From assembly GCA_021786105.1 (NCBI GenBank), contig JAJYNW010000015.1:1-64000 (forward strand): a DNA stretch of 64,000 nucleotides, given 5' to 3'. The stretch is from a bacterium. GTDB lineage: Bacteria > Patescibacteriota > Microgenomatia > Daviesbacterales > UBA10151. Of this stretch, positions 1-64,000 are shown piece by piece. Numbering within the stretch: the stretch's first letter is position 1; the number at the start of each line of letters is the position of its first letter. The position numbers and the translations under genes were made by a program. The notes beneath the pieces were generated by a model. That model was given only the letters and a program-made list of their open reading frames with translations, was not told the origin of the DNA and searched no databases.

Positions 1-111
1 TTAAACGGCACTTTATTTTCCGACCGGGTATTGGAACAAAAGGGTAAATTTTATAAGTACACCGGCAAAGACGAAACCGGCACGGATATTTTTGAAGAAG
101 TGACAATTTGA
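1..111 (+). CDS. def: peptide deformylase, C-terminal fragment (partial)
   Basis: Frame 1 reads LNGTLFSDRVLEQKGK...EEVTI*, matching the tail after the HExDH motif; lies directly upstream of fmt. Confidence 0.75.
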   Translation, partial: LNGTLFSDRVLEQKGKFYKYTGKDETGTDIFEEVTI

Positions 112-113
112 GC

Positions 114-815
114 ATGATAAAAATTTTTTTCCTGGGCACCCCAAATTTTGTTCAACCCATTAAAGACCAGTTAGCCAAACATTTTACCTTGGTTGATTCA
201 GCCAAAGAAGCAGATTTAGGCGTGGTGGCGGCCCATGGCAAAATCCTCCCCAAAGAGGAACTACAGACCCCAAAACATGGTTTTATCAATATCCATCCCT
301 CACTTCTACCCAAATACCGCGGCCCCTCACCCATTCAATCTGCCATACTAAACGGCGACCAAATTTCCAGCATCTCCATTATTAAAATGGACGAAGAAGT
401 AGACCACGGCCCGATTCTATATCAGGAAAAAATGGCACTTTCGGGTATAGATACTTTTGATACTTTGAGTAAAAAAATGTTTCAGCGGGCAGCGGAAGTT
501 TTGCCAAAAATAATAGAAGACTTTATCGCCGGAAAAATTAAACCCACCGAGCAGAATCACGCTGAGGCCATTTTTTGCAGTCTGTTAACCCGAGATAGCG
601 GCTATTTTGATATTAACAATCCGCCTGATCCCAAAACTTTAGACCGGATGATCCGGGCTTACTACCCCTGGCCGGGAGTCTGGACTAAATGGAAAGGCAA
701 AATAGTGAAGTTTTATCCTGAGGAAAAAATCCAAATGGAAGGAAAAAAGGTTTTAACTCTGCGGGATTTTTTAAACGGCTACCCTGATTTTCCGATTACT
801 TCACTGTCACGGTAA
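114..815 (+). CDS. fmt: methionyl-tRNA formyltransferase (compact)
   Basis: FLGTP, INIHPSLLPKYRGPSPIQ, MDEEVDHGPI and IRAYYPWPG motifs; ATG at 114 follows the def stop. Confidence 0.92.
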   Translation: MIKIFFLGTPNFVQPIKDQLAKHFTLVDSAKEADLGVVAAHGKILPKEELQTPKHGFINIHPSLLPKYRGPSPIQSAILNGDQISSISIIKMDEEVDHGPILYQEKMALSGIDTFDTLSKKMFQRAAEVLPKIIEDFIAGKIKPTEQNHAEAIFCSLLTRDSGYFDINNPPDPKTLDRMIRAYYPWPGVWTKWKGKIVKFYPEEKIQMEGKKVLTLRDFLNGYPDFPITSLSR

Positions 816-1671
816 CATCATTGGAATAAGTGGTCACCCCTTGCCCGCTTTTGTATACTCCCACCCGAAAATGCAGAGTTTGCCCAGACGGCAATTCATT
901 CCAGGTATAACTTCTTAAGTTATTACTATCATTATAATTCCAATGGTCTTCCGGGTAAGTCGGGTTCTCGTGATCGGCCCAAACTTCTTTAAATCCGTTT
1001 ATCGGCTCGCCGTTTAAAGTCCAGTTTAGCTTGACTTTGCCTGGCTCATCCGAGGTTGCCGAAAGAGATAAACTGGTATTCGAGCTACCGGAACTATGGT
1101 CGTCTCCACCCTGCGGAGTAGCTGTTACATCATTAGAATAAACACTCACTTTACCGTCAGTACCATAAACTCCTACCCGGAAATGATAAGTTTTACCGCC
1201 GGTTAAACCGCCTATCTCATGAGCTCTGTCGGAGGCATTTTTATAAATACAAGTATCCGCCGGATAAGAAGGATTTTCGCGCTCAGCAAAACACGCCTTA
1301 AAACCATTAGACGAATCTCCGGTCCATTTCATCATCGCCCCGCCTGACCGGCCTTCCACCGTTAATTTCAAAGAGCTGCTGGAAACAGGTGCAGCACTTT
1401 CCTTAATCACTGGTTTAGGTGTGGCGGAGGGAGACGGAGAAGGACTTTGTTTGAGCGCTACATTATTCTCTTTAAGAATTGATACCTCCTGTAATCCAGA
1501 TTCAACAGATGCGGAAGAAGATGCCACTTCAATTGGTTTTGCAGGTCCGGTGGAACCAGATAGAAAACTCAGTTTATTGGCCACAATAAGATACGTTCCT
1601 AACGCGGATAACGCCATCAAAACTATTATCAACGGAATAATCACTAAAGCAGAACCTGCTTGCCGGTGCAT
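796..1671 (-). CDS. membrane-anchored protein with two fibronectin type III-like repeats
   Basis: N-terminal TM, S/P-rich linker, two repeats of W...GFK...ENP(S/T)YP.D...L..G.T.HFRVGVY...YSNDVT. Confidence 0.7.
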   Translation of the reverse strand: MHRQAGSALVIIPLIIVLMALSALGTYLIVANKLSFLSGSTGPAKPIEVASSSASVESGLQEVSILKENNVALKQSPSPSPSATPKPVIKESAAPVSSSSLKLTVEGRSGGAMMKWTGDSSNGFKACFAERENPSYPADTCIYKNASDRAHEIGGLTGGKTYHFRVGVYGTDGKVSVYSNDVTATPQGGDDHSSGSSNTSLSLSATSDEPGKVKLNWTLNGEPINGFKEVWADHENPTYPEDHWNYNDSNNLRSYTWNELPSGQTLHFRVGVYKSGQGVTTYSNDVTVTVK

Positions 1672-1740
1672 ATAATAACCATGACAAAAACAGGCTAATT
1701 TTGCAAGTCTTGACTATATAGAAAAAGATCAGTGAAGAAA

Positions 1741-1980
1741 TTAAGCGGCGGCAGCTTGTGGTTGTTCAGACGGTTTTTGCGGCTGGACTGAAGTTTTAAC
1801 AATCCTTAAACACTTAGTGCAGTATTTTTTACCCTTATATATATGAAGATTTGGTTTTTGGGCTCTTTTATGAATTGGTGCCCGCAAAGCCCAGGTTCCA
1901 CCCGCCCCGGATGAACCTTTCTTGTGCCGGGAAAACGCCACGATATTCTTACCTTTTCCACACCTATTACACGCTAACAT
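1741..1980 (-). CDS. rpmB: 50S ribosomal protein L28 (zinc-binding type)
   Basis: CNRCGK...SRH...KR.QKPNLH...CTKCLR pattern of bL28. Confidence 0.8.
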   Translation of the reverse strand: MLACNRCGKGKNIVAFSRHKKGSSGAGGTWALRAPIHKRAQKPNLHIYKGKKYCTKCLRIVKTSVQPQKPSEQPQAAAA

Positions 1981-2000
1981 GTGGTAAACTATAGCATAAT

Positions 2001-2085
2001 TAGTGTCTAGAGTCGAGAGTCAAGAATCTAGACAAGAAGACAAAGAAAACACTAGTCTCTAAATTCTAGCGACTAGTCACTAACT
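2001..2085. repeat. 7-nt-periodic imperfect palindrome (CTAG/GACTAGTC family)
   Basis: TAGTGTCTAGAGTCGAGAGTCAAGAATCTAG...CTAGTCTCTAAATTCTAGCGACTAGTCACTAACT; 2069-2089 is identical to the reverse complement of 42149-42169. Confidence 0.8.
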
Positions 2086-2721
2086 ATGCCAGAATTATTT
2101 GCCTTATCTATTATTATCCTGCTATTTTCCGTCATCATTCACGAAGTCATGCACGGGATTGTAGCCTTAAAATTCGGCGATCACACTGCCGAACGGGCCG
2201 GCCGCCTGACCCTAAACCCCCTGCCGCACATCGACCTATTTGGCACCATCCTGTTACCGGGACTCTTAATTTTAACCGGTTCCCCTATTCTTTTTGGGTG
2301 GGCCAAACCAGTTCCGGTTAATCCTTTAAATTTTTCCAATTTACGAAGAGGGGAATTGTTTGTGGCCACCGCCGGAATTTTGGCTAATTTCGGGCTAGCC
2401 ATTGCCGCCGCCATCATCTTTCATATTCTTAACGCTTTGCCGCAAAACTTCCCCGCTTTAATAGGGGCGCTGCTCCGCTTTACGGTTTTAATCAATCTGG
2501 TTTTGGGAATTTTTAATCTCTTCCCCATCCCGCCTTTGGATGGATCTAAAATCCTCTTATCTCAATTACCCTACAATTTGGCCAAATCCTACCAACGGAT
2601 TGAACCTTACGGCTTTTTAATATTACTAATTTTACTGATGATCCCGATTGGCGGCACCTCACTATTACAAGGCGTTTTGGGATTTTTGGTGGGCTTATTC
2701 TCCCGGCTACTTGGGTTTTAA
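2086..2721 (+). CDS. site-2 protease family (M50) zinc metalloprotease
   Basis: HEVMH, LTLNPLPHID, FGWAKPVPVNP and FNLFPIPPLDG motifs; multiple TMs. Confidence 0.92.
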   Translation: MPELFALSIIILLFSVIIHEVMHGIVALKFGDHTAERAGRLTLNPLPHIDLFGTILLPGLLILTGSPILFGWAKPVPVNPLNFSNLRRGELFVATAGILANFGLAIAAAIIFHILNALPQNFPALIGALLRFTVLINLVLGIFNLFPIPPLDGSKILLSQLPYNLAKSYQRIEPYGFLILLILLMIPIGGTSLLQGVLGFLVGLFSRLLGF

Positions 2722-2781
2722 GATGCTTTCTTTAAATAATAGACATCTTTCTTCAAAGCGATTAGCTTTTAAAAGGATGTT

Positions 2782-3615
2782 TCATTTTTCCAAATAGTAA
2801 ACATCCTTTTTGTATGCATGATCTGAAAACATAAACTCCCCTTCGCCATCCAAGATGGCCTGGTAATCCCGGCAGTCCCGGCACAATTCATCACCATTTT
2901 TACAAACCCAGTTATTGACCTCCCAGGCCGATTTCACCTCTCTGGCTTTTTCTACCAGCCAGTCTAAAGTCTTATCTAAAGGATCTAATACCACCTCCTT
3001 TGGTTCGACATCACGATCCAAATACCAAAAGCTCAATTTTGCAACTTTCCTACCGTAATAATTTTCCGCCAAAATAGCATAAATATACAGCTGAAGTGGT
3101 GATTCCTCATCCTTAGTCCCGGTTTTAAAGTCAATAACGTGCAGGCTGCCGTCCGGCAGTTTCCCCACAAAATCCAAATTGCCGGTTAAAATCACATTTT
3201 CGGTTAAATGATATTTAGGAAACTTAGCCGGCTCGACAATTTTTTCCAGTTTTTTCCAGTTTTTTGAAAAATTCTCCAGCATTTTTAAGCCCCGCTGACC
3301 AAAAATCTTCTCTTCTTCCTTGGAGGTAAAACCGCCACGCTTACCGTGATACTTCCACCAAAAATTGCGGAATTGCTCGTTGAGCTGTAATAGCGAAGGT
3401 TTGTCCTGGTTTTCCAGAAACCACTCGATGACATCATGAACCACCGCTCCTAAACTGATATAAGGGGAGGCCACCTGAATTCGGTAGTTAGTTTGCGGAT
3501 TTCGGTAAATATTCCGCAAGTAATAAGAGCGGGGACACTTTAAAAAATCGCCTAAGCTGGTATGGGATAGAAAAATTGCATTCTTAACAAACCTCTGTGC
3601 AGACGGCGGAATCAC
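2782..3615 (-). CDS. PD-(D/E)XK nuclease (RecB/AddB-like, possible Fe-S staple)
   Basis: LSHTSL.DFLKCPR, G.LD, VIDFKTG, QL.IY motifs; C-terminal C..C..C. Confidence 0.8.
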   Translation of the reverse strand: MIPPSAQRFVKNAIFLSHTSLGDFLKCPRSYYLRNIYRNPQTNYRIQVASPYISLGAVVHDVIEWFLENQDKPSLLQLNEQFRNFWWKYHGKRGGFTSKEEEKIFGQRGLKMLENFSKNWKKLEKIVEPAKFPKYHLTENVILTGNLDFVGKLPDGSLHVIDFKTGTKDEESPLQLYIYAILAENYYGRKVAKLSFWYLDRDVEPKEVVLDPLDKTLDWLVEKAREVKSAWEVNNWVCKNGDELCRDCRDYQAILDGEGEFMFSDHAYKKDVYYLEK

Positions 3616-3684
3616 CCCTCTAACTTACGCCTCAAAATAACCCGTAGACAAGATAGCTTAACTGGCACAAAGAGGATCAAAAGT

Positions 3685-4599
3685 TTAAAGAGGCATATTT
3701 AAAAGTTCGTTTAGAAATGCTGAATTTGATCTTCTCGTTCTCTTGGCGCTAACCCCCGCGACTCCGTTTCTCGGTATTAGCTCGCCCAAAAGCATTTGCT
3801 CCAAAATCATCAAGGATTTTTCTTCAATCTGACGCACCCTTTCTCTAGTCACACCATATTCCGCAGCCACCTCTTCTAGCACTATTGAGTGTCTTCCCCA
3901 GCTATATAAAGCGATCATAATTTGGTAATTACGGCTTGGCAAATATCCGAACAGGTTGGCCTCGCTTGCTAACTCCACCAAACTTTCTCTTTCTCTGATC
4001 GCTTTCCAACTTAAGGTCGTCAATTTTTTTGCTTTGCCGCCAGTTTGCATCCCAGCTTCTGCAGCTTTTTTTCTTCTAGTTTCAGCGCTTTTACGATATT
4101 GTTCTGCTGCTTCATCAGGGTGATCCTCAATCCACTTCTTCCTACTTTTGCTTCTTAATTCCTCTGATTCCGGAGTGTGCATCAAAGCTAGTCTAGCGGC
4201 TTTTTTATCTTCACTCCAACCTCTTAAACATCCATCGCGATGGCGCTTTTTAAACCCCTCATCTTTCCATCTCTCAGCATATGTATCGCTTATCTCTTCT
4301 ACTGACATTTTTCTTCTCGAATAGGGTCTTTTCCCGGCATTAGGTGCTACCTCAAGCTTCGCAATCTGCAACCACTTAGAAGCAGTTTCTGTCCGCACAT
4401 TCAATGCACCAGCAATAGCTCTACGACTAAAACCTCGAGCGCATAAACCACTCATTAAACCGTATAGCGACTGGCCTTCTGGAAGCTGTGCTTCTGCATA
4501 CCTCATCCCCTCAGTCATTTCAAAAACAGGGGGAGTTACTGATATCAAACCGGGTCGAGCATCCTTTTTGCCTATTTTCGTCTCGTTTTCTAAAGTCAT
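3685..4599 (-). CDS. hypothetical DNA-binding protein with N-terminal HTH and C-terminal sigma-70 region 4
   Basis: SRRAIAGALNVRTETASKW HTH; LEEVAAEYGVTRERVRQIE sigma region 4 motif. Confidence 0.65.
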   Translation of the reverse strand: MTLENETKIGKKDARPGLISVTPPVFEMTEGMRYAEAQLPEGQSLYGLMSGLCARGFSRRAIAGALNVRTETASKWLQIAKLEVAPNAGKRPYSRRKMSVEEISDTYAERWKDEGFKKRHRDGCLRGWSEDKKAARLALMHTPESEELRSKSRKKWIEDHPDEAAEQYRKSAETRRKKAAEAGMQTGGKAKKLTTLSWKAIRERESLVELASEANLFGYLPSRNYQIMIALYSWGRHSIVLEEVAAEYGVTRERVRQIEEKSLMILEQMLLGELIPRNGVAGVSAKRTRRSNSAFLNELLNMPL

Positions 4600-4686
4600 A
4601 ATTTAGCTTTATTATACTATTTTCCAGGTTAAATTACAACTATAGGGTATATATTTACAGTTAGCCTTTCTGCCTTAGATAAGCTC

Positions 4687-4730
4687 ATGATTATCTTGGG
4701 CATTGAATCTAGCTGTGATGAAACTGCAGC
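4687..4730 (+). repeat. 44-bp duplicate of the tsaD 5' end (left direct repeat of TA cassette)
   Basis: ATGATTATCTTGGGCATTGAATCTAGCTGTGATGAAACTGCAGC matches 5433-5476 at 42/44, both differences synonymous. Confidence 0.9.
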
Positions 4731-4755
4731 GTTTAATATTACCAGAATGGAGTTT

Positions 4756-4790
4756 TTGTCAGTACATTGTCAGTACAATTGTGATATAAT
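4756..4790 (+). promoter_or_regulatory. TA promoter: tandem TTGTCAGTACA repeat (candidate operator) plus extended -10
   Basis: TTGTCAGTACA at 4756-4766 and 4767-4777; TGATATAAT at 4782-4790, 6 nt before the ATG. Confidence 0.6.
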
Positions 4791-4796
4791 TAAATC

Positions 4797-5033
4797 ATGG
4801 GAAAAGTATTTAAAAACGGCAATTCCTTAGCTGTCACAATCCCCAAGACTTACGCCCACCAGTTATCCATCAATGCAGGCTCCGAAGTGGAGTGGGAAAA
4901 GACAAGCCAGGGATTAACTTTAATACCTCAAAAGAAAATTCGCAAAGCCGGGGTAGATCCAAAGTTTGTTAAAATGGTAGATGAGTTTATTGACGAGCAC
5001 GAAGATGTGCTCCGAGAACTCTCAAAAAGGTGA
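4797..5033 (+). CDS. AbrB/MazE-family antitoxin
   Basis: KVFKNGNSLAVTIPK...L.I..G.EVEW swapped-hairpin motif; GTGA overlap with the toxin. Confidence 0.85.
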   Translation: MGKVFKNGNSLAVTIPKTYAHQLSINAGSEVEWEKTSQGLTLIPQKKIRKAGVDPKFVKMVDEFIDEHEDVLRELSKR

Positions 5034-5452
5034 CTGCTAGCAAAACTGTATTCTTAACTATAAATCAAGTGCTTTTTGTCCACGATCAAATGGTCAAAAG
5101 ATTTGGTGGCTCACATGGTATCCGTGATGTCGGACTTATTGAATCAGCGGTAGCAAGACCACAAGCTACTTTTGGAGGTAAATATCTTTATACCTCTATC
5201 TTTGATAAAGCTGCATCATTACTTCAGTCTTTACTTAAAAACCATCCATTTGTAGATGGAAATAAACGCACGGCTCTAACCTCTGCTGGTCTGTTTTTAT
5301 GGAAAAATGGTTACAAACTTAATAATAAACACAAAGAAGAAGTAGAATTTGCAGTTAGGGTAGACAACGGAAATTTAACTGTTGAACAAATCTCCCAATG
5401 GCTCCAGAAGCATTCTGTTAAAATATCCTCATATGATTATCTTAGGAATTGA
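5030..5452 (+). CDS. doc: Fic/Doc family (death-on-curing) toxin
   Basis: GIRD.GLIESAVARP and NHPFVDGNKRTA motifs. Confidence 0.9.
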   Translation: MTASKTVFLTINQVLFVHDQMVKRFGGSHGIRDVGLIESAVARPQATFGGKYLYTSIFDKAASLLQSLLKNHPFVDGNKRTALTSAGLFLWKNGYKLNNKHKEEVEFAVRVDNGNLTVEQISQWLQKHSVKISSYDYLRN

Positions 5453-6584
5453 ATCTAGCTGTGATGAAACTGCAGCCGCCATAGTGCAAAAGTCTAGGAA
5501 TGGGGTAAAAATTTTATCCAATGTGGTGGCATCGTCAGCTCAACTACAATCTAAATACGGAGGTGTAATTCCGGAACAAGCCGCCCGGGAACAGCTAAAA
5601 ACCATCATCCAGGTTATCGAAGAAGCGCTTTCCCAAGCTAATTTAATCAGTCATCCCGAACTAGTTTCGGAATCTAAAAAGATGCTAAACATTGACGCTA
5701 TTGCTGCCACCTATGGTCCGGGTTTAATCGGTTCGCTTCTTGTTGGCGTTGAAACTGCCAAAGTTTTAGCCACAATTTGGGACAAACCGCTAATTCCGGT
5801 AAACCACCTGATCGGTCATTTTTACGCCAATTGGATCAGCTCCTCCCAGCCAAAATTCCCCTGCATTGGCTTGTTAGTTTCCGGCGGTCACACCGACTTG
5901 GTACTTTTTGAAAATCACGGAAAATATAAATACCTAGGCGGCACCCGGGATGATGCTGCTGGTGAAGCTTTTGATAAAACCGCCCGCCTCTTGGGTTTGC
6001 CTTATCCTGGCGGCCCGGCCATCGCTAAACTCGCCAAATCCGGCAACCCTAATGCTTTTGACTTACCCCGCCCCATGATTGATTCGAAGGATTTTGACTT
6101 TTCCTTTTCCGGCTTAAAAACTGCCGTAGCAAACCTGCTAAAAAATGAGGGTGTGCAGTCTCCGAAGGCCGCGAACTCTAGACGAGCGAAGCGAGCGTAT
6201 CCAAGTCCCGCCAAAGGCGGGACGCAAGACGCTTGCGTTAGTGGGCAAGTTAGCGGGACTGCCGACCGAAATACTCTTCCAGATCTTTGTGCCTCCATTG
6301 AACAGGCTATCAGCGATGTATTGGTAACAAAGACTATTAGGGCCGCCCAAACCTTTAATATCGATCAAATTATGGTTGCAGGTGGCGTGGCAGCAAATCA
6401 GAAGTTGATTTTTGATTTGAAATTAAAAATTGAAAATTTAAAATTAAAAATTAATTTGCATGTGCCTCCTCCTGAACTTTGCACTGACAACGCCGCCATG
6501 ATTGCCTCAGCCGGCTTTTTTAATTATCAACCAGTAGATACTTCTACTATCCAAGCTAACCCTAATCTTTCATTAACTCATTGA
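5433..6584 (+). CDS. tsaD: tRNA N6-adenosine threonylcarbamoyltransferase TsaD
   Basis: ILGIESSCDETAAA, GPGLIGSL, NHL.GH, SGGHT, TRDDAAGEAFDK, FSFSGLKT, CTDNAAMI motifs; true start ATG 5433; carries repeat-derived insertions. Confidence 0.95.
   Translation: MIILGIESSCDETAAAIVQKSRNGVKILSNVVASSAQLQSKYGGVIPEQAAREQLKTIIQVIEEALSQANLISHPELVSESKKMLNIDAIAATYGPGLIGSLLVGVETAKVLATIWDKPLIPVNHLIGHFYANWISSSQPKFPCIGLLVSGGHTDLVLFENHGKYKYLGGTRDDAAGEAFDKTARLLGLPYPGGPAIAKLAKSGNPNAFDLPRPMIDSKDFDFSFSGLKTAVANLLKNEGVQSPKAANSRRAKRAYPSPAKGGTQDACVSGQVSGTADRNTLPDLCASIEQAISDVLVTKTIRAAQTFNIDQIMVAGGVAANQKLIFDLKLKIENLKLKINLHVPPPELCTDNAAMIASAGFFNYQPVDTSTIQANPNLSLTH
5650..5690. repeat. in-frame REP/RPE-like palindrome remnant inside tsaD
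   Basis: GTCATCCCGAACTAGTTTCGGAATCT...GATGCT, translated as SHPELVSESKKML. Confidence 0.6.
6150..6265. repeat. in-frame nested palindromic element inside tsaD
   Basis: GCAGTC(6155)/GACTGC(6257) outer arms, CGAGCGAAGCGAG motif, GTCCCGCC-AAA-GGCGGGAC hairpin; about 40 extra residues in the protein. Confidence 0.75.
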
Positions 6585-6609
6585 CAATAAAAAGCTTACA
6601 CTCTAGAAT
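6581..6609 (+). promoter_or_regulatory. sigma-70 promoter
   Basis: TTGACA(6581)-17 bp-TAGAAT(6604). Confidence 0.65.
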
Positions 6610-6619
6610 CAATAACTTT

Positions 6620-6997
6620 ATGGGCAATCATCCGGAGACATTAGTATATTGCGATCATCCAAGCGTACTTGAACAGACCGCAAGAGGAGTTCGCAATCCT
6701 AAACCAGGGTCTATTATTGTTCTAAAAGCTCAAAGCATGCGTAACCGCCAAATTAAGGTTCTTCACATCCAAAACGGCGAAAAGATACAAGATTTTCCCC
6801 TTACTCATTTACGTTATCTTGTTTACAAATTAAATGAGGGAGTAATCAGGTTCTGTTTTTCTGATAATCCGAATCTATCAGGTAATGAAGCGAATCTTTC
6901 AACTGCAACTTTTTCCATTGATAAAATCCAAAGCGCCTATTATTCTTCTACCACTGGCCAAATACGTCCCCTACACTTCCTAAGCGACGTACATTAA
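6620..6997 (+). CDS. hypothetical protein
   Basis: ORF downstream of a consensus promoter; ATG 6620 preferred over TTG 6581. Confidence 0.55.
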   Translation: MGNHPETLVYCDHPSVLEQTARGVRNPKPGSIIVLKAQSMRNRQIKVLHIQNGEKIQDFPLTHLRYLVYKLNEGVIRFCFSDNPNLSGNEANLSTATFSIDKIQSAYYSSTTGQIRPLHFLSDVH

Positions 6998-7022
6998 CTA
7001 AGAACATCAACTATATATTAAA

Positions 7023-7051
7023 TTGACCTCTGTTAAACTTCCATTTATACT
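7023..7051 (+). promoter_or_regulatory. leaderless-type sigma-70 promoter of valS
   Basis: TTGACC(7023)-17 bp-TATACT(7046), ATG 6 nt later. Confidence 0.65.
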
Positions 7052-7057
7052 TACTCC

Positions 7058-9256
7058 ATGGACAAAGTTTATGATCAAACCAAAATAGAAGAAAAATGGT
7101 ACAAATTTTGGGAAAAAGAAAACTTTTTCAAACCGGAAATCAATCCGGAGGGCCAACCTTATACCATTATTTTGCCTCCGCCCAACGCCAATGCGCCTTT
7201 GCATTTTGGTCACGCCTTGTATACGGTGGAAGATATTTTAATCAGGTATCACCGGATGAAAGGCGAGGCGGCTTTATGGTTGCCTGGTTCAGACCATGCT
7301 GGTTTTGAAACCCAATACGTTTTTGAAAAACACTTGGCAAAAGAAGGCAAATCCCGCTTTGACTATGACCGGCCCACCCTTTACCAGATGATTTGGGATT
7401 TTGTCCAAACCAACAAAGGCACTATGGAAAGCCAACTGCGCAAATTAGGCTTTTCTTTAGACTGGTCCCGGGAAAAATTTACCTTATATCCGGATATTGT
7501 CAAAGTTGTTTATAAAACCTTTAAAAAATTATTTGATGATGATTTGGTTTACCGGGGACTAAGAATTGTTAACTACTGCACCAAAGACGGCACCTCCTTT
7601 TCTGATTTGGAAGTTTTGTACGAGGACCGGACTACCCCGCTTTACTACATTAAATATGGCCCGCTGACTTTAGCCACCACCCGGCTGGAAACTAAATTTG
7701 GCGATACTGCGGTGGCAGTCCACCCAGATGACAAACGCTACCAAAAATATATTGGTCAAACTTTAGATATTGAAACAGCCATCGGCCCGGCCAAAATTAA
7801 GGTCATTGCTGACAAAGCGGTTGATCCGAAGTTTGGCACCGGCGTAGTCAAAGTTACTCCGGCCCACTCGGCAGTTGATTTTGAAATCGGCCAGCGGCAC
7901 GATCTGGAAATCAAACAAGTTATTGGCTTTGACGGCCGGCTTAATGAAAAAGCCGGCAAGTTTGCCGGCATGCGGGTTAAGGAAGCCCGCCGGGCAATTG
8001 CTGAAGAAATGCAGAAAAAGGGACTGATTGAAAAAATTGATGAAAATTATCAAAACCGGGTGGGCGTTTGCTACAAATGCGGCACAGATATTGAACCATT
8101 ACCTTTGGAACAATGGTTTATCAAAGTTTCTGTTTTAGCCAAAAAAGCTATGGAGGCAGTTAAAAAAGGCGAAATTAAACTTTACCCCAAAAATTGGGAG
8201 TCTACTTATTTTAATTGGCTGAAAAATATCAAAGACTGGAATATTTCCCGCCAAATTGTCTGGGGGATGCAAATCCCGGCTTGGAAATGCCTCAAATGTG
8301 ACAAATGGATCGTCACCAAAGGCGAACCGCCCCACCAGTGCTCTCATTGCAAACATTCCTTGCTGGAACGCGACTCTGATGTGTTTGATACCTGGTTTTC
8401 CTCAAGCCAGTGGCCATTTGCCACTTTGCAAACTACCAAACCGGGCGATTTTGAGAAATTCTACCCCACTTCAGTCATGGAAACCGGTTATGACATTTTG
8501 CCATTTTGGGTAATCCGGATGATTATGATTGGCATTTATGCCACCGGTGAAATACCTTTTAAAGATGTACTTTTGCATGGCAAGATTTTGGATCCTTTAG
8601 GCAAAAAGATGAGCAAGAGTAAGGGCAATGTGGTCAACCCGATTGAAATTGCTGACCAATACGGAGCTGATGCTTTACGGATGGCTTTAATGTATGGCAA
8701 TGCTTTTGGTCACGACCAGGCTTTATCTCACCCCAAATTACAAGCCATGCGCAATTTTACCAATAAGCTCTGGAATATTGGCCGCTTTATTATTGACTTT
8801 GCCCCGGCCGATGCCAAGCATCTAGACCCATCCACCCCTTCTGTTATTGCGAGGAGCGAAGGGGGCCCACACTCGAAGAGTGGGGACAAGCAATCTGACT
8901 CAGACAATTCCCATACGCAGATTGCTTCGCTAATCGCTCGCAATGACAATCGAGATGACAAACAAATCCTAGAAAAACTATCCCAAACCATCGTAACAGT
9001 AACTAAAGCTTTGGATTCTTATAGATTTCATGATGCCTCAGATACTTTATATGAATTTATCTGGCATCAATTTGCTGACAAATATATTGAATCCACCAAA
9101 AACAGACGGACCGAAGCCCAACCAATTCTAGAATATGTTTTCCGGACTTGCTTGGAATTATTACACCCCTTCATGCCATACATCACAGAAGAAATTTGGC
9201 AAAAGTTACCTCATCAAGGGGATTCGATCATGATTACTAACTGGCCGCGTGCGTAA
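7058..9256 (+). CDS. valS: valine--tRNA ligase
   Basis: PPPNAN..LHFGH (HIGH), DHAG, GTGVVKVTPAH, DWNISRQI.WG, DTWFSS and KMSKS motifs. Confidence 0.96.
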   Translation: MDKVYDQTKIEEKWYKFWEKENFFKPEINPEGQPYTIILPPPNANAPLHFGHALYTVEDILIRYHRMKGEAALWLPGSDHAGFETQYVFEKHLAKEGKSRFDYDRPTLYQMIWDFVQTNKGTMESQLRKLGFSLDWSREKFTLYPDIVKVVYKTFKKLFDDDLVYRGLRIVNYCTKDGTSFSDLEVLYEDRTTPLYYIKYGPLTLATTRLETKFGDTAVAVHPDDKRYQKYIGQTLDIETAIGPAKIKVIADKAVDPKFGTGVVKVTPAHSAVDFEIGQRHDLEIKQVIGFDGRLNEKAGKFAGMRVKEARRAIAEEMQKKGLIEKIDENYQNRVGVCYKCGTDIEPLPLEQWFIKVSVLAKKAMEAVKKGEIKLYPKNWESTYFNWLKNIKDWNISRQIVWGMQIPAWKCLKCDKWIVTKGEPPHQCSHCKHSLLERDSDVFDTWFSSSQWPFATLQTTKPGDFEKFYPTSVMETGYDILPFWVIRMIMIGIYATGEIPFKDVLLHGKILDPLGKKMSKSKGNVVNPIEIADQYGADALRMALMYGNAFGHDQALSHPKLQAMRNFTNKLWNIGRFIIDFAPADAKHLDPSTPSVIARSEGGPHSKSGDKQSDSDNSHTQIASLIARNDNRDDKQILEKLSQTIVTVTKALDSYRFHDASDTLYEFIWHQFADKYIESTKNRRTEAQPILEYVFRTCLELLHPFMPYITEEIWQKLPHQGDSIMITNWPRA
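8842..8948. repeat. in-frame REP/RPE-like palindromic element inside valS
   Basis: TGTTATTGCGAG.../...CTCGCAATGACA outer arms and AAGCAATCTG/CAGATTGCTT inner arms; translated VIARSE...KQS...IASLIARND. Confidence 0.85.
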
Positions 9257-9310
9257 ATTTCCCGTAAAATAACCGTAAAACTCCCGCAAAACGGATTAAT
9301 TGGAGATAAA

Positions 9311-10054
9311 TCACTCTTTCGGAGCTTCTTCTTGGGACTGCTCAGCTGGCTTTTCTTCTCCACCTTCTTTAGGAGCTTCACCTTCAACCGGAGCTTCTGC
9401 TCCTGCTTCACCAACCTCCGCAGCTGTTTCGGCAGCAGTCTGAGCCGCTGCTTCGGCCGCCTCTTCTGCCATTTGTTTCTGCATCTCTTCAGTGATGGCC
9501 GGAGCCAGCTTAACTACTATTTCATCCTCTTGAGCATCAACCGTTAATTTACTCCGGTCAAAGTTAAGCTGCCCTACTGTAATAGCATCATCGATATTTT
9601 GCAGAGGGGTAATATCAATTTCAATATTCTCTACTAAATCAGTCGGCAAAGCTTCCACCTCCAGCTCGTGCATGGTTTGCAGCACAATCGTCTCACCCAG
9701 CTTAACCGATTCCGGCTCTTCCCCTTTCAAAACCAAAGGTACCGGCACTTTTACTTTTTGGGTCAAATTAACTTGATAAAAATCAATGTGAATGGGTTCG
9801 CCGGAAATGGGGTCATATTGAACACCCCGGACCATGACAGGCCGGACTTTTTCCGCCCCGATCTTTAAATCGATCAAACCAGTTTCTCCGGCTTCCCCAA
9901 AAGTTTTTAAAAACGTTTTTTTGTCCACCGTCACTGATTCAGTTTCTACTTTCTTGCCGAAAACATGGGCCGGTAACTGCCCATTTCTTCGTAGAGCTTT
10001 AACTTTTTTACCTAGGACTTTTCTTTCTTCGGCATGTAAACTTAATCTATCCAT
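9311..10054 (-). CDS. rplY: 50S ribosomal protein L25/Ctc
   Basis: GKKVKALRRNGQLPAHVFG and VQYDPISGEPIHIDFYQV motifs; acidic tail. Confidence 0.93.
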   Translation of the reverse strand: MDRLSLHAEERKVLGKKVKALRRNGQLPAHVFGKKVETESVTVDKKTFLKTFGEAGETGLIDLKIGAEKVRPVMVRGVQYDPISGEPIHIDFYQVNLTQKVKVPVPLVLKGEEPESVKLGETIVLQTMHELEVEALPTDLVENIEIDITPLQNIDDAITVGQLNFDRSKLTVDAQEDEIVVKLAPAITEEMQKQMAEEAAEAAAQTAAETAAEVGEAGAEAPVEGEAPKEGGEEKPAEQSQEEAPKE

Positions 10055-10102
10055 ATATTTTAACTAAGGTAATTTACCACATTTGAGCCTGTTGAGCAAG
10101 GC

Positions 10103-13021
10103 TTATTTCTTAAACTCCACTTCAAAGCTACGATCCCGGGATAAATCGGTGGAAATTGTTTGTTCCTGTGGCCCCAAAGAGCTGGTTTGATCAGAAACCA
10201 CTTGGTAACTAATCGGATAACTGATTGACCACTGCAGCGGATCATTTAAAGTTCCGGGTTGCTTAATAACATCCAGTCGATAAGCAGCCTGGCCATTGGC
10301 AAATTCCAATTTAACCGGCACTGAATAATCCAGCACCAAAGTCTTTTGCTCTTTCGGAGCCAACTCCAAAAGCATGGAATAACCGGACCGGCCGTAGTCT
10401 ACAAAGCTGATGACATCTTTGGTAATCTCGCTTTCTCCCCACAACGCCCGGGTTAATTTAGTCCCAAACGGCAAATAAACCCGCATCCGGTTTTTGTATC
10501 TACCGCCTGGGAAAGTCTCAGACGGACTCCTGTTGGTATAATTTATCCGCAGCCGGTGACTAACTTCCCCATCCATCCCCACTACCGTTTCTAGTTTATA
10601 ACTCCTATCCAAATAGTAATTGACTTTATCTGCCCCTAAGTTTGCTTCCACCACACTCAGAAAATCCTTTTTATCATCTGACTGCCGCGGTAAGACATGA
10701 GCCCAACCTTGGGAATCCAGGTAGGAAAAAAGCTTGGGGTTATCCAGGTAAATACTGATATGCTTTTCATCCAAGGACTTACCTAAAGCCGATACGATCC
10801 CGGACCAGTTATTTTGCGGCAGGAAGAAAATTTTATTAAAAGCTTGATTCGTCAGTGCGGTCAAAAAGCTTTTTTTAGCCTGGGACCCCGGGAAGAACCC
10901 CACTTCTGCATGCGTAATCGCCTTTTCAAATAGATTGTCGGCAGTAATTGTTTCGTTATAATCCGATAAATCCAGCGGACCGATCACCGAAAGCAGCTCC
11001 TCCATGGCGGAAATATCCAAGGCCACCACTCCTTCTACCCGCTCCCCAACCTCTTTGTTGTAAAACCACTCAGCTTGCCGGGCGCTAGTGGGAAAATCCG
11101 GCTCCCAGTTGGAATCGCGCAAAAACCAATCTTTTTGTCCTAAATCTTCTTTAATCTCCTTGGGCGGTTCAACATGAATGGATAACTGACCATCAATATT
11201 ATAAATATCATTAACCTCCAGCTTTTTAAGCTTTCCTCCTTCAAAAGAAATTTTGGCAAAAGAACCTATAAACCCGCCAGCAGGCCTTAGTTCCATGTTG
11301 TTTTGCAGCAGCACCAAATAGCTTTTATTGCCATTTATGGCCACCAGCTCCGGCAGCAACACACTCATGGCCCGGGCCTGGCTCACTAAGTTACTATAAA
11401 GATCAACTTTTTTGGATAAATTAACCACCTCCGGTTTTAGGACACCCGGTACGCTCTGATCAAAATTCTGATCCTTCAAAAGGGCTGAAACCCGGGAAAT
11501 ATCTTCGCTGGCTGAAGTCAAATTCACCTGAGCTGAATTAAAATAACCGGCCGGCGTCTCAGTTTTCTCCCCGGTTACCGCCTTTAAACTTTGCAAAAGC
11601 GCCTGCATGCCTAAAACAGTATTTTCCGCTGAATTCCCCGCCAAGATGGATAAGTCGATTAAATTATTTGCCAGCTCAAATTGTTCCTCAAACATCCCGG
11701 ATTTCCGCAGCGGTTCAAAAGTAGTAATAATAGATTTTGCCGCCAAGGCACCGTTGTTAGCCTGCTCGATATTGTTTAAACTGGCTTCAAAATCCCCTTT
11801 CCCCAAACTTTTCAAACCCTCATTTAACTGGCTGCGAAAGGTAAAAATTCCCCATCCTAAAACCAATACCGGCCAAATTAGGGCATACCCTATTAGTAAC
11901 ATCACTAAAATTAAATAGATTTTTGATAAAGGTCGGGAAAATTTGGATAACTGACTCCCCTGCTTTGTTTTCTTTTCCGATTCTTTCCTACTCCCTAGTT
12001 TAAATAACTCCAGTTCCTCTTTTTTTTCTTCCGACAACTCAATCTTTTCCTTCTTCTCCTCTATCTTCTTTCCAGCTTCTAACTTCTCACTTCTAACCTC
12101 TATTTTCGGCACCTCAATTTCATTATCTTTAAAGTAACTCAAGGTTTTCCTCAAACTGCTCACCAATGAAGACTTTACCTGCCAATTTAAAAACCTAATG
12201 GTTTTTTCCAAGTTAGGGGTGGGCCAAGGCGGCAACTCGGAAGGGCTAAAGCTTTTATTCTCATACCAAACTGGATCCATCAAAACCATTTTAATTTCCG
12301 CCACCTTAATAGGGGTAGACGACACCCCATCAAAAATCTTTTGGGCGGTACTTCCGGCCATGATCGTTCTGATCATCAAATCCACTGCATCGAAAATATA
12401 TAAAGCCCGGGAGGAAAATTCCAAAGCTACATCCTTCTGCAAATCGCCGTTTAGCGCTTGCTGAAGCAGTTTGACAATCGGGTCTTTAGCCTCAAAATTC
12501 ATCCTAGGACCAAAAACCGCCCCCAACCTTAACACCCGGGCATTTAAATTGTGCTCATTGGCAAATCTGGCAATCCGACCCTCAATCTCCTTTAACCATG
12601 CTAAGTCTTTCTCGTCTTTATCCTTTTCGTAGAGATCGATCGAAGATACCAACAAACACCGACATTTGGTTTCCTTGAAAAGATCCAAAACTTTTCCAAG
12701 ATTTCCCTTAGTAGTAGGTAAAATAAAAATGTAGTCCAGTCTCGCTAAATCCAAATCCAGTTTATCAGGGGATTCCAAAATCAGGTGGAAGTTGCGGTTT
12801 TCTGTGGCCTCTTTTAAATTTCTCTTTTCTCCCTCCTCCAAGTCATCAACTCCGATCACCTGTATTCCCTTATCCAACAGCTTATCAACCAAATTAGAAC
12901 CCAAAAATCCTGCGGCTCCCACAACTAAAGCCACCGGACTATTTCGCGAAAGGTTTATACTAGCTTTGCCGATGCTATTATCGGTAATTTCGCCCACGGG
13001 TAAATCGTAGCACTCTAACAT
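10103..13021 (-). CDS. NAD-dependent epimerase-like domain fused via a TM to a DUF4012 domain
   Basis: LVVGAAGFLGS Rossmann motif; TM; YLVLLQNNMELRPAGGFIGS and LRDSNW.PDFPTSA DUF4012 motifs. Confidence 0.8.
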   Translation of the reverse strand: MLECYDLPVGEITDNSIGKASINLSRNSPVALVVGAAGFLGSNLVDKLLDKGIQVIGVDDLEEGEKRNLKEATENRNFHLILESPDKLDLDLARLDYIFILPTTKGNLGKVLDLFKETKCRCLLVSSIDLYEKDKDEKDLAWLKEIEGRIARFANEHNLNARVLRLGAVFGPRMNFEAKDPIVKLLQQALNGDLQKDVALEFSSRALYIFDAVDLMIRTIMAGSTAQKIFDGVSSTPIKVAEIKMVLMDPVWYENKSFSPSELPPWPTPNLEKTIRFLNWQVKSSLVSSLRKTLSYFKDNEIEVPKIEVRSEKLEAGKKIEEKKEKIELSEEKKEELELFKLGSRKESEKKTKQGSQLSKFSRPLSKIYLILVMLLIGYALIWPVLVLGWGIFTFRSQLNEGLKSLGKGDFEASLNNIEQANNGALAAKSIITTFEPLRKSGMFEEQFELANNLIDLSILAGNSAENTVLGMQALLQSLKAVTGEKTETPAGYFNSAQVNLTSASEDISRVSALLKDQNFDQSVPGVLKPEVVNLSKKVDLYSNLVSQARAMSVLLPELVAINGNKSYLVLLQNNMELRPAGGFIGSFAKISFEGGKLKKLEVNDIYNIDGQLSIHVEPPKEIKEDLGQKDWFLRDSNWEPDFPTSARQAEWFYNKEVGERVEGVVALDISAMEELLSVIGPLDLSDYNETITADNLFEKAITHAEVGFFPGSQAKKSFLTALTNQAFNKIFFLPQNNWSGIVSALGKSLDEKHISIYLDNPKLFSYLDSQGWAHVLPRQSDDKKDFLSVVEANLGADKVNYYLDRSYKLETVVGMDGEVSHRLRINYTNRSPSETFPGGRYKNRMRVYLPFGTKLTRALWGESEITKDVISFVDYGRSGYSMLLELAPKEQKTLVLDYSVPVKLEFANGQAAYRLDVIKQPGTLNDPLQWSISYPISYQVVSDQTSSLGPQEQTISTDLSRDRSFEVEFKK

Positions 13022-13060
13022 ATAAAATCAAGAGTACGGAAAGGTGACATTCTATGTCAT

Positions 13061-13483
13061 TTAGCGGGAATCTAAAGCCCAATTGGCCAATTTATCTGCG
13101 GCGGTATTTTTTTCCCGGGGCACGTGAGTATAAACTACGCCACCTAACTCTATCGCTAAAATTTTAATTTCTTCAATGATTGGTTTTAGATGGGGGCTTT
13201 TAATTTTATACCGGCCGGATAATTGCTCCGCCACCAATTTCGAGTCAGCAAACAATGCCACTTTAACCGGCTCAGCAGAAAACATTTCCTTAACTTTTTT
13301 AAACGCCTCTGAAACTGCAGTGTATTCTGCCACATTATTGGTTGTAGTTCCGATATAGCGACCCTCCTCATAAAGCAACTTACCACTGCCATCAGAAATA
13401 GTAAAACCATAACTGGCCGGTCCAGGATTACCGCGGGAGGCTCCGTCTGTATAGATAATTATTTTCATGTAAATATTCTTCAA
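13061..13483 (-). CDS. rnhA: ribonuclease HI
   Basis: YTDGASRGNPGPA, TNNVAEY, DSKLV, HVPREKN..ADKLAN motifs. Confidence 0.92.
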   Translation of the reverse strand: MKNIYMKIIIYTDGASRGNPGPASYGFTISDGSGKLLYEEGRYIGTTTNNVAEYTAVSEAFKKVKEMFSAEPVKVALFADSKLVAEQLSGRYKIKSPHLKPIIEEIKILAIELGGVVYTHVPREKNTAADKLANWALDSR

Positions 13484-13486
13484 ACG

Positions 13487-13550
13487 TAGTGAGAAGTTTC
13501 CTAAAAATTAAAATAGTTTCCCACGTAAGTTCTCGCTTCGCTCGAACAAT
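13487..13550. repeat. palindromic element overlapping the flippase 3' end
   Basis: ATTCTTCAAACGTAGTGAGAA...TTCTCGCTTCGCTCGAACAAT arms with the CGCTTCGCTC motif. Confidence 0.55.
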
Positions 13551-14743
13551 AATACCATAATCTGCATGACCAAAATAAGGTATTCAGAGATTACTGTGAT
13601 CCAGGAAGCGGCAAAGAAAGAATACTTCGGGATATAGATAAAATTTAAAACCAGGTTAAAAATCAACCCCAACGTGTAAAGGAAAAACAAACTCTTATAC
13701 TTATTTTTGGCCACCAGCATCCACATCAAAAGTGATGACAAAAAATAGGCCGGAAACCCCAAGGATAATATCTGCAAAGATAAAGCTGACCCGGCAAATC
13801 CTCCGCCGGTTAAAATCTTAATTATTAAAGGCGCAAAAATTAAAGTAAAAATTGTTCCCGTCACAGACAATCCCAGCAATCCCATCCCCACCAGCTTTAC
13901 CTTATTTAAAGATTTCAGCATCATCGGATAATAAGCATTCATAATAAAAGTCGGCAAAACCAGGGCCGACTGAAAAACCGAATAAGCCGCATTATAAACA
14001 CCGGCATCCGATATTGATTTATAATAAGCCACCATAAAAGAATCAGCACGGAAATATAACACATTTAAAGACAGCGTCGCCGCGATCGGCCAGGATTCTT
14101 TAAATAATTTAACGGCATAATTAAAATCAAACAGGGGAACAATCTGACGGACAAATCTGTGCACCAGCAAAAGGGCAGTTAAAGCAATCGCTACCCAACC
14201 CAGTAAATGGGCAATCAGCAATATCGAAACCGGATATTTAGCAAAGGATAGAAATATAAAAATCGCCAGACTAATCAAAGTGCCCAAGCTTGACGCCAAA
14301 ACTGACAGGTTATATTTCAGCTCACCCTGAAAAATTAAATTACAGGTGATAAATACCGAGGAGGCGATAATGGCCAGACTGCCAAAAATCACCGCCCTGT
14401 TAAACTCCGGTGTGCTAAACGGCCAAAAGAGGAGTAAGGCTACCGCCAAAACAACCAGTACCATCGACCACAATATTCTGGTTCCCAGCAATTTCCGCCA
14501 GTCTCTACTAATCTGGGACTTGGTCAACCCATTAAATTGACGTAATGCATGGGCATTAAAACCAAAGTCACCTAACAGGTAAAAAATTGCCAAGTAAGTT
14601 AGCGCTAAAGTAAACACTCCGGTGCCGTTCGGTCCATATATCCGAGCCACCAGACCCAAGATGATAAAAGTTGACAGGGAAGTAACCCCCTTACCCAATA
14701 TCTGCCAGCCGGTTTGCTCCAAAATCTTAGGTAGTTTTTGCAT
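13508..14743 (-). CDS. polysaccharide biosynthesis flippase (Wzx-like/MOP superfamily)
   Basis: About 12 TMs; DFG, YFRADSFM and GVYNAAY motifs. Confidence 0.85.
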   Translation of the reverse strand: MQKLPKILEQTGWQILGKGVTSLSTFIILGLVARIYGPNGTGVFTLALTYLAIFYLLGDFGFNAHALRQFNGLTKSQISRDWRKLLGTRILWSMVLVVLAVALLLFWPFSTPEFNRAVIFGSLAIIASSVFITCNLIFQGELKYNLSVLASSLGTLISLAIFIFLSFAKYPVSILLIAHLLGWVAIALTALLLVHRFVRQIVPLFDFNYAVKLFKESWPIAATLSLNVLYFRADSFMVAYYKSISDAGVYNAAYSVFQSALVLPTFIMNAYYPMMLKSLNKVKLVGMGLLGLSVTGTIFTLIFAPLIIKILTGGGFAGSALSLQILSLGFPAYFLSSLLMWMLVAKNKYKSLFFLYTLGLIFNLVLNFIYIPKYSFFAASWITVISEYLILVMQIMVLLFERSENLRGKLF

Positions 14744-14805
14744 TTTTACATTCTAACCAACTTCACAGCTGAAAACAATTAAAACACATCTGATATACTG
14801 CTGTT

Positions 14806-15345
14806 ATGCCGCTTTACTTTATTACCGGGAGCAAGCATAAATTCTACGAAACCCAAAACCTACTTCCGGATATTAAACAATTAGACATCAAACTGCCGGA
14901 ACTGCAAGAAATTGATGCGCATAAAATCATTTCCGCTAAACTAGAGGAGGCTTTTAACCACCATACCGGTGAATTTATCGTGGAGGATACCTCACTGCAC
15001 TTGGACTGCTTAAACGGATTGCCCGGACCCTTAATCAAATGGTTCCTCAAAGCCTTGGGCACTAAAGGCTTATACCAAATTACCAAAAAACTTGACAACA
15101 ATCACGCCACTGCCATAACTATCATCGGTTATGCTAAAGACCGCAATCATATCCATTTCGTTGAAGGGGAAGTCACCGGACAAATCGTGTCACCCCGGGG
15201 CAGTAACGAATTTGGTTGGAACAATATCTTCCAACCTGCCGGCTTTAATAAAACTTTTGCCGAAATGACCACCACGGAAAAAAACTCCATTAGCATGAGA
15301 GGGTTGGCCGTCAGTAGGCTTAAAAAGTTCTTAGAGAAAACTTAA
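14806..15345 (+). CDS. non-canonical purine NTP pyrophosphatase (Ham1/ITPase)
   Basis: FITGS.HK, LPELQE, VEDTSL, GLPGPLIKW, FGW..IF and KN.ISMR motifs. Confidence 0.9.
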   Translation: MPLYFITGSKHKFYETQNLLPDIKQLDIKLPELQEIDAHKIISAKLEEAFNHHTGEFIVEDTSLHLDCLNGLPGPLIKWFLKALGTKGLYQITKKLDNNHATAITIIGYAKDRNHIHFVEGEVTGQIVSPRGSNEFGWNNIFQPAGFNKTFAEMTTTEKNSISMRGLAVSRLKKFLEKT

Positions 15346-16551
15346 CGACAATCCCCACACCAAGAAAAATAAACGGTAACCTTGCGGCAGGGTCAAAAAA
15401 TAGTGATCAAACATCCCCAAAAAAAGAATCATAAACCAAAGCACTAACGCGACAGGCGACACACGACCAACAATTAGTTTCTTGATTGGATAACTAATAA
15501 AAAGTAAAAAACCGGCCAAACCAATAATCCCGGTTTCCGACAAAACCAGAAGAATTATATTATGCACTGGCTGCAAAAACCGGCTGGGCCCGGTCAGCAG
15601 ATCCCCGGCTGAGACAGGAACAAAATTATTTAACCCCACCCCAAAAACAGGTTTTGCCAAAAACATTTGCCAAGCACTGCCCATTAGCTCCTCCCGCCGC
15701 AACAGCGTTAAGCTGTCAAAATTGAATAAACTAGTAAACCTGGTAAAAAGAATGGGGGAAAGCATAAGTGTTATCACTATTATAGCCGTGAGCCATTTTC
15801 TTCTTAAAACAGTTAGTGCAATAAACCCAGCCAGTATTGCCACCCGGGACATCGACAAAAAAACAGCTAAGCAACCCAGCATTAAGCTTAATCTGGAAAC
15901 TCTTTGTTTTTCCCTTAACACTAAATACATAATACCTACTCCAATTAGGATGTAAGCTGCCAATAAATTGGGATGGGGAAATGTAGCATATGGTCTCAAA
16001 AACTGATAGCCATAAAAATCAAACTTGGCAATGCCTGGGGTAGACAAAGTAAAAGCTCTTTCTCCCAAAACCCACAGCCCCAAGGTAGAGCCCTTTAAAA
16101 ATTGTAGCAGGGCAATTGCCGATTCCCCAACGATCCCTAAACTTAAGGGCAGAAGAATCTTTTTCGACAAGCTTTTAAAATCCCCAGAGGCCAGAAAAAC
16201 TCCAAAAAATCCGGCTACAGTATATTGCTCCAGCCTGACCAATCCCGCCCCCAAATTTTGGGCACCCATCAGCGACAAGGCTTGGGTAAACAAAAAAAGT
16301 AATAATAAATTTAGAGCTAATTTGTTAATATGCGGCTTCTGGCAAAACCATATCACCAGCAGTCCTATTACCAAAATATCCCAAAAATACAAAGTAGGGG
16401 ACAAATAATCAATTTTTAGGGAATAAATATAGGCAAACTCAGGCCACAAATGTTTGCCAAGTTGAGTGGGTAAAAAAAGCAGGGTTAAAAACCAAAGAGA
16501 ATTTTCAATCCTCTTTAGTTTCAGCATCTGGTTTTTCTTCAGCAGATTCAT
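15331..16551 (-). CDS. O-antigen ligase/Wzy family membrane protein
   Basis: RPYATFPHPNLLA, SMSR, GVGLNNF, PVHNI..L..SETG motifs; start may be 16527. Confidence 0.85.
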   Translation of the reverse strand: MNLLKKNQMLKLKRIENSLWFLTLLFLPTQLGKHLWPEFAYIYSLKIDYLSPTLYFWDILVIGLLVIWFCQKPHINKLALNLLLLFLFTQALSLMGAQNLGAGLVRLEQYTVAGFFGVFLASGDFKSLSKKILLPLSLGIVGESAIALLQFLKGSTLGLWVLGERAFTLSTPGIAKFDFYGYQFLRPYATFPHPNLLAAYILIGVGIMYLVLREKQRVSRLSLMLGCLAVFLSMSRVAILAGFIALTVLRRKWLTAIIVITLMLSPILFTRFTSLFNFDSLTLLRREELMGSAWQMFLAKPVFGVGLNNFVPVSAGDLLTGPSRFLQPVHNIILLVLSETGIIGLAGFLLFISYPIKKLIVGRVSPVALVLWFMILFLGMFDHYFLTLPQGYRLFFLVWGLSLSFL

Positions 16552-17014
16552 CTTTACCAGCCGGCTGACTTGCAGGTTTTATCACAATGTGTCTGTCTCG
16601 ACCCTCTCCCACGCTTTCACTCTCTACGCCGTCCATTTCCGAAATTACCATATGGACAATTCTTCTTTGCCAAGCAGATTGCGGTTCCAGCTCAATTTCT
16701 TTGCCGCTTTCCACTACCTGTTTACCCCAGCTTTCTGCATCCTTAGCCAAATCTTCCTCTTTTTGCTTTCTCCAACCCTCTACATCTATCACCACTCTTT
16801 TAAACCCCTCTTCTCCCACTTTTCTGGAAAGCATTTGGTTAACTAGTAATTGCAAAGCATCCAAGGATTCACCCCTAGCTCCGATTAGCCTACCGGCATC
16901 TTTGGTTTCGATAGACACCAGAAAACTGTCGTCGCCTTCTTCGATCTCATAACTGCCTTCTAAAAGCAGCATTCCTAATAGATTGTCTAAAATATCTGAT
17001 AATTGTTGTTCCAT
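16505..17014 (-). CDS. jag: KH/R3H RNA-binding protein Jag (EloR/KhpB)
   Basis: LIGARGESLDALQ (KH) and RRIVH (R3H) motifs; downstream of yidC. Confidence 0.9.
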   Translation of the reverse strand: MEQQLSDILDNLLGMLLLEGSYEIEEGDDSFLVSIETKDAGRLIGARGESLDALQLLVNQMLSRKVGEEGFKRVVIDVEGWRKQKEEDLAKDAESWGKQVVESGKEIELEPQSAWQRRIVHMVISEMDGVESESVGEGRDRHIVIKPASQPAGKDESAEEKPDAETKED

Positions 17015-17017
17015 AAA

Positions 17018-17857
17018 TTATTTTCCTAGACTCTTGACTCTAGTCACTAGACTCTCTAATCCGCCCCAGCCGGAAATCCGATGCTGTTGGATTATTCCCA
17101 GTATTGTATACGTATTCCAATAAATTGCAAGCCCCGCCGGAAAAGAGAAAGCAAAATAGCCAATCATGATCGGCATCAAATACACCATTTGAGACTGAAC
17201 CTGAGTCATGCTTTCTTCTACAGTTTCTTTCTCCTTCTTCTCTTTGGATGAATCAGTCGGGTAAGGCTTAACCGGTTTCGGCAAAGTCATCTGCGACTGA
17301 ATAAAAGTTAAGACTGCTGTCAGCAGGGGGATTAACAACAAAAAAACACCATGACTGTCAAACTGTGAAGGCCTGATACCTAAATTAATGCCAAAAAAAT
17401 TCGGGTCAATGGTGGCCGGCAGTTTCAGTTGGGGAAAATATAGTAAAGAGTTAATTTTATCCAGGTGGCCGCCTGCTCCCGGCAAGATATTAATGATTGA
17501 TTGATAAAGGGCAATAAAAACCGGAATCTGGATTACCGCCGGCAAACAGCCACCAGCCGGGTTGACCCCGTGTTCCTTATAAAGCGCCATTTGGGCAGCA
17601 GCCAAGGCTTGCTTATCGTCTTTAAGTTTTACCTTTAAAGCATCCAAGTGAGGTTTTAGCTCCGCCATCTTTTTAGTCGCCTTCATTTGAGAAGCCATAA
17701 ACGGCCAAACCAAAAGTCTAATTAATACAGTTAAAATCAGGATGGAAAAACCCAAGGCTCCGGGAATATGCAATCCTTGCAAACCTTGAAATATTAATAC
17801 CAGTAAATTTATCACTGGAGCAAAAAATATTAAATTAAAAATATCACCAATGTTCAT
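17018..17857 (-). CDS. yidC: membrane protein insertase YidC
   Basis: LYKEHGVNPAGGCLP..IQIPVFIALY and PAGLAIYW motifs. Confidence 0.94.
   Translation of the reverse strand: MNIGDIFNLIFFAPVINLLVLIFQGLQGLHIPGALGFSILILTVLIRLLVWPFMASQMKATKKMAELKPHLDALKVKLKDDKQALAAAQMALYKEHGVNPAGGCLPAVIQIPVFIALYQSIINILPGAGGHLDKINSLLYFPQLKLPATIDPNFFGINLGIRPSQFDSHGVFLLLIPLLTAVLTFIQSQMTLPKPVKPYPTDSSKEKKEKETVEESMTQVQSQMVYLMPIMIGYFAFSFPAGLAIYWNTYTILGIIQQHRISGWGGLESLVTRVKSLGK
17026..17058. repeat. 7-nt-periodic element arm encoded in the yidC C-terminus
   Basis: CTAGACTCTTGACTCTAGTCACTAGACTCTCTA, same family as 2001/29269/41770/42156/47855. Confidence 0.65.
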
Positions 17858-17862
17858 AATAT

Positions 17863-18063
17863 TTATCTACAACTCCAAATTCTTTGAGCACCCATTTTAA
17901 CACCTTGAACTACCCCATGTTTTACAATCATTCGTTTAGCATACTCAGAACAACTGACTTCGTAACGGCAAGCCCCGCCCGGAGCAAAAATAGCCAAAAC
18001 TCCTTTATCAAAAGAAAGGAACGCCTGATAAAAATCAATTATGCTAACCAATAATTTTTTCAC
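17863..18063 (-). CDS. yidD: membrane protein insertion efficiency factor YidD
   Basis: CRY.VSCSEY...HG...RI.SC motif; synteny. Confidence 0.88.
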   Translation of the reverse strand: MKKLLVSIIDFYQAFLSFDKGVLAIFAPGGACRYEVSCSEYAKRMIVKHGVVQGVKMGAQRIWSCR

Positions 18064-18382
18064 TTTGTAATATTGCCTCCAGATCCAAAAGAACGTCTCC
18101 TAATTTTACCTCAATTACCCCGGCCTTGGGAAGAGCGACTATATTAATAGCAGACGGCAGGCTAGAGTAAAGAGACCCAAAAGCCGCTGATACTACTCTT
18201 TTTGCTTTATTCCGATCTGTAGCTTTTTTGAAAACCTTCGAAGAAACTGCCACTCCTACCTTAGGAAATTCGTTGTTTCCCATTTTGATAAACAGCTTTA
18301 AATACTTTGTTTCCAATTTCTTACCGGCCGCTACCCACTTAAAATCTTTTTTTAAATTTAGTCTTTGAGGCTTAGGAAGCAT
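18044..18382 (-). CDS. rnpA: ribonuclease P protein component
   Basis: MLPK..RL...DF and GVAVSSKV.KKATDRNK.KR motifs; synteny. Confidence 0.9.
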   Translation of the reverse strand: MLPKPQRLNLKKDFKWVAAGKKLETKYLKLFIKMGNNEFPKVGVAVSSKVFKKATDRNKAKRVVSAAFGSLYSSLPSAINIVALPKAGVIEVKLGDVLLDLEAILQSEKIIG

Positions 18383-18519
18383 TAAACTGTCAGTCGAGCT
18401 CTACCCGTTGTCCTTCTTCTCTTTAAGACCTTCTGTCCGCCAGCAGTTGCTGTCCTGGCTCTGAAACCGTGTTTTCTTTGCCTTTTTAATTTTTTTGGCT
18501 GATAAGTTCTTTTTGGCAT
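18382..18519 (-). CDS. rpmH: 50S ribosomal protein L34 (not in ORF track)
   Basis: Translates [45 protein letters not shown]. Confidence 0.95.
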
Positions 18520-18595
18520 ATTGGAAGTATATCATAACTTGATCTACTTTTTAATAGTTCCTCTATATTGCGTGAAAAGAAACGGTAGATTAAAT

Positions 18596-18614
18596 TGTGG
18601 ATAACTTTTCAACA
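18596..18614. promoter_or_regulatory. DnaA boxes upstream of dnaA
   Basis: Perfect TGTGGATAA at 18596-18604 and near-match TTTTCAACA at 18606-18614. Confidence 0.75.
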
Positions 18615-18637
18615 GTTCGATAAACTCACTGTAAACT

Positions 18638-19969
18638 ATGGATAATTTAAGGCTTTGGCACAAATTTTTAGAATCTGTTAAATCTGAGGTCGGTCCGGCC
18701 AACTATAAAGCCTGGTTTTTAAAAACCTCCCTAAAAAGCTTTACGGAAGAAAAAGTTATTCTCTCTACTCCCAATGCTTTTATTAAAGAAACTTTAAATC
18801 AAAAATATCTATCGATTATTGAAGCGAATTTTGAAAAACTGATTGGCAAAAGAGTATCGATTGAATTTATTATCAAAGAAACTGAAGCTACAATAGAGGA
18901 GGAGCCAGCGGAAGAAGACTTTTTCCAACCAGTCCAAGCCCCGGTCTCTGTTTTAAACCCCAAGTATACCTTATCCAACTATGTCGTCGGCCCCTCTAAT
19001 AATGTAGCTTACGCCGCCGCCCAGGCCATTGTCCAAAACCCCGGTACCTCTTACAACCCGCTATTTATTTATGGCGGCACTGGAGTAGGTAAGACTCACT
19101 TAATGCTTGGCATCGGCAACGGAATTTTAATCAAAAAACCCCACGCCAAAATTATCTATGCTCCTTCAGAAAAATTTATGAATGATTATGTAGCAGCTAT
19201 CCAGACTAATAAAATGAGGGATTTGCGAAACAAATACCGCTCCCCGGATGTATTGCTGGTAGATGATATTCAATTTTTCTCCGGCCGGGAAGGTACCCAG
19301 GAAGAATTTTTCCACACCTTTAATGAATTGATCGGTAAAAACTGCCAAATTGTTTTGACCTCGGATAAATCACCTCACGAAATTGCCAAACTGGAAGATC
19401 GGCTTAAATCCCGTTTTGCCGGCGGGTTAATGATCGATATTCAAACCCCTGACTTTGATACCAGGGTAGCCATTCTGCGCTCAAAGTGTTTGGAGCATAA
19501 AGTCAACCTGCCGGAAGAAACTTTGAAAATATTGGCTGCATCTTTTGAAACCAACATCAGGGAACTGGAAGGACAATTAGTTGGCATCCTACAGCTTCTT
19601 CAGGCTCAAAACCTGCCTCCCACTACTGAAAATATCAGCCGGCATTTACAAACTAAAGCTCCTACCCAAAACGGTTTTAAGGTTGAACCCAAAAAAGTTT
19701 TGGAAACCGTCTGTCAGTATTTTAACCTTAACCAAAAAGAGCTAATCGGATCAAGGCGGCAAAAGGAATTGGTTCTACCGAGACATATCACTATGTTTAT
19801 CTTAAGTGAACACTTAAATTTAACTGTGGAAAAAATCGGACAAGTCTTAGGCGGTCGGGACCATACTACAGTTATGCACGGACGGGACAAAATCAAGAAA
19901 ATGGTGAATCAGGATAGGGAAGTACAACGGATGTTAATTGAGATTAAACAAAAGTTGATGGCCGCCTAA
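18638..19969 (+). CDS. dnaA: chromosomal replication initiator DnaA
   Basis: YNPLFIYGGTGVGKTHL, LLVDDIQF, QEEFFHTFN and GGRDHTTVMH motifs. Confidence 0.98.
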   Translation: MDNLRLWHKFLESVKSEVGPANYKAWFLKTSLKSFTEEKVILSTPNAFIKETLNQKYLSIIEANFEKLIGKRVSIEFIIKETEATIEEEPAEEDFFQPVQAPVSVLNPKYTLSNYVVGPSNNVAYAAAQAIVQNPGTSYNPLFIYGGTGVGKTHLMLGIGNGILIKKPHAKIIYAPSEKFMNDYVAAIQTNKMRDLRNKYRSPDVLLVDDIQFFSGREGTQEEFFHTFNELIGKNCQIVLTSDKSPHEIAKLEDRLKSRFAGGLMIDIQTPDFDTRVAILRSKCLEHKVNLPEETLKILAASFETNIRELEGQLVGILQLLQAQNLPPTTENISRHLQTKAPTQNGFKVEPKKVLETVCQYFNLNQKELIGSRRQKELVLPRHITMFILSEHLNLTVEKIGQVLGGRDHTTVMHGRDKIKKMVNQDREVQRMLIEIKQKLMAA

Positions 19970-20150
19970 AGTTATCCACCAGGTTTTACCACTTTTCCAC
20001 AATCTATCCACTGCTAATAAACAAGCCGTAAACACGAAAATTTACCAAAAAGCGAAGCTAGTTTTCGACTTACCAACATATCCACCAACTATACTAATAC
20101 TACTAATGTTTAATAAATTATGTAGTATAATCGAACATACCTGTGGATAA
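19970..20150. other. replication origin oriC (DnaA boxes, DnaA-trio-like run, AT-rich unwinding element)
   Basis: TTATCCACC 19972, TTTTCCACA 19993, CTATCCACT 20004, TTACCAACA 20070, ATATCCACC 20078, CTATACTAATACTACTAAT about 20089-20107, AT-rich tract, TGTGGATAA 20142; + strand appears to switch from C-rich to G-rich here. Confidence 0.8.
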
Positions 20151-20598
20151 CTTCAACTGGGCGCTGATTACAGCCTTATTCTTACTTTTAATAATAGCTT
20201 ATTTAATCGGAAGACTTCATAACAGAAAGTCAGCAGATATACCCACCGACTTAATTGATCTGTATAAAGGAGTGCAGGATTTACCAGCCCGAGTTTTACA
20301 AACCATTCAGGGGTCAATTAATCCCCAAAAGGGTAAGATGGCTGAGCTGCTAACTTATGCAGAATTACGTTATGATTATGACCGAATTGTGCCGTTGGGT
20401 TGGCCAATTGATTTTATTGGTATTAAAAATAATGAACGGATTGACTTTATCGAGGTTAAGTCCGGTCAATTTCATGTCTTGACAGAAGAGGAAAAACACA
20501 TTAAAAACCTTATAGCTGCCGGCCGGGTTAATTTTAGGTTAATCAAAGTGACTGAAGAAGAAGTTCAAAGGTTCGTTTCTGCTCGGGAAAGGAAATAA
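20143..20598 (+). CDS. membrane-anchored endonuclease related to archaeal Holliday-junction resolvase
   Basis: N-terminal TM; GK.AE, LG.PIDFI, FIEVKSG...L...EK.IK motifs. Confidence 0.7.
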   Translation: MDNFNWALITALFLLLIIAYLIGRLHNRKSADIPTDLIDLYKGVQDLPARVLQTIQGSINPQKGKMAELLTYAELRYDYDRIVPLGWPIDFIGIKNNERIDFIEVKSGQFHVLTEEEKHIKNLIAAGRVNFRLIKVTEEEVQRFVSARERK

Positions 20599-20600
20599 TA

Positions 20601-20673
20601 GCTATCAGTCATCAGCTTTCAGCTATCAGATTTAAAAAGTCTGAAGACTGACGACTGAAGACTGACGACTGAT
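20601..20673. repeat. 7-nt-periodic palindrome upstream of dnaN (TCAG/CTGA family)
   Basis: GCTATCAGTCATCAGCTTTCAGCTATCAG...CTGAAGACTGACGACTGAAGACTGACGACTGAT-ATG. Confidence 0.75.
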
Positions 20674-21774
20674 ATGAAATTTACTGTATTACAACAAGAC
20701 TTACTACCTTCTCTGCAGGCAGCAGCCAGATCAGTAGGTGTCAGGTCCACCCTGCCGGTTTTAGATAACATCTTACTCTCGGTTGAAAGCAAAAAGTTAA
20801 AGATCGCTGCAACCAATTTAGAAGTGGGGGTGATTAAATATATTAACGTGGAAGAGGAAAGTCCCGGGGAAATTACTGTTCCGGCCAAAACTTTAGTAGA
20901 GTTGGTGTCCGGATTAGGACCAGATAAGCTGAGTATAGTAGCAGAGGGTGAAGTGTTAACGGTTGAGTCCGGCAAACTAAAAGCTTCCATTAATGGTATT
21001 TCGGCTGGTGAATTTCCGGTTATTCCTTTATCTTCCGGCTCCGGTGTTGATTTTCCCAAAGCAGCCTTTTTAACCTCTTCCCAGATTTTATTTGCCTCAG
21101 CAGTTGATGAGGGTCGGCCGGTTCTAACCGGGATTTTCACGGAAGTTAACGACGGCAAGCTAGACTTTGTGGCTACTGATGGTTTTAGGTTGGCTCACCG
21201 CCGGTTGGAAGTACCTAAAGATCAAGCTCAGTTTAGAAGCTTGATTCCCCGGCGGACCTTTGAAGAGGTGTTGCGATTGATGTCAGAAGAAGATGTAGAT
21301 CAGGTTAATATTGCCACTTCCCAAAATCAAAACCAGATTGTCTTTACTTTAGGTAATACCATTGTCTCGTCTCGCTTGATTGAGGGACAATTCCCGGCCT
21401 GGGGTAAGATTATCCCGCAAAAAATTGTAGCCAGAGCCATGGTGGAGAAGGATGAACTGTTAAAAGCGATTAAACTGGCCGCTATCTTTGCCAAAAATGA
21501 AGCTAATATTGTGGTTCTGACTACCAAAAAAGGTCTCTTGAAATTAGAATCTCATACCAAAGAAGTTGGCAGCCAGGAAAATGAGATTGAAGGCGAGATT
21601 GAGGGTGAGGAGCTAAAGATTGCTTTTAATACCAAATTTCTACTCGATGCTGTGTCTAACTCTCCTGCCACCAAAGTGATGATGGAATTTTCCGGCCCTT
21701 TGTCTGCAGCTATTATTAAACCGGTTGGAGTTGAGGGGTTGGAATATATTGTGATGCCGGTTAGACTGAGTTAA
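20674..21774 (+). CDS. dnaN: DNA polymerase III beta sliding clamp
   Basis: TLPVLDNIL, ATNLE, RPVLTG, ATDGFRLA, SRLIEGQFP and IVMPVR motifs. Confidence 0.97.
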   Translation: MKFTVLQQDLLPSLQAAARSVGVRSTLPVLDNILLSVESKKLKIAATNLEVGVIKYINVEEESPGEITVPAKTLVELVSGLGPDKLSIVAEGEVLTVESGKLKASINGISAGEFPVIPLSSGSGVDFPKAAFLTSSQILFASAVDEGRPVLTGIFTEVNDGKLDFVATDGFRLAHRRLEVPKDQAQFRSLIPRRTFEEVLRLMSEEDVDQVNIATSQNQNQIVFTLGNTIVSSRLIEGQFPAWGKIIPQKIVARAMVEKDELLKAIKLAAIFAKNEANIVVLTTKKGLLKLESHTKEVGSQENEIEGEIEGEELKIAFNTKFLLDAVSNSPATKVMMEFSGPLSAAIIKPVGVEGLEYIVMPVRLS

Positions 21775-21781
21775 TTCCTTT

Positions 21782-21853
21782 TTGTCATCCTGAGGCGATT
21801 AGCCGAAGGATCTCAAGACTAATCTAGATTCTTCGCTTCGCTCAGAATGACAA
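21782..21853. repeat. REP-like palindromic element (GTCATCCTGAG...CTCAGAATGAC family)
   Basis: TTGTCATCCTGAG/CTCAGAATGACAA outer arms and GAAGGATCT/AGATTCTTC inner arms, between convergent genes. Confidence 0.85.
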
Positions 21854-21855
21854 TT

Positions 21856-22314
21856 CTAAACACCCGTATACTTAATCGTCCTGAAATGGAAGATTTTCTC
21901 TTCTCCCCATCTGCCTACTCCGTCAAATTTGGTATCTGGGCCAATAAATAAGGTAAAGGTGGTGCCCAGCGGGTAGGGTTTGGCTGGAATAATCCTGGCG
22001 GTTTTTCGGTCCCCGGAAAGCTCGACTTTGTAACCTATCTCCGGTTCCATCCGGCTCTTAAATTCCCCCACATTTTCCAGTGATCGGTTAAAGGTAATTT
22101 CGACAACATCGGTAGCTCCCACGATATTATCTTCCAAAGGATCAGGTTTGGTGGAAATAATCTGCGGTTTGTCGTTTTCAGAAACCTGAATAGGTTTTTT
22201 ATCCGAGGAGCTTGTAGTGGGTTTACTGGAAATTCCTTTCAGAAAGATTATTACCAGTATAATCCCTATAATCACTATCCCAGTAATAATTTTTTGTTTT
22301 GAAGTTTTCAGCAT
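21856..22314 (-). CDS. membrane-anchored Ig-like (Big_5-like) domain protein
   Basis: N-terminal TM; IISTKP...ITFN...I.P...T.FTL pattern; ATG 22314 preferred. Confidence 0.6.
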   Translation of the reverse strand: MLKTSKQKIITGIVIIGIILVIIFLKGISSKPTTSSSDKKPIQVSENDKPQIISTKPDPLEDNIVGATDVVEITFNRSLENVGEFKSRMEPEIGYKVELSGDRKTARIIPAKPYPLGTTFTLFIGPDTKFDGVGRWGEEKIFHFRTIKYTGV

Positions 22315-22318
22315 ATTC

Positions 22319-22807
22319 TTATTTATAAATAGTATCAATTTCCATATATTGTTTATCAATATTTTGCTCTGCCAAAAATTGGTTAAACTCTTGTTGTCCT
22401 TGATCCGGGTTATCCTTATTTAGCTCTAATGTAAACAAATTGTTCTTTATATTATAAGTTAAAGTAAAGTTTGTCCCTTTGTAAGGGAGCTTTAAGAGTA
22501 ATTGACTAATTCTTTGCCTTTTTGCCAAATAAACATCTTGATTAGCCTGGTCTTGTCGGTATTTTTGTACTAGGGCCGGATCAGTATTTGGCCCGACTCC
22601 ATTAGATGCCCCCTCAGGCATGATTGTTGGATGAGGCGTAAATGGAATATTTGGTTTTGAGCTTGGAGACGGAGCGGTTAAGACGGGAGGTGGAGCAGGA
22701 GGGAGTCTTTTCGTATTTGAGAGAATAAAAAGGGTTGCGGCTAGGGTAAAAATTAGGGCTATAAGGATAAAAATAGTTATTTTTTTGCCGATACCCAGAA
22801 AGTTCAT
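22319..22807 (-). CDS. hypothetical membrane-anchored Pro-rich protein (T4SS locus)
   Basis: N-terminal TM, Pro-rich linker; tightly packed with the hydrolase gene. Confidence 0.6.
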   Translation of the reverse strand: MNFLGIGKKITIFILIALIFTLAATLFILSNTKRLPPAPPPVLTAPSPSSKPNIPFTPHPTIMPEGASNGVGPNTDPALVQKYRQDQANQDVYLAKRQRISQLLLKLPYKGTNFTLTYNIKNNLFTLELNKDNPDQGQQEFNQFLAEQNIDKQYMEIDTIYK

Positions 22808-22808
22808 T

Positions 22809-25229
22809 TTAATTACCTTTCCTTTTTATAGCTGCTGCAAAAAACCATGGGTGCGATTTATTATACTCTACACTATCAGGAATTAAGCTAATTAGTTTAT
22901 TGCTAATCCATTGATTGGAATCATATTGGGAAGTATGTTCTGGTCGGCAATTTACAGGGTCCTCAACATGGACAAGGTTTTGATTGATGTTAACATCGTC
23001 AATGGCAAAGATATGATCAACAACGCCTTGCTTAAGAGATCCGGGTCCGCAACCGCCGGGGTTCGGGCAGGGAAATTGATGAGAAGAGGCCACAATTAAA
23101 TAGCCATTGTCTAAATATTCTTTTGCTTGGGTTAAATTAAGACTGCCGTCAGCATTTAATGCCAGATATTGGTAAGTGAAATTATCGTTAAACCAGGTAC
23201 TATTGCTAAAGAACAAACTCATGGTACTGCCGTAATTGCCGCAAGACCGGGCACCGGTATCTCTAAACATTTGGTCTATTTCTACCGGGGTTTTAACCAG
23301 ACCAAGGCTGGAAACAACAATAGCCGTTGAGCTTGGGCCACAGCCGTAATAATTAATACTGCAAGCATACTGCCAGGCCGGGTCGTCTTCACAGTAAAAT
23401 TTGATATTTGGTTTTCCTCCGGGTAGAGGATTAGAGGAGGATTGACAGCTGTTGTAGCTTTTCCACAGGTCATCGCCATAATCGTAGGGGCCGCTGACGC
23501 AAGGATTATAATTCGGATCCTGCTTCTTTTTAGCAGTAATTGCCTCAGGTGTATCATATTTAGTACAGTTTGAAGGATCAGTGAGTCTTGCCCCGCTATA
23601 GTACATCGAAGCGATATCTCGGACAGTATTTTCGTTCCAGTCACCCGGCAGTTTATCAGTTTTAATTTTTAAAGCGGCCGCAGTGATTGAGTCGCGGATG
23701 CTATAGATTCTAAAGACATTTGCGGGAGCCATCGAGTTTTGCGGGTCAACAGTGTTTTTAACAGAGGTCTTATTAAATAAAGTTTTCAGGTCAGAAGAAT
23801 AGCTGTTAAAGATATTGGTAAATGTCCCGGGCATAAATTGCATAATTCCAATAGCTCCTTCTTCACTGCTTTTTGCTTCATAATCATTAGTTAAATAGTC
23901 AGCGGTTGAGCTAAAAGCGCTGGGAGATTCGACTCTCATGATTCCAGCCAAAATTGCTGCAGGAACGCCAACTTTATCGGATATATCAGTGAACAACCCA
24001 GCCATGGCTGGGTTGTTTAATTTCATTCCAGCATTAGCTCCATCTCCTCCCCTGTAAAAAGTACAAGAGGTGATATCTCCACCTCCTGGTGAGGGAGCTA
24101 TTGGTATAACTCCGGTTGGGTTATTGCCGCCGATTATGGTTAATCCTCCTACCAGCATCATAAAACCCAGTATGCCAAACAAAAACAGCAGCCACTTTTT
24201 GCTTTTGACGTTTTTACCAAATGAGGATACTGTCTGTCTGCCGCCTCTGCCGAATCGGTTAAATTTCCCAAAGATGCTTCTGCTGCCTCCGCCAAATCCG
24301 CCCGGATTGGCAATAGTGGTCAGGTTGCTGACTAGTCCGGTGCCCATCCGTCCTAAAAATGGGTTAGCGCTTTCCAGTCCGGTTTTGGCTGCTCCAAATA
24401 TTCCCCGGCCGATTCTGCCTAAATTTTTCTTGGCAAATATCTGCGTATTTGATCCAAAAGTTTTAAGGAAACTGGGGGTTTTGATGGTGTGTTCTCCAAA
24501 AACTCTGCCATCGCTTCTGGCTACGGCTATCTTTGATGGAGGTGTTTTTGTCTCAATAATTGATCCGTTTTCTCGGGCCAGGATCAATTTTGGTGTTTCC
24601 GGGCCCGGACCTTTGGGAAGATTGGGTTGGCTTAGGGGGTGCTCCGTAACTGTCCCGGCTTTATTTTCAGTAAACAAAGTTGAGCCGGGTTTTTCGGCAA
24701 TTTTCCCTTCGCTGGTGGCCAGTGCTATTTTGGGGGTTTGGGGTTGAGGGGTGGGTTGGTTAACAAACACCACACGGCCTGGTCTGGGAGAAATGACTGG
24801 ACCGGACGGTAAACCCATACCCGGCATGCCGCCGGCAGTAGCACCGGGCGTGGTTTGGGGGGCGTTGGCTGGAGTTTGTTCCGGCGTAATTTCATATTTG
24901 TCTGCTTGTTCGACGGCCTCACCATCAATAACAAATCTACCTTCCAGCGCCTGATTTAATTCAGCTCCTTCGTTGGCCACAAACTTACCTAAAATGCTGT
25001 TTTTGACATTTTTATAATCTTTTAAATGCTCAATTAGTGCTTCGTCTTTGAGTCCTTTTAGGGTCGGGTCTTTTGCGCGCAGCAAATTAAAACACTCTGC
25101 CCGATCCACAGTAAACCGCTGCCCTTTAATTGTGACGGTTCCTTTAGGGGGGATATTTTCCGCATGAAAGTGAGCTTTAGTCAGGACAAAGATAAAGACT
25201 TTTAGTTTGTCAAAATCTGAATATGCCAT
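22809..25229 (-). CDS. bifunctional cell-wall hydrolase: lytic transglycosylase (SLT) plus C39-like peptidase; VirB1-like
   Basis: TM; GVPAAILAGIMRVES...GAIGIMQFMPGTF (SLT); DPAW...GCGPSS.A...H.F.I...V.DP (C39-like). Confidence 0.75.
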   Translation of the reverse strand: MAYSDFDKLKVFIFVLTKAHFHAENIPPKGTVTIKGQRFTVDRAECFNLLRAKDPTLKGLKDEALIEHLKDYKNVKNSILGKFVANEGAELNQALEGRFVIDGEAVEQADKYEITPEQTPANAPQTTPGATAGGMPGMGLPSGPVISPRPGRVVFVNQPTPQPQTPKIALATSEGKIAEKPGSTLFTENKAGTVTEHPLSQPNLPKGPGPETPKLILARENGSIIETKTPPSKIAVARSDGRVFGEHTIKTPSFLKTFGSNTQIFAKKNLGRIGRGIFGAAKTGLESANPFLGRMGTGLVSNLTTIANPGGFGGGSRSIFGKFNRFGRGGRQTVSSFGKNVKSKKWLLFLFGILGFMMLVGGLTIIGGNNPTGVIPIAPSPGGGDITSCTFYRGGDGANAGMKLNNPAMAGLFTDISDKVGVPAAILAGIMRVESPSAFSSTADYLTNDYEAKSSEEGAIGIMQFMPGTFTNIFNSYSSDLKTLFNKTSVKNTVDPQNSMAPANVFRIYSIRDSITAAALKIKTDKLPGDWNENTVRDIASMYYSGARLTDPSNCTKYDTPEAITAKKKQDPNYNPCVSGPYDYGDDLWKSYNSCQSSSNPLPGGKPNIKFYCEDDPAWQYACSINYYGCGPSSTAIVVSSLGLVKTPVEIDQMFRDTGARSCGNYGSTMSLFFSNSTWFNDNFTYQYLALNADGSLNLTQAKEYLDNGYLIVASSHQFPCPNPGGCGPGSLKQGVVDHIFAIDDVNINQNLVHVEDPVNCRPEHTSQYDSNQWISNKLISLIPDSVEYNKSHPWFFAAAIKRKGN

Positions 25230-25232
25230 AAA

Positions 25233-26996
25233 TTATTTTCCGTTTTGTTTTGCCAAAATTTCCTCCGGGTTGGTAGTAATTAGCTGATGTTCCTGCGGGG
25301 AGGCCACCACCCGCATGGCCACATGAGTGTTGCCGGCAAAAAATATACCCTCGCCGATCCCCTCTGATAACAGCAGTCTTTGCTCCCCTTCTGACAGGTT
25401 GAAAACATGAGCCAGCAATTCGATGGAGGAAGGGGCTTGTTTTAAAAGGATTTGAATGGATGAATTAGAGATAATTTCTTTGCCTCTTTCAGTGGCCAGG
25501 AAATCTTCAATGTCTTGAGTGATGGTGGTGAGTCCTAAATAGTATTTGCGGGCCCGCTTGGCCATATCCACCAAAAAGTCCGCTGAATCCTGGTTGCGCA
25601 TCAAATACCAGGCTTCATCCACAATCAGAATTCTTCGTTTCAATTTGCCACGGATTTTGGTCCAAATATAATCTAAGATCATGTGGATGGCCAGGGGCCT
25701 GAGTTGATCCGGTAGGTCGCGGACAGAAAAGACCGTAAAGGAGTTGGACAGGTCAACATTCGATTGCGAGGAGAAGATGCCGGCTAACGATCCTTTGATA
25801 AATCTTTCCAGTCGGGCGGCCAGTTCGGCTGCGGCTGGTTCTTCCATACCGAGTAGAACTTTATATAAATCTTCCATTAAGGGTGGCACTCTATTCTGAG
25901 TTTTTGGATCATCGGTAATACCCTTGAGCTGGTAAGTTTGTTTGAGGCTGCGGTCTAAAATGGCCGCTTCTTGGGCATTTAAGTTGCCTAAAACAATTTT
26001 CAAAAATGTTGTTAAAGACAAAATTTTCCGGCCTAGTTCATTTTCGCCTTCACTCAGCTCCCCTGACATATCAAAAGGGTTAATCTTGACCGGGCTGGCA
26101 GCGGAAAAATTGATGTATTCTCCGCCTACGGCTTGAGATAACGGGAGGTATTCCTGTTCGGGATCAATGACAATAATTTCTGCCCCAAACATTAATGATC
26201 TTAAGGCTTCCAGTTTTACCAAATAAGATTTACCGGCGCCGGCTTTGGCAAATATCACCGAATTGGCATTTTCTAAAGAGAAGCGGTCGAATAAAATCAG
26301 CGAGCCGTTGTGCTCATTAATACCATACATGATTCCTTCGTTAGCTGTTAGTTCTGATGAGGCAAATGGGAAAGTGGTAGCCAGCGAGGTGGTATCCATA
26401 TTATGAGTAAGATTTAACAGATCAGTTCCTTGGGGTAAGGTCGACTTAAACCCGTCCTCCATTTGTAAAGTGGTTTGCCGGGCGGTGATAGATAATGAAG
26501 CTAGGGTGGACTCTACCAGTTTGGAGGTGTTTTGCAGTTCTTCCAAAGATTGGGCCGGAACAGTGACATAAAGGGCAAACTGGAAGAACCGCTCTACTCC
26601 CCTAACCAGCTGGTCTTGTAAAGTCCGGGCATCTTCTAGGGCTACCTCCACCGCCGGATCAACCGGCCGGCCGCGCTCCAAATCTGTTTGGATGGTGGCT
26701 TCCATTTCCGCCACTTTGCGTTTTAGTTCATCCAAAACCCCTTGTGATTTGGAAGGGTAGATAAACATGGAGATTAGCAGAGAATGATCAAAAGAAATGA
26801 GCGGTTCCAGCCAGTTGGGTTCAACAAATCTGGGGTAATCGGATACGAAGTAAGTTCGGAAGAAGCGGTGATCCAGCCGCAAGTTGCTAAAATCCACCTC
26901 AATTTCTGCCGGAGCCAAAACATCTTCTAAGGTTAGTTGAGGAATAGTTGGTTCGTCTTTGATTTTTGGCTTGTTTGACAGACTTGGTAGTTTCAT
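25233..26996 (-). CDS. virB4: VirB4/TraC-like ATPase
   Basis: AKAGAGKS Walker A, VIDPEQEY, LIVDEAW, RARKY and ITQD motifs. Confidence 0.9.
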   Translation of the reverse strand: MKLPSLSNKPKIKDEPTIPQLTLEDVLAPAEIEVDFSNLRLDHRFFRTYFVSDYPRFVEPNWLEPLISFDHSLLISMFIYPSKSQGVLDELKRKVAEMEATIQTDLERGRPVDPAVEVALEDARTLQDQLVRGVERFFQFALYVTVPAQSLEELQNTSKLVESTLASLSITARQTTLQMEDGFKSTLPQGTDLLNLTHNMDTTSLATTFPFASSELTANEGIMYGINEHNGSLILFDRFSLENANSVIFAKAGAGKSYLVKLEALRSLMFGAEIIVIDPEQEYLPLSQAVGGEYINFSAASPVKINPFDMSGELSEGENELGRKILSLTTFLKIVLGNLNAQEAAILDRSLKQTYQLKGITDDPKTQNRVPPLMEDLYKVLLGMEEPAAAELAARLERFIKGSLAGIFSSQSNVDLSNSFTVFSVRDLPDQLRPLAIHMILDYIWTKIRGKLKRRILIVDEAWYLMRNQDSADFLVDMAKRARKYYLGLTTITQDIEDFLATERGKEIISNSSIQILLKQAPSSIELLAHVFNLSEGEQRLLLSEGIGEGIFFAGNTHVAMRVVASPQEHQLITTNPEEILAKQNGK

Positions 26997-27808
26997 TCAG
27001 TTAATTCCTCTACTACAAACGGATGAGTTCTGGTGCTTTGGGTTATAGTTGGCGTGCCGGGTGAGACTGGTGCGCCCGGTGGATAGGTCGGAGTATCAGC
27101 GATCTGGTTGGTGGACTGGCTTATTGGTGAACTGGTTGGCTGACTTACTGAAATTGGTTGCGGATTTTTCAGTCTAACCGCTAATTGTTCTGGACTGACC
27201 GGTTGGGTAATTGATTGTTCTAAAGCTTCTCCATTATATACTTCCTTCGGAAGACTGTAATTCTCCGAATTATAAATATCATAGAAGATCTCAATCAGTT
27301 CCCGTCTGGATAACTGGTCAGCGTTTAGCCCTACCCGGGCCAATTGTCTGATGATTTGGTCTCTGCGGGGCCAAAGCACGGTTTTAATTTTCTGTTCCAG
27401 TCTTTCTTTTGAGGCGGTAATGCCCAATTCTAAGGCAAAAAGCGGGATGACAATATAAAATTTTTTATCCAGCACTTCGTTTTCCTTAATGGTGCTTTGG
27501 ATGAATTGTTTATACTGGGTGATCATTTGCGATAGTAAGGGATTAGTTTGTGCTTTTTTGGCTTTATCCAAAAGTTCTAAGTATGAAGTAATATGAAGTC
27601 TTTCCGAATGTATCATGATTTGAATGCTAAAAGACAAGGAATTGAGCATTTGGGCAAAAGAGGAAATAATCGCTACCTGTTCTCTCTCTGAAAGCAGGCC
27701 AAAGTTGACAGCTGAAACTTGTAGGACCAGCGCCCCTCCGCCGTCTTTTAGCAGCAGGATATCGTCCTGGATGTCAGCGATAGATAAATGAGATTGTGTC
27801 GTATACAT
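26993..27808 (-). CDS. TraC/VirB4 N-terminal-like conjugation accessory protein
   Basis: I.DI.DD..LLKDG, V.AVNF.LLSE.EQ and LNSLSF.IQI motifs; between prgI and virB4. Confidence 0.7.
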   Translation of the reverse strand: MYTTQSHLSIADIQDDILLLKDGGGALVLQVSAVNFGLLSEREQVAIISSFAQMLNSLSFSIQIMIHSERLHITSYLELLDKAKKAQTNPLLSQMITQYKQFIQSTIKENEVLDKKFYIVIPLFALELGITASKERLEQKIKTVLWPRRDQIIRQLARVGLNADQLSRRELIEIFYDIYNSENYSLPKEVYNGEALEQSITQPVSPEQLAVRLKNPQPISVSQPTSSPISQSTNQIADTPTYPPGAPVSPGTPTITQSTRTHPFVVEELTE

Positions 27809-27817
27809 CTTTGAGCT

Positions 27818-28867
27818 TTACTCCTTTGCTGCTATTAACAAAGGAGGTAATACTTGACCAGTTAATTCCATCTGTAAGACATCAAAAGTCAGGCCCTCCT
27901 TTTCCAGCTCTAAAGTATAAGTCCCATTCGGTAAGGGGGTGGAGCCGGTAAATTGGCCCAGCTTATTGGTTTTTAAGGCTCTGACCGGCAGGCCCTCCTT
28001 ATCGTAGATGACTGCTACTACCCCTTCCAGGTAATCGTTCTCTTTGTTTTTTACAATCCCATTGATCACATTAGGAAAGGTGGTGAGGGCGATTTGGGTT
28101 TGTTTGGGTTTTGCCGGAATGACCACTTTAACTTTCTCTTTTAGAATGACTGGGGGAGGCGGAGAGGCAGATTCTGGTTGCGGTTCTGCGGTAACCGACT
28201 GGATTTCCTGTTTGATGGTTGAGGCCTGACTAACCAAGCTTTGCAGGTCATCCAGGATTTTATTGACTTGTTGACCGTAATCTACCGGTACAGGGGTAGG
28301 CTTTTGGGCGGCTGTTTTAATTTGGGATAAAGTCCGTTCAGTTTGGATAATTTTCATTTGTAATTGCTGGGCCTGACGCGCCAGATTAACTGTTTTGCTT
28401 AGCTCTTCTTGGGTAGGAAGTTCAGCTGGCGTACCGGCGGGTCGAGGGGTCTGCGCTTCGGCAATTTGGTTAGGTGCTGGTTTACTGGTTTGCTGATTGA
28501 TTGGATCCTGATTTGCGTTATTTAAGTACATCATTAGACGGTTGTTGAATGAAGGATTTTCTTTAAAACTTTTGCCGTTTTTCCGCCAAACTCTGACGGT
28601 GGGGGAATAAACAGCTTTCAAAAAAGCTGCCAGCCAATAATCCAAAGGCCGTGATCCGACCGGTAAAAAAGCAAAACTGATTCCTAAAATTGCCGAACAG
28701 ATAATGATCGGCCAGGCGATTAAAGGGAAGCTGTGTGCAAAGAATATAAACATAAGGTAGGAAACAGTAGCTCCGCCCGCCAGATAGCCAAATTGTTTGA
28801 GGGTCATATCCCCAATTAGCTTAAACTGGAAGGAGGTGACATTTTGCGGAATCGGGTGGACATCCAT
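27818..28867 (-). CDS. prgI: PrgI (VirB3-like) protein with C-terminal carboxypeptidase-regulatory-like domain
   Basis: HPIPQNV..FQFKLIGDMTLKQF, two TMs, RPLD.W; RALKTNKLGQF...L.NGTY. Confidence 0.8.
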   Translation of the reverse strand: MDVHPIPQNVTSFQFKLIGDMTLKQFGYLAGGATVSYLMFIFFAHSFPLIAWPIIICSAILGISFAFLPVGSRPLDYWLAAFLKAVYSPTVRVWRKNGKSFKENPSFNNRLMMYLNNANQDPINQQTSKPAPNQIAEAQTPRPAGTPAELPTQEELSKTVNLARQAQQLQMKIIQTERTLSQIKTAAQKPTPVPVDYGQQVNKILDDLQSLVSQASTIKQEIQSVTAEPQPESASPPPPVILKEKVKVVIPAKPKQTQIALTTFPNVINGIVKNKENDYLEGVVAVIYDKEGLPVRALKTNKLGQFTGSTPLPNGTYTLELEKEGLTFDVLQMELTGQVLPPLLIAAKE

Positions 28868-28946
28868 ATTAGGTACTATCTATATACCTCGTGAAAAAAA
28901 TGATGGCAAGAAGTTCAAAAGAGATCATTTGAGAGCAATCCATACT

Positions 28947-29056
28947 AATCTCAAATCTTAGATCTCAAATCGCAAATCTACATCTTAAATTTAAAAACTT
29001 TTAAAGCTTTGAGTTTTAAGTTGCAGTTTTGACCTTTGACATTTGAGATTTGAGTT
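28947..29056. repeat. 7-nt-periodic AT-rich palindrome (TCAAAT/TTTGA family)
   Basis: ATCTCAAATCTTAGATCTCAAATCGCAAAT...TTTGACCTTTGACATTTGAGATTTGAG. Confidence 0.7.
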
Positions 29057-29067
29057 TGTTATTTTAT

Positions 29068-29266
29068 GGAGGTGGTATCTCAGGTCGAAGTTTCGACCCA
29101 AGAGATAATGGGAACCAGGTGCAAATCCTGGACTGTGCCGCAACGGTAATTGTTAGGGTTTAGGGTTTAGATTTCTTGCGATTTCTAAAAGCGCAGCTTT
29201 CAAGCTTTGCTTATACCCTATTGGCTATACCCTAGTCTCTAACATTAGTCCGGAGACCGACCACGC
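29068..29266 (+). ncRNA. cobalamin riboswitch
   Basis: GGT-ATCTC...GAGAT-AATGGGAA-CCAGG-TGCAAAT-CCTGG-ACTGTGCCGCAACGGTAA...AGTCCGGAGACCGACC fits the core consensus, including the T-loop hairpin and B12 box. Confidence 0.8.
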
Positions 29267-29268
29267 TT

Positions 29269-29344
29269 AGTGACTAGTCGCTAGTGACTAGAGTCAAGTG
29301 TAATTTGCTTTTTCCAGACTCTAGTCACTCGATTCTAGATTCTA
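29269..29344. repeat. 7-nt-periodic palindrome (CTAG/GACTAGTC family) after the riboswitch
   Basis: AGTGACTAGTCGCTAGTGACTAGAGTCAAGTG...GACTCTAGTCACTCGATTCTAGATTCTA. Confidence 0.8.
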
Positions 29345-29368
29345 TTTTAAATCCCGTGCAGGAGCCAT

Positions 29369-30307
29369 ATGCCAGTATCAGAACGAGAACGAACAGCTAT
29401 TGCCAATATTGCAGGTTGGAGAAACACCGCCCCTGCTCAATTTGCAGAAGAATTAGCCTCTTTAAGTTTGGAAACTCATAGAATTGCAGACCCCTATTCT
29501 TATTTGATTACAGCGAAAGGAGAATTGTTTTCACCTACAGCTAGATGTCTGATTAAAGATACCATCGATGATAAAACTAGTTTGTTAGGTAGATTAGAAT
29601 ACCAAGCTGTTTTAGTCACTGAGCAATGGGTAGCTAACAATAATGAGGGAGTAAGTATTTGGGTTAGCCCACCAAAAAAAGGAATATATCCCACCTCTAA
29701 AATAATTGTTCAGGAAATAGTGCATGAAGGCGGAGTGAAGAAATTATTCAACCGGGCCATTGTTTTGGATTTTAACGAAGAACAATGTATGAGGTTTGCT
29801 TGGAATCTGACTAGTTTTAGCCACAATAAGCCTATTTTCAGAGACTTGGATGAGATTAGAGCTATTCCTTTAGTATTGAATACTCAAAATAAATCTTGGA
29901 TTGATATCTTGGAAAAATTAATTGATGTTCCGAAAGTTTGGGCAATGATTCGAAACGGAGAAGATAAGCAGTATAAAAAAGAGACCCTCAGGCAGGCTGT
30001 AATAGTCCAAAAGCAGTTCTTTACTGATTCCAGGCTATCTTATTCAGATGAAGCAAAAATAGCCGTTATGCAAATGCTAGGGTCAAAATCCGGCAGTTGT
30101 CCGCCGCGATCTGGTACTCAGGGCAGAACAGCTTTTCAAGCTATTGCCGGTTCTGCCGTGACAGTTGGCAGTGGAGGGGGATTGGTCGAATCAGATCAAT
30201 ATGGGTCTTTGGAGTTTGAGTGCCCAAAGTGCAAGAAAACAAATACCAGACCAAAGGGTCAACTAATACCAAACTGCCAGCATTGCGGGCAAGATGTCCG
30301 TTGTTAG
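29369..30307 (+). CDS. hypothetical protein with C-terminal zinc ribbon
   Basis: AGGAG SD; GSCP motif; CPKC...CQHC...C at the C-terminus. Confidence 0.75.
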   Translation: MPVSERERTAIANIAGWRNTAPAQFAEELASLSLETHRIADPYSYLITAKGELFSPTARCLIKDTIDDKTSLLGRLEYQAVLVTEQWVANNNEGVSIWVSPPKKGIYPTSKIIVQEIVHEGGVKKLFNRAIVLDFNEEQCMRFAWNLTSFSHNKPIFRDLDEIRAIPLVLNTQNKSWIDILEKLIDVPKVWAMIRNGEDKQYKKETLRQAVIVQKQFFTDSRLSYSDEAKIAVMQMLGSKSGSCPPRSGTQGRTAFQAIAGSAVTVGSGGGLVESDQYGSLEFECPKCKKTNTRPKGQLIPNCQHCGQDVRC

Positions 30308-30324
30308 TGGTATAATTGGGATCT

Positions 30325-30579
30325 ATGAAAACCTCCAAAGATTTACAGTTTAAAGTTCTTATAGAACAAGATGAAAATGGGCTGTATGTGGCTTCAGTTC
30401 CTGAGCTTCCTGGTTGTTACACTCAAGGGAAAACTTTGGAACAAGTTAGAAGAAGAATCAAAGAGGCGATAGAATTGGTATTAGAAGCAGATGAAGATTT
30501 AAAGAAAGAGAAAATACAATCTTCGAAATCTCCACAATTCTTCGGCATAGAAGAAGTGACGATTCGAGGCTATGCCTAA
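30325..30579 (+). CDS. hicB: HicB family antitoxin
   Basis: IEQDENG.YVASVPELPGCYTQGKTLE...IKEAIEL motif; TGGTATAAT upstream. Confidence 0.9.
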   Translation: MKTSKDLQFKVLIEQDENGLYVASVPELPGCYTQGKTLEQVRRRIKEAIELVLEADEDLKKEKIQSSKSPQFFGIEEVTIRGYA

Positions 30580-30658
30580 ATTATCTCCTATTTCAGCTAA
30601 AGAGTTAATTAAAAATTCTACTTTTAGGAAGTTCTATGCTGGAAATATTAATACTTGA
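30572..30658 (+). pseudogene. hicA: truncated hicA toxin remnant
   Basis: MPKLSPISAKELIK HicA-type N-terminus overlapping the hicB stop, then loses similarity at about 30616 and stops. Confidence 0.65.
30622..30644 (+). repeat. 23-bp direct repeat (copy 1; copy 2 at 32169-32191)
   Basis: TTTTAGGAAGTTCTATGCTGGAA vs TTTTAGGAAGTTCTATACTGGAA, 22/23. Confidence 0.8.
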
Positions 30659-30683
30659 CAAAAAGTATTACTTTTTGTATATT
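30655..30683 (+). promoter_or_regulatory. sigma-70 promoter with a perfect palindromic operator in the spacer
   Basis: TTGACA-17 bp-TATATT; ACAAAAAGTA-T-TACTTTTTGT at 30658-30678. Confidence 0.7.
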
Positions 30684-30690
30684 AGTAATT

Positions 30691-31845
30691 GTGAAAAGGA
30701 AGCTATTCCAGCAAATTACAGCCAGAATGGAGGCGCCGGAAGCGATTGTTGTAACCGGCATGCGCAGAGTTGGGAAGACAACACTAATTAAGCAGGTATA
30801 TGATAGTCTAAATACTGCCAATAAGATTTTTCTTGATTTGGAAAACCCTGTTAACCAAAAGTACTTTGAAGAAGTAAATTACGAAGCAATCAAATACCGA
30901 TTCCAAACCCTTGGTATAGATTTATCCCAAAAGGCTTATATCTTTTTGGATGAAATTCAATTTGTCAAAAATTTACCCTCGGTTGTTAAATATCTGATGG
31001 ATCATTATCAAATCAAGTTTTTCTTAACCGGCTCCAGCTCTTTTTACTTAAAGAATTTATTTTCCGAATCTTTGGCAGGCAGAAAAATAATTTATGAGTT
31101 ATTTCCTTTAGATTTTGAGGAATTTTTGCTTCTTAAGGGCAGTCATATTGTTATACCTGAAAAAAATGTCAGTGAATCTATTTATCAGACAATTATTCCT
31201 TTATATAAAGAATATATAGAATTCGGGGGGTTTCCGGGGGTTGTTGTGAAATCATCTCCTAAGGAAAAGCAGGAGGCATTAATGGATATATTCAGCGCTT
31301 ATTTCAATAAAGAAGTTTTAAGTATTGGCGGTTTTCGGAATAATCAGGCGGTGAGGGATTTAATGCTGCTCCTGATAAGCAGGATCGGTAGTAAAGTTGA
31401 TGTGCAAAAATTATCTGCCGAACTAGGAATATCAAGGATAACTGTCATGGAATATCTGGCATTTTTGGAAGGGACATATTTTATATCGTTGTTATCACCA
31501 TATTCTACCAATAAGGATACAGAAATAAGAGCTGCTAAAAAGGTATACTTTTGCGATAGTGGTTTAGTCAATAGTATACAAAATACCCCCTTTGGTAACC
31601 TTTTTGAAAATACAATCTATAATCAATTGCGAACTCGGGGAGAAGTAAATTATTACCAGCGAAAGAGTGGAGTAGAAATAGATTTCATTCTTAATAAACA
31701 GGAAGCATGGGAAGTAAAGACAAAAGCTGACAGTCATGATTGGATTAAGCTGCAAAGATTGGTCAAAGAGCTTAAGTTAAAAGAGGGGAAAATAGTTTCT
31801 TTTGAATATTCTCAAGCTAATGTTATTTATGGATTTCAAATCTAA
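30691..31845 (+). CDS. AAA+ ATPase (AAA_14) with DUF4143 and C-terminal nuclease-like motif
   Basis: TGMRRVGKT, FLDEIQ, TGSSS, ESLAGR, GGFP, K.YFCDSG, FEN, EIDF...WEVK; GTG 30691 follows the promoter. Confidence 0.88.
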   Translation: MKRKLFQQITARMEAPEAIVVTGMRRVGKTTLIKQVYDSLNTANKIFLDLENPVNQKYFEEVNYEAIKYRFQTLGIDLSQKAYIFLDEIQFVKNLPSVVKYLMDHYQIKFFLTGSSSFYLKNLFSESLAGRKIIYELFPLDFEEFLLLKGSHIVIPEKNVSESIYQTIIPLYKEYIEFGGFPGVVVKSSPKEKQEALMDIFSAYFNKEVLSIGGFRNNQAVRDLMLLLISRIGSKVDVQKLSAELGISRITVMEYLAFLEGTYFISLLSPYSTNKDTEIRAAKKVYFCDSGLVNSIQNTPFGNLFENTIYNQLRTRGEVNYYQRKSGVEIDFILNKQEAWEVKTKADSHDWIKLQRLVKELKLKEGKIVSFEYSQANVIYGFQI

Positions 31846-31955
31846 GTATATCTAACTTCAAATTCGTCAGGATTTTAACAGAATTAAATCAAGCGCATTC
31901 GCTTCGCTCAGTGTAAACTTCTCAAAGAAAGGCAATATAAGAGGGAGGAAGAAAG

Positions 31956-32162
31956 ATGAAAGAAAAAATATCCAGTGAGATAAATAGCGTTATGAGTACG
32001 GGCACGGAATATACTGCTCAAACGTTTAAAAGCGCTCTTTATTTGGCTGAGTCAATAAGGAGAAGTTTTTGGGGGGAAACAATATTGGAGCGGAGTGGAG
32101 GTAGATGGGTGCCGCGGACAGTTAAACCAGGGATAAGACATCTAAGGAGTATTATTCGTTGA
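31956..32162 (+). CDS. small hypothetical protein
   Basis: 68-aa ORF with a purine-rich GAGGGAGG SD. Confidence 0.4.
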   Translation: MKEKISSEINSVMSTGTEYTAQTFKSALYLAESIRRSFWGETILERSGGRWVPRTVKPGIRHLRSIIR

Positions 32163-32187
32163 CACAAATTTTAGGAAGTTCTATACT
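32159..32187 (+). promoter_or_regulatory. sigma-70 promoter of the 1434-aa gene
   Basis: TTGACA(32159)-17 bp-TATACT(32182); GAGG SD before ATG 32227. Confidence 0.75.
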
Positions 32188-32226
32188 GGAATTAGGCCAT
32201 AGAATTTCCGATGAAAGAGGAAAACT

Positions 32227-35200
32227 ATGGCACAAATTGAAAGTTATAACCCTGAGCGAAGTCGAAGGGAAAGAATTATGGCAGAAAGTAGTGCAATTCC
32301 AGAAGGAGCCCGTGATGTCCCCAAAAACCAATTAGTAATAGTGGGCCCAGGTGGTGAATACCGGGGACAATATAGACCTCCAGAAACGCCAAAGCCTCCT
32401 GAAGACCGTTTACTTCCAAGAAGGGTGGAAGAAGAAATAGCAGAAAGAGGAGGTAGTGAGTTTGAAAGAGCCAGATTGCTTTACGACCATTACATGGGAT
32501 TACCTCTCCCTATTGAGCAAGGGCTAAGAGATGAACTTCAAAGACGCCAAGCGCAAAGAAGAGCAGAGCTTGAGCGATTAGAACAGGAAGCCGAAAAACA
32601 CCCGGCTCAACCAGTGAAATTAATTACCAGAGAAATGCTGAGATCTTATAAAAGAATTAAGGAAACCAGGATCCGCGAATTGCAGGGTGGAGGAAGAGAG
32701 GATGCCATAGAACGGGAAAGAAGTAGGGGAGAATTGCAGGAAAGAATATTTGAAGATTATACTGAACTTGCTTCAGAGAGGAGTATTCTTGCCGGCTTAG
32801 GACGCTACTTATGGGATGGTTTTCATACGGCAGTTGTTAATAATGAAAAAGGTATAACAGGTTTAACTCTTAAAAATCCTTTTGCAGAACGATTTTTTGA
32901 AATGATTAAACGGATGAGGCAAAGGGACAGGATGAGTACGAAAGAAAGCAGATATTTTCAGGTTGAATCATGGTATGGTGGATCTACAATCGTGATGTTT
33001 ACCTGGCCTGAAAGCGCCCGGGATATGATCATTACTACCATGGATTGGATGAAAGATCGTATAGCAGATATAGGTCAGCGCGATCCGGGAACAGCAAGTA
33101 AAGAATTTGAGGAAATGAGGTCACTTGGCCCTAATCTTTTGAAAAATACCCGTATCCGCATTAACGATGAACCAGTTTTGGTGGCAGAGCATGGGAAGAT
33201 TCAGGAAACAAACCCGGATTACTTAAGAGCAAGAGCCCTTAGCGAAGGTCCGCCCGATGTCTTTGCCACTGAGATAATTACAAAAAAGGGCAATACTGAA
33301 TTTGGGCCACAAGCTAAAGAAAGATTTGCTGCCAAATTTATTGAGAATTTCAATGCCATGTTTTTAGAAAATAGATCTGCAGCTTATTTGATGCACAGAT
33401 TAAGAACATACAAAGATGGTACTTATTGGACCGGTCATGATTGGCATGCCGATAAAGTGAAAGAAGGGGATATCAAAGATTACCGGGCAAAAATACAGGA
33501 AGAGCTGATGGGTGAAGCTGCTACTCTTGATTTCTTTACTGAAACTATTTTTGTCAATAACCAAGACCTTTTTCAGGATGTGATTCAAGGAAAAGATATT
33601 GGGGAAACAGCGGAAAATGTAGAAGATGTGAGGTTAGCTTATAAAGGCTTTTTTGAACTCAGAGAAAGGAACGGTTTGCAGTATAGTATTAATGATCCTC
33701 TAGAAAGATTACTGTTAGATCCCGGAGATGTAATAAGACAAAGAATTAAAGCTACAGGAGATGCTGAGGCTTTAAAAAGGCATGATGTGCGTGTAGCAGT
33801 TTTCAGAAGAACAAAAGAATTATTAGACAGAAGAGAAGGCTTTGACTTTATTAGCATGGCAGAAATATATAAGTTGGAGAAGCGTATGAGACGGCCGCTT
33901 TCAGATGAAGAACTGGCCGATTTAGCAGAAGTACATAAAGATGTTATCCGTGCACAGTTGCAGCAAACTCTGCAATCTCAGGGACAAGATCCTGATCAGA
34001 ATAAAGATTGGATTGAACAAAGCATTATAGAAGTTAAAGAAAGCAGAAAACAGGAGGCTATTAGGAGTAGGATACGCGCTCGGGTAGAGGAGATTAGCCG
34101 GGGAAAAAGCTATTTTGCAGAAACTTGTGCAGAAACATTAATACGGTTTGATCAAGCTAAGAAGGCTGGTGATTTAGCAAAATGTGATCAAATAGCCTGG
34201 GGATGGGTTAAAGATTATAACAGCAAGCTTATTCGATCTCATTTACCAAAATGGTACCCGAGCGGTTGGGATAAAGTCAGACTAAAAATAGACAGAGCGG
34301 CTAAAGTGATTGACCGTTCTTTAACAGAGGAAGAGAGGGAAGCAATGTATGAAACAGCATATCTGCCCGAGGGAAATGATGAGGAGTCAATAGCAAGAAG
34401 ACTTGACCTTATTGCAGGCCGCGGAGAAGAAGCGAGATTTGGTTTTGAGATGGCCAGAGTCTTTTCACCGTTCTTGATGGAGTCTTCTTTGTTAGGAGGC
34501 ATGAGAATCAGAATGGTGATGAAAAAAGGACCACATGCTGGAGAATATATTGGCAGGCTGGATGATGATGAAACCAGCGTGTTGTGTGGTCTTATTAAAG
34601 GAAGGGTAAATCCTCAAACGCGTGAAGTTGAGATTGAGAAAGATGTCAATGGTGAAGCTATTATTATAGATCCTGAGAGAAAAAGTATCCGTATTTCGGA
34701 CATACTTGAGGCTCGGTTGGCCAAAGCTATTGCCGACGAGGAACACGAAATAGAACCTTTCAGGTTAGCTAAACATCAGGCATTGACAGCCATGTACAGG
34801 GCTGAACTATCTGGCAATCAGGCAGAAATGGCTGCGGCACACCAAGCTTTGGATAAAGCAGCCAAAGATTTAAGAGAAAAACTATGCGACTGTCAATTTA
34901 TAGTCACCCATGCTTTTAAAGCAAAAGGTTTAGTTAATGGTAGATGGCCAACATGGCCACAGGCATCAGCTTTGGATAATTCTGGAATTAAGTTGTTTGG
35001 AGAAATCTTAGCAGAATACGGAGTAGAGGTAGCTCCAGGCCTGCCTTTTGCAGACTATAAGAGCGAAATTTATGAGTATTTGGAAAGAGAAAGAAGAGGC
35101 CAGTTTGCAGAGATGGATCGGGCAAATCAAGAGTTTATGGAAGATAAATATCCTATTTATGAACGTGACGAGTGGACCGGAGAGATTATTATGGATCCGG

Positions 35201-36531
35201 TGTTTGAGAATGGCGAGCCCAAGAAGGATCAACAAGGGAAAACGGTTATGGCACCAAGACCAGCTATATCCATATTTACCATGTCTGATCCCTGGGGCGA
35301 GCCAGGGCCGATGTCTGACCGGCCGCGGGTGGTAAATAAAGGAGACTGGGCAGAGAATACCATGGTCACTGAAGCAGAGTATAATATCTCTACTAGCGGC
35401 GGAGTGAAATTCCCTGAATTTATCCGCTATGCCAGCATTCGCTTTTTACCTTTAGGAATATCGGGGCTGGGTTCCCCAGGCCTTTGGGATTTGAATAATT
35501 TCATTAAAGGAAGGAATGAAGTTGAATTCCATAAGCAAAAATTGTTTGATCCAACAGACATGCCCAAAAATGCCAGAGCGCAGGCTGCAGCCTATAAAGC
35601 CCGGATAGCTTTAACAGGCGGCAGTTTAGGTGAAGGCCAATTCACCCCAGGATTTTTAAATGAACCATTTAATGGTGCATTTACTATTGCCGATTGGCTC
35701 CGTCAAATAGCCACCAATCAAGCTGGTTTTGATGCTTACAAGATGGAGAAAACCCAACTGTATGTAAAGAAAATGGAAGCTATGAGGAATGGAGAGACTC
35801 TCAAGGAGGGGGAACTAGAGGAATTAAGGCAACTAACTTACGAAGATTATTTTGTTCTCATTAAACATAAGACTATTGCAGATGAGTTTTATCAAACCAC
35901 CTATAAGACTTTTGGCAATTTCGTTACTTGGCTTAAAGCTGAAAAGGAAGTTGAGCAAAACCGGATTGGTAATGCTCCAAGGAACTATGCTTATGATAAT
36001 ACAAAACGCTGGTATGCCTTTAGAAAACTGATGCGCGAATCCATGCACAAAGGCGAGCGGGGTTTTATTCAAAGGTTAGGTTATTCTCCTGAGATAGCTA
36101 GCGAGCTTTCCTTAAGAATGTTAGAAACCGGTATGCAGGATGCAGATTACTTGATTTTAAGGGATTATGAGAGGGAAAGATTGGCTCAGGAAGGATCATT
36201 AATACTTTCTAAAGTCTTAATTGATGCAGAAAAACAGAAAGGACTTTCATTATTAGATGAGACAACATGGGAAGATCAACGTGCCGAGGTAAAAAAAGCT
36301 TTGGAAACAGTCAGAAGAAGAGGCTTGCTGGAGTTTATGAGAGAAGAAGGATTTTCATGGTATTCAAAAATTGAAGGGGTAGAAAAAGGGCGATATAAAC
36401 GCGAAGATAAATTTTATTTAGGGGAAAGAGTACCTGAAGCAGTTAGGAAAAACGGTAATATGATTACAAATTATGAACGCCGGGTAATGAGATCTGCAGA
36501 GTATCAATATCAACCACCTGTCACACCGTAG
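32227..36531 (+). CDS. large soluble hypothetical protein (1434 aa)
   Basis: 4.3-kb ORF, E/R/K-rich and probably helical; no TM or motif recognised. Confidence 0.85.
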   Translation: MAQIESYNPERSRRERIMAESSAIPEGARDVPKNQLVIVGPGGEYRGQYRPPETPKPPEDRLLPRRVEEEIAERGGSEFERARLLYDHYMGLPLPIEQGLRDELQRRQAQRRAELERLEQEAEKHPAQPVKLITREMLRSYKRIKETRIRELQGGGREDAIERERSRGELQERIFEDYTELASERSILAGLGRYLWDGFHTAVVNNEKGITGLTLKNPFAERFFEMIKRMRQRDRMSTKESRYFQVESWYGGSTIVMFTWPESARDMIITTMDWMKDRIADIGQRDPGTASKEFEEMRSLGPNLLKNTRIRINDEPVLVAEHGKIQETNPDYLRARALSEGPPDVFATEIITKKGNTEFGPQAKERFAAKFIENFNAMFLENRSAAYLMHRLRTYKDGTYWTGHDWHADKVKEGDIKDYRAKIQEELMGEAATLDFFTETIFVNNQDLFQDVIQGKDIGETAENVEDVRLAYKGFFELRERNGLQYSINDPLERLLLDPGDVIRQRIKATGDAEALKRHDVRVAVFRRTKELLDRREGFDFISMAEIYKLEKRMRRPLSDEELADLAEVHKDVIRAQLQQTLQSQGQDPDQNKDWIEQSIIEVKESRKQEAIRSRIRARVEEISRGKSYFAETCAETLIRFDQAKKAGDLAKCDQIAWGWVKDYNSKLIRSHLPKWYPSGWDKVRLKIDRAAKVIDRSLTEEEREAMYETAYLPEGNDEESIARRLDLIAGRGEEARFGFEMARVFSPFLMESSLLGGMRIRMVMKKGPHAGEYIGRLDDDETSVLCGLIKGRVNPQTREVEIEKDVNGEAIIIDPERKSIRISDILEARLAKAIADEEHEIEPFRLAKHQALTAMYRAELSGNQAEMAAAHQALDKAAKDLREKLCDCQFIVTHAFKAKGLVNGRWPTWPQASALDNSGIKLFGEILAEYGVEVAPGLPFADYKSEIYEYLERERRGQFAEMDRANQEFMEDKYPIYERDEWTGEIIMDPVFENGEPKKDQQGKTVMAPRPAISIFTMSDPWGEPGPMSDRPRVVNKGDWAENTMVTEAEYNISTSGGVKFPEFIRYASIRFLPLGISGLGSPGLWDLNNFIKGRNEVEFHKQKLFDPTDMPKNARAQAAAYKARIALTGGSLGEGQFTPGFLNEPFNGAFTIADWLRQIATNQAGFDAYKMEKTQLYVKKMEAMRNGETLKEGELEELRQLTYEDYFVLIKHKTIADEFYQTTYKTFGNFVTWLKAEKEVEQNRIGNAPRNYAYDNTKRWYAFRKLMRESMHKGERGFIQRLGYSPEIASELSLRMLETGMQDADYLILRDYERERLAQEGSLILSKVLIDAEKQKGLSLLDETTWEDQRAEVKKALETVRRRGLLEFMREEGFSWYSKIEGVEKGRYKREDKFYLGERVPEAVRKNGNMITNYERRVMRSAEYQYQPPVTP

Positions 36532-36560
36532 TCCATTGGTGTAGTTAGACCATAAATCAA

Positions 36561-38390
36561 TTAAGTAATGGTATTCTGTGTTTTTGACGTTTGTTGTTGA
36601 GGCTTTCTTTTAAATGGCCAGGGAGGAGTCCAATCCATCTCTCTTGCTTTTGTTAAACCAGGTTTTCCAGTATATGGTACCCATTTCATTGAATCCTTAT
36701 CTCTTATAAATTGTGTTTCTCCAAAGACACTTGTTTTAGCCCCTTGGCCCCAGTTAAGACCGCCCATATAGGTTCTTTGGGCATAACCCTGGCCGCGGCC
36801 AAAGCCGCCCATTACTTCCTGTCCGATTGCCGCTCCTGCCTGGCCGCCCCGCCCAATAGTTTTGGTTACGATATCAGGGATTGTGGGAAGTGCCATTAGA
36901 GCTCCAAACGCCAATAAAATTCTTACGAAACTAAGATCCATCCCTCCCAGCAGTGGGAAGGTGGTGGTGTCCACGATACCTCTGCCGCTGCCGATCTGGG
37001 CATAGGCCGGGGAGATTAAGTTCCCGCCGCTTGGTTGACTAGAGCCGGCAACTTTAAACAGGCATTTGTTTAGGTCTTTGTCAGGGCAGTGCGGGGCTAA
37101 ATCAGGCCCCATGATGAATGCCACAAAATAGAGTACTGCCACGACGGCCGGGAATATCAAAATATTGCCAATCATATTTAAAACCCAGCCTGTTGCCATC
37201 CCCTGTCTGCCCGGTAAAGAGGCAATAAGAAATTGAAATGGGGCGCTGATAGTTAAGAAAATAATTGTCAGCCAGGCCATAATTAAACGTAGCAGCAGTT
37301 TGATCATTTGATAGATTAAAGCTAAAGCAGCGGCAAAGCTTAAAAAGTATCCTAGGAAAAACGGTAAGGCCACATTAGCCGTAACTCCTCCAAGTAGACT
37401 TAACACCGGACCTGCAATTAAGCCCCAGGGTGGCGGGATGCCACCAGCAATGGGCATTAAGAATTGGGCAGAAAGCCAAAAAACCACGATTCTTAGTGGA
37501 TTTATAGCATCTCCCAGATTGCTGATGATACTATTGGCCACACTTTCTGCTCTGTCTCGGGTCACTACTCCTGTTAGTGGGGACATGAGGCTGAGGATAT
37601 TTTGATTAGAGAGTTTCTGTGTCAAATTTAATTGTTCTTTAAACTCGCCATTATCTAACTTTCCCTGAGCAGCTACAAAATAATAACCTACGACATTCGT
37701 TCCGACAAATGCCATGTCAGAGATCAGGCCGGCTAAAAAGTAGGAAAAAGTAATCATAATCAGGCCGATGACTAAACCCGGTAAAGCAGTTTGGGCAGTA
37801 ATGACTGTTTGCGGATTGATTTTATTCCTAAACATAATCATCAGTCCGATGACTAAAAAGACTATAATCATGATGACATAAGCAATATTTCTGGATACTT
37901 GCCAAAGGGTTAAAATGGGGTTTAACACTGCTGCTCCTGATCCAACCACCTGGGCATTGGCTGTTTTGACAATGCCTAAACCTTGTCCCACTGAAGCTAA
38001 ATAATCAGCGGTTCTGACTGGCGGATTTTGGTATAACATTCCGATTAAGTTGGTAGTAGTTCCTAATACACCTCCGGAAGTATTAACCTGGGATAATACC
38101 GGGATGCTTTGAATCATACCCTGAGCATTTTTAGTCACTTGATAAGTTAAGCATGGTTGGCCGATGACCGATTGCCCGATGGCCAAACAGGAAAAAGAAT
38201 GGAATAAGTTATTGACTAACAGGTCAGTATAGAGAGGGGAAGTAGGGCTAATAGTAGTTGGCAGTTGGGTAACAGTTGGGGTAACAGGGGTGGCAGGCAT
38301 AGCAGCAGGAGTAGCGGTCGCAGCATAAACAGGAGCAGTAAGGAATAGATAACCAGCAGTTAGCAGTAGGGCAAGGATCCGGGCAAACAT
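36561..38390 (-). CDS. polytopic membrane protein, VirB6/TrbL-like
   Basis: Signal peptide; W..SRNIAY, LP.LVI.LI.ITFSY...G...D motifs; multiple TMs; follows the pilin array. Confidence 0.7.
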   Translation of the reverse strand: MFARILALLLTAGYLFLTAPVYAATATPAAMPATPVTPTVTQLPTTISPTSPLYTDLLVNNLFHSFSCLAIGQSVIGQPCLTYQVTKNAQGMIQSIPVLSQVNTSGGVLGTTTNLIGMLYQNPPVRTADYLASVGQGLGIVKTANAQVVGSGAAVLNPILTLWQVSRNIAYVIMIIVFLVIGLMIMFRNKINPQTVITAQTALPGLVIGLIMITFSYFLAGLISDMAFVGTNVVGYYFVAAQGKLDNGEFKEQLNLTQKLSNQNILSLMSPLTGVVTRDRAESVANSIISNLGDAINPLRIVVFWLSAQFLMPIAGGIPPPWGLIAGPVLSLLGGVTANVALPFFLGYFLSFAAALALIYQMIKLLLRLIMAWLTIIFLTISAPFQFLIASLPGRQGMATGWVLNMIGNILIFPAVVAVLYFVAFIMGPDLAPHCPDKDLNKCLFKVAGSSQPSGGNLISPAYAQIGSGRGIVDTTTFPLLGGMDLSFVRILLAFGALMALPTIPDIVTKTIGRGGQAGAAIGQEVMGGFGRGQGYAQRTYMGGLNWGQGAKTSVFGETQFIRDKDSMKWVPYTGKPGLTKAREMDWTPPWPFKRKPQQQTSKTQNTIT

Positions 38391-38437
38391 AAAGATATAC
38401 TAACAGTAAAACAAACCACCATACTTTGCAACTCTTT

Positions 38438-38878
38438 TCAGGGCTTAAATGGACCGCAGAACCAGTTGGTGGAGTCGCCGCATAAAGCTTTCATGTTAAA
38501 AACTGTGACAGGTTGATTTGTGAAGCCGGCAATCAGCTGTAAAATAATCCACGCTACAGCCATAAAAAGTACTCCTAAAATGGCCCATGACAGAGTGTAG
38601 TGGGCAGCCTGGAGGGCTTTAGGTTCCCCGCCGGAGGTCAGGTATTTAAATCCGGCAACAAGCAGTACCATGAGCATGGCAATAAACCCCAGGCCAACTA
38701 CTACAGACAGGACATTGCCAACTGTTCCTTCGATTTCATTTAATCCGGCCGGGCAGGGACCATATTTGGCAATTGAGGCAGCATCAGAAGGGCAGGGCGA
38801 AGGAACAGGATTTGCTGCGTAGGCCGGAGAAACAAAAAAAGCCAAGATTAAAGTAAAGAGCAGCAATATCTTCATCAA
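38438..38878 (-). CDS. VirB2/TrbC-like pilin
   Basis: Signal peptide plus AGFKYLTSGGEPK...A...L.WAILG motif. Confidence 0.8.
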   Translation of the reverse strand: MMKILLLFTLILAFFVSPAYAANPVPSPCPSDAASIAKYGPCPAGLNEIEGTVGNVLSVVVGLGFIAMLMVLLVAGFKYLTSGGEPKALQAAHYTLSWAILGVLFMAVAWIILQLIAGFTNQPVTVFNMKALCGDSTNWFCGPFKP

Positions 38879-38941
38879 TTAATCATTATTCACTAATGTT
38901 AAATCATTTGCAATGGCTGGAAGATCAAATGAAATTTGGTA

Positions 38942-39310
38942 TTAGCTGGGAGCTGGGATTGGCAGAGTGCCAATGTTGGGGAAGCCTAAGATTTGGGCTG
39001 CCAGTTGAGCCAAGGCAAAGGCGACAGCCAGAATGGCGATACCAACTAAAGCATTGATAATTCTGTTTCTGGCTTTGGCCACCGCTTCTTTGTCTCCACC
39101 GGACACAATCCATTCAAATGCCCCCAAAATCAGCATCACCAAAACTACTAATACTGCTATGGAAAAAGCGATCGTGATGATATTGGTAATAAAGTTGCCG
39201 ATAGTTTTATAACCATAGGGAGGCGGGGAGATGGTTATATCTGTAGCCAAGGCCGGAGTAGCGGTTAACAATGAAAATGCTGCAGAACCAATAAATGCTA
39301 ATTTTTTCAT
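38942..39310 (-). CDS. VirB2/TrbC-like pilin
   Basis: GAFEWIVSGGDKEAVAKARNRIINALVG motif. Confidence 0.85.
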   Translation of the reverse strand: MKKLAFIGSAAFSLLTATPALATDITISPPPYGYKTIGNFITNIITIAFSIAVLVVLVMLILGAFEWIVSGGDKEAVAKARNRIINALVGIAILAVAFALAQLAAQILGFPNIGTLPIPAPS

Positions 39311-39346
39311 CTCTGGTTTAACTATAGCTATATCGCAAACGACTTG

Positions 39347-40072
39347 TCAATACCCCCAGTTCACGGGAGGAGAACAATCTGAGGGATTAGTTGGTGGATG
39401 AGTTAAGGCAAAAGCTTGCTGACCCGGGCAGGAGATGCGATAGAGGTCGCCCCATCGCTCGATTGTGCATCCTTTGCAAACGCTCTCGTCAAAAAACTCA
39501 AATCCGGTAAATGTGCCCAAAACTGAGATAATGGCAAAAGCCGCGGCAAAGAGTAGGATGCCTATAATAGCATTTAAAATTCTCCTTTGAGCGGCAGCTA
39601 ATTGTTCTTTATCCCCTCCGGAAGTAAGCCATTGAAAGGCTCCCCAGAGGATCATAAATAGCAAGACAATGGCGGCTACCATATAAATTAAGTTGACGCC
39701 GTTTGATAAAAATTGGCTAATAGCTCCGGCGCCGGTCGGGTCTTTTTTTAACATGCCTTGCAGCGGGTTGGGAGGCAGAATTTTGCCAAACAGGTTTTGG
39801 ACAGTATCTATTTGGCATGTAGAAGCTTGGGTAGTTTTACCAGGTGGGATATCCGGGGTACCGTCTTTATTATAATGCAGTTGGCAGCTGTATTTTTTTC
39901 CCTGATAATCATCGCAGGTATCAACACCGGGGTGGCAAATTTCGTCGTGACCACAAGGAACACCATGGCAGGCGCTGGTATCTGCTAAAACGGCTGTGTG
40001 ACTAAACAGTAAAACAGCGGTTATAACGGTAAGAAATGCTAATAAGCTGGTTAGGAAAAATCTCTTCGACAT
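39347..40072 (-). CDS. VirB2/TrbC-like pilin with Cys-rich extensions
   Basis: GAFQWLTSGGDKEQLAAAQRRILNAIIG motif; Cys-rich N- and C-terminal parts. Confidence 0.8.
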   Translation of the reverse strand: MSKRFFLTSLLAFLTVITAVLLFSHTAVLADTSACHGVPCGHDEICHPGVDTCDDYQGKKYSCQLHYNKDGTPDIPPGKTTQASTCQIDTVQNLFGKILPPNPLQGMLKKDPTGAGAISQFLSNGVNLIYMVAAIVLLFMILWGAFQWLTSGGDKEQLAAAQRRILNAIIGILLFAAAFAIISVLGTFTGFEFFDESVCKGCTIERWGDLYRISCPGQQAFALTHPPTNPSDCSPPVNWGY

Positions 40073-40173
40073 GGATCCCTAAAAATATCTTACCATAAAC
40101 TCATACAAATCTCTTATCTTTATCACATTTCTTCCATTCATTTTTCTGTTAGCATAAAGCATAGCCTATAACC

Positions 40174-40202
40174 TTGACAAAAATACTATAGAGTATTAAA
40201 AT
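40174..40202 (+). promoter_or_regulatory. sigma-70 promoter
   Basis: TTGACA(40174)-17 bp-TAAAAT(40197), ATG 9 nt later. Confidence 0.7.
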
Positions 40203-40211
40203 GGCGCTCAA

Positions 40212-41117
40212 ATGGGTAAGTCGGGAGAGTTAGAACAAGACAATCAAGCTAAAAATGCAGCAATTGAAGAAGCTGCCAAAAAGGGTATGGAGGCATCCAA
40301 AGGTCAGGGTGCTGATTCCTTAGTAGAAAATTCAGATGCCAGTCTCCCCGGAAGTCTTAGTCCGAAAACCAGATTAGCGCTTGCTTGTGGAGTTGGTATA
40401 TTGGCGCTTTTAGGTATAACCTCTTGTATTTTTGGTGAACCGCCAGTTGCAAAGGCCGGAAATCCTGATACGCCTGTTGCAGGCCCTCAGCCAACTTATA
40501 CACCTTTGCCAACTTATACTCCGTATCCTACCGCTGAGCCGACTTATACACCCTATCCGACTTATACTCCTCAGCCAACCTTTACTCCTCTGGCTACCGC
40601 TATACCTACATCAACTCCAGCGCCCACCCCGACTCTTCAGCCAGGCATGACTTTGTTAAACCCTACCCAGCCCGGTTTGTTTATCCTGCAAGCTCCTGAG
40701 CCGCGAGTGGTGCATGCGGATACAATTAATCCGGCAATTTGTTACCCACAAGTGGTTGATAAACCAGTTCCGGTTAAAGTAGAAGTGCCGCGCCAGCTTA
40801 GGGAAGACGAGAGGGTTGTGACCGATGCAACATTGAACGATTACACTAGGAGAAAGGCTGAGGAAATTACCGCCCCGCTCAAAAGCGAGCTTGATGCAAC
40901 TAAGGCCAAGTTGACAACTGCAGAAAAAGCCCTGAGCGATTGTAATACTAACTTAACAGATACCAAGAAACAATTAGATAAGGTTCAAGGGTGGCATTAT
41001 GATATTTGGTCTGGTTTGATAACTGCTTTGCCGGTTTTAGGGCTGGCGGCAGGGTTGGCTTATAGATTTAGACAAAGAATTATTGTTCGTCTCTATCCTG
41101 GTATTGTTTTCCCTTAA
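40212..41117 (+). CDS. membrane protein with PTYTP repeats and coiled coil
   Basis: Two hydrophobic segments; PTYTPL/PTYTPY/PTYTPQ tandem repeats at about 40490-40590. Confidence 0.7.
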   Translation: MGKSGELEQDNQAKNAAIEEAAKKGMEASKGQGADSLVENSDASLPGSLSPKTRLALACGVGILALLGITSCIFGEPPVAKAGNPDTPVAGPQPTYTPLPTYTPYPTAEPTYTPYPTYTPQPTFTPLATAIPTSTPAPTPTLQPGMTLLNPTQPGLFILQAPEPRVVHADTINPAICYPQVVDKPVPVKVEVPRQLREDERVVTDATLNDYTRRKAEEITAPLKSELDATKAKLTTAEKALSDCNTNLTDTKKQLDKVQGWHYDIWSGLITALPVLGLAAGLAYRFRQRIIVRLYPGIVFP

Positions 41118-41141
41118 TTTAGCAGTTGTTTTGACTCAGCT

Positions 41142-41474
41142 CTAACTTTGGAATAGCTGGAGATTGGTAATTCCGAATAAACTGGACAGTAAAAATTGCA
41201 GAATGATAAAGGCAAACATTAAAATAATAAAGCCAATGATGGCGTGAGTAATCATTTGTCTGGCTCCGGCAATTTCTTCTTTATTCCCGCCAGATTTTAA
41301 CCAATTAAAAGCTCCCCAGAGGAAATAAATTACCACTGCAGCCGCGGCAACGGAAAATATGGTAGGAACTAACTTGCTGATGATGTCTCCAAAAGAAGAA
41401 AATGATGGGCCAAAGCCAAAACAGTCTTTAATTGATACGCCGGAGGGGTAAGGGGGAGTAGGGCAGGGGTTCAA
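41142..41474 (-). CDS. VirB2/TrbC-like pilin
   Basis: GAFNWLKSGGNKEEIAGARQMITHAIIG motif. Confidence 0.82.
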   Translation of the reverse strand: MNPCPTPPYPSGVSIKDCFGFGPSFSSFGDIISKLVPTIFSVAAAAVVIYFLWGAFNWLKSGGNKEEIAGARQMITHAIIGFIILMFAFIILQFLLSSLFGITNLQLFQS

Positions 41475-41767
41475 AATGGTACCCCTCCTTTCGGTTGTAA
41501 AACTTCTGCCACAAATTTGGCCACAAAGAAAGCCAATAATACTATGATCAGACCAAGGATGGCCCAGGTGATCCTGGCCCGGGCTTTGGCCAAATCTTCT
41601 TTTTTCCCCTGGGCCATAATGTAAGAAATTGCGCCCCAGATTAAATAGGTAAAGGAGAGGAAAACAGCGGCAAAAAAAGCAATGTTGATGAATACGGAAA
41701 GCAGGTCACCTAAAGTTTTCTGAGGTGCAGGATTAGCTTTAAAAATATCGTTTAAGCCAGGTATCAT
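41471..41767 (-). CDS. VirB2/TrbC-like pilin
   Basis: GAISYIMAQGKKEDLAKARARITWAILG motif. Confidence 0.82.
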   Translation of the reverse strand: MIPGLNDIFKANPAPQKTLGDLLSVFINIAFFAAVFLSFTYLIWGAISYIMAQGKKEDLAKARARITWAILGLIIVLLAFFVAKFVAEVLQPKGGVPF

Positions 41768-41769
41768 AA

Positions 41770-41805
41770 TAGTGACTAGTCGCCAGAGTCTAGAGTCAAG
41801 TGGAT
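41770..41805. repeat. 36-bp perfect direct repeat (copy 1; copy 2 at 42156-42191)
   Basis: TAGTGACTAGTCGCCAGAGTCTAGAGTCAAGTGGAT at both sites. Confidence 0.92.
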
Positions 41806-42152
41806 TTCAATAAACCACTTAAGATTCTAGCTGTTTCTGTATGAATATCTAATATTCTCTCATAATCTTGAGAGTTTATAAACTTTCTTTCATAAGCAAA
41901 ATCAATAAAAAATTCTAGTTCTGTTAAAGATGCGACTGCCATTTGATAAAAATGTTTTCTATCTTTTAAACTACTTCTGCTGTATCCCTCAGCTATATTG
42001 GCGCAAACAGATAAAGCAGCTCGACGCATTTGGGAAATTAGTCCGAAAATTTCGTCTTTAGGGAAGTTGGTTGTTTCATCGTAAATTAAATGAGTTAGCA
42101 GATTACTTTTTTGCCATGCAATTAATTTTCTGTAACCTTTATTATTTCGCAT
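41796..42152 (-). CDS. four-helix-bundle protein (23S rRNA IVP/Avd-like family)
   Basis: L.AWQKS, FPKDE.FGL.SQMRRAALSV.ANIAEG.SR...F...A..SL.E motifs. Confidence 0.92.
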   Translation of the reverse strand: MRNNKGYRKLIAWQKSNLLTHLIYDETTNFPKDEIFGLISQMRRAALSVCANIAEGYSRSSLKDRKHFYQMAVASLTELEFFIDFAYERKFINSQDYERILDIHTETARILSGLLKST

Positions 42153-42231
42153 AGTTAGTGACTAGTCGCCAGAGTCTAGAGTCAAGTGGATGGCTGTTTT
42201 TCTAGACTCTAGATTCTAGACTCTTGACTCT
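42153..42231. repeat. 7-nt-periodic palindrome upstream of the four-helix-bundle gene
   Basis: AGTTAGTGACTAGTCGCCAGAGTCTAGAGTCAAG...TCTAGACTCTAGATTCTAGACTCTTGACTCT. Confidence 0.85.
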
Positions 42232-43387
42232 GATGAAACCCAGGTATATTTAATATACTCACTCCAATAATCTGTAAAAGCAAAATACTAAAAATTACAA
42301 ATAATAATCCAATAATGGCACTGGTTACTCTGCTGCGGCCGGCGCTTAAGGTTTCCGGATTACCGGCTGAGGTGAGCATCTGAAATGCCCCCAGCAGCAT
42401 CATTAAAAATGATAAACCTCCGCCGATGCCAATGGTAAATGTTAGAAAGTCTTTAACCAACTCAGGAGGATTGGTATGGATGCAGCCAATGGCAGTAGGG
42501 ATACCAGGGTTAGGGTTAAGTTTGGTTGGGTCGTTTGGATCCTGAGGGTCATTGCATCCGGGAACTAGATTACCCATGGCAAGGGAGCAATCTTCTGGTT
42601 TGACGCATTGTTTTGTTATATCTGGTAGAACGGGGCATTGCCCGCCCTCGCCGCTTCCCAGCACCCCGACGGTAAAGCATACCGGAGCGCACTCAATACG
42701 ATTATTTTTCCCTATAACCACGGTATAAATACCCCCATTAAATTTTCCTAAGTTCTTGCTAAGGGTGGAGGGATCTGCGGGATCAAAATTGTTATTGGAA
42801 AATTTAATTTCATTATTGATATAGATATCATAACTACCCTTATTAATATTCTGTGCCGATAAAATGACATCTGTGGTTGGATCAATCGGTTTGGTCTCTA
42901 TAGTGCTGGTACAGTTTGATTGCGCAGGAGCATTTTTAAATTCAAAAGTATCCTGGCAAACGATATTTCGAGGTGTTGGAGGTTTACCCTTTTCCATGGC
43001 AGTAATGATATAGGTGCCTAAATTCCATTTGTCATGTCCCCAGCTAGCAGGCCAGCCATTAGGGGGATGTTGTATTATGAGCGGAGCGGGGGTGTCTGCG
43101 CCAAAAGTAATATCGTTTACGTTATAAATATTACCGGCAGGGTCTTTAATTTGGAACCAATAAAGAGTTGGGGTTAAATCTTTTGAAGTATTGGTAACAG
43201 TAATTTTTAAATCGCCTATATTTTGATTGAGTGATCCTTTGGGAGGATCGTAGTCGAAGCTACATTCGGTCGCTGCGAATGTATTTACAGGTAGGAAAAA
43301 TGAGGTAAAAGAAAAAACTAATATTACCGTAAATAATTGCAGGAGGATTTTGGACATTAACCTCAGCTTAGCACGAAATTCATTCAA
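42209..43387 (-). CDS. large pilin-like protein: beta-rich extracellular domains plus C-terminal VirB2-like module
   Basis: Signal peptide; IPTAIGCI and GAFQMLTSAGNPETL.AGR.RVTSAIIG motifs. Confidence 0.75.
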   Translation of the reverse strand: MNEFRAKLRLMSKILLQLFTVILVFSFTSFFLPVNTFAATECSFDYDPPKGSLNQNIGDLKITVTNTSKDLTPTLYWFQIKDPAGNIYNVNDITFGADTPAPLIIQHPPNGWPASWGHDKWNLGTYIITAMEKGKPPTPRNIVCQDTFEFKNAPAQSNCTSTIETKPIDPTTDVILSAQNINKGSYDIYINNEIKFSNNNFDPADPSTLSKNLGKFNGGIYTVVIGKNNRIECAPVCFTVGVLGSGEGGQCPVLPDITKQCVKPEDCSLAMGNLVPGCNDPQDPNDPTKLNPNPGIPTAIGCIHTNPPELVKDFLTFTIGIGGGLSFLMMLLGAFQMLTSAGNPETLSAGRSRVTSAIIGLLFVIFSILLLQIIGVSILNIPGFHQSQESRI

Positions 43388-43431
43388 AACTCAAATCTTA
43401 AGATAACCAATTATGTTAAAATTAATTTTCC

Positions 43432-45162
43432 ATGCGCCGAATCATTTTGCTCCTAGCCCTGGCCTTTTTTCTGTTTACCGTTTTAGGTTATTTTACTTCT
43501 GTCCGCGCTGATGAGATAGAGGATTTACAAAAACAGATTGACCAATTAAATCATGCCCGGGAACTGTCGGTTAATGCTACCAAGCCGTTAGAAGGGCAGT
43601 TGGATTCTTTAAAGCGGCAGCTGGCCCAAATCCAGGCCAGTTTAGATAATTTATCTGCCAATATCAAAGCCAAGCAAAAGGATTTGGATGTCCGGGAAGA
43701 CAAATTGGCTTTGCAGCAGGCACTTCTTGAAGAAAGAGTTAAAGCTTACTATATTCGTTCCTATATGACTGATCCGCTGCTGGTTATTTTTTCCTCAATT
43801 CAGGCGGGGGATTTATTCAGGGAGCTGTCTTATCGTCAGTCAGTGACTCGGGAGGATAGATCAATTATTTCTTCCATCACGGCGGAAGTGGTGGATTTGT
43901 TAACCCAAAAGGAAAAACTGGAAAAAGATAAAGTTAAACTGGCTGCTTTGCAGGGAGAAGTGGATAAAAATGCCGACTTTTTAGGCGGGGAGATTAAAAA
44001 GGCCAAGGCTTATCAGGCCGATTTAACCGGTAAAATTGCCCAATTATCAGCCAAACAGCAGGAATTATTGGCACAAAAGCTGGGCAGTTTAAATTTACCT
44101 ACCTCAGCCTACGCCATGCACGGCGGTTGCACTGATGATCGGAATACTGATCCGGGTTTCAGCCCGCGTTTTGCCATGTTTACTTACGGGGTGCCGAATC
44201 GGGTGGGTTTAAATCAATTTGGAGCCAAAGGTCGGGCGGAGGCTGGCCAAAATGCTCAGACCATCCTGCAGGCTTACTATAATGCTGATTACACCACCGG
44301 TTATAATTCCGGAATCAATATTCATGTCACCGGCAGCAATGAGTATGGTCAGTCTTTTGATGACAACTGGAATATTGAAGATTACGTAAAACATTTATAT
44401 GAAATGCCGGCCGGTTGGCCCATGGAAGCTTTAAAAGCTCAAGCCATTGCCGCCCGGTCTTATGCTTTGGCTTATACCAATAACGGCGCCGGTCCGATTT
44501 GTCCCAGCCAGCAGTGTCAGGTGGTGAAAAAAGAAATTAATGACGGTAATTGGCAGGCGGCGGTGGATGCTACCCGGGGGATTGTTTTAACTTCCGGCGG
44601 CCAACCGATTAAGGCCTGGTTCTCTTCTACCCATGGCGGCTATGTTTTTTCCTCCGGCGATATTGGCTGGAGTTCTACGCCCTTTACCAAACGGGGGCAG
44701 GACGCCTCCGGCGGCATTAACAGTTTTGCTGATTTGCAAAACAATGCTTATGATAAAAGCTCGCCGGTTTTCTACTGCGATTGGGGTTCCCGGGCTCAGT
44801 ATAATAAGACTGCCTGGTTAAAGCCGGAGGAGTTGGCCGATATTGTTAACGTATTGATGCTGGCCAAGAAAGATTCCGGTACTCAAGTTCACTTATCCCA
44901 GGTTGATAAGCCTAATCCCGATGGTCAGGAAACCTGGGATGCTGATCGGGTTAAAAGGGAGTTGGGATCACAGGCTTTCAATACTATTTCCAGCGTGTCA
45001 GTGTCTGCTGATTTCGGATCCGGTCAAACCACTACCGTGACAGTCTCCGGAGACGGCAAGACTCAATCCTTCAGCGGCGGTGAGTTCAAAAACTACTTTA
45101 ATTTACGGGCGCCTTCTAATATTAATATTGTTGGTCCGTTATTTAATGTGGAACAAAGGTGA
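43432..45162 (+). CDS. coiled-coil plus SpoIID/LytB-domain peptidoglycan hydrolase
   Basis: Signal peptide, long coiled coil, VGLNQFGA.GRA, EMPAGWPMEALKAQAIAARSYA motifs. Confidence 0.85.
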   Translation: MRRIILLLALAFFLFTVLGYFTSVRADEIEDLQKQIDQLNHARELSVNATKPLEGQLDSLKRQLAQIQASLDNLSANIKAKQKDLDVREDKLALQQALLEERVKAYYIRSYMTDPLLVIFSSIQAGDLFRELSYRQSVTREDRSIISSITAEVVDLLTQKEKLEKDKVKLAALQGEVDKNADFLGGEIKKAKAYQADLTGKIAQLSAKQQELLAQKLGSLNLPTSAYAMHGGCTDDRNTDPGFSPRFAMFTYGVPNRVGLNQFGAKGRAEAGQNAQTILQAYYNADYTTGYNSGINIHVTGSNEYGQSFDDNWNIEDYVKHLYEMPAGWPMEALKAQAIAARSYALAYTNNGAGPICPSQQCQVVKKEINDGNWQAAVDATRGIVLTSGGQPIKAWFSSTHGGYVFSSGDIGWSSTPFTKRGQDASGGINSFADLQNNAYDKSSPVFYCDWGSRAQYNKTAWLKPEELADIVNVLMLAKKDSGTQVHLSQVDKPNPDGQETWDADRVKRELGSQAFNTISSVSVSADFGSGQTTTVTVSGDGKTQSFSGGEFKNYFNLRAPSNINIVGPLFNVEQR

Positions 45163-45185
45163 GGTAAAGTGCTATACTTGCCATA

Positions 45186-45749
45186 ATGTTTTCTGCATAT
45201 GTAGAAAGACCTGATTACTGCCGGTTTGAGGGTCAAGACCCCGATGAGAAAATATTGTTGTTACTGCGGGCGCATCCCATTACCAACTTGCCTTGGATTT
45301 TCCTGGCTGTTTTTGTCTTTACCGTGCCGTTTTTGGTAAAAATAGCCGCTCCTTTTGTTGGTTTTAGTCTGGACTTAGTTCCGCCGAATTTTTTGCTAAT
45401 TTTGTTAATTATTAATTATCTGTTTGTTTTGGTGGTTGTTTTCCAGGGTTTTTTGGAATGGTATTTTAATGCCACTATTGTGACCAATGAAAAAGTAATT
45501 GATATGTCTTTTGCCCATTTGCTTTACAAGGGGGTTGATCTCGCTCCTCTGCCAAAGATTGAAGAAACAGATTCTGTGACTGCTGGTATTCTGGGAACCA
45601 TGTTTAACTTTGGCAATGTGAAAATTCAAACCGCCGGAGCCACGGTGGCGATTGAAATGAAAAATATCCCCCGGCCAGCCTCTGTCGCAGATTTAATTTT
45701 GGATTTGATTGGTAAGCCGAATGAAAACTTGATTGTAGAAAAAAATTAA
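45186..45749 (+). CDS. membrane protein with bacterial PH domain
   Basis: Two TMs; IVTNEKVID...FNFGNV.IQTAG...IP.P motif. Confidence 0.75.
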   Translation: MFSAYVERPDYCRFEGQDPDEKILLLLRAHPITNLPWIFLAVFVFTVPFLVKIAAPFVGFSLDLVPPNFLLILLIINYLFVLVVVFQGFLEWYFNATIVTNEKVIDMSFAHLLYKGVDLAPLPKIEETDSVTAGILGTMFNFGNVKIQTAGATVAIEMKNIPRPASVADLILDLIGKPNENLIVEKN

Positions 45750-45750
45750 T

Positions 45751-46002
45751 ATGCCAATTACCTCGACCCAAAACTTGGCCACACAAAGTTTATTTGACAA
45801 TTATTACATTTTGGCCGGGGCCAAAGGGGCAATTTTGCTTATTTTAATATTTTACGCTATATTTTCCTTGATTATTATCCGGCAGGTGGATTCGATGGGT
45901 AAAACATTGATTACCAATATTTCGCCGCTAGTGAAAGGTTTGGCTATTATTCACGCCGGTTTTGCGATTGGATTAATCGTTTTAGCATGGGGAATGCTGT
46001 AA
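45751..46002 (+). CDS. small membrane protein (DUF5657-like)
   Basis: Y.IFS..IIRQV..M..T pattern with two TMs. Confidence 0.55.
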   Translation: MPITSTQNLATQSLFDNYYILAGAKGAILLILIFYAIFSLIIIRQVDSMGKTLITNISPLVKGLAIIHAGFAIGLIVLAWGML

Positions 46003-47855
46003 TGAAACTTAAGATTGCTCAAGTCGTTGGTCTGAATACCGATCAAAAAGCTGCTCAAGTCACCTCGGCCGCCAGGGATGATAATACCTTTCTGGCGGTT
46101 TTAGAGATGTCTTGTGATGATGCTTTTACTAAAGGCCGGCAGGCTTTATCAGAGTTGGAAGACTTCTATTTTGAGTTTGAGGGGAATGCCACCGAAAGAT
46201 TAAATGCTACCTTTACCGAAGCAGAAAACAAATTATCCAAAGGCGGTGAATTTGATTTAGTGTTGGCCACGGTTTCCGGCAAGGTGTTGTACCTAATTGG
46301 TAAGGGTCAGGTGGAAGTTTATTTAAAACGGGGAGAAAAGTTGTCACCGCTTTTGTCGGTAGGTGCGTCCTCACAACTTATTTCCGGTTTTTTGCAAGAC
46401 GATGATAAATTCTTACTTTGCACCGGTAGCTTGGCTGCCTTTCTAGGCTCAGAATTGGAAAAATCCTTAAGCTTGCCGATTGAAAATTTTGAGGAAGAGG
46501 TAGGCAGTAAAATTGGCACCTCTGATTTAGATAGCCAAGGGCTGGCTGCTTTAGCGGTGGAAGCTTTGGAGGGGAATCTGGAAATTGCCCCGATTGTTTC
46601 TCATGAGGATTTGGGCCGGGTATCTCAGTCAGAAGAGCGGGCTATTGAAAATACTGTTAAAAAACCGCTAGTTCTTATTCCTGTGATTGCGGATAGGGTT
46701 TTGAGGTTATCCAGACGGTTGGGGTCCTATTTCCCAAAGTCTGGTCGGGGACGGCTGATTGTGGCAGTTGTTTTAATTCTCATTATTATTGCCGGTGTGG
46801 GCTATAAATATAAAACAAGCCGTGACCACAAAATTCAGATCCAATTTAACCAGTTATTGCAGGAAGCTAAGGATGATTTTAACGGAGCTAAGGGAATTGC
46901 CAGTTTGAGCCCGGCTGATGCCAAGAGCAAACTGGATCAGGCTAAAGACCTGATTAGTAAAGCTTTAGTTTTAAAGCCGAATGATCAAGAGGCCCAAAAT
47001 TTCAAAAAACAGCTGGAGAGCGAATCGTCATCAATTTTACAGCAAGCTGAAGTATCGGAATTCCCGGTGTTTTTGGATTTGGATTTAATCAAAAAAGACT
47101 TTCGGGCCACTCAAATGAGTTTATCTGGCGGTAAATTGTTACTTTTAGACCCGGGAATTAAAACTTTGGTGGTGATTGATCTTTCGAAAAAGAGTAATCA
47201 GATTTTGGCCGGATCAGAACAGTTGGGGGAGGCTGGCTTTGCCTCGTTAAACGGCGGACTGGCCTTTATTTATTCTAAAGATAAGGGGATTTTAAAGATT
47301 GATACTAACAATCAAAAAACTACCAAGGTGGCCAAAAAGGATGATGAGTGGGGACAAATTGCTGATGTTTATGGCTTTGCCGGTAATGTTTATGCTTTAG
47401 ACTCAGGTAAAAAAGAGACGCCGCAAAGCGGACAAATCTGGAAGTATCTGCCAACCTCTGATGGTTATTCCGACAAAAGGATGTATCTGAGCAAAGATGC
47501 TAAGGTGGATTTTAGTGGTGCTTTAAGGATGCAGATTGAATCTTCGATTTATGTGCTCAAAAGCGGGGGAGAGATTTTACGGTTTACCAAGGGCGATAAA
47601 GACAATTTTTCCCTGAGCGGGTTGGACAAAGGGGTTAAGGATCCAAAGTCTTTCTTTGTTTCTTCTGATACTGATAATCTATATTTGTTGGATTCCGGTA
47701 ATTCCCGTCTGCTGATTTTAACTAAAACCGGCAGTTATAAAGGACAGATGGTCGGCAGTAAGTTTGCTACCTCTTCGGATTTGGTGGTGGATGAGGCCGG
47801 GAAAAAGGTGTATTTGCTGGATGGAAGTAAGATTTATACCGCAGACCTCAAATAA
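46002..47855 (+). CDS. membrane protein: PP2C-like N-domain, TM, helical linker, beta-propeller
   Basis: ISGFLQDDDKFLLCT; TM; repeated .Y.LD blades. Confidence 0.65.
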   Translation: MKLKIAQVVGLNTDQKAAQVTSAARDDNTFLAVLEMSCDDAFTKGRQALSELEDFYFEFEGNATERLNATFTEAENKLSKGGEFDLVLATVSGKVLYLIGKGQVEVYLKRGEKLSPLLSVGASSQLISGFLQDDDKFLLCTGSLAAFLGSELEKSLSLPIENFEEEVGSKIGTSDLDSQGLAALAVEALEGNLEIAPIVSHEDLGRVSQSEERAIENTVKKPLVLIPVIADRVLRLSRRLGSYFPKSGRGRLIVAVVLILIIIAGVGYKYKTSRDHKIQIQFNQLLQEAKDDFNGAKGIASLSPADAKSKLDQAKDLISKALVLKPNDQEAQNFKKQLESESSSILQQAEVSEFPVFLDLDLIKKDFRATQMSLSGGKLLLLDPGIKTLVVIDLSKKSNQILAGSEQLGEAGFASLNGGLAFIYSKDKGILKIDTNNQKTTKVAKKDDEWGQIADVYGFAGNVYALDSGKKETPQSGQIWKYLPTSDGYSDKRMYLSKDAKVDFSGALRMQIESSIYVLKSGGEILRFTKGDKDNFSLSGLDKGVKDPKSFFVSSDTDNLYLLDSGNSRLLILTKTGSYKGQMVGSKFATSSDLVVDEAGKKVYLLDGSKIYTADLK

Positions 47856-47924
47856 GAGTCTAGTCGCTAGAGTCTAGAATCTAGTACAATCTACCTTGAC
47901 TCTAGACTCTTGATTCTAGCCACT
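47855..47924. repeat. 7-nt-periodic palindrome (CTAG family) upstream of smpB
   Basis: AGAGTCTAGTCGCTAGAGTCTAGAATCTAG...CTTGACTCTAGACTCTTGATTCTAGCCACT-ATG. Confidence 0.8.
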
Positions 47925-48365
47925 ATGAAAATAGTTAATAAAAAAGCTCTTCATAATTACCATATTTTGGAACACTTGGAAGCCGGGATTGTCTTATCCG
48001 GGGCGGAAGTTAAATCCATTAGGACCGGCCGGATTGATTTAGGTGAAGCTTATGTACGGATTTTAAATGGGGAGGTATATTTGGTAAATGCCAATATTCC
48101 CCGTTATAACCAGGCGGCAGATAAAGAATATGATGCTCAGAAATCCCGGAAATTATTGCTTCATAAAGACCAAATTAATTCATTAATCGGCAAAACTTCC
48201 GGCAAAGGGGCAACTTTAGTGCCGGTTTCCATCTATGAAAAGCATAATAGGTTTAAGGTAGAGGTGGGGTTGGCTAAGAGTAAAAAAGAATTTGATAAGC
48301 GAAAGATAATCAAGGAACGTGATCATGCTCGCAGGGTGGAGCAGGAGCTCCGCGGAAAAGAATGA
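47925..48365 (+). CDS. smpB: SsrA-binding protein
   Basis: NKKA.HNY, EAGIVL.G.EVKSIR, RKLLLHK, K.FDKR..IKER motifs. Confidence 0.96.
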   Translation: MKIVNKKALHNYHILEHLEAGIVLSGAEVKSIRTGRIDLGEAYVRILNGEVYLVNANIPRYNQAADKEYDAQKSRKLLLHKDQINSLIGKTSGKGATLVPVSIYEKHNRFKVEVGLAKSKKEFDKRKIIKERDHARRVEQELRGKE

Positions 48366-48426
48366 CTTTTCTCCTGGCAATCTTGATTATTGTTTTTAGC
48401 CTCAAATTATGGTAATATACTAGCCT

Positions 48427-48847
48427 GGGGATGTATTGTCTCGACAGGATTGCTCTTTAAAAACTGCAAGCCGCTTAGGAAACATTAAGCGTTAAATATT
48501 GTTTCAAAACACAAACGGCACAAGTTATTTGTCCCGTGCTGCAGGCAAAATGGCTGAGCAGATGTCTGACTTTGGGAGAAATCTCTTAGTTGGCTCTACT
48601 CGAGTCGCTTTCGCTTAAAGCTACTTTAGGTCATATCTTCTTTCTGACGGGATACTAAGGTACGTACAAAGTCAGGATGCTGTTGGCAAAGTGTTGGTTG
48701 ATCTTTGCTAACAAAAGACGACTCAATCATTCATTAGTTTTCCTGCTAATTGGTTACAACTAATGAACAAAAATTAATTAGCTAAGCTTGTAGAAGTTTG
48801 AGAAGTTACAATTTTGGACGGGGGTTCAAAACCCCCCATCTCCACCA
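48427..48847 (+). ncRNA. ssrA: tmRNA
   Basis: 5' GGGGATGT...TCGAC, 3' GACGGGGGTTCAAAACCCCCCATCTCCACCA; tag ORF ending VAFA*; directly after smpB. Confidence 0.95.
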
Positions 48848-48865
48848 ATTTGTTAGAATGATTTT

Positions 48866-49564
48866 GTGGGCTTAATCCTCGATTTGTTATTTCCCAAAAG
48901 GTGTGTGGGTTGCAAGAGATTTGATAGCTACTTTTGTCAGGATTGCATCAGGAATATTTTACAAACTGATTTAGTGTGCCCTCAATGCGAGAAACTGGCC
49001 ATGGGCGGTCAAACTCACCCAATTTGCCGGAGACGATTTGGTTTAGATGGTCTTTGGAGTTTAGGTATTTACCAGGGATCTTTGAGGGAGGCCATCAAGC
49101 AGCTAAAGTATGGTAAAGTCCGTGGTTTGGCAGAAGCTTTAACAGATATCACTTTAGAATATTGGGTTAGATACCAGCCATTTATATTAGACCAAATTAA
49201 GAAAGATGCCGGTAAGGGATGGGTAGTTATTCCCGTGCCCTTACATTGGTGGAGGGGCAATGATAGAGGTTTTAATCAATCTTCTTTAATCGGACAACTT
49301 TTAGCTCAAAAATTGGGTTTAACTTATGCTGATGGATTGAAACGTGTACGTTACACCAAATCTCAAGTAAAGCTAAAAGGTAAAGATCGCCACTATAATA
49401 TCCGAAACGCTTTTGAAATTTCTAAACCCTATACCCTAAACCCTAGTCCCTATGTTTTATTAATCGATGATGTCTGGACCACCGGTTCCACTTTGCGCGA
49501 GTGTGCGTATGTTTTGAAAAGAAATGGGGCCAAAAAAGTTTGGGCAATAACCTTAGCAAGATAA
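48866..49564 (+). CDS. comF: ComF family competence protein
   Basis: LLFPKRC..C Zn finger; PVPLH..R...RGFNQS; LLIDDV.TTGSTL motifs. Confidence 0.92.
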   Translation: MGLILDLLFPKRCVGCKRFDSYFCQDCIRNILQTDLVCPQCEKLAMGGQTHPICRRRFGLDGLWSLGIYQGSLREAIKQLKYGKVRGLAEALTDITLEYWVRYQPFILDQIKKDAGKGWVVIPVPLHWWRGNDRGFNQSSLIGQLLAQKLGLTYADGLKRVRYTKSQVKLKGKDRHYNIRNAFEISKPYTLNPSPYVLLIDDVWTTGSTLRECAYVLKRNGAKKVWAITLAR

Positions 49565-49569
49565 ATAAC

Positions 49570-49842
49570 TTATACTTTAATCCTTACAAATTTGTAGTCT
49601 ACAATCTCATTCTCCCAATAGAATTTTCCGTTTCCTTCCAAAACTATTCCTAATTCATCATATTGCTCATGTTTGTGCCAATCCCATTTAGATCCTGGTT
49701 TTAATGTGCCCTTTGTAAGTGCATCTATATTATCGGAAACAAGATCTTCCTTTGTTGCCAGTGTTTGTCTGGAATTTGGCATGTCATGGATAGCTTCAAA
49801 GGGTACTTCTGAGATATTAAAGATTTTAAATTTTTTAGACAT
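49570..49842 (-). CDS. cupin-domain protein, probably C-terminally truncated
   Basis: WHKH...DE...VLEG.G motif 1; ends before the second cupin motif. Confidence 0.55.
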   Translation of the reverse strand: MSKKFKIFNISEVPFEAIHDMPNSRQTLATKEDLVSDNIDALTKGTLKPGSKWDWHKHEQYDELGIVLEGNGKFYWENEIVDYKFVRIKV

Positions 49843-49856
49843 AGAAAAAAATCAAG

Positions 49857-49943
49857 CGGAGAGGGTGGGATTTGAACCCACGGTCCTCTTACGAGGACAG
49901 CGCATTAGCACTGCGCCGCACTAGGCCACTATGCGACCTCTCC
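49857..49943 (-). tRNA. tRNA-Ser(GCT)
   Basis: GGAGAGG acceptor, GCGCA-GTGCTAA-TGCGC anticodon arm, long variable arm, TTCAAAT T-loop. Confidence 0.93.
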
Positions 49944-49966
49944 TTAAAAAATGCTATATCAAAGGG

Positions 49967-50054
49967 CGGTGGGGGTGAGATTCGAACTCACGGTAGTATT
50001 ACTACTACATTGGTTTTCAAGACCAACCTGATAAACCACTCCAAGCACCCCACC
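49967..50054 (-). tRNA. tRNA-Ser(TGA)
   Basis: TTGGT-CTTGAAA-ACCAA anticodon arm, long variable arm, TTCGAAT T-loop. Confidence 0.93.
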
Positions 50055-50139
50055 CTGTAGCGCTAATTGTAACAAACTGTCTCTTGATAATCTAGAAGAG
50101 TAATGGCATGATAATTGCAGAGTGGCTTAGTGCAAAATT

Positions 50140-50898
50140 ATGATAATTGGTACTTGTCTGTTTTGTAAGAGAAAATACAGAAAAAGAGAAAAAAAACGCA
50201 AATTTTGTTCTTTATCATGCTCGAGTAGTTACAATAAAAACGGCCTTAATCAGGTAATCTTGCCTCGTAAGAGTAGGCTTTTAGCAGAATTTATAGGTAT
50301 TTGTCTCGGTGATGGTTATGCTTCTGGTTATCAAGCAGGTATTACACTAAACTCTATAGCGGATCGAAATTATTTGTTATATGTGGAAGATTTGGCAAGG
50401 AACTTATTTCCTGGAGCTACTTTTTCCATAATTAAGAGAAAAAAAGAAAATGCTATTGATATTAGAATAAATTCTAAAACAGTAGTAATTTTTCTTAAAG
50501 GTATGGGGGTTATTCCTAATGCAAAGACAATACCAGATTGGATATTGAAAGAGGAGAAGTATACTAGAGCATGCGTTCGTGGATTATTTGATACAGAAGG
50601 TTCAATATCTTTTAAGTGCTATAGAGGTAAGAATGGAATAAGTGTCTATAAACAGTTAAATTTTAGAAATTCCAATATGATACTAATGGGTTTTGTTAAG
50701 AATAGCTTGATTAATCTTGGTTTAAAGCCAACTACTACGATGAGAAGATCGCTCTATTTAAGTAATCACGACAGTATAGATACATACCGTAAGAAGATTG
50801 GGTTTAGTAATCCTAAGCTAAGGGAAAGAAGTTTAATAGAGGATATTTCTGCTTATCTTAACTGGAAAACAAGATTTGATAATCCAGCTATTACTTAA
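50140..50898 (+). CDS. free-standing LAGLIDADG endonuclease-like protein with N-terminal Cys cluster
   Basis: LAEFIGICLGDG and VRGLFDTEGS motifs; C..C...FCS..C N-terminus; AT-rich. Confidence 0.85.
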   Translation: MIIGTCLFCKRKYRKREKKRKFCSLSCSSSYNKNGLNQVILPRKSRLLAEFIGICLGDGYASGYQAGITLNSIADRNYLLYVEDLARNLFPGATFSIIKRKKENAIDIRINSKTVVIFLKGMGVIPNAKTIPDWILKEEKYTRACVRGLFDTEGSISFKCYRGKNGISVYKQLNFRNSNMILMGFVKNSLINLGLKPTTTMRRSLYLSNHDSIDTYRKKIGFSNPKLRERSLIEDISAYLNWKTRFDNPAIT

Positions 50899-50926
50899 AT
50901 AAATATTAGGTTATAATCTAACTACC

Positions 50927-51529
50927 ATGCCCGAGGAAGAGAAACAAAAACCCTCTAAAAAGGAGACTCCAAAGCATCCAGAGCGAGAATCTGTCGGGCC
51001 GGAATTTTTTACCCCTAAGATGATGGAAACAGAAGAGATTAAAACCTTGCTCTCTTGGGAAGCGCCGTCCCGGCCTTTCCGGAAAAAAGACCGTTCGTAT
51101 TACACTACTATTATTATTTTGGTGGTGTTGATAGTGTTAATTGTTTTTCTTTGGCTGGGGGATTTTTTACTGATTGGTGTAATTTTATCTTTTGGCTTTG
51201 TTGCCTATGTTTTAGCATTTGTACCGCCACACAATATCAAATATAAAATTTCTACTCAGGGGATTACCATTGGGGAAGATTTCTACTTTTGGCATTTTTT
51301 GGATGCTTTTTGGTTTAAGGAAAAAGACGGGTCAAAAGTATTACATATCCAAACGCGCCTGTCCTTTCCTGCTCAACTGATGTTGGTTTTGGGCAATATG
51401 AGTGAGAAGGGGGTTAAAAAAGTGGTAGCTAGGTTTTTGCCGTTTGTAGAAGTGCCATACAAAACCTGGATGGAGAAATGGTCGGATGGTTTACAAAAGC
51501 ATTTTCCTTTAGAAAATGTTCATCATTAA
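50927..51529 (+). CDS. conserved membrane protein (DUF5673-like)
   Basis: LLSWEAPSRPF, two TMs, Y.ISTQGI.I....Y.W..L..FWF. Confidence 0.65.
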   Translation: MPEEEKQKPSKKETPKHPERESVGPEFFTPKMMETEEIKTLLSWEAPSRPFRKKDRSYYTTIIILVVLIVLIVFLWLGDFLLIGVILSFGFVAYVLAFVPPHNIKYKISTQGITIGEDFYFWHFLDAFWFKEKDGSKVLHIQTRLSFPAQLMLVLGNMSEKGVKKVVARFLPFVEVPYKTWMEKWSDGLQKHFPLENVHH

Positions 51530-51600
51530 TTTTAAGGTTTATCCCTTGTGATTGGTTTACTGTTGCCGAGTTTGATTTTATAGTACAATAACCCCTGTTT

Positions 51601-51676
51601 GCGCCTGTAGCTCAGCGGATAGAGCGCAACGTTGCGGACGTTGAAGTCGGGGGTTCAATTCCCTCCAGGCGCACCA
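51601..51676 (+). tRNA. tRNA-Arg(GCG)
   Basis: CAACG-TTGCGGA-CGTTG anticodon arm; encoded CCA. Confidence 0.92.
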
Positions 51677-51681
51677 AGGGA

Positions 51682-51769
51682 GGTGGGGTCGCATAGTGGC
51701 CTAGTGCGCTGGTTTCGAAAACCGGTATACCGTAAGGTATCGTGAGTTCAAATCTCACCCCCACCGCCA
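51682..51769 (+). tRNA. tRNA-Ser(CGA)
   Basis: CTGGT-TTCGAAA-ACCGG anticodon arm, long variable arm, CCA. Confidence 0.93.
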
Positions 51770-51770
51770 T

Positions 51771-51842
51771 GCCCTCGTAGGCTAATGGATAGACCCCGGG
51801 ATTCCGGATCCCGTGATGTGGGTTCGATTCCCACCGAGGGCA
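51771..51842 (+). tRNA. tRNA-Arg(CCG)
   Basis: CGGGA-TTCCGGA-TCCCG anticodon arm, TTCGATT T-loop. Confidence 0.92.
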
Positions 51843-51850
51843 CTTGTTAT

Positions 51851-52264
51851 ATGAAACGTGAGTTTTCAGCAGGTGGGATTGTTTTTAATAATGAGGGTCA
51901 GGTGTTGGTAACCCAGCACTCTCAAAATAAGCATTGGAGTTTCCCCAAAGGTTTACTTGATCATCCTGAGCAAACTACAGAAGAATCAGCATTAAGAGAA
52001 GTTAGGGAAGAGGGGGGAGTGGAGGCAAAAATTGTCGGCAAGGTGGGTTATAACAAGTATGTCTATACTTTTAATGGAGAGAAAATCTTTAAAGCGGTAA
52101 CTTATTTTTTAATGGAATATGTCTCAGGAGATATTAAAGATCATGATTGGGAAGTGTCTGAGGCTGGTTGGTATGAACCGGAAGACGCTTTAAAACGACT
52201 TACATTTAATCAGGATAAGGAATTGCTAAAGAAAGCTTTAGAAATAAGGGAGGTGTCATCCTGA
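51851..52264 (+). CDS. NUDIX hydrolase
   Basis: SAGGIV, WSFPKG, ESALREVREEGG Nudix box; true start ATG 51851. Confidence 0.9.
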   Translation: MKREFSAGGIVFNNEGQVLVTQHSQNKHWSFPKGLLDHPEQTTEESALREVREEGGVEAKIVGKVGYNKYVYTFNGEKIFKAVTYFLMEYVSGDIKDHDWEVSEAGWYEPEDALKRLTFNQDKELLKKALEIREVSS

Positions 52265-52343
52265 GCGAAGCGAAGGATCTCTCGCGGATGCGAGTATTCC
52301 TGAAACAAGTTCAGAGATTCTTCGGCTATGTCTCAGAATGACA
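52254..52343. repeat. REP-like palindromic element supplying the NUDIX stop and the TlyA start
   Basis: TGTCATCCTGAGCGAAGCGAAGGATCTC...GAGATTCTTCGG...CTCAGAATGACA. Confidence 0.85.
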
Positions 52344-52912
52344 AAAAACAATTTGTTTCCCGGGGCGGGATAAAACTGCAGGCAGTCTTAGATAAGTTTC
52401 AAATTGATGTTAAAGATAAAGTAGTTTTGGATGTGGGTTCTTCCACCGGCGGATTTGTGGATTGTCTTTTGCAGCAGGGTGCTAAAAAAGTTTATGCGGT
52501 GGATACGGCTTATGGGGAATTGGCTTGGAGACTTAGAAATGATCCAAGGGTGGTGGTGATGGAGCGGATTAATATTTTGCATCTGGAAAGTTTACCTGAA
52601 CCAGTCGATTTAATTACCATTGATGCCGGTTGGACTAAGTTAGAGCTAATCTTACCGATTGTAAAGAAGTTCCTCAAACCTGATGGTTTTATTATTGCTT
52701 TACTTAAGCCTCACTATCAAGCAGATAAAAAAATCCTTAGAAAGGGTGTAGTTCCTGAGGATTTAGTAGAAAGTATTAAGAATCAAGTATTAAGGATTAT
52801 AGAAGAATTAGGATTTAAGATTCAAGGGGAAATGGAATCGCCGATTTTAGGTGGTGCAGGAAACAGGGAATATCTACTTTTTTGCGAAGTAAAAAAGCAA
52901 GCAGGCTTTTGA
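52328..52912 (+). CDS. tlyA: TlyA-family rRNA methyltransferase (no S4 domain)
   Basis: FVSRGG.KL, LDVGSSTGGF.DCLLQ.GA, L.KP and SPI.G..GN.EYL motifs. Confidence 0.85.
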   Translation: MSQNDKKQFVSRGGIKLQAVLDKFQIDVKDKVVLDVGSSTGGFVDCLLQQGAKKVYAVDTAYGELAWRLRNDPRVVVMERINILHLESLPEPVDLITIDAGWTKLELILPIVKKFLKPDGFIIALLKPHYQADKKILRKGVVPEDLVESIKNQVLRIIEELGFKIQGEMESPILGGAGNREYLLFCEVKKQAGF

Positions 52913-52922
52913 AAAAAGATTC

Positions 52923-53135
52923 TTACTTCTTCTTTTTTTGAGAAATGAAGAGATAAATTAAGGGTAAAATGCCAATAGAATTAATAACCAGTAAAGCAAT
53001 GAACCAATAAAGCTGTTTATTCCGGGCCGCCCGCCACAGGGCAAAACCTTTTAAAACTAAATCAAGGATGGCAAATGGTGCCAACCAGGCAAAGGGACCA
53101 AAATTATACATGTGGTAAAAATATCCCGGCATCAT
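52923..53135 (-). CDS. small membrane protein (DUF5652-like)
   Basis: KG.ALWRAARN.Q..WFI.LL.IN..GILP.IY motif. Confidence 0.75.
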   Translation of the reverse strand: MMPGYFYHMYNFGPFAWLAPFAILDLVLKGFALWRAARNKQLYWFIALLVINSIGILPLIYLFISQKKKK

Positions 53136-53175
53136 AATTTAAGTACACCACTTTACGCCAAAAATTGCAAGGGGG

Positions 53176-53264
<89 letters not shown>

Positions 53265-53289
53265 AAACCTTGTAATTTTAACAAATCTT

Positions 53290-53316
53290 GAGATCCTTCG
53301 CTACGCTCAGGATGAC
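53290..53316. repeat. half copy of REP-like element
   Basis: GAGATCCTTCGCTACGCTCAGGATGAC, right arm of the 21782/52254 family. Confidence 0.7.
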
Positions 53317-53418
53317 GATGAGGGAGAGCTTGTTTTCGGGACTTATTTGGTGTACAATTTGCGCAACAATACCTGAAAGCCGCAACTACATATGGGCCTT
53401 TGGGATAATTGCAAAAAC

Positions 53419-55194
53419 ATGGACGACGTCGAAGCTGTTAAAGAAAAAATTAATATTGTTGATTTGATCTCCGAATACGTCCCTCTTAAAAAAGCCGGCG
53501 TCAACTTTAAAGCTAATTGTCCTTTTCATAACGAAAAAACTCCCTCATTTGTAGTGTCTGCCGAACGGCAAATTTTCAAATGTTTTGGCTGTCAAAAATC
53601 AGGTGATATGTTTACCTTCTTAATGGAAAAAGAAGGGGTGGATTTTAAGGAAGCTTTGGAAATGCTGGCTAAAAAAGCTGGCGTGACCTTGAAAAAAACC
53701 GCTGATAAGAAAGATTTCCGCGATCGGTTGTTTGAGGTTAACTTAAAGGCCCAGGAATTTTTCCATTATATTTTGACCAAGCACAATTTAGGTAAAAATG
53801 CCTTGGATTATTTAACCAAAAGAGGGTTAACGGCGGAAACAATTGAAAGCTTTGGTTTGGGTTATGCTCCTAATTCCTGGGAATCTTTAACTAAATTCTT
53901 GCGCAAAAGAGGTTTTACCACCCAAGAAATTATTGACTGCGGCTTGGGAGTGGCTTCTAAATCCGGGAGTTATGACCGTTTCCGCGGCAGGGTCACTTTT
54001 CCGATGATTGACGGTAAAGGAAAGTTAAGAGGTTTTTCCGGACGGGTGTTATATCCGGCCGAACCAAAATATATCAATACTCCGCAAACTCCGATTTTTG
54101 ATAAAGGTAATTTGTTGTTTGGTTTAAATTTGGCTAAAGGTGAAATCAGGAACAAAAAAGAGGCAGTTTTGGTGGAGGGGGAAATGGATATGATTTTGTC
54201 TTTTCAATCCGGTGTCAAAAATATTGTGGCCTCTAAGGGGACGGCTTTAACTGAGGGTCAAATTGAATTGCTGAAAAAATACACGGAAAACTTGAAATTG
54301 GGTTTTGATATGGATTTAGCTGGGGATAGTGCTTCACGGCGGGGAATTGAACTGGCAGATCAGGCCGGTTTAAATATTAAGGTAGTTCAACTTGATAAAG
54401 GTAAAGATGCGGCGGAGGTGGTCAAAGTTGATCCGGAGGCTTGGCAAAAAGCTATTGAAGAAGCAGTGCCGATTTATGATTATTACTTAACCTCGGTGGC
54501 CAGAAGGTACAATACCAAAAGCCCGGCCGATCTTAAAAAGATTGGAGAAGAATTGATCCCGGTGTGGGCCAAGATTACTGATGATTTAGTCAGGGAATTA
54601 TATATTCAAAAACTGGCAGCCTTCTTAAAAACTGATGAGAAGATTTTGAGGGATGCAGTAGAAAAAGTGCGTAAAAGCCCGGAGAAAAGTTATGCCGGTC
54701 TTTTAAAAAAGACTAATACTCCGGATAATGTGGTTTCTTCCAAATCCAGAAGAGAGCTCTTGGAAGAGTACTTGATTGCTTTACTTTTGCATCCGCCGGT
54801 CGATGGTAAATTTGTCCCTAATTTTCCGGAAACTTTATTTCTGGCAGAAAGATGGCGGCAAATTTATGTGTTATTGGTGCTTTATTTAGATTCCATTTCG
54901 TTTAAAAGCCGGGCTTTTGATATTAACGAATTTGTGGCCGGTTTACCAAAAGAGTTGACTCACGAGGTAGATCGATTATACTTAATGGAACTTGATGGCC
55001 GGCTTTTGGATGAAAAGCCCTGGAAGAAGGAGTTGGATGAGGTAGTATCAGAACTGAAGAAAGCTTTAATTAAGGCTTCTTTGGAAAAGCTATCTTTGGA
55101 AATCAAGAATGCCCAGGCTTTTGATAAGATGGATATAGTTGATAATCTAAACAAAAGGTTTAGAGATTTATCAGTTAAACTGAAAAATTTATAA
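53419..55194 (+). CDS. dnaG: DNA primase
   Basis: [44 protein letters not shown] and KDAAE motifs. Confidence 0.97.
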
Positions 55195-55199
55195 AGAAT

Positions 55200-56291
55200 A
55201 TGGTTAAATCAAAAAGAGAAACACAACTGGACGAAAAAAAGCTCCTCAAGTTAGGCAAGGATCGGGGTTTTGTGACCCAGGAGGAGATTTTGCAGGTTTT
55301 TCCCAAGCCGGAAGAAACAATCGAAAAGCTGGATGAGTTTTTTATTAAATTAATCGAAGACAGTATTGATGTTTTCGAAACCACGGCTGAGGAGCTGGAA
55401 GCGGAAACCAAGTCCACTACCGAGCTGGAAAAAGAACTGGAGATTTTATCGACTTTGGAAGGCGGTTCGGTGACGGATCCGGTCAGGCAATACCTTCGCG
55501 ATATCGGCAAGATCCCGCTGTTGACTGCTGCTGATGAGATTGATTTGGCCAAACGGGCCGAGAAAAACGAAAAAAGAGCCCGGGATAAATTGATCAGCGC
55601 CAATTTGCGGTTGGTAGTCTCAATTGCTAAAAAGTATGTTGGGCGTGGTATGAGCCTTTTGGATTTAATTGAAGAAGGAAACATTGGTTTGATGCGGGCA
55701 GTGGATAAATATGACTGGCGGAGAGGTTATAAATTCTCTACATATGCCACTTGGTGGATTAGACAAGCTATTACCCGGGCCATTGCTGATCAAGCTCGAA
55801 CTATTAGAATTCCGGTGCACATGGTGGAAACTATTAATCGATTTAACCGGACTCAAAGAAGGTTGATGCAGGAGTTGGGCCGGGAGCCAACCCCGGAAGA
55901 GGTGGCTAAGGCTTTGGGAATCGATGAAAGCAAGGCCCGGGAAATTATTAAAGTATCTCAAGAGCCAACTTCTTTGGAGACTCCAGTGGGTGATGAGGAA
56001 GATTCGCATTTGGGAGATTTTATTGCTGATCAGGGTTTGCAGCCGGACGAGCAAGCTACCCGGGAACTGTTGAAAATTCACTTGGATGAGGTGTTGGGTA
56101 GTTTATCACCGCGGGAAAAAAGAGTTTTACAGTTAAGATTTGGCTTGGAAGACGGTAAGCAAAGGACTTTAGAAGAAGTGGGGAAAGAGTTTGGGGTGAC
56201 CCGGGAGCGTATCAGGCAAATTGAGGCTAAAGCCATTAGGAAATTAAAGCATCCAACTCGTGCCAAAAAACTCCGCGATTACCTGGAATAA
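55200..56291 (+). CDS. rpoD: RNA polymerase primary sigma factor
   Basis: [35 protein letters not shown] and [18 protein letters not shown] motifs. Confidence 0.97.
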
Positions 56292-56298
56292 CTTCCTT

Positions 56299-56343
56299 TG
56301 TCATTGCGAACCCCGCCCGTATGGTGCGAGGGTGCGGCAATCT
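56299..56343. repeat. half copy of REP/RPE-like element after rpoD
   Basis: TGTCATTGCGA...GCGGCAATCT, left arm of the valS-insert family. Confidence 0.6.
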
Positions 56344-56346
56344 ATA

Positions 56347-56616
56347 TTACTTTTGTAATCTATTCCAAAGCAAAGCAAAAACATAACCAAAGACGTAACC
56401 TATTATGGCAGTAACGACTATTAAAGTTACCCATTTAACTACATCAAATGATTGGACAGTGAATGGATTATTCAAAAAATGAATGCCGTAAACAAAATCC
56501 AGTATGGCTCCAGCCAAACCCATGGCCACCAGTAAGCCCCAGACAAAATGCCACAGCCCGGCAAATGTTCCCACCACCAACGCTGTTTTATTGGGATTTA
56601 ATTTCAAGTTTCTCAC
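56347..56616 (-). CDS. small membrane protein
   Basis: Hydrophobic ORF, H..W.LLVA.G.A...D.....HF. Confidence 0.6.
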   Translation of the reverse strand: MRNLKLNPNKTALVVGTFAGLWHFVWGLLVAMGLAGAILDFVYGIHFLNNPFTVQSFDVVKWVTLIVVTAIIGYVFGYVFALLWNRLQK

Positions 56617-56700
56617 CCCCTCTAAATTAGGTGTACATCGTTGGGTTTAAAAATGCAAGATCAGTTGGTATAATTGCAGAGCTATTTAACAATTAAATAT

Positions 56701-56775
56701 TCCCCTGTAGCTCAACGGTAGAGCAGGAAGCTGTTAACTTCAAGGTTCGTGGTTCGAATCCACGCGGGGGAGCCA
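56701..56775 (+). tRNA. tRNA-Asn(GTT), probable integration site
   Basis: TCCCCTG acceptor, GAAG-CTGTTAA-CTTC anticodon arm, TTCGAAT T-loop, CCA. Confidence 0.94.
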
Positions 56776-58263
56776 AGGTGTTTTCTGTATAACCTGCTGA
56801 TTATCGCGCAGTGTCGCGAAAATCGGAGTTGGGACAGTTGCAAAAATCTTCTTATTTTTAACCATTACCTTCTCATAAAAGAACCTTAAGTAGTGCCGCT
56901 TCATAAAGGGTGGCGCATCCTTATAAGTCGCGTAAATATCGCGTGTGAAGGCCAATGTATCGTCAATCAGGTTGATATCGATTCTGCAGCGGTCATCGAC
57001 ATCCTGTAATTGTGTTTCCATTTGTCTTACCTGATCCTGTAGCTCGGTGTGCTTGCGCTTAAACACTTCCCGGTCGATTGTTCCCTCAATCAGCGCATCC
57101 TCAAGCTTATTTCTCTTCATCTCAAGGGCTAGTTTCTGATTAAGAATGCCCTGCTTGACACTTGTGGCATTTGCGCGGCTCTCTTCCAGTTTCTCGCGCG
57201 TTTTTCGGACAACGGCTTCGATAAAATCAGGGCTAAACTGCATATTCTTAAATTCCTGCTCAACCTGATACTCAAGATCATCCACTTCTACATATGGTGC
57301 GCGACAACCATTTCGTTCTCGCTTAGGGCAATGATAATAGGCTATCTTGCCGCCTCGAGCGCGCAGTTTATGCGCGTTCTTATGCCATTCAGCCACATAA
57401 CGCTGACCACATTCGGAACAGTAGACAAAACCGCCTAAGAGCCAGTTGTGTATTCGGCGACGCATTAGAAAGTTGCGATGCTTGGCCAGAACATACTGGC
57501 AGGTGTCATATATGTCTTTTGAAATAATTGGTATGTGATTGCCCATCTTTCCTTCGCCGTGCCAACGAATCCAGCCGTAGTAGAAGGGGTTGTTGAGAAT
57601 GGTGTGAATAACGCTGTGACCCAAACCTGTGCCAGTTCGCGACAAGATATTGCGTTCTGCCAGCCAATCCTGAATCTCAATGATGGAATAGTTGCCTGTG
57701 GAGTAAAGTTCATACAGTTCTTTGATAATTGGCGCAGTGTAGGGGTCAGGCTCGCAGGTTTTGCGCTCTCTGTCACCGCCAACAGTTCGGTAGCCAATAG
57801 GCGGTGGTGTAGGTTGCCAACCTTCCCGGAATTTTTGTACCAGCGCGTCACGCGTGCGCTGGCCGTTTACATCAGATTCCCATTCAGCGACACTAGCGAG
57901 AATATTAGCAATAAGACTCGATCCTTGCGTCACATTGCCTTCTAAGACAGAAATCATCTGAAGCCCTTTTGACTCGATCTCTTTGCGGGTATCGCGAAAA
58001 TCTGAAACATTGCGCGCAAAGCGGTCGATTTTGTAGATAATCAGCGCGTCAACTTTGAACTCATCGACTGCTTTAAGAAGTTCTTGGAAGGCTGGGCGTT
58101 GCGTGGTGCGCCCGCTTTTGCCATCATCGAGAAATATGTGCTTTACATGGTAATCGTGGCTACGCGCATAATCCATACAGGCGCGTTTTTGGTTCTCCAA
58201 CGAGAAGCCTTCAGTCGCCTGTTCATCGGTTGAAACGCGCAGGTATAAGTAGCAGGTATTCAT
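56740..58263 (-). CDS. large serine recombinase (resolvase, recombinase, zinc ribbon, coiled coil)
   Basis: YLRVSTDEQ, D.GKSG, RPAF, KIDRFARN, P.GY, LNNPFY.G, C..C...YYHC; C-terminus WLPRVDSNHEP is antisense to the tRNA. Confidence 0.92.
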   Translation of the reverse strand: MNTCYLYLRVSTDEQATEGFSLENQKRACMDYARSHDYHVKHIFLDDGKSGRTTQRPAFQELLKAVDEFKVDALIIYKIDRFARNVSDFRDTRKEIESKGLQMISVLEGNVTQGSSLIANILASVAEWESDVNGQRTRDALVQKFREGWQPTPPPIGYRTVGGDRERKTCEPDPYTAPIIKELYELYSTGNYSIIEIQDWLAERNILSRTGTGLGHSVIHTILNNPFYYGWIRWHGEGKMGNHIPIISKDIYDTCQYVLAKHRNFLMRRRIHNWLLGGFVYCSECGQRYVAEWHKNAHKLRARGGKIAYYHCPKRERNGCRAPYVEVDDLEYQVEQEFKNMQFSPDFIEAVVRKTREKLEESRANATSVKQGILNQKLALEMKRNKLEDALIEGTIDREVFKRKHTELQDQVRQMETQLQDVDDRCRIDINLIDDTLAFTRDIYATYKDAPPFMKRHYLRFFYEKVMVKNKKIFATVPTPIFATLRDNQQVIQKTPWLPRVDSNHEP

Positions 58264-58472
58264 ATTCCCCGGTTTAGGTCGCTGAACCTCATTTTCATCG
58301 GGCGCTGTCCGTATCTTCGTGCTATCTTTGCGGCTTCTTTGTTGATTATGTCCAGATACGGCTTCGTTTTTTCTTTCGCCTGCTCGTAGGTCATCACGCC
58401 ATGTCGCATCGCCAGATGTATCGCGCGCGTCTCTGCCAGCAATTCTCGCAAGTTTATCTTTTCGTTCTTCAT
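58260..58472 (-). CDS. small hypothetical protein upstream of the recombinase
   Basis: 70-aa ORF, ATGA-coupled to the recombinase start. Confidence 0.6.
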   Translation of the reverse strand: MKNEKINLRELLAETRAIHLAMRHGVMTYEQAKEKTKPYLDIINKEAAKIARRYGQRPMKMRFSDLNRGI

Positions 58473-58524
58473 AATGTCTTATAGTCGTATCAATATTCAT
58501 AAGATTTTTAGCTTATTGCAAGCC

Positions 58525-58911
58525 TTAAGTTTGATTTTCCTTTGCGCGTTTCCAAGTCGCCACATCGGTAAAGATAATACTTAACGGCTCGCCATCCTTA
58601 CTCTCGTGCTGTATCCTGTCGGTCTCAATCATTCCGTGGTCTGATTTCAAAAGAAAGATAATGACAGAAGGGCTTTTAAGTCCAAGTGTCTTTAGGGTCA
58701 GCCGTTGGTGATCCATTATGCGGTCTACCGCTCCGCAAAAGTCCTCATTAGCCTCGGACCAGCGTTTTAGACTATCTGTACTTACCCCTAAACGCTCGGC
58801 AAACTCTTCAAGAAAAGGTATTTTCCGGGCGTTTTTGCACTCTATGAGGTACTTTTCCGCCTCTTTTATAAACTCTCCTTTGTACTTAGTTGGCCTACCC
58901 ATTTTTGTCAT
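58525..58911 (-). CDS. terminase small subunit-like protein
   Basis: MGRPTKY N-terminus, HTH (FAERLGVSTDSLKRW), IFLLK..HG and G.PL.I.F tail typical of TerS. Confidence 0.65.
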   Translation of the reverse strand: MTKMGRPTKYKGEFIKEAEKYLIECKNARKIPFLEEFAERLGVSTDSLKRWSEANEDFCGAVDRIMDHQRLTLKTLGLKSPSVIIFLLKSDHGMIETDRIQHESKDGEPLSIIFTDVATWKRAKENQT

Positions 58912-59666
58912 ACTGATTTTTTCTGCTGTTCACCATGTTTTTCAAAATATTCCTTAACTTTTGCATTAAAAACCTTGCCTTTGTTCTCAATAGTAGGATC
59001 CTGTTTTATCTCCCTGACATACTGATAAAACATGTTTGGGGGTAGTCCTTTTTCTAATGCGCGCAAATAGGTTAATTTTAGTGCCCAAGGATGGTCTGGC
59101 TCTAGCGCTATATGTGCCTCATTGGCCGCAACCTCACCCTCGTTAGTGGGATTAAAAAATTTACTTGTATAGTTTTTTTCCACTTCCATACCTAAAAACT
59201 CTTTATCGGCGACATATTCGCTTTTATTACTCTCTGTTGGATTTAATTCGCTTATATTAGATTGAGTAGCACTAGTGGTACCATTTTGTATCCCATCCGT
59301 CTCCAAATTGGATCCATTATTATTAGTAAGTGAGGGTAAATCCGAAGGTTTATATCTATCACTTTTAATTTGTTGATACTTTCCCCAATTTATAAATTCA
59401 ACAAACCACTCTTCAGTTTTCAGATTAGGCCACCAATATATCAATCCCGCATCGTGCATTTCTTCTAAATAATGCTTAATTTTCTTAAATGACCATTTCT
59501 TCAAAGGAACGACAGTACCTTTTATGGACTCCGCTTCTCCTCGCATTCTTCCATCATCATCAGCGTGAGCAATCATCCAAGTAAAGAGTAGCTGCGCAGG
59601 TGGGGAAAGTTTATTTACCTGCAACGAGGTTGATATTTTGTTATGTAACATTCGAGCTTTAGCCAT
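58908..59666 (-). CDS. phage-type replication initiator (replisome organiser-like)
   Basis: MA.ARM......S......LS..AQLLF......ADD.GR and NW.KYQ....DRYKPS motifs. Confidence 0.7.
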   Translation of the reverse strand: MAKARMLHNKISTSLQVNKLSPPAQLLFTWMIAHADDDGRMRGEAESIKGTVVPLKKWSFKKIKHYLEEMHDAGLIYWWPNLKTEEWFVEFINWGKYQQIKSDRYKPSDLPSLTNNNGSNLETDGIQNGTTSATQSNISELNPTESNKSEYVADKEFLGMEVEKNYTSKFFNPTNEGEVAANEAHIALEPDHPWALKLTYLRALEKGLPPNMFYQYVREIKQDPTIENKGKVFNAKVKEYFEKHGEQQKKSV

Positions 59667-59844
59667 GATTATTTTTATTTATTCGCGCTAAGGCGATACC
59701 CTTTTTTATTCTTTTGCTCATTTGCTGTTTATAGTAGGCATCGGTTAGCTTTTTTGCTCGTACATGGGTAAGTACAAGATTTACCCATTGTTCAGCAATT
59801 TTATCTATTTTCAGGTCCTTATTACTGTCGTTTTTGCTAATCAT
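59659..59844 (-). CDS. small hypothetical protein
   Basis: ATG 59844 coupled (ATGA) to the upstream stop; IAEQWVNLVL. Confidence 0.5.
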   Translation of the reverse strand: MISKNDSNKDLKIDKIAEQWVNLVLTHVRAKKLTDAYYKQQMSKRIKKGIALARINKNNHG

Positions 59845-60092
59845 TTTTGTGAAAAAAGCCTGTCTTTTAATGACCTCAAAACTTCTGAGTATCGCCTCGC
59901 GTCGAGCTTTAAGCCACCAGACCAATAGTCGTTGGCTAGTTGTTCACAAACAGATTTATTGGCAAAAATGAACCAGAAGAATTTACTTTCTTTTTGGAGT
60001 CTTAGTAGTTGTACAGAAGAACAGATTAGCCCAGCTGCCTCGCCGAGGTCTTTCGTAAAATATTCATCAATATACGCCTTATCCATATACAT
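59841..60092 (-). CDS. small hypothetical protein (DUF5659-like)
   Basis: TKDL.EAA.L...F.F.F...YW.G.L......Y...LR.LK.RLF pattern. Confidence 0.55.
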   Translation of the reverse strand: MYMDKAYIDEYFTKDLGEAAGLICSSVQLLRLQKESKFFWFIFANKSVCEQLANDYWSGGLKLDARRYSEVLRSLKDRLFSQK

Positions 60093-60179
60093 ATATGATC
60101 AGGCATATCCGTGAGGTTGAATACACGAGGTAAAAACTACTTCAGCCTTATTTTGGAGCAATTTTGAGGATATTTGAGG

Positions 60180-60626
60180 TTATGGTTTAATTTCTACTTT
60201 ACAATTCAGACCGAACCCCTTGTCTACAATAAAAAAGTCGTTAACCTTATCCTTCACCAAACCGAGCTCTTTTCTAATTGTTTGGATCGTATCTCGCGCT
60301 CTTCGATCTGGAGTTGAATCACTGTATTCGCGAGCCTTATTCAAAACCTCAGCTGTTTGATCGGCTGTATATATTTTCCCTGGATATTGGATCAAAAGTG
60401 ACAATAATAGATAGCCGTTGTCTCTAGGACCAAAGTGGCCTGTATGGTTTTTACCAGATCTGTCTATATAAGTAACATTTCCGGTGCTTTTATAAAATTC
60501 TAAAGTGTTCGATCGATCCGCTAACATACCCCGCTGATCTATTATTTTTTGTTTATTATTTCGTGGATTGGTTTGCCCAGAAATTAAAACATAGTCCTGA
60601 AGTTGTTTATTTTTCCCCATATACAT
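60180..60626 (-). CDS. winged-helix DNA-binding protein
   Basis: Y.LL.LL...PGK.Y...DTIQ.IRK.LG...GF.L, OmpR-type wHTH pattern. Confidence 0.55.
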   Translation of the reverse strand: MYMGKNKQLQDYVLISGQTNPRNNKQKIIDQRGMLADRSNTLEFYKSTGNVTYIDRSGKNHTGHFGPRDNGYLLLSLLIQYPGKIYTADQTAEVLNKAREYSDSTPDRRARDTIQTIRKELGLVKDKVNDFFIVDKGFGLNCKVEIKP

Positions 60627-60693
60627 CTACATTTCCGGGCAGGAGATCTTTATTTTAGCAGAAAATTATGTTCAGTTCTTCTCTCTCGACAGC

Positions 60694-61314
60694 TTACAGC
60701 GAGGTAAGTCCGTCATACTTTGCGGCGCGGTGATTAGTGTTATCCGTAAAATAGTACTGAGCAATTTTGTATCCATAAGCGGTTTGGTCAAGTTCCAGCG
60801 CCATGCGCACTACCTTCGCGACATAGCCGACAAACTCGCCTCCAGATGGGATTATGCGCAACTCATCTACAATAACGCGCACTCGCGCGCCCTGTCGGCT
60901 CACGCTGCGCACATAATGCGCATCAACGGAGAAATTACGCCCTTGTGTTGCAAAAAGTCGCGCCGGGTTTGATACACCAACACGCGCGAGATCCACACCG
61001 AGTATAGAGTCTAGTTCTGACTGTTCCTCTTTTGTTTCAGGTGAAGAAAAGAAGTTCATGACTTTCTCCGCATCTCTTTGCTGTAGTGCGTTTTCAAAGG
61101 TATCCGTCAAAGCCACAACCTGTGTTTGTTTATCATCACTGACACCTGAAGCGCTAATTCCTTGCGCTTCGAGAACAATCTCGTTTCCGGTGTTTATCTG
61201 TTGAGTTTGGGGAGTAACGCGATGTGCAAACCACCCAATTGAAAAGCCCAGTAATAAGAATCCGGCAGGAACGAGTAGCATGAGCGCTTTGTATTTTTGG
61301 AAAGTGTTAAACAT
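60694..61314 (-). CDS. membrane-anchored hypothetical protein
   Basis: N-terminal TM; ATG 61314 preferred. Confidence 0.6.
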   Translation of the reverse strand: MFNTFQKYKALMLLVPAGFLLLGFSIGWFAHRVTPQTQQINTGNEIVLEAQGISASGVSDDKQTQVVALTDTFENALQQRDAEKVMNFFSSPETKEEQSELDSILGVDLARVGVSNPARLFATQGRNFSVDAHYVRSVSRQGARVRVIVDELRIIPSGGEFVGYVAKVVRMALELDQTAYGYKIAQYYFTDNTNHRAAKYDGLTSL

Positions 61315-61318
61315 AATT

Positions 61319-61531
61319 TTATTTACCCCAAACACGAAAGATAATAAGACAAGGAACAGAGACAATAATGCTTCCTAAAATAAATTGAGTAAAGTTTGGC
61401 TCAGTCCAAGACCTTAGAACTGTCGTTCCCTGAGTTTCTACAACTGGGGTAAGTGTAAAAACAAACATTAGGGCGATCAAAACAACCCAAACAGTCAAAA
61501 TTACCTTTTGGCTTTTATTTAATGTTTTCAT
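61319..61531 (-). CDS. small two-TM protein
   Basis: Two hydrophobic helices; AGGGGTGA SD-like site upstream. Confidence 0.6.
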   Translation of the reverse strand: MKTLNKSQKVILTVWVVLIALMFVFTLTPVVETQGTTVLRSWTEPNFTQFILGSIIVSVPCLIIFRVWGK

Positions 61532-61574
61532 TCTCCATGCTCACCCCCTTTGGGTTTTTGCTGGAGAGGAATGT

Positions 61575-61705
61575 AAAAGCTCCCCGCTAGCGATGGCTTG
61601 CGCCACCTGCAAACCTTTCGGTCTGCAACCTTCGCAGGTGCTCTAACGAGGAGCTGTTTCCTGCGAAGGTTTTGATGCCATGCCCCTTACGGGGTTTAGG
61701 CAATA
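61575..61705 (-). ncRNA. candidate structured RNA (four-way junction with GNRA loops, alternative pairing)
   Basis: Four GNRA-capped hairpins and G-U-compatible stems on the minus strand; TATAAT at 61721-61726 (minus). Confidence 0.6.
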
Positions 61706-61779
61706 TTAAAATGTGAGGTAATTATACAACATTTGATGTATAATTGGGTGGAAGTTTTTTGTCTTAATAAGGGTATTAC

Positions 61780-61965
61780 ATGCCAAGAGCCATAAAACTA
61801 TTAAGAATACGCGAGGCGGCGGAAATGTTGGGGGTAAACCCCGAAACGCTACGGCGTTGGGACAAAAGCGGCAAACTTAAACCTATCATCATAAGTAAAC
61901 GCGGTGATAGGCGCTATAAAAAGGAGGATATTGTACGGTTCCTTAAAAAACTTGCCGAACAATAA
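61780..61965 (+). CDS. MerR/excisionase-type HTH DNA-binding protein
   Basis: LLRIREAAEMLGVNPETLRRWD..GKL...G.RRY motif. Confidence 0.88.
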   Translation: MPRAIKLLRIREAAEMLGVNPETLRRWDKSGKLKPIIISKRGDRRYKKEDIVRFLKKLAEQ

Positions 61966-61979
61966 CTATAAAAATAAAT

Positions 61980-64000
61980 ATGGAATATGTTGATGAGCAC
62001 GCCACGCGCAAAAAGTGGATAGACGATAAACTCAAAAAATCGGGTTGGGAAAACATTATCCCCTACAAAGAGGGCTTAGATACAACCACACTACACAAAA
62101 CCGCAGTTGAGGAGTTTGTTACCGCGACTGGACCCGTTGATTATGCGCTTTTTGCCAATGGTAAATTAGTTGCGTTTGTTGAGGCTAAAAAAATCGGTCT
62201 TGGTCCCCAAAATGTATTATCCCAAGCTCAACGTTATGTAAAAGGTGCCCAAGCTCAAGGACAGGAAGTGCCGTTTATTTATTCCACAAATGGCGAAGTG
62301 ATTTGGTTCCAAGATTTACGCATAAGCCCAAGCCGCTCACGCCAAGTCGCGGAATTTCACACACCAAAGGCACTTATTGAATACCTCACCAACCCGACCC
62401 ATGAGAATGTACGTTGGTTTACCGATAACCCGCCCGATTATGCCAAGTTACGCTACTACCAACGCGACGCTATTGTTGCCATTGAAAACGCCATAGCTAA
62501 TCACAAACGCTCAATGCTTGTTGCTATGGCAACTGGTACGGGCAAGACATTTACTATTGCCTCACTCGCTTACCGCTTGCTCAAATCGGGTGTAAGCAAA
62601 CGCATTTTGTTTTTAGTTGACCGTAAAGCGTTAGCCGCCCAAGCAGTGATGGAGTTTGCGGCATATGAGGCGGAAAACGGCTTAAAGTTTAACCAAATAT
62701 ACCAAGTGTATAGCCAACGTTTTCACCTAGACGATTTTGAAAGTGATGAAAAAGTTGATTTTAATATGGTACCCACAAGTTACCTTACCGACCCCGACGG
62801 GAACCAAGTATTTGTATATGTATCAACCATACAGCGGATGCAAATTAACTTATACGGCAAGGAGGGAATGTTTAGTTACAGTGGTGATTATGACCCCGAC
62901 GATGATGCCGATAAAATTGATATGCCTATTAACGCCTTTGATACGATTGTTGCCGATGAATGTCATAGAGGTTATACCTCACAGGAAGTGAGCAAGTGGC
63001 GTGGCGTACTTGACCATTTTGATGCCTTAAAAATAGGACTTACGGCAACACCAGCGGCACACACAACTAGCTATTTTAAGGAAATTGCCTACCGCTACAC
63101 CTATGAGCAAGCCGTACAAGATGGGTATTTGGTTGATTATGACGCCGTAAAAATATCCTCAGGTGTTCGTATTAAAGGCATTACCCTAAAAGAGGGTGAA
63201 GAGGTTGAGCAAGTTGATACCGAAACGGGAGCGCAACAACTTGATTTACTTGAGGACGAGCGGCATTTTGAGGTTGCTGATGTTGAGCGCGATATTACCG
63301 CGCCCGATAGCAACCGCAAAATTATCCAGGAGTTTGCAAAATATGCCCTTGAGCAAGAAAAAGAATTAGAGCGTTTCCCCAAAAGTTTGATCTTTGCCCA
63401 TAATGACCTGCCACACACGTCTCACGCCGACCAGTTGGTTGATATTTGCCGTGATGTATTTGGCAGGGGTGATGCATTCGTGCAAAAAATAACGGGTTCA
63501 CCCACCGTTGACCGACCGCTCACCCGCATAAAGGAGTTTAGAAACCGCCCCGACCCTCATATTGTTATCACCGTGGACATGCTATCAACAGGTGTCGATA
63601 TACCCTCAATTGAAAATATTGTGTTTTTGCGCGCTGTAAAATCGCGTATTCTCTTTGAGCAAATGCTTGGGCGTGGCACAAGACTTTGCAAAAACTTCCC
63701 CAATGGTCTAGGCACGCTCGAAAAAACTCACTTTACGGTGTTTGACTGCTTTGACGGCACGCTTTTGGAAGCATTCAAAAATAGCACAGGTATTACCCAG
63801 GTCACACCAGTAAACCCAACCCGTACTATTGAACAAATTATTAGCGATATAAACAACAACATTGATGTTGAATACAATACGCGTTGCCTCGTAAAGCGAT
63901 TGCAACGCATCGCCAAAAACATTACCTCTGAGGGTCGGGAAATGTTTGCTAAATACATAGCCGATGGCGACATTGCCGCCTTTGCCAAAAACTTACCCGA
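61980..64000 (+). CDS. hsdR: type I restriction enzyme R subunit (partial, runs off window; not in ORF track)
   Basis: ATG 61980; VDYAL...VEAKK...QAQRY nuclease motif, LRYYQ, MATGTGKT, DECHRG, GLTATP, MLSTGVD and QMLGRGTR motifs. Confidence 0.92.
   Translation, partial: MEYVDEHATRKKWIDDKLKKSGWENIIPYKEGLDTTTLHKTAVEEFVTATGPVDYALFANGKLVAFVEAKKIGLGPQNVLSQAQRYVKGAQAQGQEVPFIYSTNGEVIWFQDLRISPSRSRQVAEFHTPKALIEYLTNPTHENVRWFTDNPPDYAKLRYYQRDAIVAIENAIANHKRSMLVAMATGTGKTFTIASLAYRLLKSGVSKRILFLVDRKALAAQAVMEFAAYEAENGLKFNQIYQVYSQRFHLDDFESDEKVDFNMVPTSYLTDPDGNQVFVYVSTIQRMQINLYGKEGMFSYSGDYDPDDDADKIDMPINAFDTIVADECHRGYTSQEVSKWRGVLDHFDALKIGLTATPAAHTTSYFKEIAYRYTYEQAVQDGYLVDYDAVKISSGVRIKGITLKEGEEVEQVDTETGAQQLDLLEDERHFEVADVERDITAPDSNRKIIQEFAKYALEQEKELERFPKSLIFAHNDLPHTSHADQLVDICRDVFGRGDAFVQKITGSPTVDRPLTRIKEFRNRPDPHIVITVDMLSTGVDIPSIENIVFLRAVKSRILFEQMLGRGTRLCKNFPNGLGTLEKTHFTVFDCFDGTLLEAFKNSTGITQVTPVNPTRTIEQIISDINNNIDVEYNTRCLVKRLQRIAKNITSEGREMFAKYIADGDIAAFAKNLP

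Follow-up and report, generated by a model that had tools for sequence, protein, structure and literature searches.

How does a small gene of the rRNA intervening-sequence (IVS) protein family come to stand between two pilin-like genes, bracketed by identical 36-mers, and how is it related to the similar hairpins that lie without any gene before other start codons of the same DNA? The preliminary description of this 64,000-nt stretch (the window) proposed either a protein-coding element and its dispersed hairpins moving as a mobile pair with no classical transposase, or a regulon in which an RNA-binding protein acts on 5' ends. Our analysis makes it probable that the locus is a cassette resembling an rRNA IVS, with the gene in the loop of inverted heptamer arrays, residing within an mRNA operon, accompanied by gene-less derivatives, and gained or lost as a unit.

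Anatomy of the locus and its protein

The locus comprises the following features, all on the minus strand.

41769..42235, minus: whole composite insert, 467 nt, with its outer edges taken from the joint 41768/42236
42209..43387, minus: upstream host gene, a 392-aa protein with a pilin-like C-terminus
42200..42235, minus: hairpin arm L (5'), with some 4.4 AGAGTCT-type heptamer units
42192..42199, minus: short A-rich loop; its hairpin, of the gene-less type, precedes the four-helix-bundle gene
42156..42191, minus: 36-mer copy 1, best read as duplicated sequence: 10 nt from the end of the gene and the 26-nt 3' arm (R)
41796..42152, minus: four-helix-bundle gene, 118 aa, PF05635/TIGR02436, rRNA-IVS protein family
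41770..41805, minus: 36-mer copy 2, best read as the original 3' arm (R)
41471..41767, minus: downstream host gene, a 98-aa T4SS-pilin-like membrane protein

What the preliminary description reported of this architecture holds. The 36-mers flanking the gene are identical over their full length, and the 1.04-Mb genome contains these two exact copies only; one of them is indeed an arm of a hairpin with 7-nt periodic arms (42156-42231), the upstream 36-mer forming its 3' arm. The 21 nt at the start of the four-helix-bundle gene recur exactly at 2069-2089, ahead of an M50 peptidase gene, and elements do adjoin two further start codons, the pilin-like ATG (41767) and that of smpB (47925). The L arm of the insert doubles as the 3' end of the upstream pilin-like ORF (eight codons and the stop), 36-mer copy 1 terminates in the end motif of the family 3 nt ahead of the four-helix-bundle ATG, and copy 2 overlaps the last codons and stop of the same gene and itself stops 2 nt short of the downstream pilin-like ATG. 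The local hairpin is not exceptionally stable (folding energy -24.3 kcal/mol, z -1.55). The sole ORF of the element is that of the 118-aa protein, and no transposase or recombinase is encoded; the window has no Rfam match to rRNA, the cassette sitting between two protein-coding genes.

The two arms of the cassette are roughly complementary, with about four imperfect 7-nt units apiece. In the genome studied here (G000) the order of parts is arm, loop, arm, gene, arm, while the closest relative (G008) carries the simple arm-gene-arm form of the cassette; the arms of the two are identical at 64 of 66 positions, while the gene has a pS of 0.45. This arrangement is best read as a duplication in which the 3' arm, with the final 10 nt of the gene attached, was copied to a position ahead of it, so that the 36-mer would have arisen secondarily in the cassette. 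Such a duplication could have come about by tandem duplication or unequal recombination of a gene-plus-arm unit followed by loss of the first gene copy, or by recombination of a circular gene-plus-arm copy into an arm of a gene-less hairpin already in place. Direct repeats between the flanks (21/24 or better) accompany 7 of 68 PF05635 genes, as against 6 of 792 control ORFs; they are exact in G000, in G016 and at one G002 gene, and include the last codons of the gene in G000 and G002. It is extremely improbable that the bracket is a mis-assembly across the repeated arm, or that the gene-plus-arm unit exists as a free 386-nt circle. In contigs built with k = 31 the 36-mer does form a node of its own at approximately double depth with both paths possible, and at that k the arm-gene-arm order is indistinguishable from a gene-less hairpin plus a 386-nt circle. 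Against an artefact, the gene piece lies at the depth of its flanks in four runs, the orthologous gene occupies the same slot of G008 on a 770-kb contig, and analogous arm duplications occur in independent assemblies (G016, G002, and G003).

The 118-aa protein is a clear member of its family by profile search, both to PF05635 (E 1e-31, 109.7 bits against a cut-off of 33.8) and to TIGR02436 (101.6 bits, cut-off 24). Its predicted structure consists of four helices (pLDDT 94) and superimposes on XCC0516 (2GSC) with a TM score of 0.92 and on BT_0352 (2RLD) with 0.82, each of these entries containing five chains; its sequence matches 2GSC at E 9e-15. The protein is under purifying selection, with dN/dS of 0.07-0.10 relative to its orthologues and of 0.04-0.10 in eight pairs. 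Avd, a DGR accessory protein whose pentamer binds a reverse transcriptase together with the RNA of that enzyme, has the same fold (PDB 4DWL, 8UB7; TM 0.77-0.79 against the predicted structure), and a nucleic-acid role for the four-helix-bundle protein is plausible by analogy with that pentamer. The analogy does not extend to a diversity-generating retroelement (DGR). The protein is only 13-14% identical to Avd and falls below the cut-off of both Avd models (NF033474, 29.8 bits against 80; PF22296, 34.3 bits against 40), and the genome, which is 92% complete, has no match to the reverse transcriptase model PF00078; a DGR link was rejected on that ground. An RNase III gene is present in the genome; no RNA run is listed as containing this stretch.

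Gene-less hairpins and occupied or empty junctions

The window contains four sister elements without the gene, all of them placed by the preliminary description at or near these coordinates (the first at approximately 2001-2085).

1999..2085, plus: gene-less hairpin, end motif 3 nt before the M50 peptidase ATG
17016..17058, minus: half element of the L-arm type, located where yidC ends; the ATG of a KH/R3H (Jag/KhpB-like) gene follows after 11 nt
29268..29346, plus: gene-less hairpin in reverse orientation, immediately behind a cobalamin riboswitch aptamer; the next ORF follows after 25 nt
47851..47925, plus: gene-less hairpin filling the gap between the stop of a 622-aa ORF and the smpB ATG

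These belong to a family with 14 loci in this genome and dozens in the genus, whose members have in common the arms and an end motif of 17 nt, almost without variation, facing the downstream ATG. Of the 51 copies read across the genus, about 30 have this motif -1 to +6 nt from the ATG of a long ORF. The loop consensus of the gene-less hairpins resembles both ends of the gene, that is, its first and last few codons, and on this ground the hairpins are probably internal-deletion derivatives of the cassette. The hairpins are insertion-polymorphic between species: the rpoC-rpsL junction carries one in only 1 of 17 genomes, and in 14 the spacer measures only 1-21 nt. At the M50 peptidase site, G014 has a gene-less hairpin as well. 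Judged by sequence divergence, all insertions seen are old, because the gene shows dS of 0.7-1.4 between copies and even the youngest hairpin does not exceed 88% identity with another copy. Orthologous hairpins are identical at 62-79 of 85 positions in six of seven site groups, compared with 36-62% identity at the third codon positions beside them (measured in five of those six groups); the seventh group gives 46/85 versus 20/44.

Among 17 assembled genomes of the genus, which are related and do not supply independent counts, the slot between the two pilin-like genes holds a PF05635 gene in nine, another ORF in one, and nothing in seven, and these seven empty species have no hairpin there either. 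The PF05635 genes in the slot come from at least five clades; the starred branches of the PF05635 tree force at least five changes of slot label, the maximum-likelihood tree needs six, and copies from outside the slot are nested within the same clades. The empty allele was also recovered from two public runs of two separate studies (X4 and X5, one contig each), in which 41768 is joined to 42236 and seven other letters replace the whole 467-nt insert. The comparison of filled and empty sites that the preliminary description had proposed can accordingly be made at the pilin slot, where both alleles exist. No target-site duplication is seen at the pilin slot or at the rpsL insertion when these are compared with empty sites. 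For the type-1 cassette of G002, an orthologous empty site was not found in G000, from which the flanking mevalonate-pathway genes are absent. On these sequence comparisons the locus behaves like a small insertable element.

Gene and hairpin are not tightly coupled. Of 19 genus genomes, the type-1 gene is present in 3, and matches to its hairpin family are present in 14, including G004 and G015, whose one or two PF05635 matches are of other kinds; the idea that a cognate gene is kept with its hairpin type in one genome was rejected on these counts. Further gene-less types, AGCTATC/CTGACGA and TAGGGTT among them, occur in G000 without their gene. Several local functions for the hairpins were also considered and set aside. 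At rpsL the only Shine-Dalgarno-like motif is at the 5' foot of the hairpin, but such a motif occupies the 5' foot in only 8 of 50 copies, which argues against a general design with the hairpin between Shine-Dalgarno site and ATG; the genome itself is poor in such sites (142 of 795 ORFs versus 76 of 795 in a control window). The arms contain nine promoter-like sites where 6.7 are expected and three terminator-like sites where 2.4 are expected. Sense RNA folds no better than antisense (8 versus 19 hairpins, 39 versus 29 cassettes), and selection at the RNA level was not found in the form of a G-U asymmetry.

Heptamer arrays in the genome and in the PF05635 family

The search for period-7 CTAG hairpins that the preliminary description had called for returned 12 runs of at least three CTAG-type heptamers in the genome, compared with 0-1 in each of 10 shuffles, and 18 period-7 regions compared with 0-2 for each other lag from 4 to 12; the arrays are therefore more frequent than chance. 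Their association with the protein family was assessed in 68 PF05635 genes from 18 genomes. At lag 7, 49 of these genes scored 14/21 or more upstream, 49 downstream, and 40 on both sides, lags other than 7 giving 0-6, while among 792 control ORFs the corresponding numbers were 21, 22, and 1. The flanks were complementary (at least 16/20) at 42 of the 68 genes and at 10 of the 792 controls, and the arm duplex gave -21.9 kcal/mol as against -12.8 kcal/mol for mismatched pairs. The 68 genes were drawn from 88 PF05635 matches by omitting approximately 13 weak matches (frames of about 180-235 aa, of the suffix-domain type), a pseudogene (G004), a truncated copy (L127), an ORF running off its locus (L141), one fragment, and one duplicate row; three genes with GTG or TTG starts (L122-L124) fell outside through an ATG-only filter, and each of them reaches 14/21 or more at lag 7 in one flank or both. 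The arrays are 2-5 units long throughout (80 arrays measured), those in the arms described here never exceeding about five units, and the arms often code for the last codons and the stop of the gene they flank. At named PF05635 loci sampled by tblastn on plasmid records, all eight that were read have 7-nt arrays (8-9 nt in one case) in at least one flank and six have them on both sides; one of the eight, on an Azospirillum plasmid, is a true 23S rRNA IVS with heptamer arms.

Proteins at least 55% identical carry quite different heptamers, and neither this nor the unequal distribution of the type-1 gene and its hairpin supports an obligate pairing of repeat subtype with its own gene clade. The sole genus genome without a PF05635 match (G009) had no period-7 regions in 241 kb, compared with 2-14 per 100 kb in ten other genomes, this case of zero genes and zero arrays being a single genome; as a graded relation, PF05635 count and array density correlate weakly (Spearman 0.36, p 0.28, 11 genomes). 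PF05635 genes are co-oriented with their neighbors in 45 of 55 cases upstream and 40 of 56 downstream, which is probably no different from ordinary operon structure. Of the mobile-pair proposal, then, the part that stands is the insertable behavior: filled and empty alleles, a slot visited by at least five clades, polymorphic hairpins, loops that resemble the gene, and arms tied to PF05635 genes. No support was found for an obligate pairing of repeat subtype with gene or for conservation of the heptamer along with the protein.

Related systems and alternative readings

A comparison of the cassette with known elements places it nearest to the ORF-bearing IVS of 23S rRNA. As described in PMC4990558, these occur in helix 45 of Coxiella burnetii, and Leptospira, Brucella, and Xanthomonas S23p are named as well; the Coxiella ORF is preceded by two to three tandem heptamers whose copy number varies between strains, it is argued to be decaying and not translated, and the IVS stems are cut out by RNase III. 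That passing note on the Coxiella IVS (PMC4990558) is the only mention of a heptamer-armed PF05635 cassette that we found in the literature. The likeness extends to a PF05635 protein, a gene between stem-forming inverted repeats, heptamers by the ORF start, a scattered distribution, and no known means of moving. Unlike the IVS, which lies in 23S rRNA (helix 25 or 45), the cassette lies between protein-coding genes, has one arm duplicated and many gene-less derivatives before other genes, and carries a gene under strong purifying selection where the Coxiella ORF is argued to be decaying (PMC4990558).

Heptanucleotide repeats have been described as TAACTGA in Beggiatoaceae, cyanobacteria, and Bacteroidetes (PMC4679880) and as GGGAATC in Xanthomonas and Nostoc (PMC4692102). 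According to these papers, the repeats often end a few nucleotides from a start codon that lacks a ribosome-binding motif and vary in 7-nt steps between close strains (PMC4679880, PMC4692102), and they often form convergent pairs, 70-75 of them in Xanthomonas (PMC4692102). The term "S23" does not occur in either paper, nor do "four helix" and "intervening sequence" in PMC4679880. The arrays described here are likewise tandem intergenic 7-nt units close to start codons, but they are short (2-5 units), paired as hairpins, share a non-periodic end motif, and are tied to PF05635. Miniature inverted-repeat elements (MITEs), Correia elements, and REP/BIME sequences with their RAYT proteins are also short, dispersed, hairpin-forming repeats at gene junctions whose presence varies between relatives, and MITE-type elements have a gene-bearing long form of which the short form resembles an internal deletion. 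Our hairpins are similarly dispersed and present or absent between relatives; they differ in that the long form has no transposase, no target duplication is seen, and the arms are tandem heptamers. A RAYT link was rejected, as the four RAYT-like genes of this genome, along with one IS200-like gene, are flanked by GC-rich palindromes of their own with lag-7 scores of at most 13/21.

Two other readings of the whole pattern deserve consideration. The hairpins might arise and spread on their own, by 7-nt slippage and palindrome formation or by some host process; the gene would be a passenger that homologous recombination within the arms moves from one loop to another, and the function of its protein would be unrelated to the repeats. 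That gene-less hairpins far outnumber genes, that entire hairpin types lack a gene in G000, and that the hairpin family has matches in far more genomes than the cognate gene (14 versus 3 of 19) would all be natural on this account, as would the arm-loop-arm-gene-arm order, which is expected from recombination in one arm; the reports of a prokaryotic heptanucleotide-repeat excess also make no mention of this gene (PMC4679880, PMC4692102). We nevertheless consider it unlikely. Two-sided arrays of many unrelated heptamer types, at 40 of 68 PF05635 genes and 1 of 792 controls, would require that a mere passenger favor loops very strongly, the arms often encode the end of the gene, and the slot in the seven empty species offers no hairpin in which to land. 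The uniform length of all 80 arrays is unlike the outcome of free slippage, and the genome without the gene family had no arrays in 241 kb.

Alternatively, the hairpins could belong to the host as cis-elements of its 5' leaders and operon spacers, with a role in processing, in stability, or in access to the start codon, and with the four-helix-bundle protein as their trans-acting RNA-binding regulator and their presence or absence as ordinary regulatory turnover. The end motif adjoining start codons in one orientation, arms far better kept than synonymous sites at orthologous positions, purifying selection on the protein, the RNase III of the genome, the location of the sole Shine-Dalgarno-like motif of rpsL, and the one hairpin directly after a cobalamin riboswitch are all compatible with this, as is the report that Coxiella IVS stems are RNase III substrates (PMC4990558). 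The genes downstream, however, encode S12, S3, SmpB, PNPase, AtpG, TrmD, the M50 peptidase, and a pilin-like protein, unrelated housekeeping functions in the main and without a common theme; sense RNA is not favored over antisense, the Shine-Dalgarno-like motif is confined to a minority of 5' feet, and promoter-like and terminator-like sites are not in excess. Many genomes have hairpins without a matching gene, and the same junctions function without a hairpin in most relatives. The second proposal of the preliminary description, an RNA-binding regulon acting on 5' ends, found no support here, and we regard it as distinctly unlikely.

Under the IVS-like reading, cassette and hairpins would be gained, lost, and replaced as units at gene junctions without a recognizable transposase, and the element would be transcribed together with its host operon. 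The arms would pair, as DNA or as RNA, and the selected, probably pentameric, Avd-related protein may target heptamer arms, both in the element that encodes it and in other elements, and so maintain or disperse them. A wider version of this idea, which we put forward tentatively and hold to be rather doubtful, is that heptamer-array hairpins have a PF05635 ring protein as their partner in trans, perhaps with one 7-nt unit bound per protomer, in a transposase-less class of insertable elements that includes the ORF-bearing rRNA IVS and would explain much of the heptanucleotide-repeat excess at bacterial gene starts.

The very large PF05635/TIGR02436 family has solved structures and, to our knowledge, no known function, and both the heptanucleotide repeats at start codons and the rRNA intervening sequences are old observations without an explanation. 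This genus offers a compact natural experiment that links all three: one junction either stands empty or is occupied by any of five different family members, the derivatives resemble the cassette minus its gene, and one genome lacks both. It opens the concrete and testable question of whether the protein binds or processes its own arms and whether the arrays need the protein. The hairpins also matter for annotation, since they fill operon junctions before essential genes in these small-genome (CPR) bacteria.

Organization of the insert

The four-helix-bundle gene of G000, the genome holding the window, is a 118-aa ORF (41796-42152, minus strand) enclosed by two copies of a 36-mer. Its product scores above the cut-offs of both PF05635 (E 1e-31) and TIGR02436 and below those of two Avd models. 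The bracketing copies pointed out in the preliminary description are exact (41770-41805 and 42156-42191), and no other copy occurs in the 1.04-Mb, 26-contig genome. Neighboring genes on the same strand encode two small T4SS-pilin-like proteins and a larger one of 392 aa whose C-terminus is pilin-like.

Parts of the composite insert (41769-42235, minus strand, 467 nt), in transcribed order
1. End of the 392-aa gene, reaching 8 codons into the 5' arm
2. 5' arm, ~4.4 units of 7 nt
3. Short A-rich loop
4. 36-mer copy 1, then 3 nt to the ATG of the four-helix-bundle gene
5. Four-helix-bundle gene, its final 10 nt opening 36-mer copy 2
6. After 36-mer copy 2, 2 nt to the ATG of the 98-aa pilin-like gene

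Because the final 10 nt of the gene start copy 2, the 36-mer consists of the gene's last codons plus a 26-nt 3' arm. The protein is predicted with confidence to be a four-helix bundle (pLDDT 94), with XCC0516 (TM 0.92) and BT_0352 (TM 0.82) as nearest structures and DGR Avd more distant (TM 0.77-0.79, 13-14% identity). G000 has no reverse transcriptase match and does possess RNase III. Eight orthologous pairs show a dN/dS of 0.04-0.10, and the arms of G000 and G008, its closest genus genome, are identical at 64 of 66 positions although the gene itself has diverged at 45% of its synonymous sites. Elsewhere in G000 (C3:13526-14071, minus strand; L003:1204-1749), a 181-aa four-helix-bundle protein carries a "suffix" domain (TIGR04258, 60 bits) and neighbors an ORF that by eye resembles an ATP-dependent DNA ligase; a 9-nt periodic array lies just 5' of its ATG, with a similar array in frame between its two domains. 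About 12 of the 19 genus genomes have weak PF05635 matches in reading frames ~180-235 aa long.

Heptamer arms and the PF05635 family

Heptamer periodicity accompanies this gene family well beyond the window. Around 68 PF05635 genes from 18 genus genomes, period-7 self-matches (lag-7) of at least 14/21 were found upstream of 49, downstream of 49 and on both sides of 40, with counts of 0-6 at other lags (4-6, 8-11); among 792 control ORFs of at least 150 aa from G000 the corresponding lag-7 figures are 21, 22 and 1. Complementarity between the two flanks (at least 16/20) is seen for 42/68 genes versus 10/792 controls. Arrays in the genus are short and vary little in length (median ~4 units; of 80 scored, none exceeds 4.7). 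The sole genus genome without a PF05635 match, G009 (96% complete), has no period-7 region in 241 kb, compared with 2-14 per 100 kb in ten other genomes (other lags 0-0.7), a result that, from this single genome, speaks for a family-level dependence of the arrays on PF05635; the graded correlation between gene count and array density is weak (Spearman 0.36, p 0.28).

Outside the genus, records from six cyanobacterial plasmids, Gemmatirosa and Azospirillum have arrays at 8/8 loci, on both sides at 6/8. The Azospirillum copy lies within 23S rRNA sequence and is thus a true intervening sequence (IVS) with heptamer arms. On three cyanobacterial plasmids the genes and their arrays sit within CRISPR-cas operons, between cas6 and cas4 (Pseudanabaena, L157), before cas4 (Anabaena sp. 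90, L158) and between cmr2 and cmr3 (Picosynechococcus, L161); the Pseudanabaena arrays, 13 units upstream and 11 downstream, are direct rather than inverted. Within the genus, cassettes with their own heptamer arms at L122 (G013:C8) and L124 (G008:C1:245217) have an apparent GTG start and lie, judging by eye from flanking translations, between an EF-Tu-like stop and an S10-like start.

In the full-text literature, subscription journals being outside its scope, the family and heptamer repeats were found together only in a paper on the Coxiella IVS, which in the text available describes 2-3 tandem heptamers ahead of the S23p start, excision by RNase III and older ideas of IVSs as mobile (PMC4990558). 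The available text of a paper on TAACTGA repeats has no "S23", "four helix" or "intervening sequence" (PMC4679880), and that of one on GGGAATC repeats no "S23" (PMC4692102). Insertions in rRNA that contain 23S_rRNA_IVP ORFs are listed in a CPR study, with no word starting "heptam" in the accessible text (PMC11270868), and homology between PF05635 and Avd is noted in the consulted portion of a DGR paper (PMC10053308).

Turnover at the pilin junction and origin of the 36-mer

The slot, as we term the junction between the 392-aa and 98-aa pilin-like genes, is found both filled and empty among relatives, a comparison proposed in the preliminary description.

State of the slot in 19 genus genomes
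PF05635 gene (9): G000, G008, G005, G010, G014, G003, G017, G002, G016
Unrelated 231-aa ORF (1): G007
Empty, 27-105 nt, no hairpin (7): G013, G011, G009, G012, G015, G004, G001
Not assembled or not found (2): G018, G006

A tree of the 68 proteins divides the nine slot genes among at least five distinct groups with good support, each with its own heptamer type, and proteins from non-slot loci branch among them; the type-1 clade, to which the window's gene belongs, has for instance a G002 member that lies between two mevalonate-pathway genes rather than in the slot. In each of two public sequencing runs from different studies (X4 and X5, depths 7 and 16.5), one contig connects 41768 with 42236 through 7 other letters, and at this junction the stop of the upstream gene and the start of the downstream one overlap. 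The flank differs from the window at 7/103 places. A relative far closer than G008 therefore lacks the insert entirely. As the cassette is common to G000 and G008, this empty junction represents either a clean loss or an allele introduced by recombination. Gain, loss and replacement occur at fixed junctions.

The slot of G008 holds an orthologous gene (87% aa identity) in a simple layout of arm, 4 nt, gene, arm and next ATG, without the duplication, which suggests that the upstream 36-mer copy in G000 is secondary. The sequence upstream of the G000 gene matches that upstream of the downstream pilin gene in G008. Direct repeats of at least 21/24 bracket 7/68 PF05635 genes versus 6/792 controls; exact ones are found in G000, in G016 (26 nt, including the next gene's ATG) and at one G002 gene (31 nt), those of G000 and G002 including the gene's own last codons, and G003 has a mirror form. 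The duplication could have arisen when a gene-plus-arm unit recombined unequally or was duplicated in tandem and then lost its first gene copy, or when a circular gene-plus-arm copy recombined with an arm of a gene-less hairpin already present. Both routes fit the data. The contig graph of public runs is compatible with either an integrated unit or a circle, but gene depth equals flank depth.

Gene-less hairpins

The sister elements named in the preliminary description are real and were re-found in the window. Its proposed search for period-7 CTAG hairpins gave 12 CTAG-type heptamer runs versus 0-1 in shuffles, with CTAG spacings of 7, 14 and 21 in excess of chance. G000 has 18 period-7 regions versus 0-2 for other lags, and TRF found many further heptamer hairpin types. 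CTAG itself is about three-fold rarer in G000 than base composition predicts (1267 versus ~3700), even though it is the motif on which the arms are built. A profile search of G000 found 14 loci of the family, 10 full and 4 with one arm only, and BLAST placed it in at least 14/19 genus genomes, a lower bound with up to 15 candidates scored per genome.

The hairpins are asymmetric, the 3' arm ending in a 17-nt motif with an 8-nt palindromic core; all 5 occurrences of its 14-nt core in G000 are at hairpin ends. In ~30 of 51 genus copies read, this motif lies -1 to +6 nt from the ATG of a long ORF, and the genes behind are unrelated (S12, S3, SmpB, PNPase, AtpG, TrmD, M50 peptidase, Jag-like protein). 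Many copies occupy orthologous sites in two or three species, with 62-79/85 identity in 6/7 site groups and 46/85 in the seventh, alongside adjacent third codon positions 36-62% identical (6 of the 7 groups measured). At the rpoC-rpsL junction, a hairpin is present in 1/17 genomes, another AT-rich palindrome in 2 and 1-21 nt in 14. The loop consensus starts like the 5' arm running into the first type-1 gene codons and ends like the gene's last codons, so these hairpins may be read as the cassette minus its gene.

Other features lie near such elements. Within 29056-29346, a cobalamin riboswitch aptamer (RF00174, 52 bits) ends inside a gene-less hairpin of this family, and the short T-run and SD-like motif before the ORF at 29369 indicate that the hairpin may be its co-opted expression platform; further heptamer arrays lie at 28947-29058 and 29153-29170. 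Gene-less hairpins of other types (AGCTATC/CTGACGA, CTAAACC, AT-rich) occur at 20600-20672, 49422-49452, 6405-6454 and 28947-29058, the first two types bracketing, in other genus genomes, PF05635 clades absent from G000. Two half elements of 5'-arm type near contig ends (C10:4885-4920, C12:131-164) are followed by an identical, unrelated 13-nt stretch; these contigs could therefore be adjacent or have a further repeat in common. A tmRNA gene lies immediately 3' of smpB, and a LOOT RNA match (90 bits) was found (48427-48847 and 61592-61702, respectively). Two 44-nt stretches (4687-4730, 5433-5476), 95% identical, 746 nt apart and each with an ATG at its start, look as if the 5' end of a gene had been duplicated.

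Tests of mechanism found no excess of promoter-like or terminator-like sites in the hairpins, no general Shine-Dalgarno motif at the hairpin foot among copies, no sense advantage over antisense folding, and no public RNA run with this stretch. The RAYT-like genes of G000 show no link to the heptamer hairpins: four Y1 transposase genes of RAYT-like type (214-229 aa) and an IS200-like gene (143 aa), at C20:58288, C12:12192, C26:9088, C14:12447 and C23:7624, are each flanked by their own short GC-rich palindromes, unrelated to these hairpins. A co-occurrence of repeat subtype with four-helix-bundle clade, suggested as a check in the preliminary description, was not found among the genus genomes; the observation as a whole is upheld. 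The description that fits best is that of an IVS-like PF05635 cassette lying in the spacer of an operon, with one arm secondarily duplicated and with gene-less hairpins as a derived family.

Follow-up and report, generated by a model that had tools for sequence, protein, structure and literature searches.

The window analysed here is a 64,000-nt stretch of DNA from a Daviesbacteria-genus CPR genome, and the element described below lies inside a 248-nt gap between two divergent gene sets. The rightward set, on the plus strand, opens with a gene for a 61-aa MerR/HTH_17, excisionase-like regulator (61780–61965; Pfam; PHROGs phrog_66; PADLOC mad1, 7.6e-15), which leads a type I restriction R subunit gene extending from 61980 to the window end (PADLOC REase_I, 7e-88). 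The leftward set, on the minus strand, begins with two genes whose products matched no family: a 70-aa protein with two hydrophobic segments (two-TM; 61319–61531) and a 223-aa protein with an N-terminal membrane anchor (60694–61365). The first of these genes has a Shine-Dalgarno-like sequence, GGGGGUGAG (61548–61540), and an ATG start codon (61531–61529), which together occupy 61529–61548. Four small unknown genes follow the 223-aa gene leftward. Pfam and PHROGs further revealed a replication-initiator-like (rep-like) gene (58908–59666), a small-terminase-like (terS-like) gene (58525–58911), and a large serine integrase gene (56740–58500) that overlaps tRNA-Asn (56701–56775), all on the minus strand; a second gene for a 70-aa protein also belongs to this set. 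PADLOC and Pfam searches with the seven leftward genes between the element and the terS-like gene returned nothing but a weak DUF5659 match. With regard to the borders of the island, no repeat of at least 13 nt of the tRNA-Asn region was found elsewhere on the 82.7-kb contig.

The element is read on the minus strand, and all coordinates given below refer to that strand. A TATAAT hexamer (61721–61726) is the predicted −10 box of its promoter, from which an RNA of approximately 140 nt is predicted to extend from a start site near 61714 to about 61575. A simple sigma-70 promoter scan did not list this promoter because it has no good −35 sequence. The first domain, P1 (61676–61702), consists of an outer 4-bp stem, an internal loop with the halves CCUAAAC and GCAUGG, and a CCCC-GUAA-GGGG hairpin (61694–61683); both stems are supported by the Rfam alignment and by covariation. 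The P2 lower stem is formed by a 5' strand, designated segment A in the original prediction (61660–61671), and its perfect complement, the 3' strand (61627–61638), which was assigned by the Rfam alignment and had been described as the first inner hairpin. Between these strands lies the P2 tip (61640–61655), in which either a 4-bp apical hairpin (61654–61651 with 61643–61640), as in the Rfam consensus, or a pairing of 61655–61643 with the 3' tail can form. The P3 hairpin (61609–61626; GAAA loop at 61619–61616) and the P4 hairpin (61592–61607; GCAA loop at 61601–61598), both supported by the Rfam alignment and covariation, come next. The 3' tail (61578–61590) is the complement of the P2 tip, and all 13 pairs of the stem 61655–61643/61590–61578 are standard, two of them being G-U. 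It is followed by the sequence UUU-ACAUU (61570–61577), in which the U run proper is short (61577–61575; three to four U, then ACAUU), and by a second, imperfect copy of the tip, b2 (61559–61572), which can pair with the tail at −11.9 kcal/mol. The TATAAT hexamer, the hairpins, segment A, the 13-bp stem, and the U run were all found on the minus strand where the original prediction had placed them. Folding of the minus strand gives −65.8 kcal/mol (z = −5.8), a value equalled by none of 200 shuffled sequences, and the z value of the plus-strand fold is −4.3.

Membership in the LOOT RNA family

A scan of the whole window with Rfam 15 matched RF03000 (LOOT RNA) at 61592–61702 on the minus strand. 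The score was 90.0 bits compared to a gathering score of 46.4, and the match spanned model positions 1–121 of 121 (E = 9.4e-18). The six helices of the model (P1 outer, P1 inner hairpin, P2 lower, P2 apical, P3, and P4) are all present with standard pairs, and the unpaired motifs, namely the two P1 halves and the A-rich linker before P2, are identical to the model consensus. The window element is thus a member of the LOOT family, and its membership is secure. In the core, including the receptor-like P1 loop, the long P2, and the GAAA and GNRA hairpins, we found no differences from the Rfam description. The claim that the RNA is novel is therefore wrong, as the element matches a known family over the full model with roughly double the score required. 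A comparison of 61300–62000 with all 4227 Rfam families at E ≤ 1 gave nothing besides LOOT, and no c4-type model was among the matches, so the likeness to P1 c4 and P4 CI RNA seen in the original prediction is not one of family.

The LOOT motif originates from the survey of Weinberg et al. 2017 (PMC5737381), whose main text does not discuss it. In three further papers, LOOT is listed among the "metagenomic-based RNAs" (Rfam 14; PMC7779021), is given about 43 base pairs in six helices (CaCoFold; PMC7657543), and gains two covarying pairs (Rfam 15; PMC11701678). Rfam assigns it the type "Gene; sRNA". A literature search on LOOT and RF03000, including combinations with Patescibacteria, returned database and method papers only, and no function, host, or mechanism. 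The RF03000 model stops at P4 and leaves the 3' tail outside. What the present analysis adds to the public model is the conserved tail that pairs with the P2 tip and is followed by a U-tract, in addition to the host and the gene context.

Homologs were collected with the tail-less Rfam model. Matches were found in 15 of 151 close relatives (14 above the cut-off). An even sample of 151 genomes from the phylum of the host contained 30 with a match above the cut-off, and none of the 14 control genomes gave a match in either search. The loci above the cut-off constitute the set of 41 homologous loci used below; L015 (30 bits) was dropped. An extended model (R1), which includes the tail, scored the window element at 124.8 bits over 61560–61702 and detected no second copy in the window. 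A stricter DNA pattern was also applied to named genomes, and 75 of the 80 loci fetched among the matches listed were confirmed by the extended model. Among these matches listed, the record titles of the 75 loci named CPR lineages in 37 cases, "uncultured Gammaproteobacteria/Pseudomonadales" in 24, Bathyarchaeota or Bathyarchaeia in four, and TM6 and Bdellovibrionales in one each; the other eight were unclassified. Several of the 24 records titled Gammaproteobacteria or Pseudomonadales are contigs or chromosomes of 0.8–0.9 Mb. In viral contigs, screening of 80 loci found with a loose P1 pattern gave one full match (L061) and one weak match (L098; 24.6 bits, E = 0.0049), the rest being mostly chance hits. 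On the L061 contig, LOOT is flanked on one side by a ParB-methyltransferase/terminase block, and on the other a 299-aa gene begins 14 nt past the motif. Another viral locus, L279, had been picked up by the stricter pattern and was not confirmed by the model.

Several features outside the helices recur in the family. In 34 of the 41 loci, the 60 nt upstream contain a −10-like hexamer. All 41 loci have a GAAA loop on P3, and 36 have a loop of the GNRA type on P4. An ACAAYY-type box occurs just 5' of P1 in 20 of the 41 loci. The internal loop of P1 reads CCUAAAC/GCAUGG in 23 loci, CCUAAC with UAUGG in nine or ten, and CCUAAG/UAUGG in one. The canonical 11-nt GAAA tetraloop receptor of group I and group II introns and RNase P is CCUAAG...UAUGG. 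All LOOT loci thus carry near-matches to this receptor, one of the 41 matches it exactly, and the commonest LOOT loop differs from it in having A with C in place of G with U at the closing wobble position. Given this likeness, the invariant GAAA loop of P3, and the variable loop of P4, we infer that P3 may dock into P1.

Pairing of the 3' tail with the P2 tip

The 20 nt following the end of the Rfam match are complementary to the P2 tip in essentially every locus, with letters that differ between loci. In an alignment-free comparison of the 41 loci, duplexes of the P2 region with its own tail had a mean energy of −26.8 kcal/mol compared to −18.1 kcal/mol with foreign tails, a difference reached in none of 10,000 permutations. 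The own tail ranked best in nine loci and among the best four in 35. The one clear miss was L035, in which the Rfam match ends early. The same helix was selected by RNAalifold, unprompted, in a MAFFT alignment of 32 of the 41 loci, from which nine loci had been omitted on account of having the longest insertions. Eight of its 10 aligned pairs are altered on both sides, and 95.9% of the cells are paired; when the partners were slid by one to three columns, the pairing dropped to 34–46%. In the same alignment, eight of the nine pairs of P3 are altered on both sides, and P4 also covaries. None of 500 shuffles in a whole-structure control reached any of the five measures. A further alignment of 76 rows, A2, was left out of the tail covariation, since the pattern by which it was collected fixes part of the tail.

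The search for homologs and covariation that the original prediction had proposed thus produced 41 loci with covarying helices, and it also bears on the orientation of the element. Two columns of the tip-tail stem retain G-U pairs, as UG in 22 and 27 of the 32 sequences. This retention fits an RNA on the minus strand, as had been proposed, rather than a DNA inverted repeat. If the element acted as DNA only, as a REP-type repeat or as inverted operator sites for the neighboring HTH protein, the three related 13-nt segments beside the HTH gene (the tip, the tail, and the post-terminator copy) would be accounted for. However, the element is present in a single copy in the host genome (approximately 1.04 Mb in 26 contigs), according to both the Rfam model and BLAST, which also speaks against the REP-type repeat named earlier as a possible trivial explanation. 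Moreover, the G-U pairs are kept on the minus strand only, the GNRA and GAAA loops are conserved on that strand, all six helices covary with sequences that differ between loci, and an HTH_17/MerR neighbor is found in just five of the 41 loci. We therefore regard the DNA-only explanation as nearly refuted.

The end of the helix resembles that of a terminator. In 40 of the 41 loci, the tail is succeeded by a U-tract (at least five U in 8 nt), with which an A-rich stretch 5' of the tip is able to pair in most loci. The tip-tail duplex of the window RNA alone has an energy of −21.2 kcal/mol, and this G+C-rich 13-bp helix ends one base before the U-tract, a feature of intrinsic terminators. A simple hairpin terminator scan did not list it because the helix is long-range and hence atypical. 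The long closing stem, which is absent from the public model, is thus real and conserved and resembles a terminator. In this respect, the 13-bp closing stem with its U run, as originally described, has been borne out by RNAalifold, the pair counts, the permutations, and the U-tract in 40 of the 41 loci. Termination is predicted at the U-tract, judging from the sequence.

The tail competes with another conserved pairing for the same nucleotides. The P2 lower stem is an uninterrupted helix of 9–14 bp, differing in sequence, in all 41 homologs, and the P2 apical hairpin, which is also part of the Rfam consensus, appears in the minimum free energy (MFE) folds of the isolated P2 in all 41 loci. Since the tail binds nucleotides of the apical hairpin, the tip-tail helix and the apical hairpin are mutually exclusive. 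The tip-tail helix and the P2 lower stem, if formed together, would make up a pseudoknot. In the RNA of the window (61714–61570), the Rfam fold (−58.7 kcal/mol) and the fold originally proposed (−59.6 kcal/mol) are nearly isoenergetic. For the transcript up to P4, in which the tail has not yet been made, the MFE structure is the Rfam fold (−57.5 kcal/mol).

The original prediction had placed three GNRA hairpins inside the closing stem and had regarded segment A as the competitor of the first of them, ACCU-GCGA-AGGU. The GAAA hairpin of P3 and the GCAA hairpin of P4 are conserved. The ACCU-GCGA-AGGU hairpin is peculiar to the window copy, in which its energy of −3.1 kcal/mol is the best in the family. 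We rejected it as a conserved feature: it reaches −1 kcal/mol or lower in only 14 of the 41 loci, and its mean is −0.73 kcal/mol compared to −0.29 kcal/mol for shuffled sequences. The conserved partner of the strand 61627–61638 is segment A. Mutually exclusive pairings do exist, as proposed, but the hairpin that competes with the closing stem throughout the family is the P2 apical hairpin and not the inner hairpin.

Downstream genes and the possible function of LOOT

In 39 of the 41 loci, a co-oriented ORF starts within 400 nt downstream of LOOT, and in 23 it starts within 75 nt of the Rfam end. The downstream products are diverse and include a subtilase, a thermonuclease, a DUF4352 protein, an Ltp-like lipoprotein, zinc-ribbon membrane proteins, and many proteins without a family; only five related pairs were found among the 39 ORFs. 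The sole common thread is at least one hydrophobic segment, present in 30 of the 39 according to a crude hydropathy count. The upstream neighbors include HTH_17/MerR genes (five of the 41 loci), AbiV, a ParB-methylase, a terminase-like gene, a reverse transcriptase, and an AAA_15 ATPase, and also ribosomal protein L27. In one subfamily (L009, L010, L014, and many A2 rows), a promoter-like pair, TTGACA...TAACAT, follows the terminator, suggesting that the next gene may be transcribed independently in that subfamily. In the window, no TAnnnT or other −10-like box can be read from the sequence of approximately 40 nt between the U-tract and the start codon.

The leader of the downstream gene shows complementarity to LOOT. 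When the 130 nt that follow were searched for the best partner of the tail, it was located no more than 15 nt from the U-tract in 28 of the 41 loci. The tail paired with the leader of its own locus at a mean of −13.8 kcal/mol compared to −11.9 kcal/mol with the leaders of other loci, and the P2 3' strand likewise at −9.1 compared to −7.1 kcal/mol; in both cases none of 10,000 permutations reached the difference. A control strand gave no signal (8745 of 10,000 permutations). The signal of the P2 3' strand is driven by five loci (L017, L020, L025, L028, and L034; z ≤ −4) in which a copy of the P2 5' strand lies on the ribosome-binding site. The complementarities past the terminator in the window itself are generic, with z = −0.1 for the tail and z = 0.0 (−7.8 kcal/mol) for the P2 3' strand. 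A BLAST search (short task) with the 261-nt region against the whole 1.04-Mb genome found only chance-level matches of 11–16 nt as targets in trans, besides the locus itself and its internal complement.

These results bear on the antisense reading, in which LOOT would be a c4/CI-like "immunity" RNA that is released from the leader and blocks ribosome binding further down the operon. Such an RNA would be expected to carry a strand antisense to a downstream ribosome-binding site. In five of the 41 loci, the P2 5'-strand copy lies exactly there, with the P2 3' strand antisense to it; the copy of the tip past the U-tract in 28 loci and the fact that LOOT heads an operon in an integrated element with integrase, rep-like, and terS-like genes are also in keeping with this reading. 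However, the strand in question forms one side of a 12-bp stem instead of being exposed in a loop, and the pairing with the ribosome-binding site of the window is generic, as described above. In addition, BLAST revealed no other target in the genome, and neither a c4-type nor any other Rfam family besides LOOT was matched at E ≤ 1. We thus consider the antisense reading unlikely. The original prediction had left the choice between an attenuator and an antisense RNA; an attenuator is the best available reading and may apply here, while membership in the c4/CI group did not survive the Rfam scan, which gave LOOT only.

We put about an even chance on the reading that LOOT is a promoter-proximal, cis-acting gate of the terminator type on the leftward operon of the island. 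LOOT would be transcribed leftward from its own −10 promoter (61726–61721) as an RNA of approximately 140 nt. The 13-bp pairing between the tail and the tip, with the U-tract directly after it, suggests that the RNA ends in a long-range intrinsic terminator of a pseudoknot type. When the P2 apical hairpin is closed, the tail would be left without its terminator helix, and RNA polymerase would continue into the leftward operon, in which the genes for the two small membrane proteins come first and the rep-like, terS-like, and integrase genes later. Invasion of the tip by the tail would halt transcription at about 61575, so that only the short RNA would be made. The transcription, the termination at the U-tract, and the regulated read-through with its signal are all presumed from the sequence. 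A search of RNA data for 61200–62100 listed no run containing this stretch, and the three metatranscriptome runs it offered, all from one study, contained next to none of its words.

Three observations lead us to favor a gate acting in cis: the tight spacing to a co-oriented gene, the use of the same nucleotides by the terminator helix and the apical hairpin, and the complementarity to the leader seen across the family. In particular, two mutually exclusive pairings are conserved, one of which is the terminator helix. On the other hand, the unrelated downstream genes are unlike the coherent regulons of ligand-sensing riboswitches, and the conserved unpaired nucleotides are few for a ligand pocket. 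No leader peptide spanning the switch was found in the LOOT loci. The generic complementarity past the terminator in the window, its short U-tract, and the promoter-like pair seen in one subfamily also speak against the gate. A helix of 13 bp should also beat a hairpin of 4 bp, so that termination could be constitutive, in which case LOOT would simply be an sRNA gene.

This last possibility deserves separate consideration. A free-standing sRNA of approximately 140 nt would have its own promoter and a constitutive terminator; the pseudoknot would serve only to end and compact a stable RNA with a role in trans or in protein binding, and the downstream genes would be independent of it. The promoter-like box upstream (34 of the 41 loci) and the U-tract downstream (40 of the 41) delimit just such a unit, and the 13-bp helix is strong enough (−21.2 kcal/mol) to be expected to win thermodynamically. 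The downstream genes are mutually unrelated, one subfamily has the TTGACA/TAACAT pair past the terminator, and the conserved features are structural, as in scaffold RNAs (the GAAA loop in 41 of the 41 loci, the receptor-like loop, and the GNRA loop in 36 of the 41). Nevertheless, no complementary target above the chance-level matches of 11–16 nt was detected in the 1.04-Mb host genome. A co-oriented ORF is present in 39 of the 41 loci, often too near to have its own promoter (approximately 40 nt in the window), and the locus-specific complementarity to the adjacent leader argues for an interaction between the RNA and the neighboring message. We regard the sRNA reading as a reasonable possibility, albeit one to which we assign a clearly lesser share of our belief.

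Another way in which LOOT could act in cis is by modifying RNA polymerase, as do the RNAs of processive antitermination (HK022 put or EAR-like), so that transcription proceeds past its terminator and later ones. LOOT is promoter-proximal at the start of an array of nine leftward genes in a mobile element, it occupies the same position beside phage packaging genes on the viral contig, and its fold is compact and rich in tetraloops, all of which would suit such a role. The 5' strand of the terminator, however, is itself part of the structured fold, as would be expected of a direct structural switch; furthermore, no known antitermination RNA was matched in Rfam, and many LOOT loci precede a single short gene. 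Processive antitermination therefore appears very unlikely to us.

Extending the reading as a terminator-type gate to the whole family, we tentatively propose that LOOT is a widespread, unrecognized class of cis-regulatory RNA in CPR/Patescibacteria and mobile elements, and not a trans-acting sRNA. The state of the tetraloop-receptor fold would decide whether the pseudoknot terminator forms and, in some loci, whether the ribosome-binding site is accessible. In this way, LOOT would respond to a signal by controlling surface or membrane "cargo" genes and, in the window, all of the leftward operon of a satellite-like island. This proposal is more doubtful than not. To our knowledge, very few regulators are known from CPR bacteria, and a common RNA gate before their surface-protein genes would hence be useful to know, if true. 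With the covarying 3' helix, the architecture predicted for LOOT is no longer that of successive hairpins but that of a pseudoknot or switch, and the function becomes directly testable by termination assays and compensatory mutants. An orphan family has thus gained a host, a recurrent setting in mobile and defense islands and on a phage-like contig, an outline from promoter to terminator, and a 3' helix.

Comparison with known systems illustrates what is familiar and what is unusual in LOOT. Like P1 c4 and P4 CI RNA, LOOT is a short structured RNA heading an operon of a mobile element, and some of its relatives are complementary to the downstream ribosome-binding region. The complementary strands of LOOT, however, are located inside stems and not in loops. 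For some relatives, c4/CI RNA may serve as a model of how LOOT acts, but it does not imply membership in that family. A parallel in design may be found in the fluoride and ZTP terminator riboswitches, in which a segment is likewise shared by a small helix that keeps the gene open and a long terminator helix followed by U's; in LOOT, the two states are close in energy. LOOT differs from these riboswitches in having few conserved unpaired nucleotides, no known ligand, and incoherent downstream genes. Because the 5' strand of its terminator is the apical loop approximately 60 nt upstream, two whole hairpins are enclosed within the terminator "loop" of LOOT.

Conserved sequences around LOOT

Conserved sequence elements occur on both sides of LOOT, the structured RNA of Rfam family RF03000. 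In one subfamily, which comprises the homologous loci L009, L010, and L014 in other genomes and many rows of the 76-row alignment A2, a promoter-like pair (TTGATTTGACA...TAACAT) is conserved directly 3' of the terminator U-tract, and the spacer of the pair holds the tail-complementary segment. On the other side, a conserved box of the ACAAYYUA type lies 5–12 nt upstream of the Rfam 5' end, before the first hairpin P1, in 20 of the 41 loci exceeding the Rfam cut-off in two genome samples (61714–61703 in the window). The transcript may begin with this box; alternatively, at certain loci, the box itself may be the −10 element. The window also contains ordinary Rfam matches to a tmRNA (48427–48847), a cobalamin riboswitch (29056–29279), and tRNAs, with seven hits (tRNA cluster at 49857–53264).

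LOOT loci recorded under other taxa

Among the DNA-pattern matches listed and confirmed by the tail-extended LOOT model, full-scoring copies (98–131 bits) were found on contigs recorded as archaeal or as bacterial from outside the candidate-phyla group (CPR): L206 and L211, on 385-kb and 99-kb contigs of a MAG titled Candidatus Bathyarchaeia, both L162 and L216 in a Bathyarchaeota MAG, L168 in a complete genome of candidate division TM6, and L235 in Bdellovibrionales. These records could reflect mis-binning or mislabelling, or else genuine dissemination by mobile elements. TPA MAGs titled "uncultured Gammaproteobacteria/Pseudomonadales" supply 24 of the 75 confirmed loci among the matches listed (L164, L174, L179, L183, L185, L187, L188, L194, L199–L201, L204, L205, L209, L210, L214, L215, L220, L221, L224, L230, L231, L238, and L240). 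Some of these MAGs possess a 0.84-Mb contig or a 0.89-Mb "chromosome", which are CPR-like sizes. The taxon names of the whole group look unreliable.

Genes and border of the island

Rightward of LOOT, a divergent gene for a 61-aa HTH protein, which matches PADLOC "mad1" (7.6e-15), leads a type I restriction R-subunit gene, as annotated by PADLOC, that extends past the window end (61780–64000, plus strand). This places LOOT in the control region that separates a defence operon from the replication and packaging genes of the island. At the integrase side (56701–58500), the ORF of a 586-aa large serine integrase overlaps, on the opposite strand, the 3' part of tRNA-Asn. No repeat of the tRNA-Asn region of at least 13 nt that could mark the far border of the island was found elsewhere on the 82.7-kb contig. 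Adjoining the integrase gene on the minus strand (58525–59666) are a small-terminase-like gene, whose product matches phrog_309, and a gene for a protein resembling replication initiators (phrog_1408); no capsid genes are in view. Judged from sequence, this combination of terminase-like, replication-initiator-like, and integrase genes is a phage-satellite-like set in a CPR genome.
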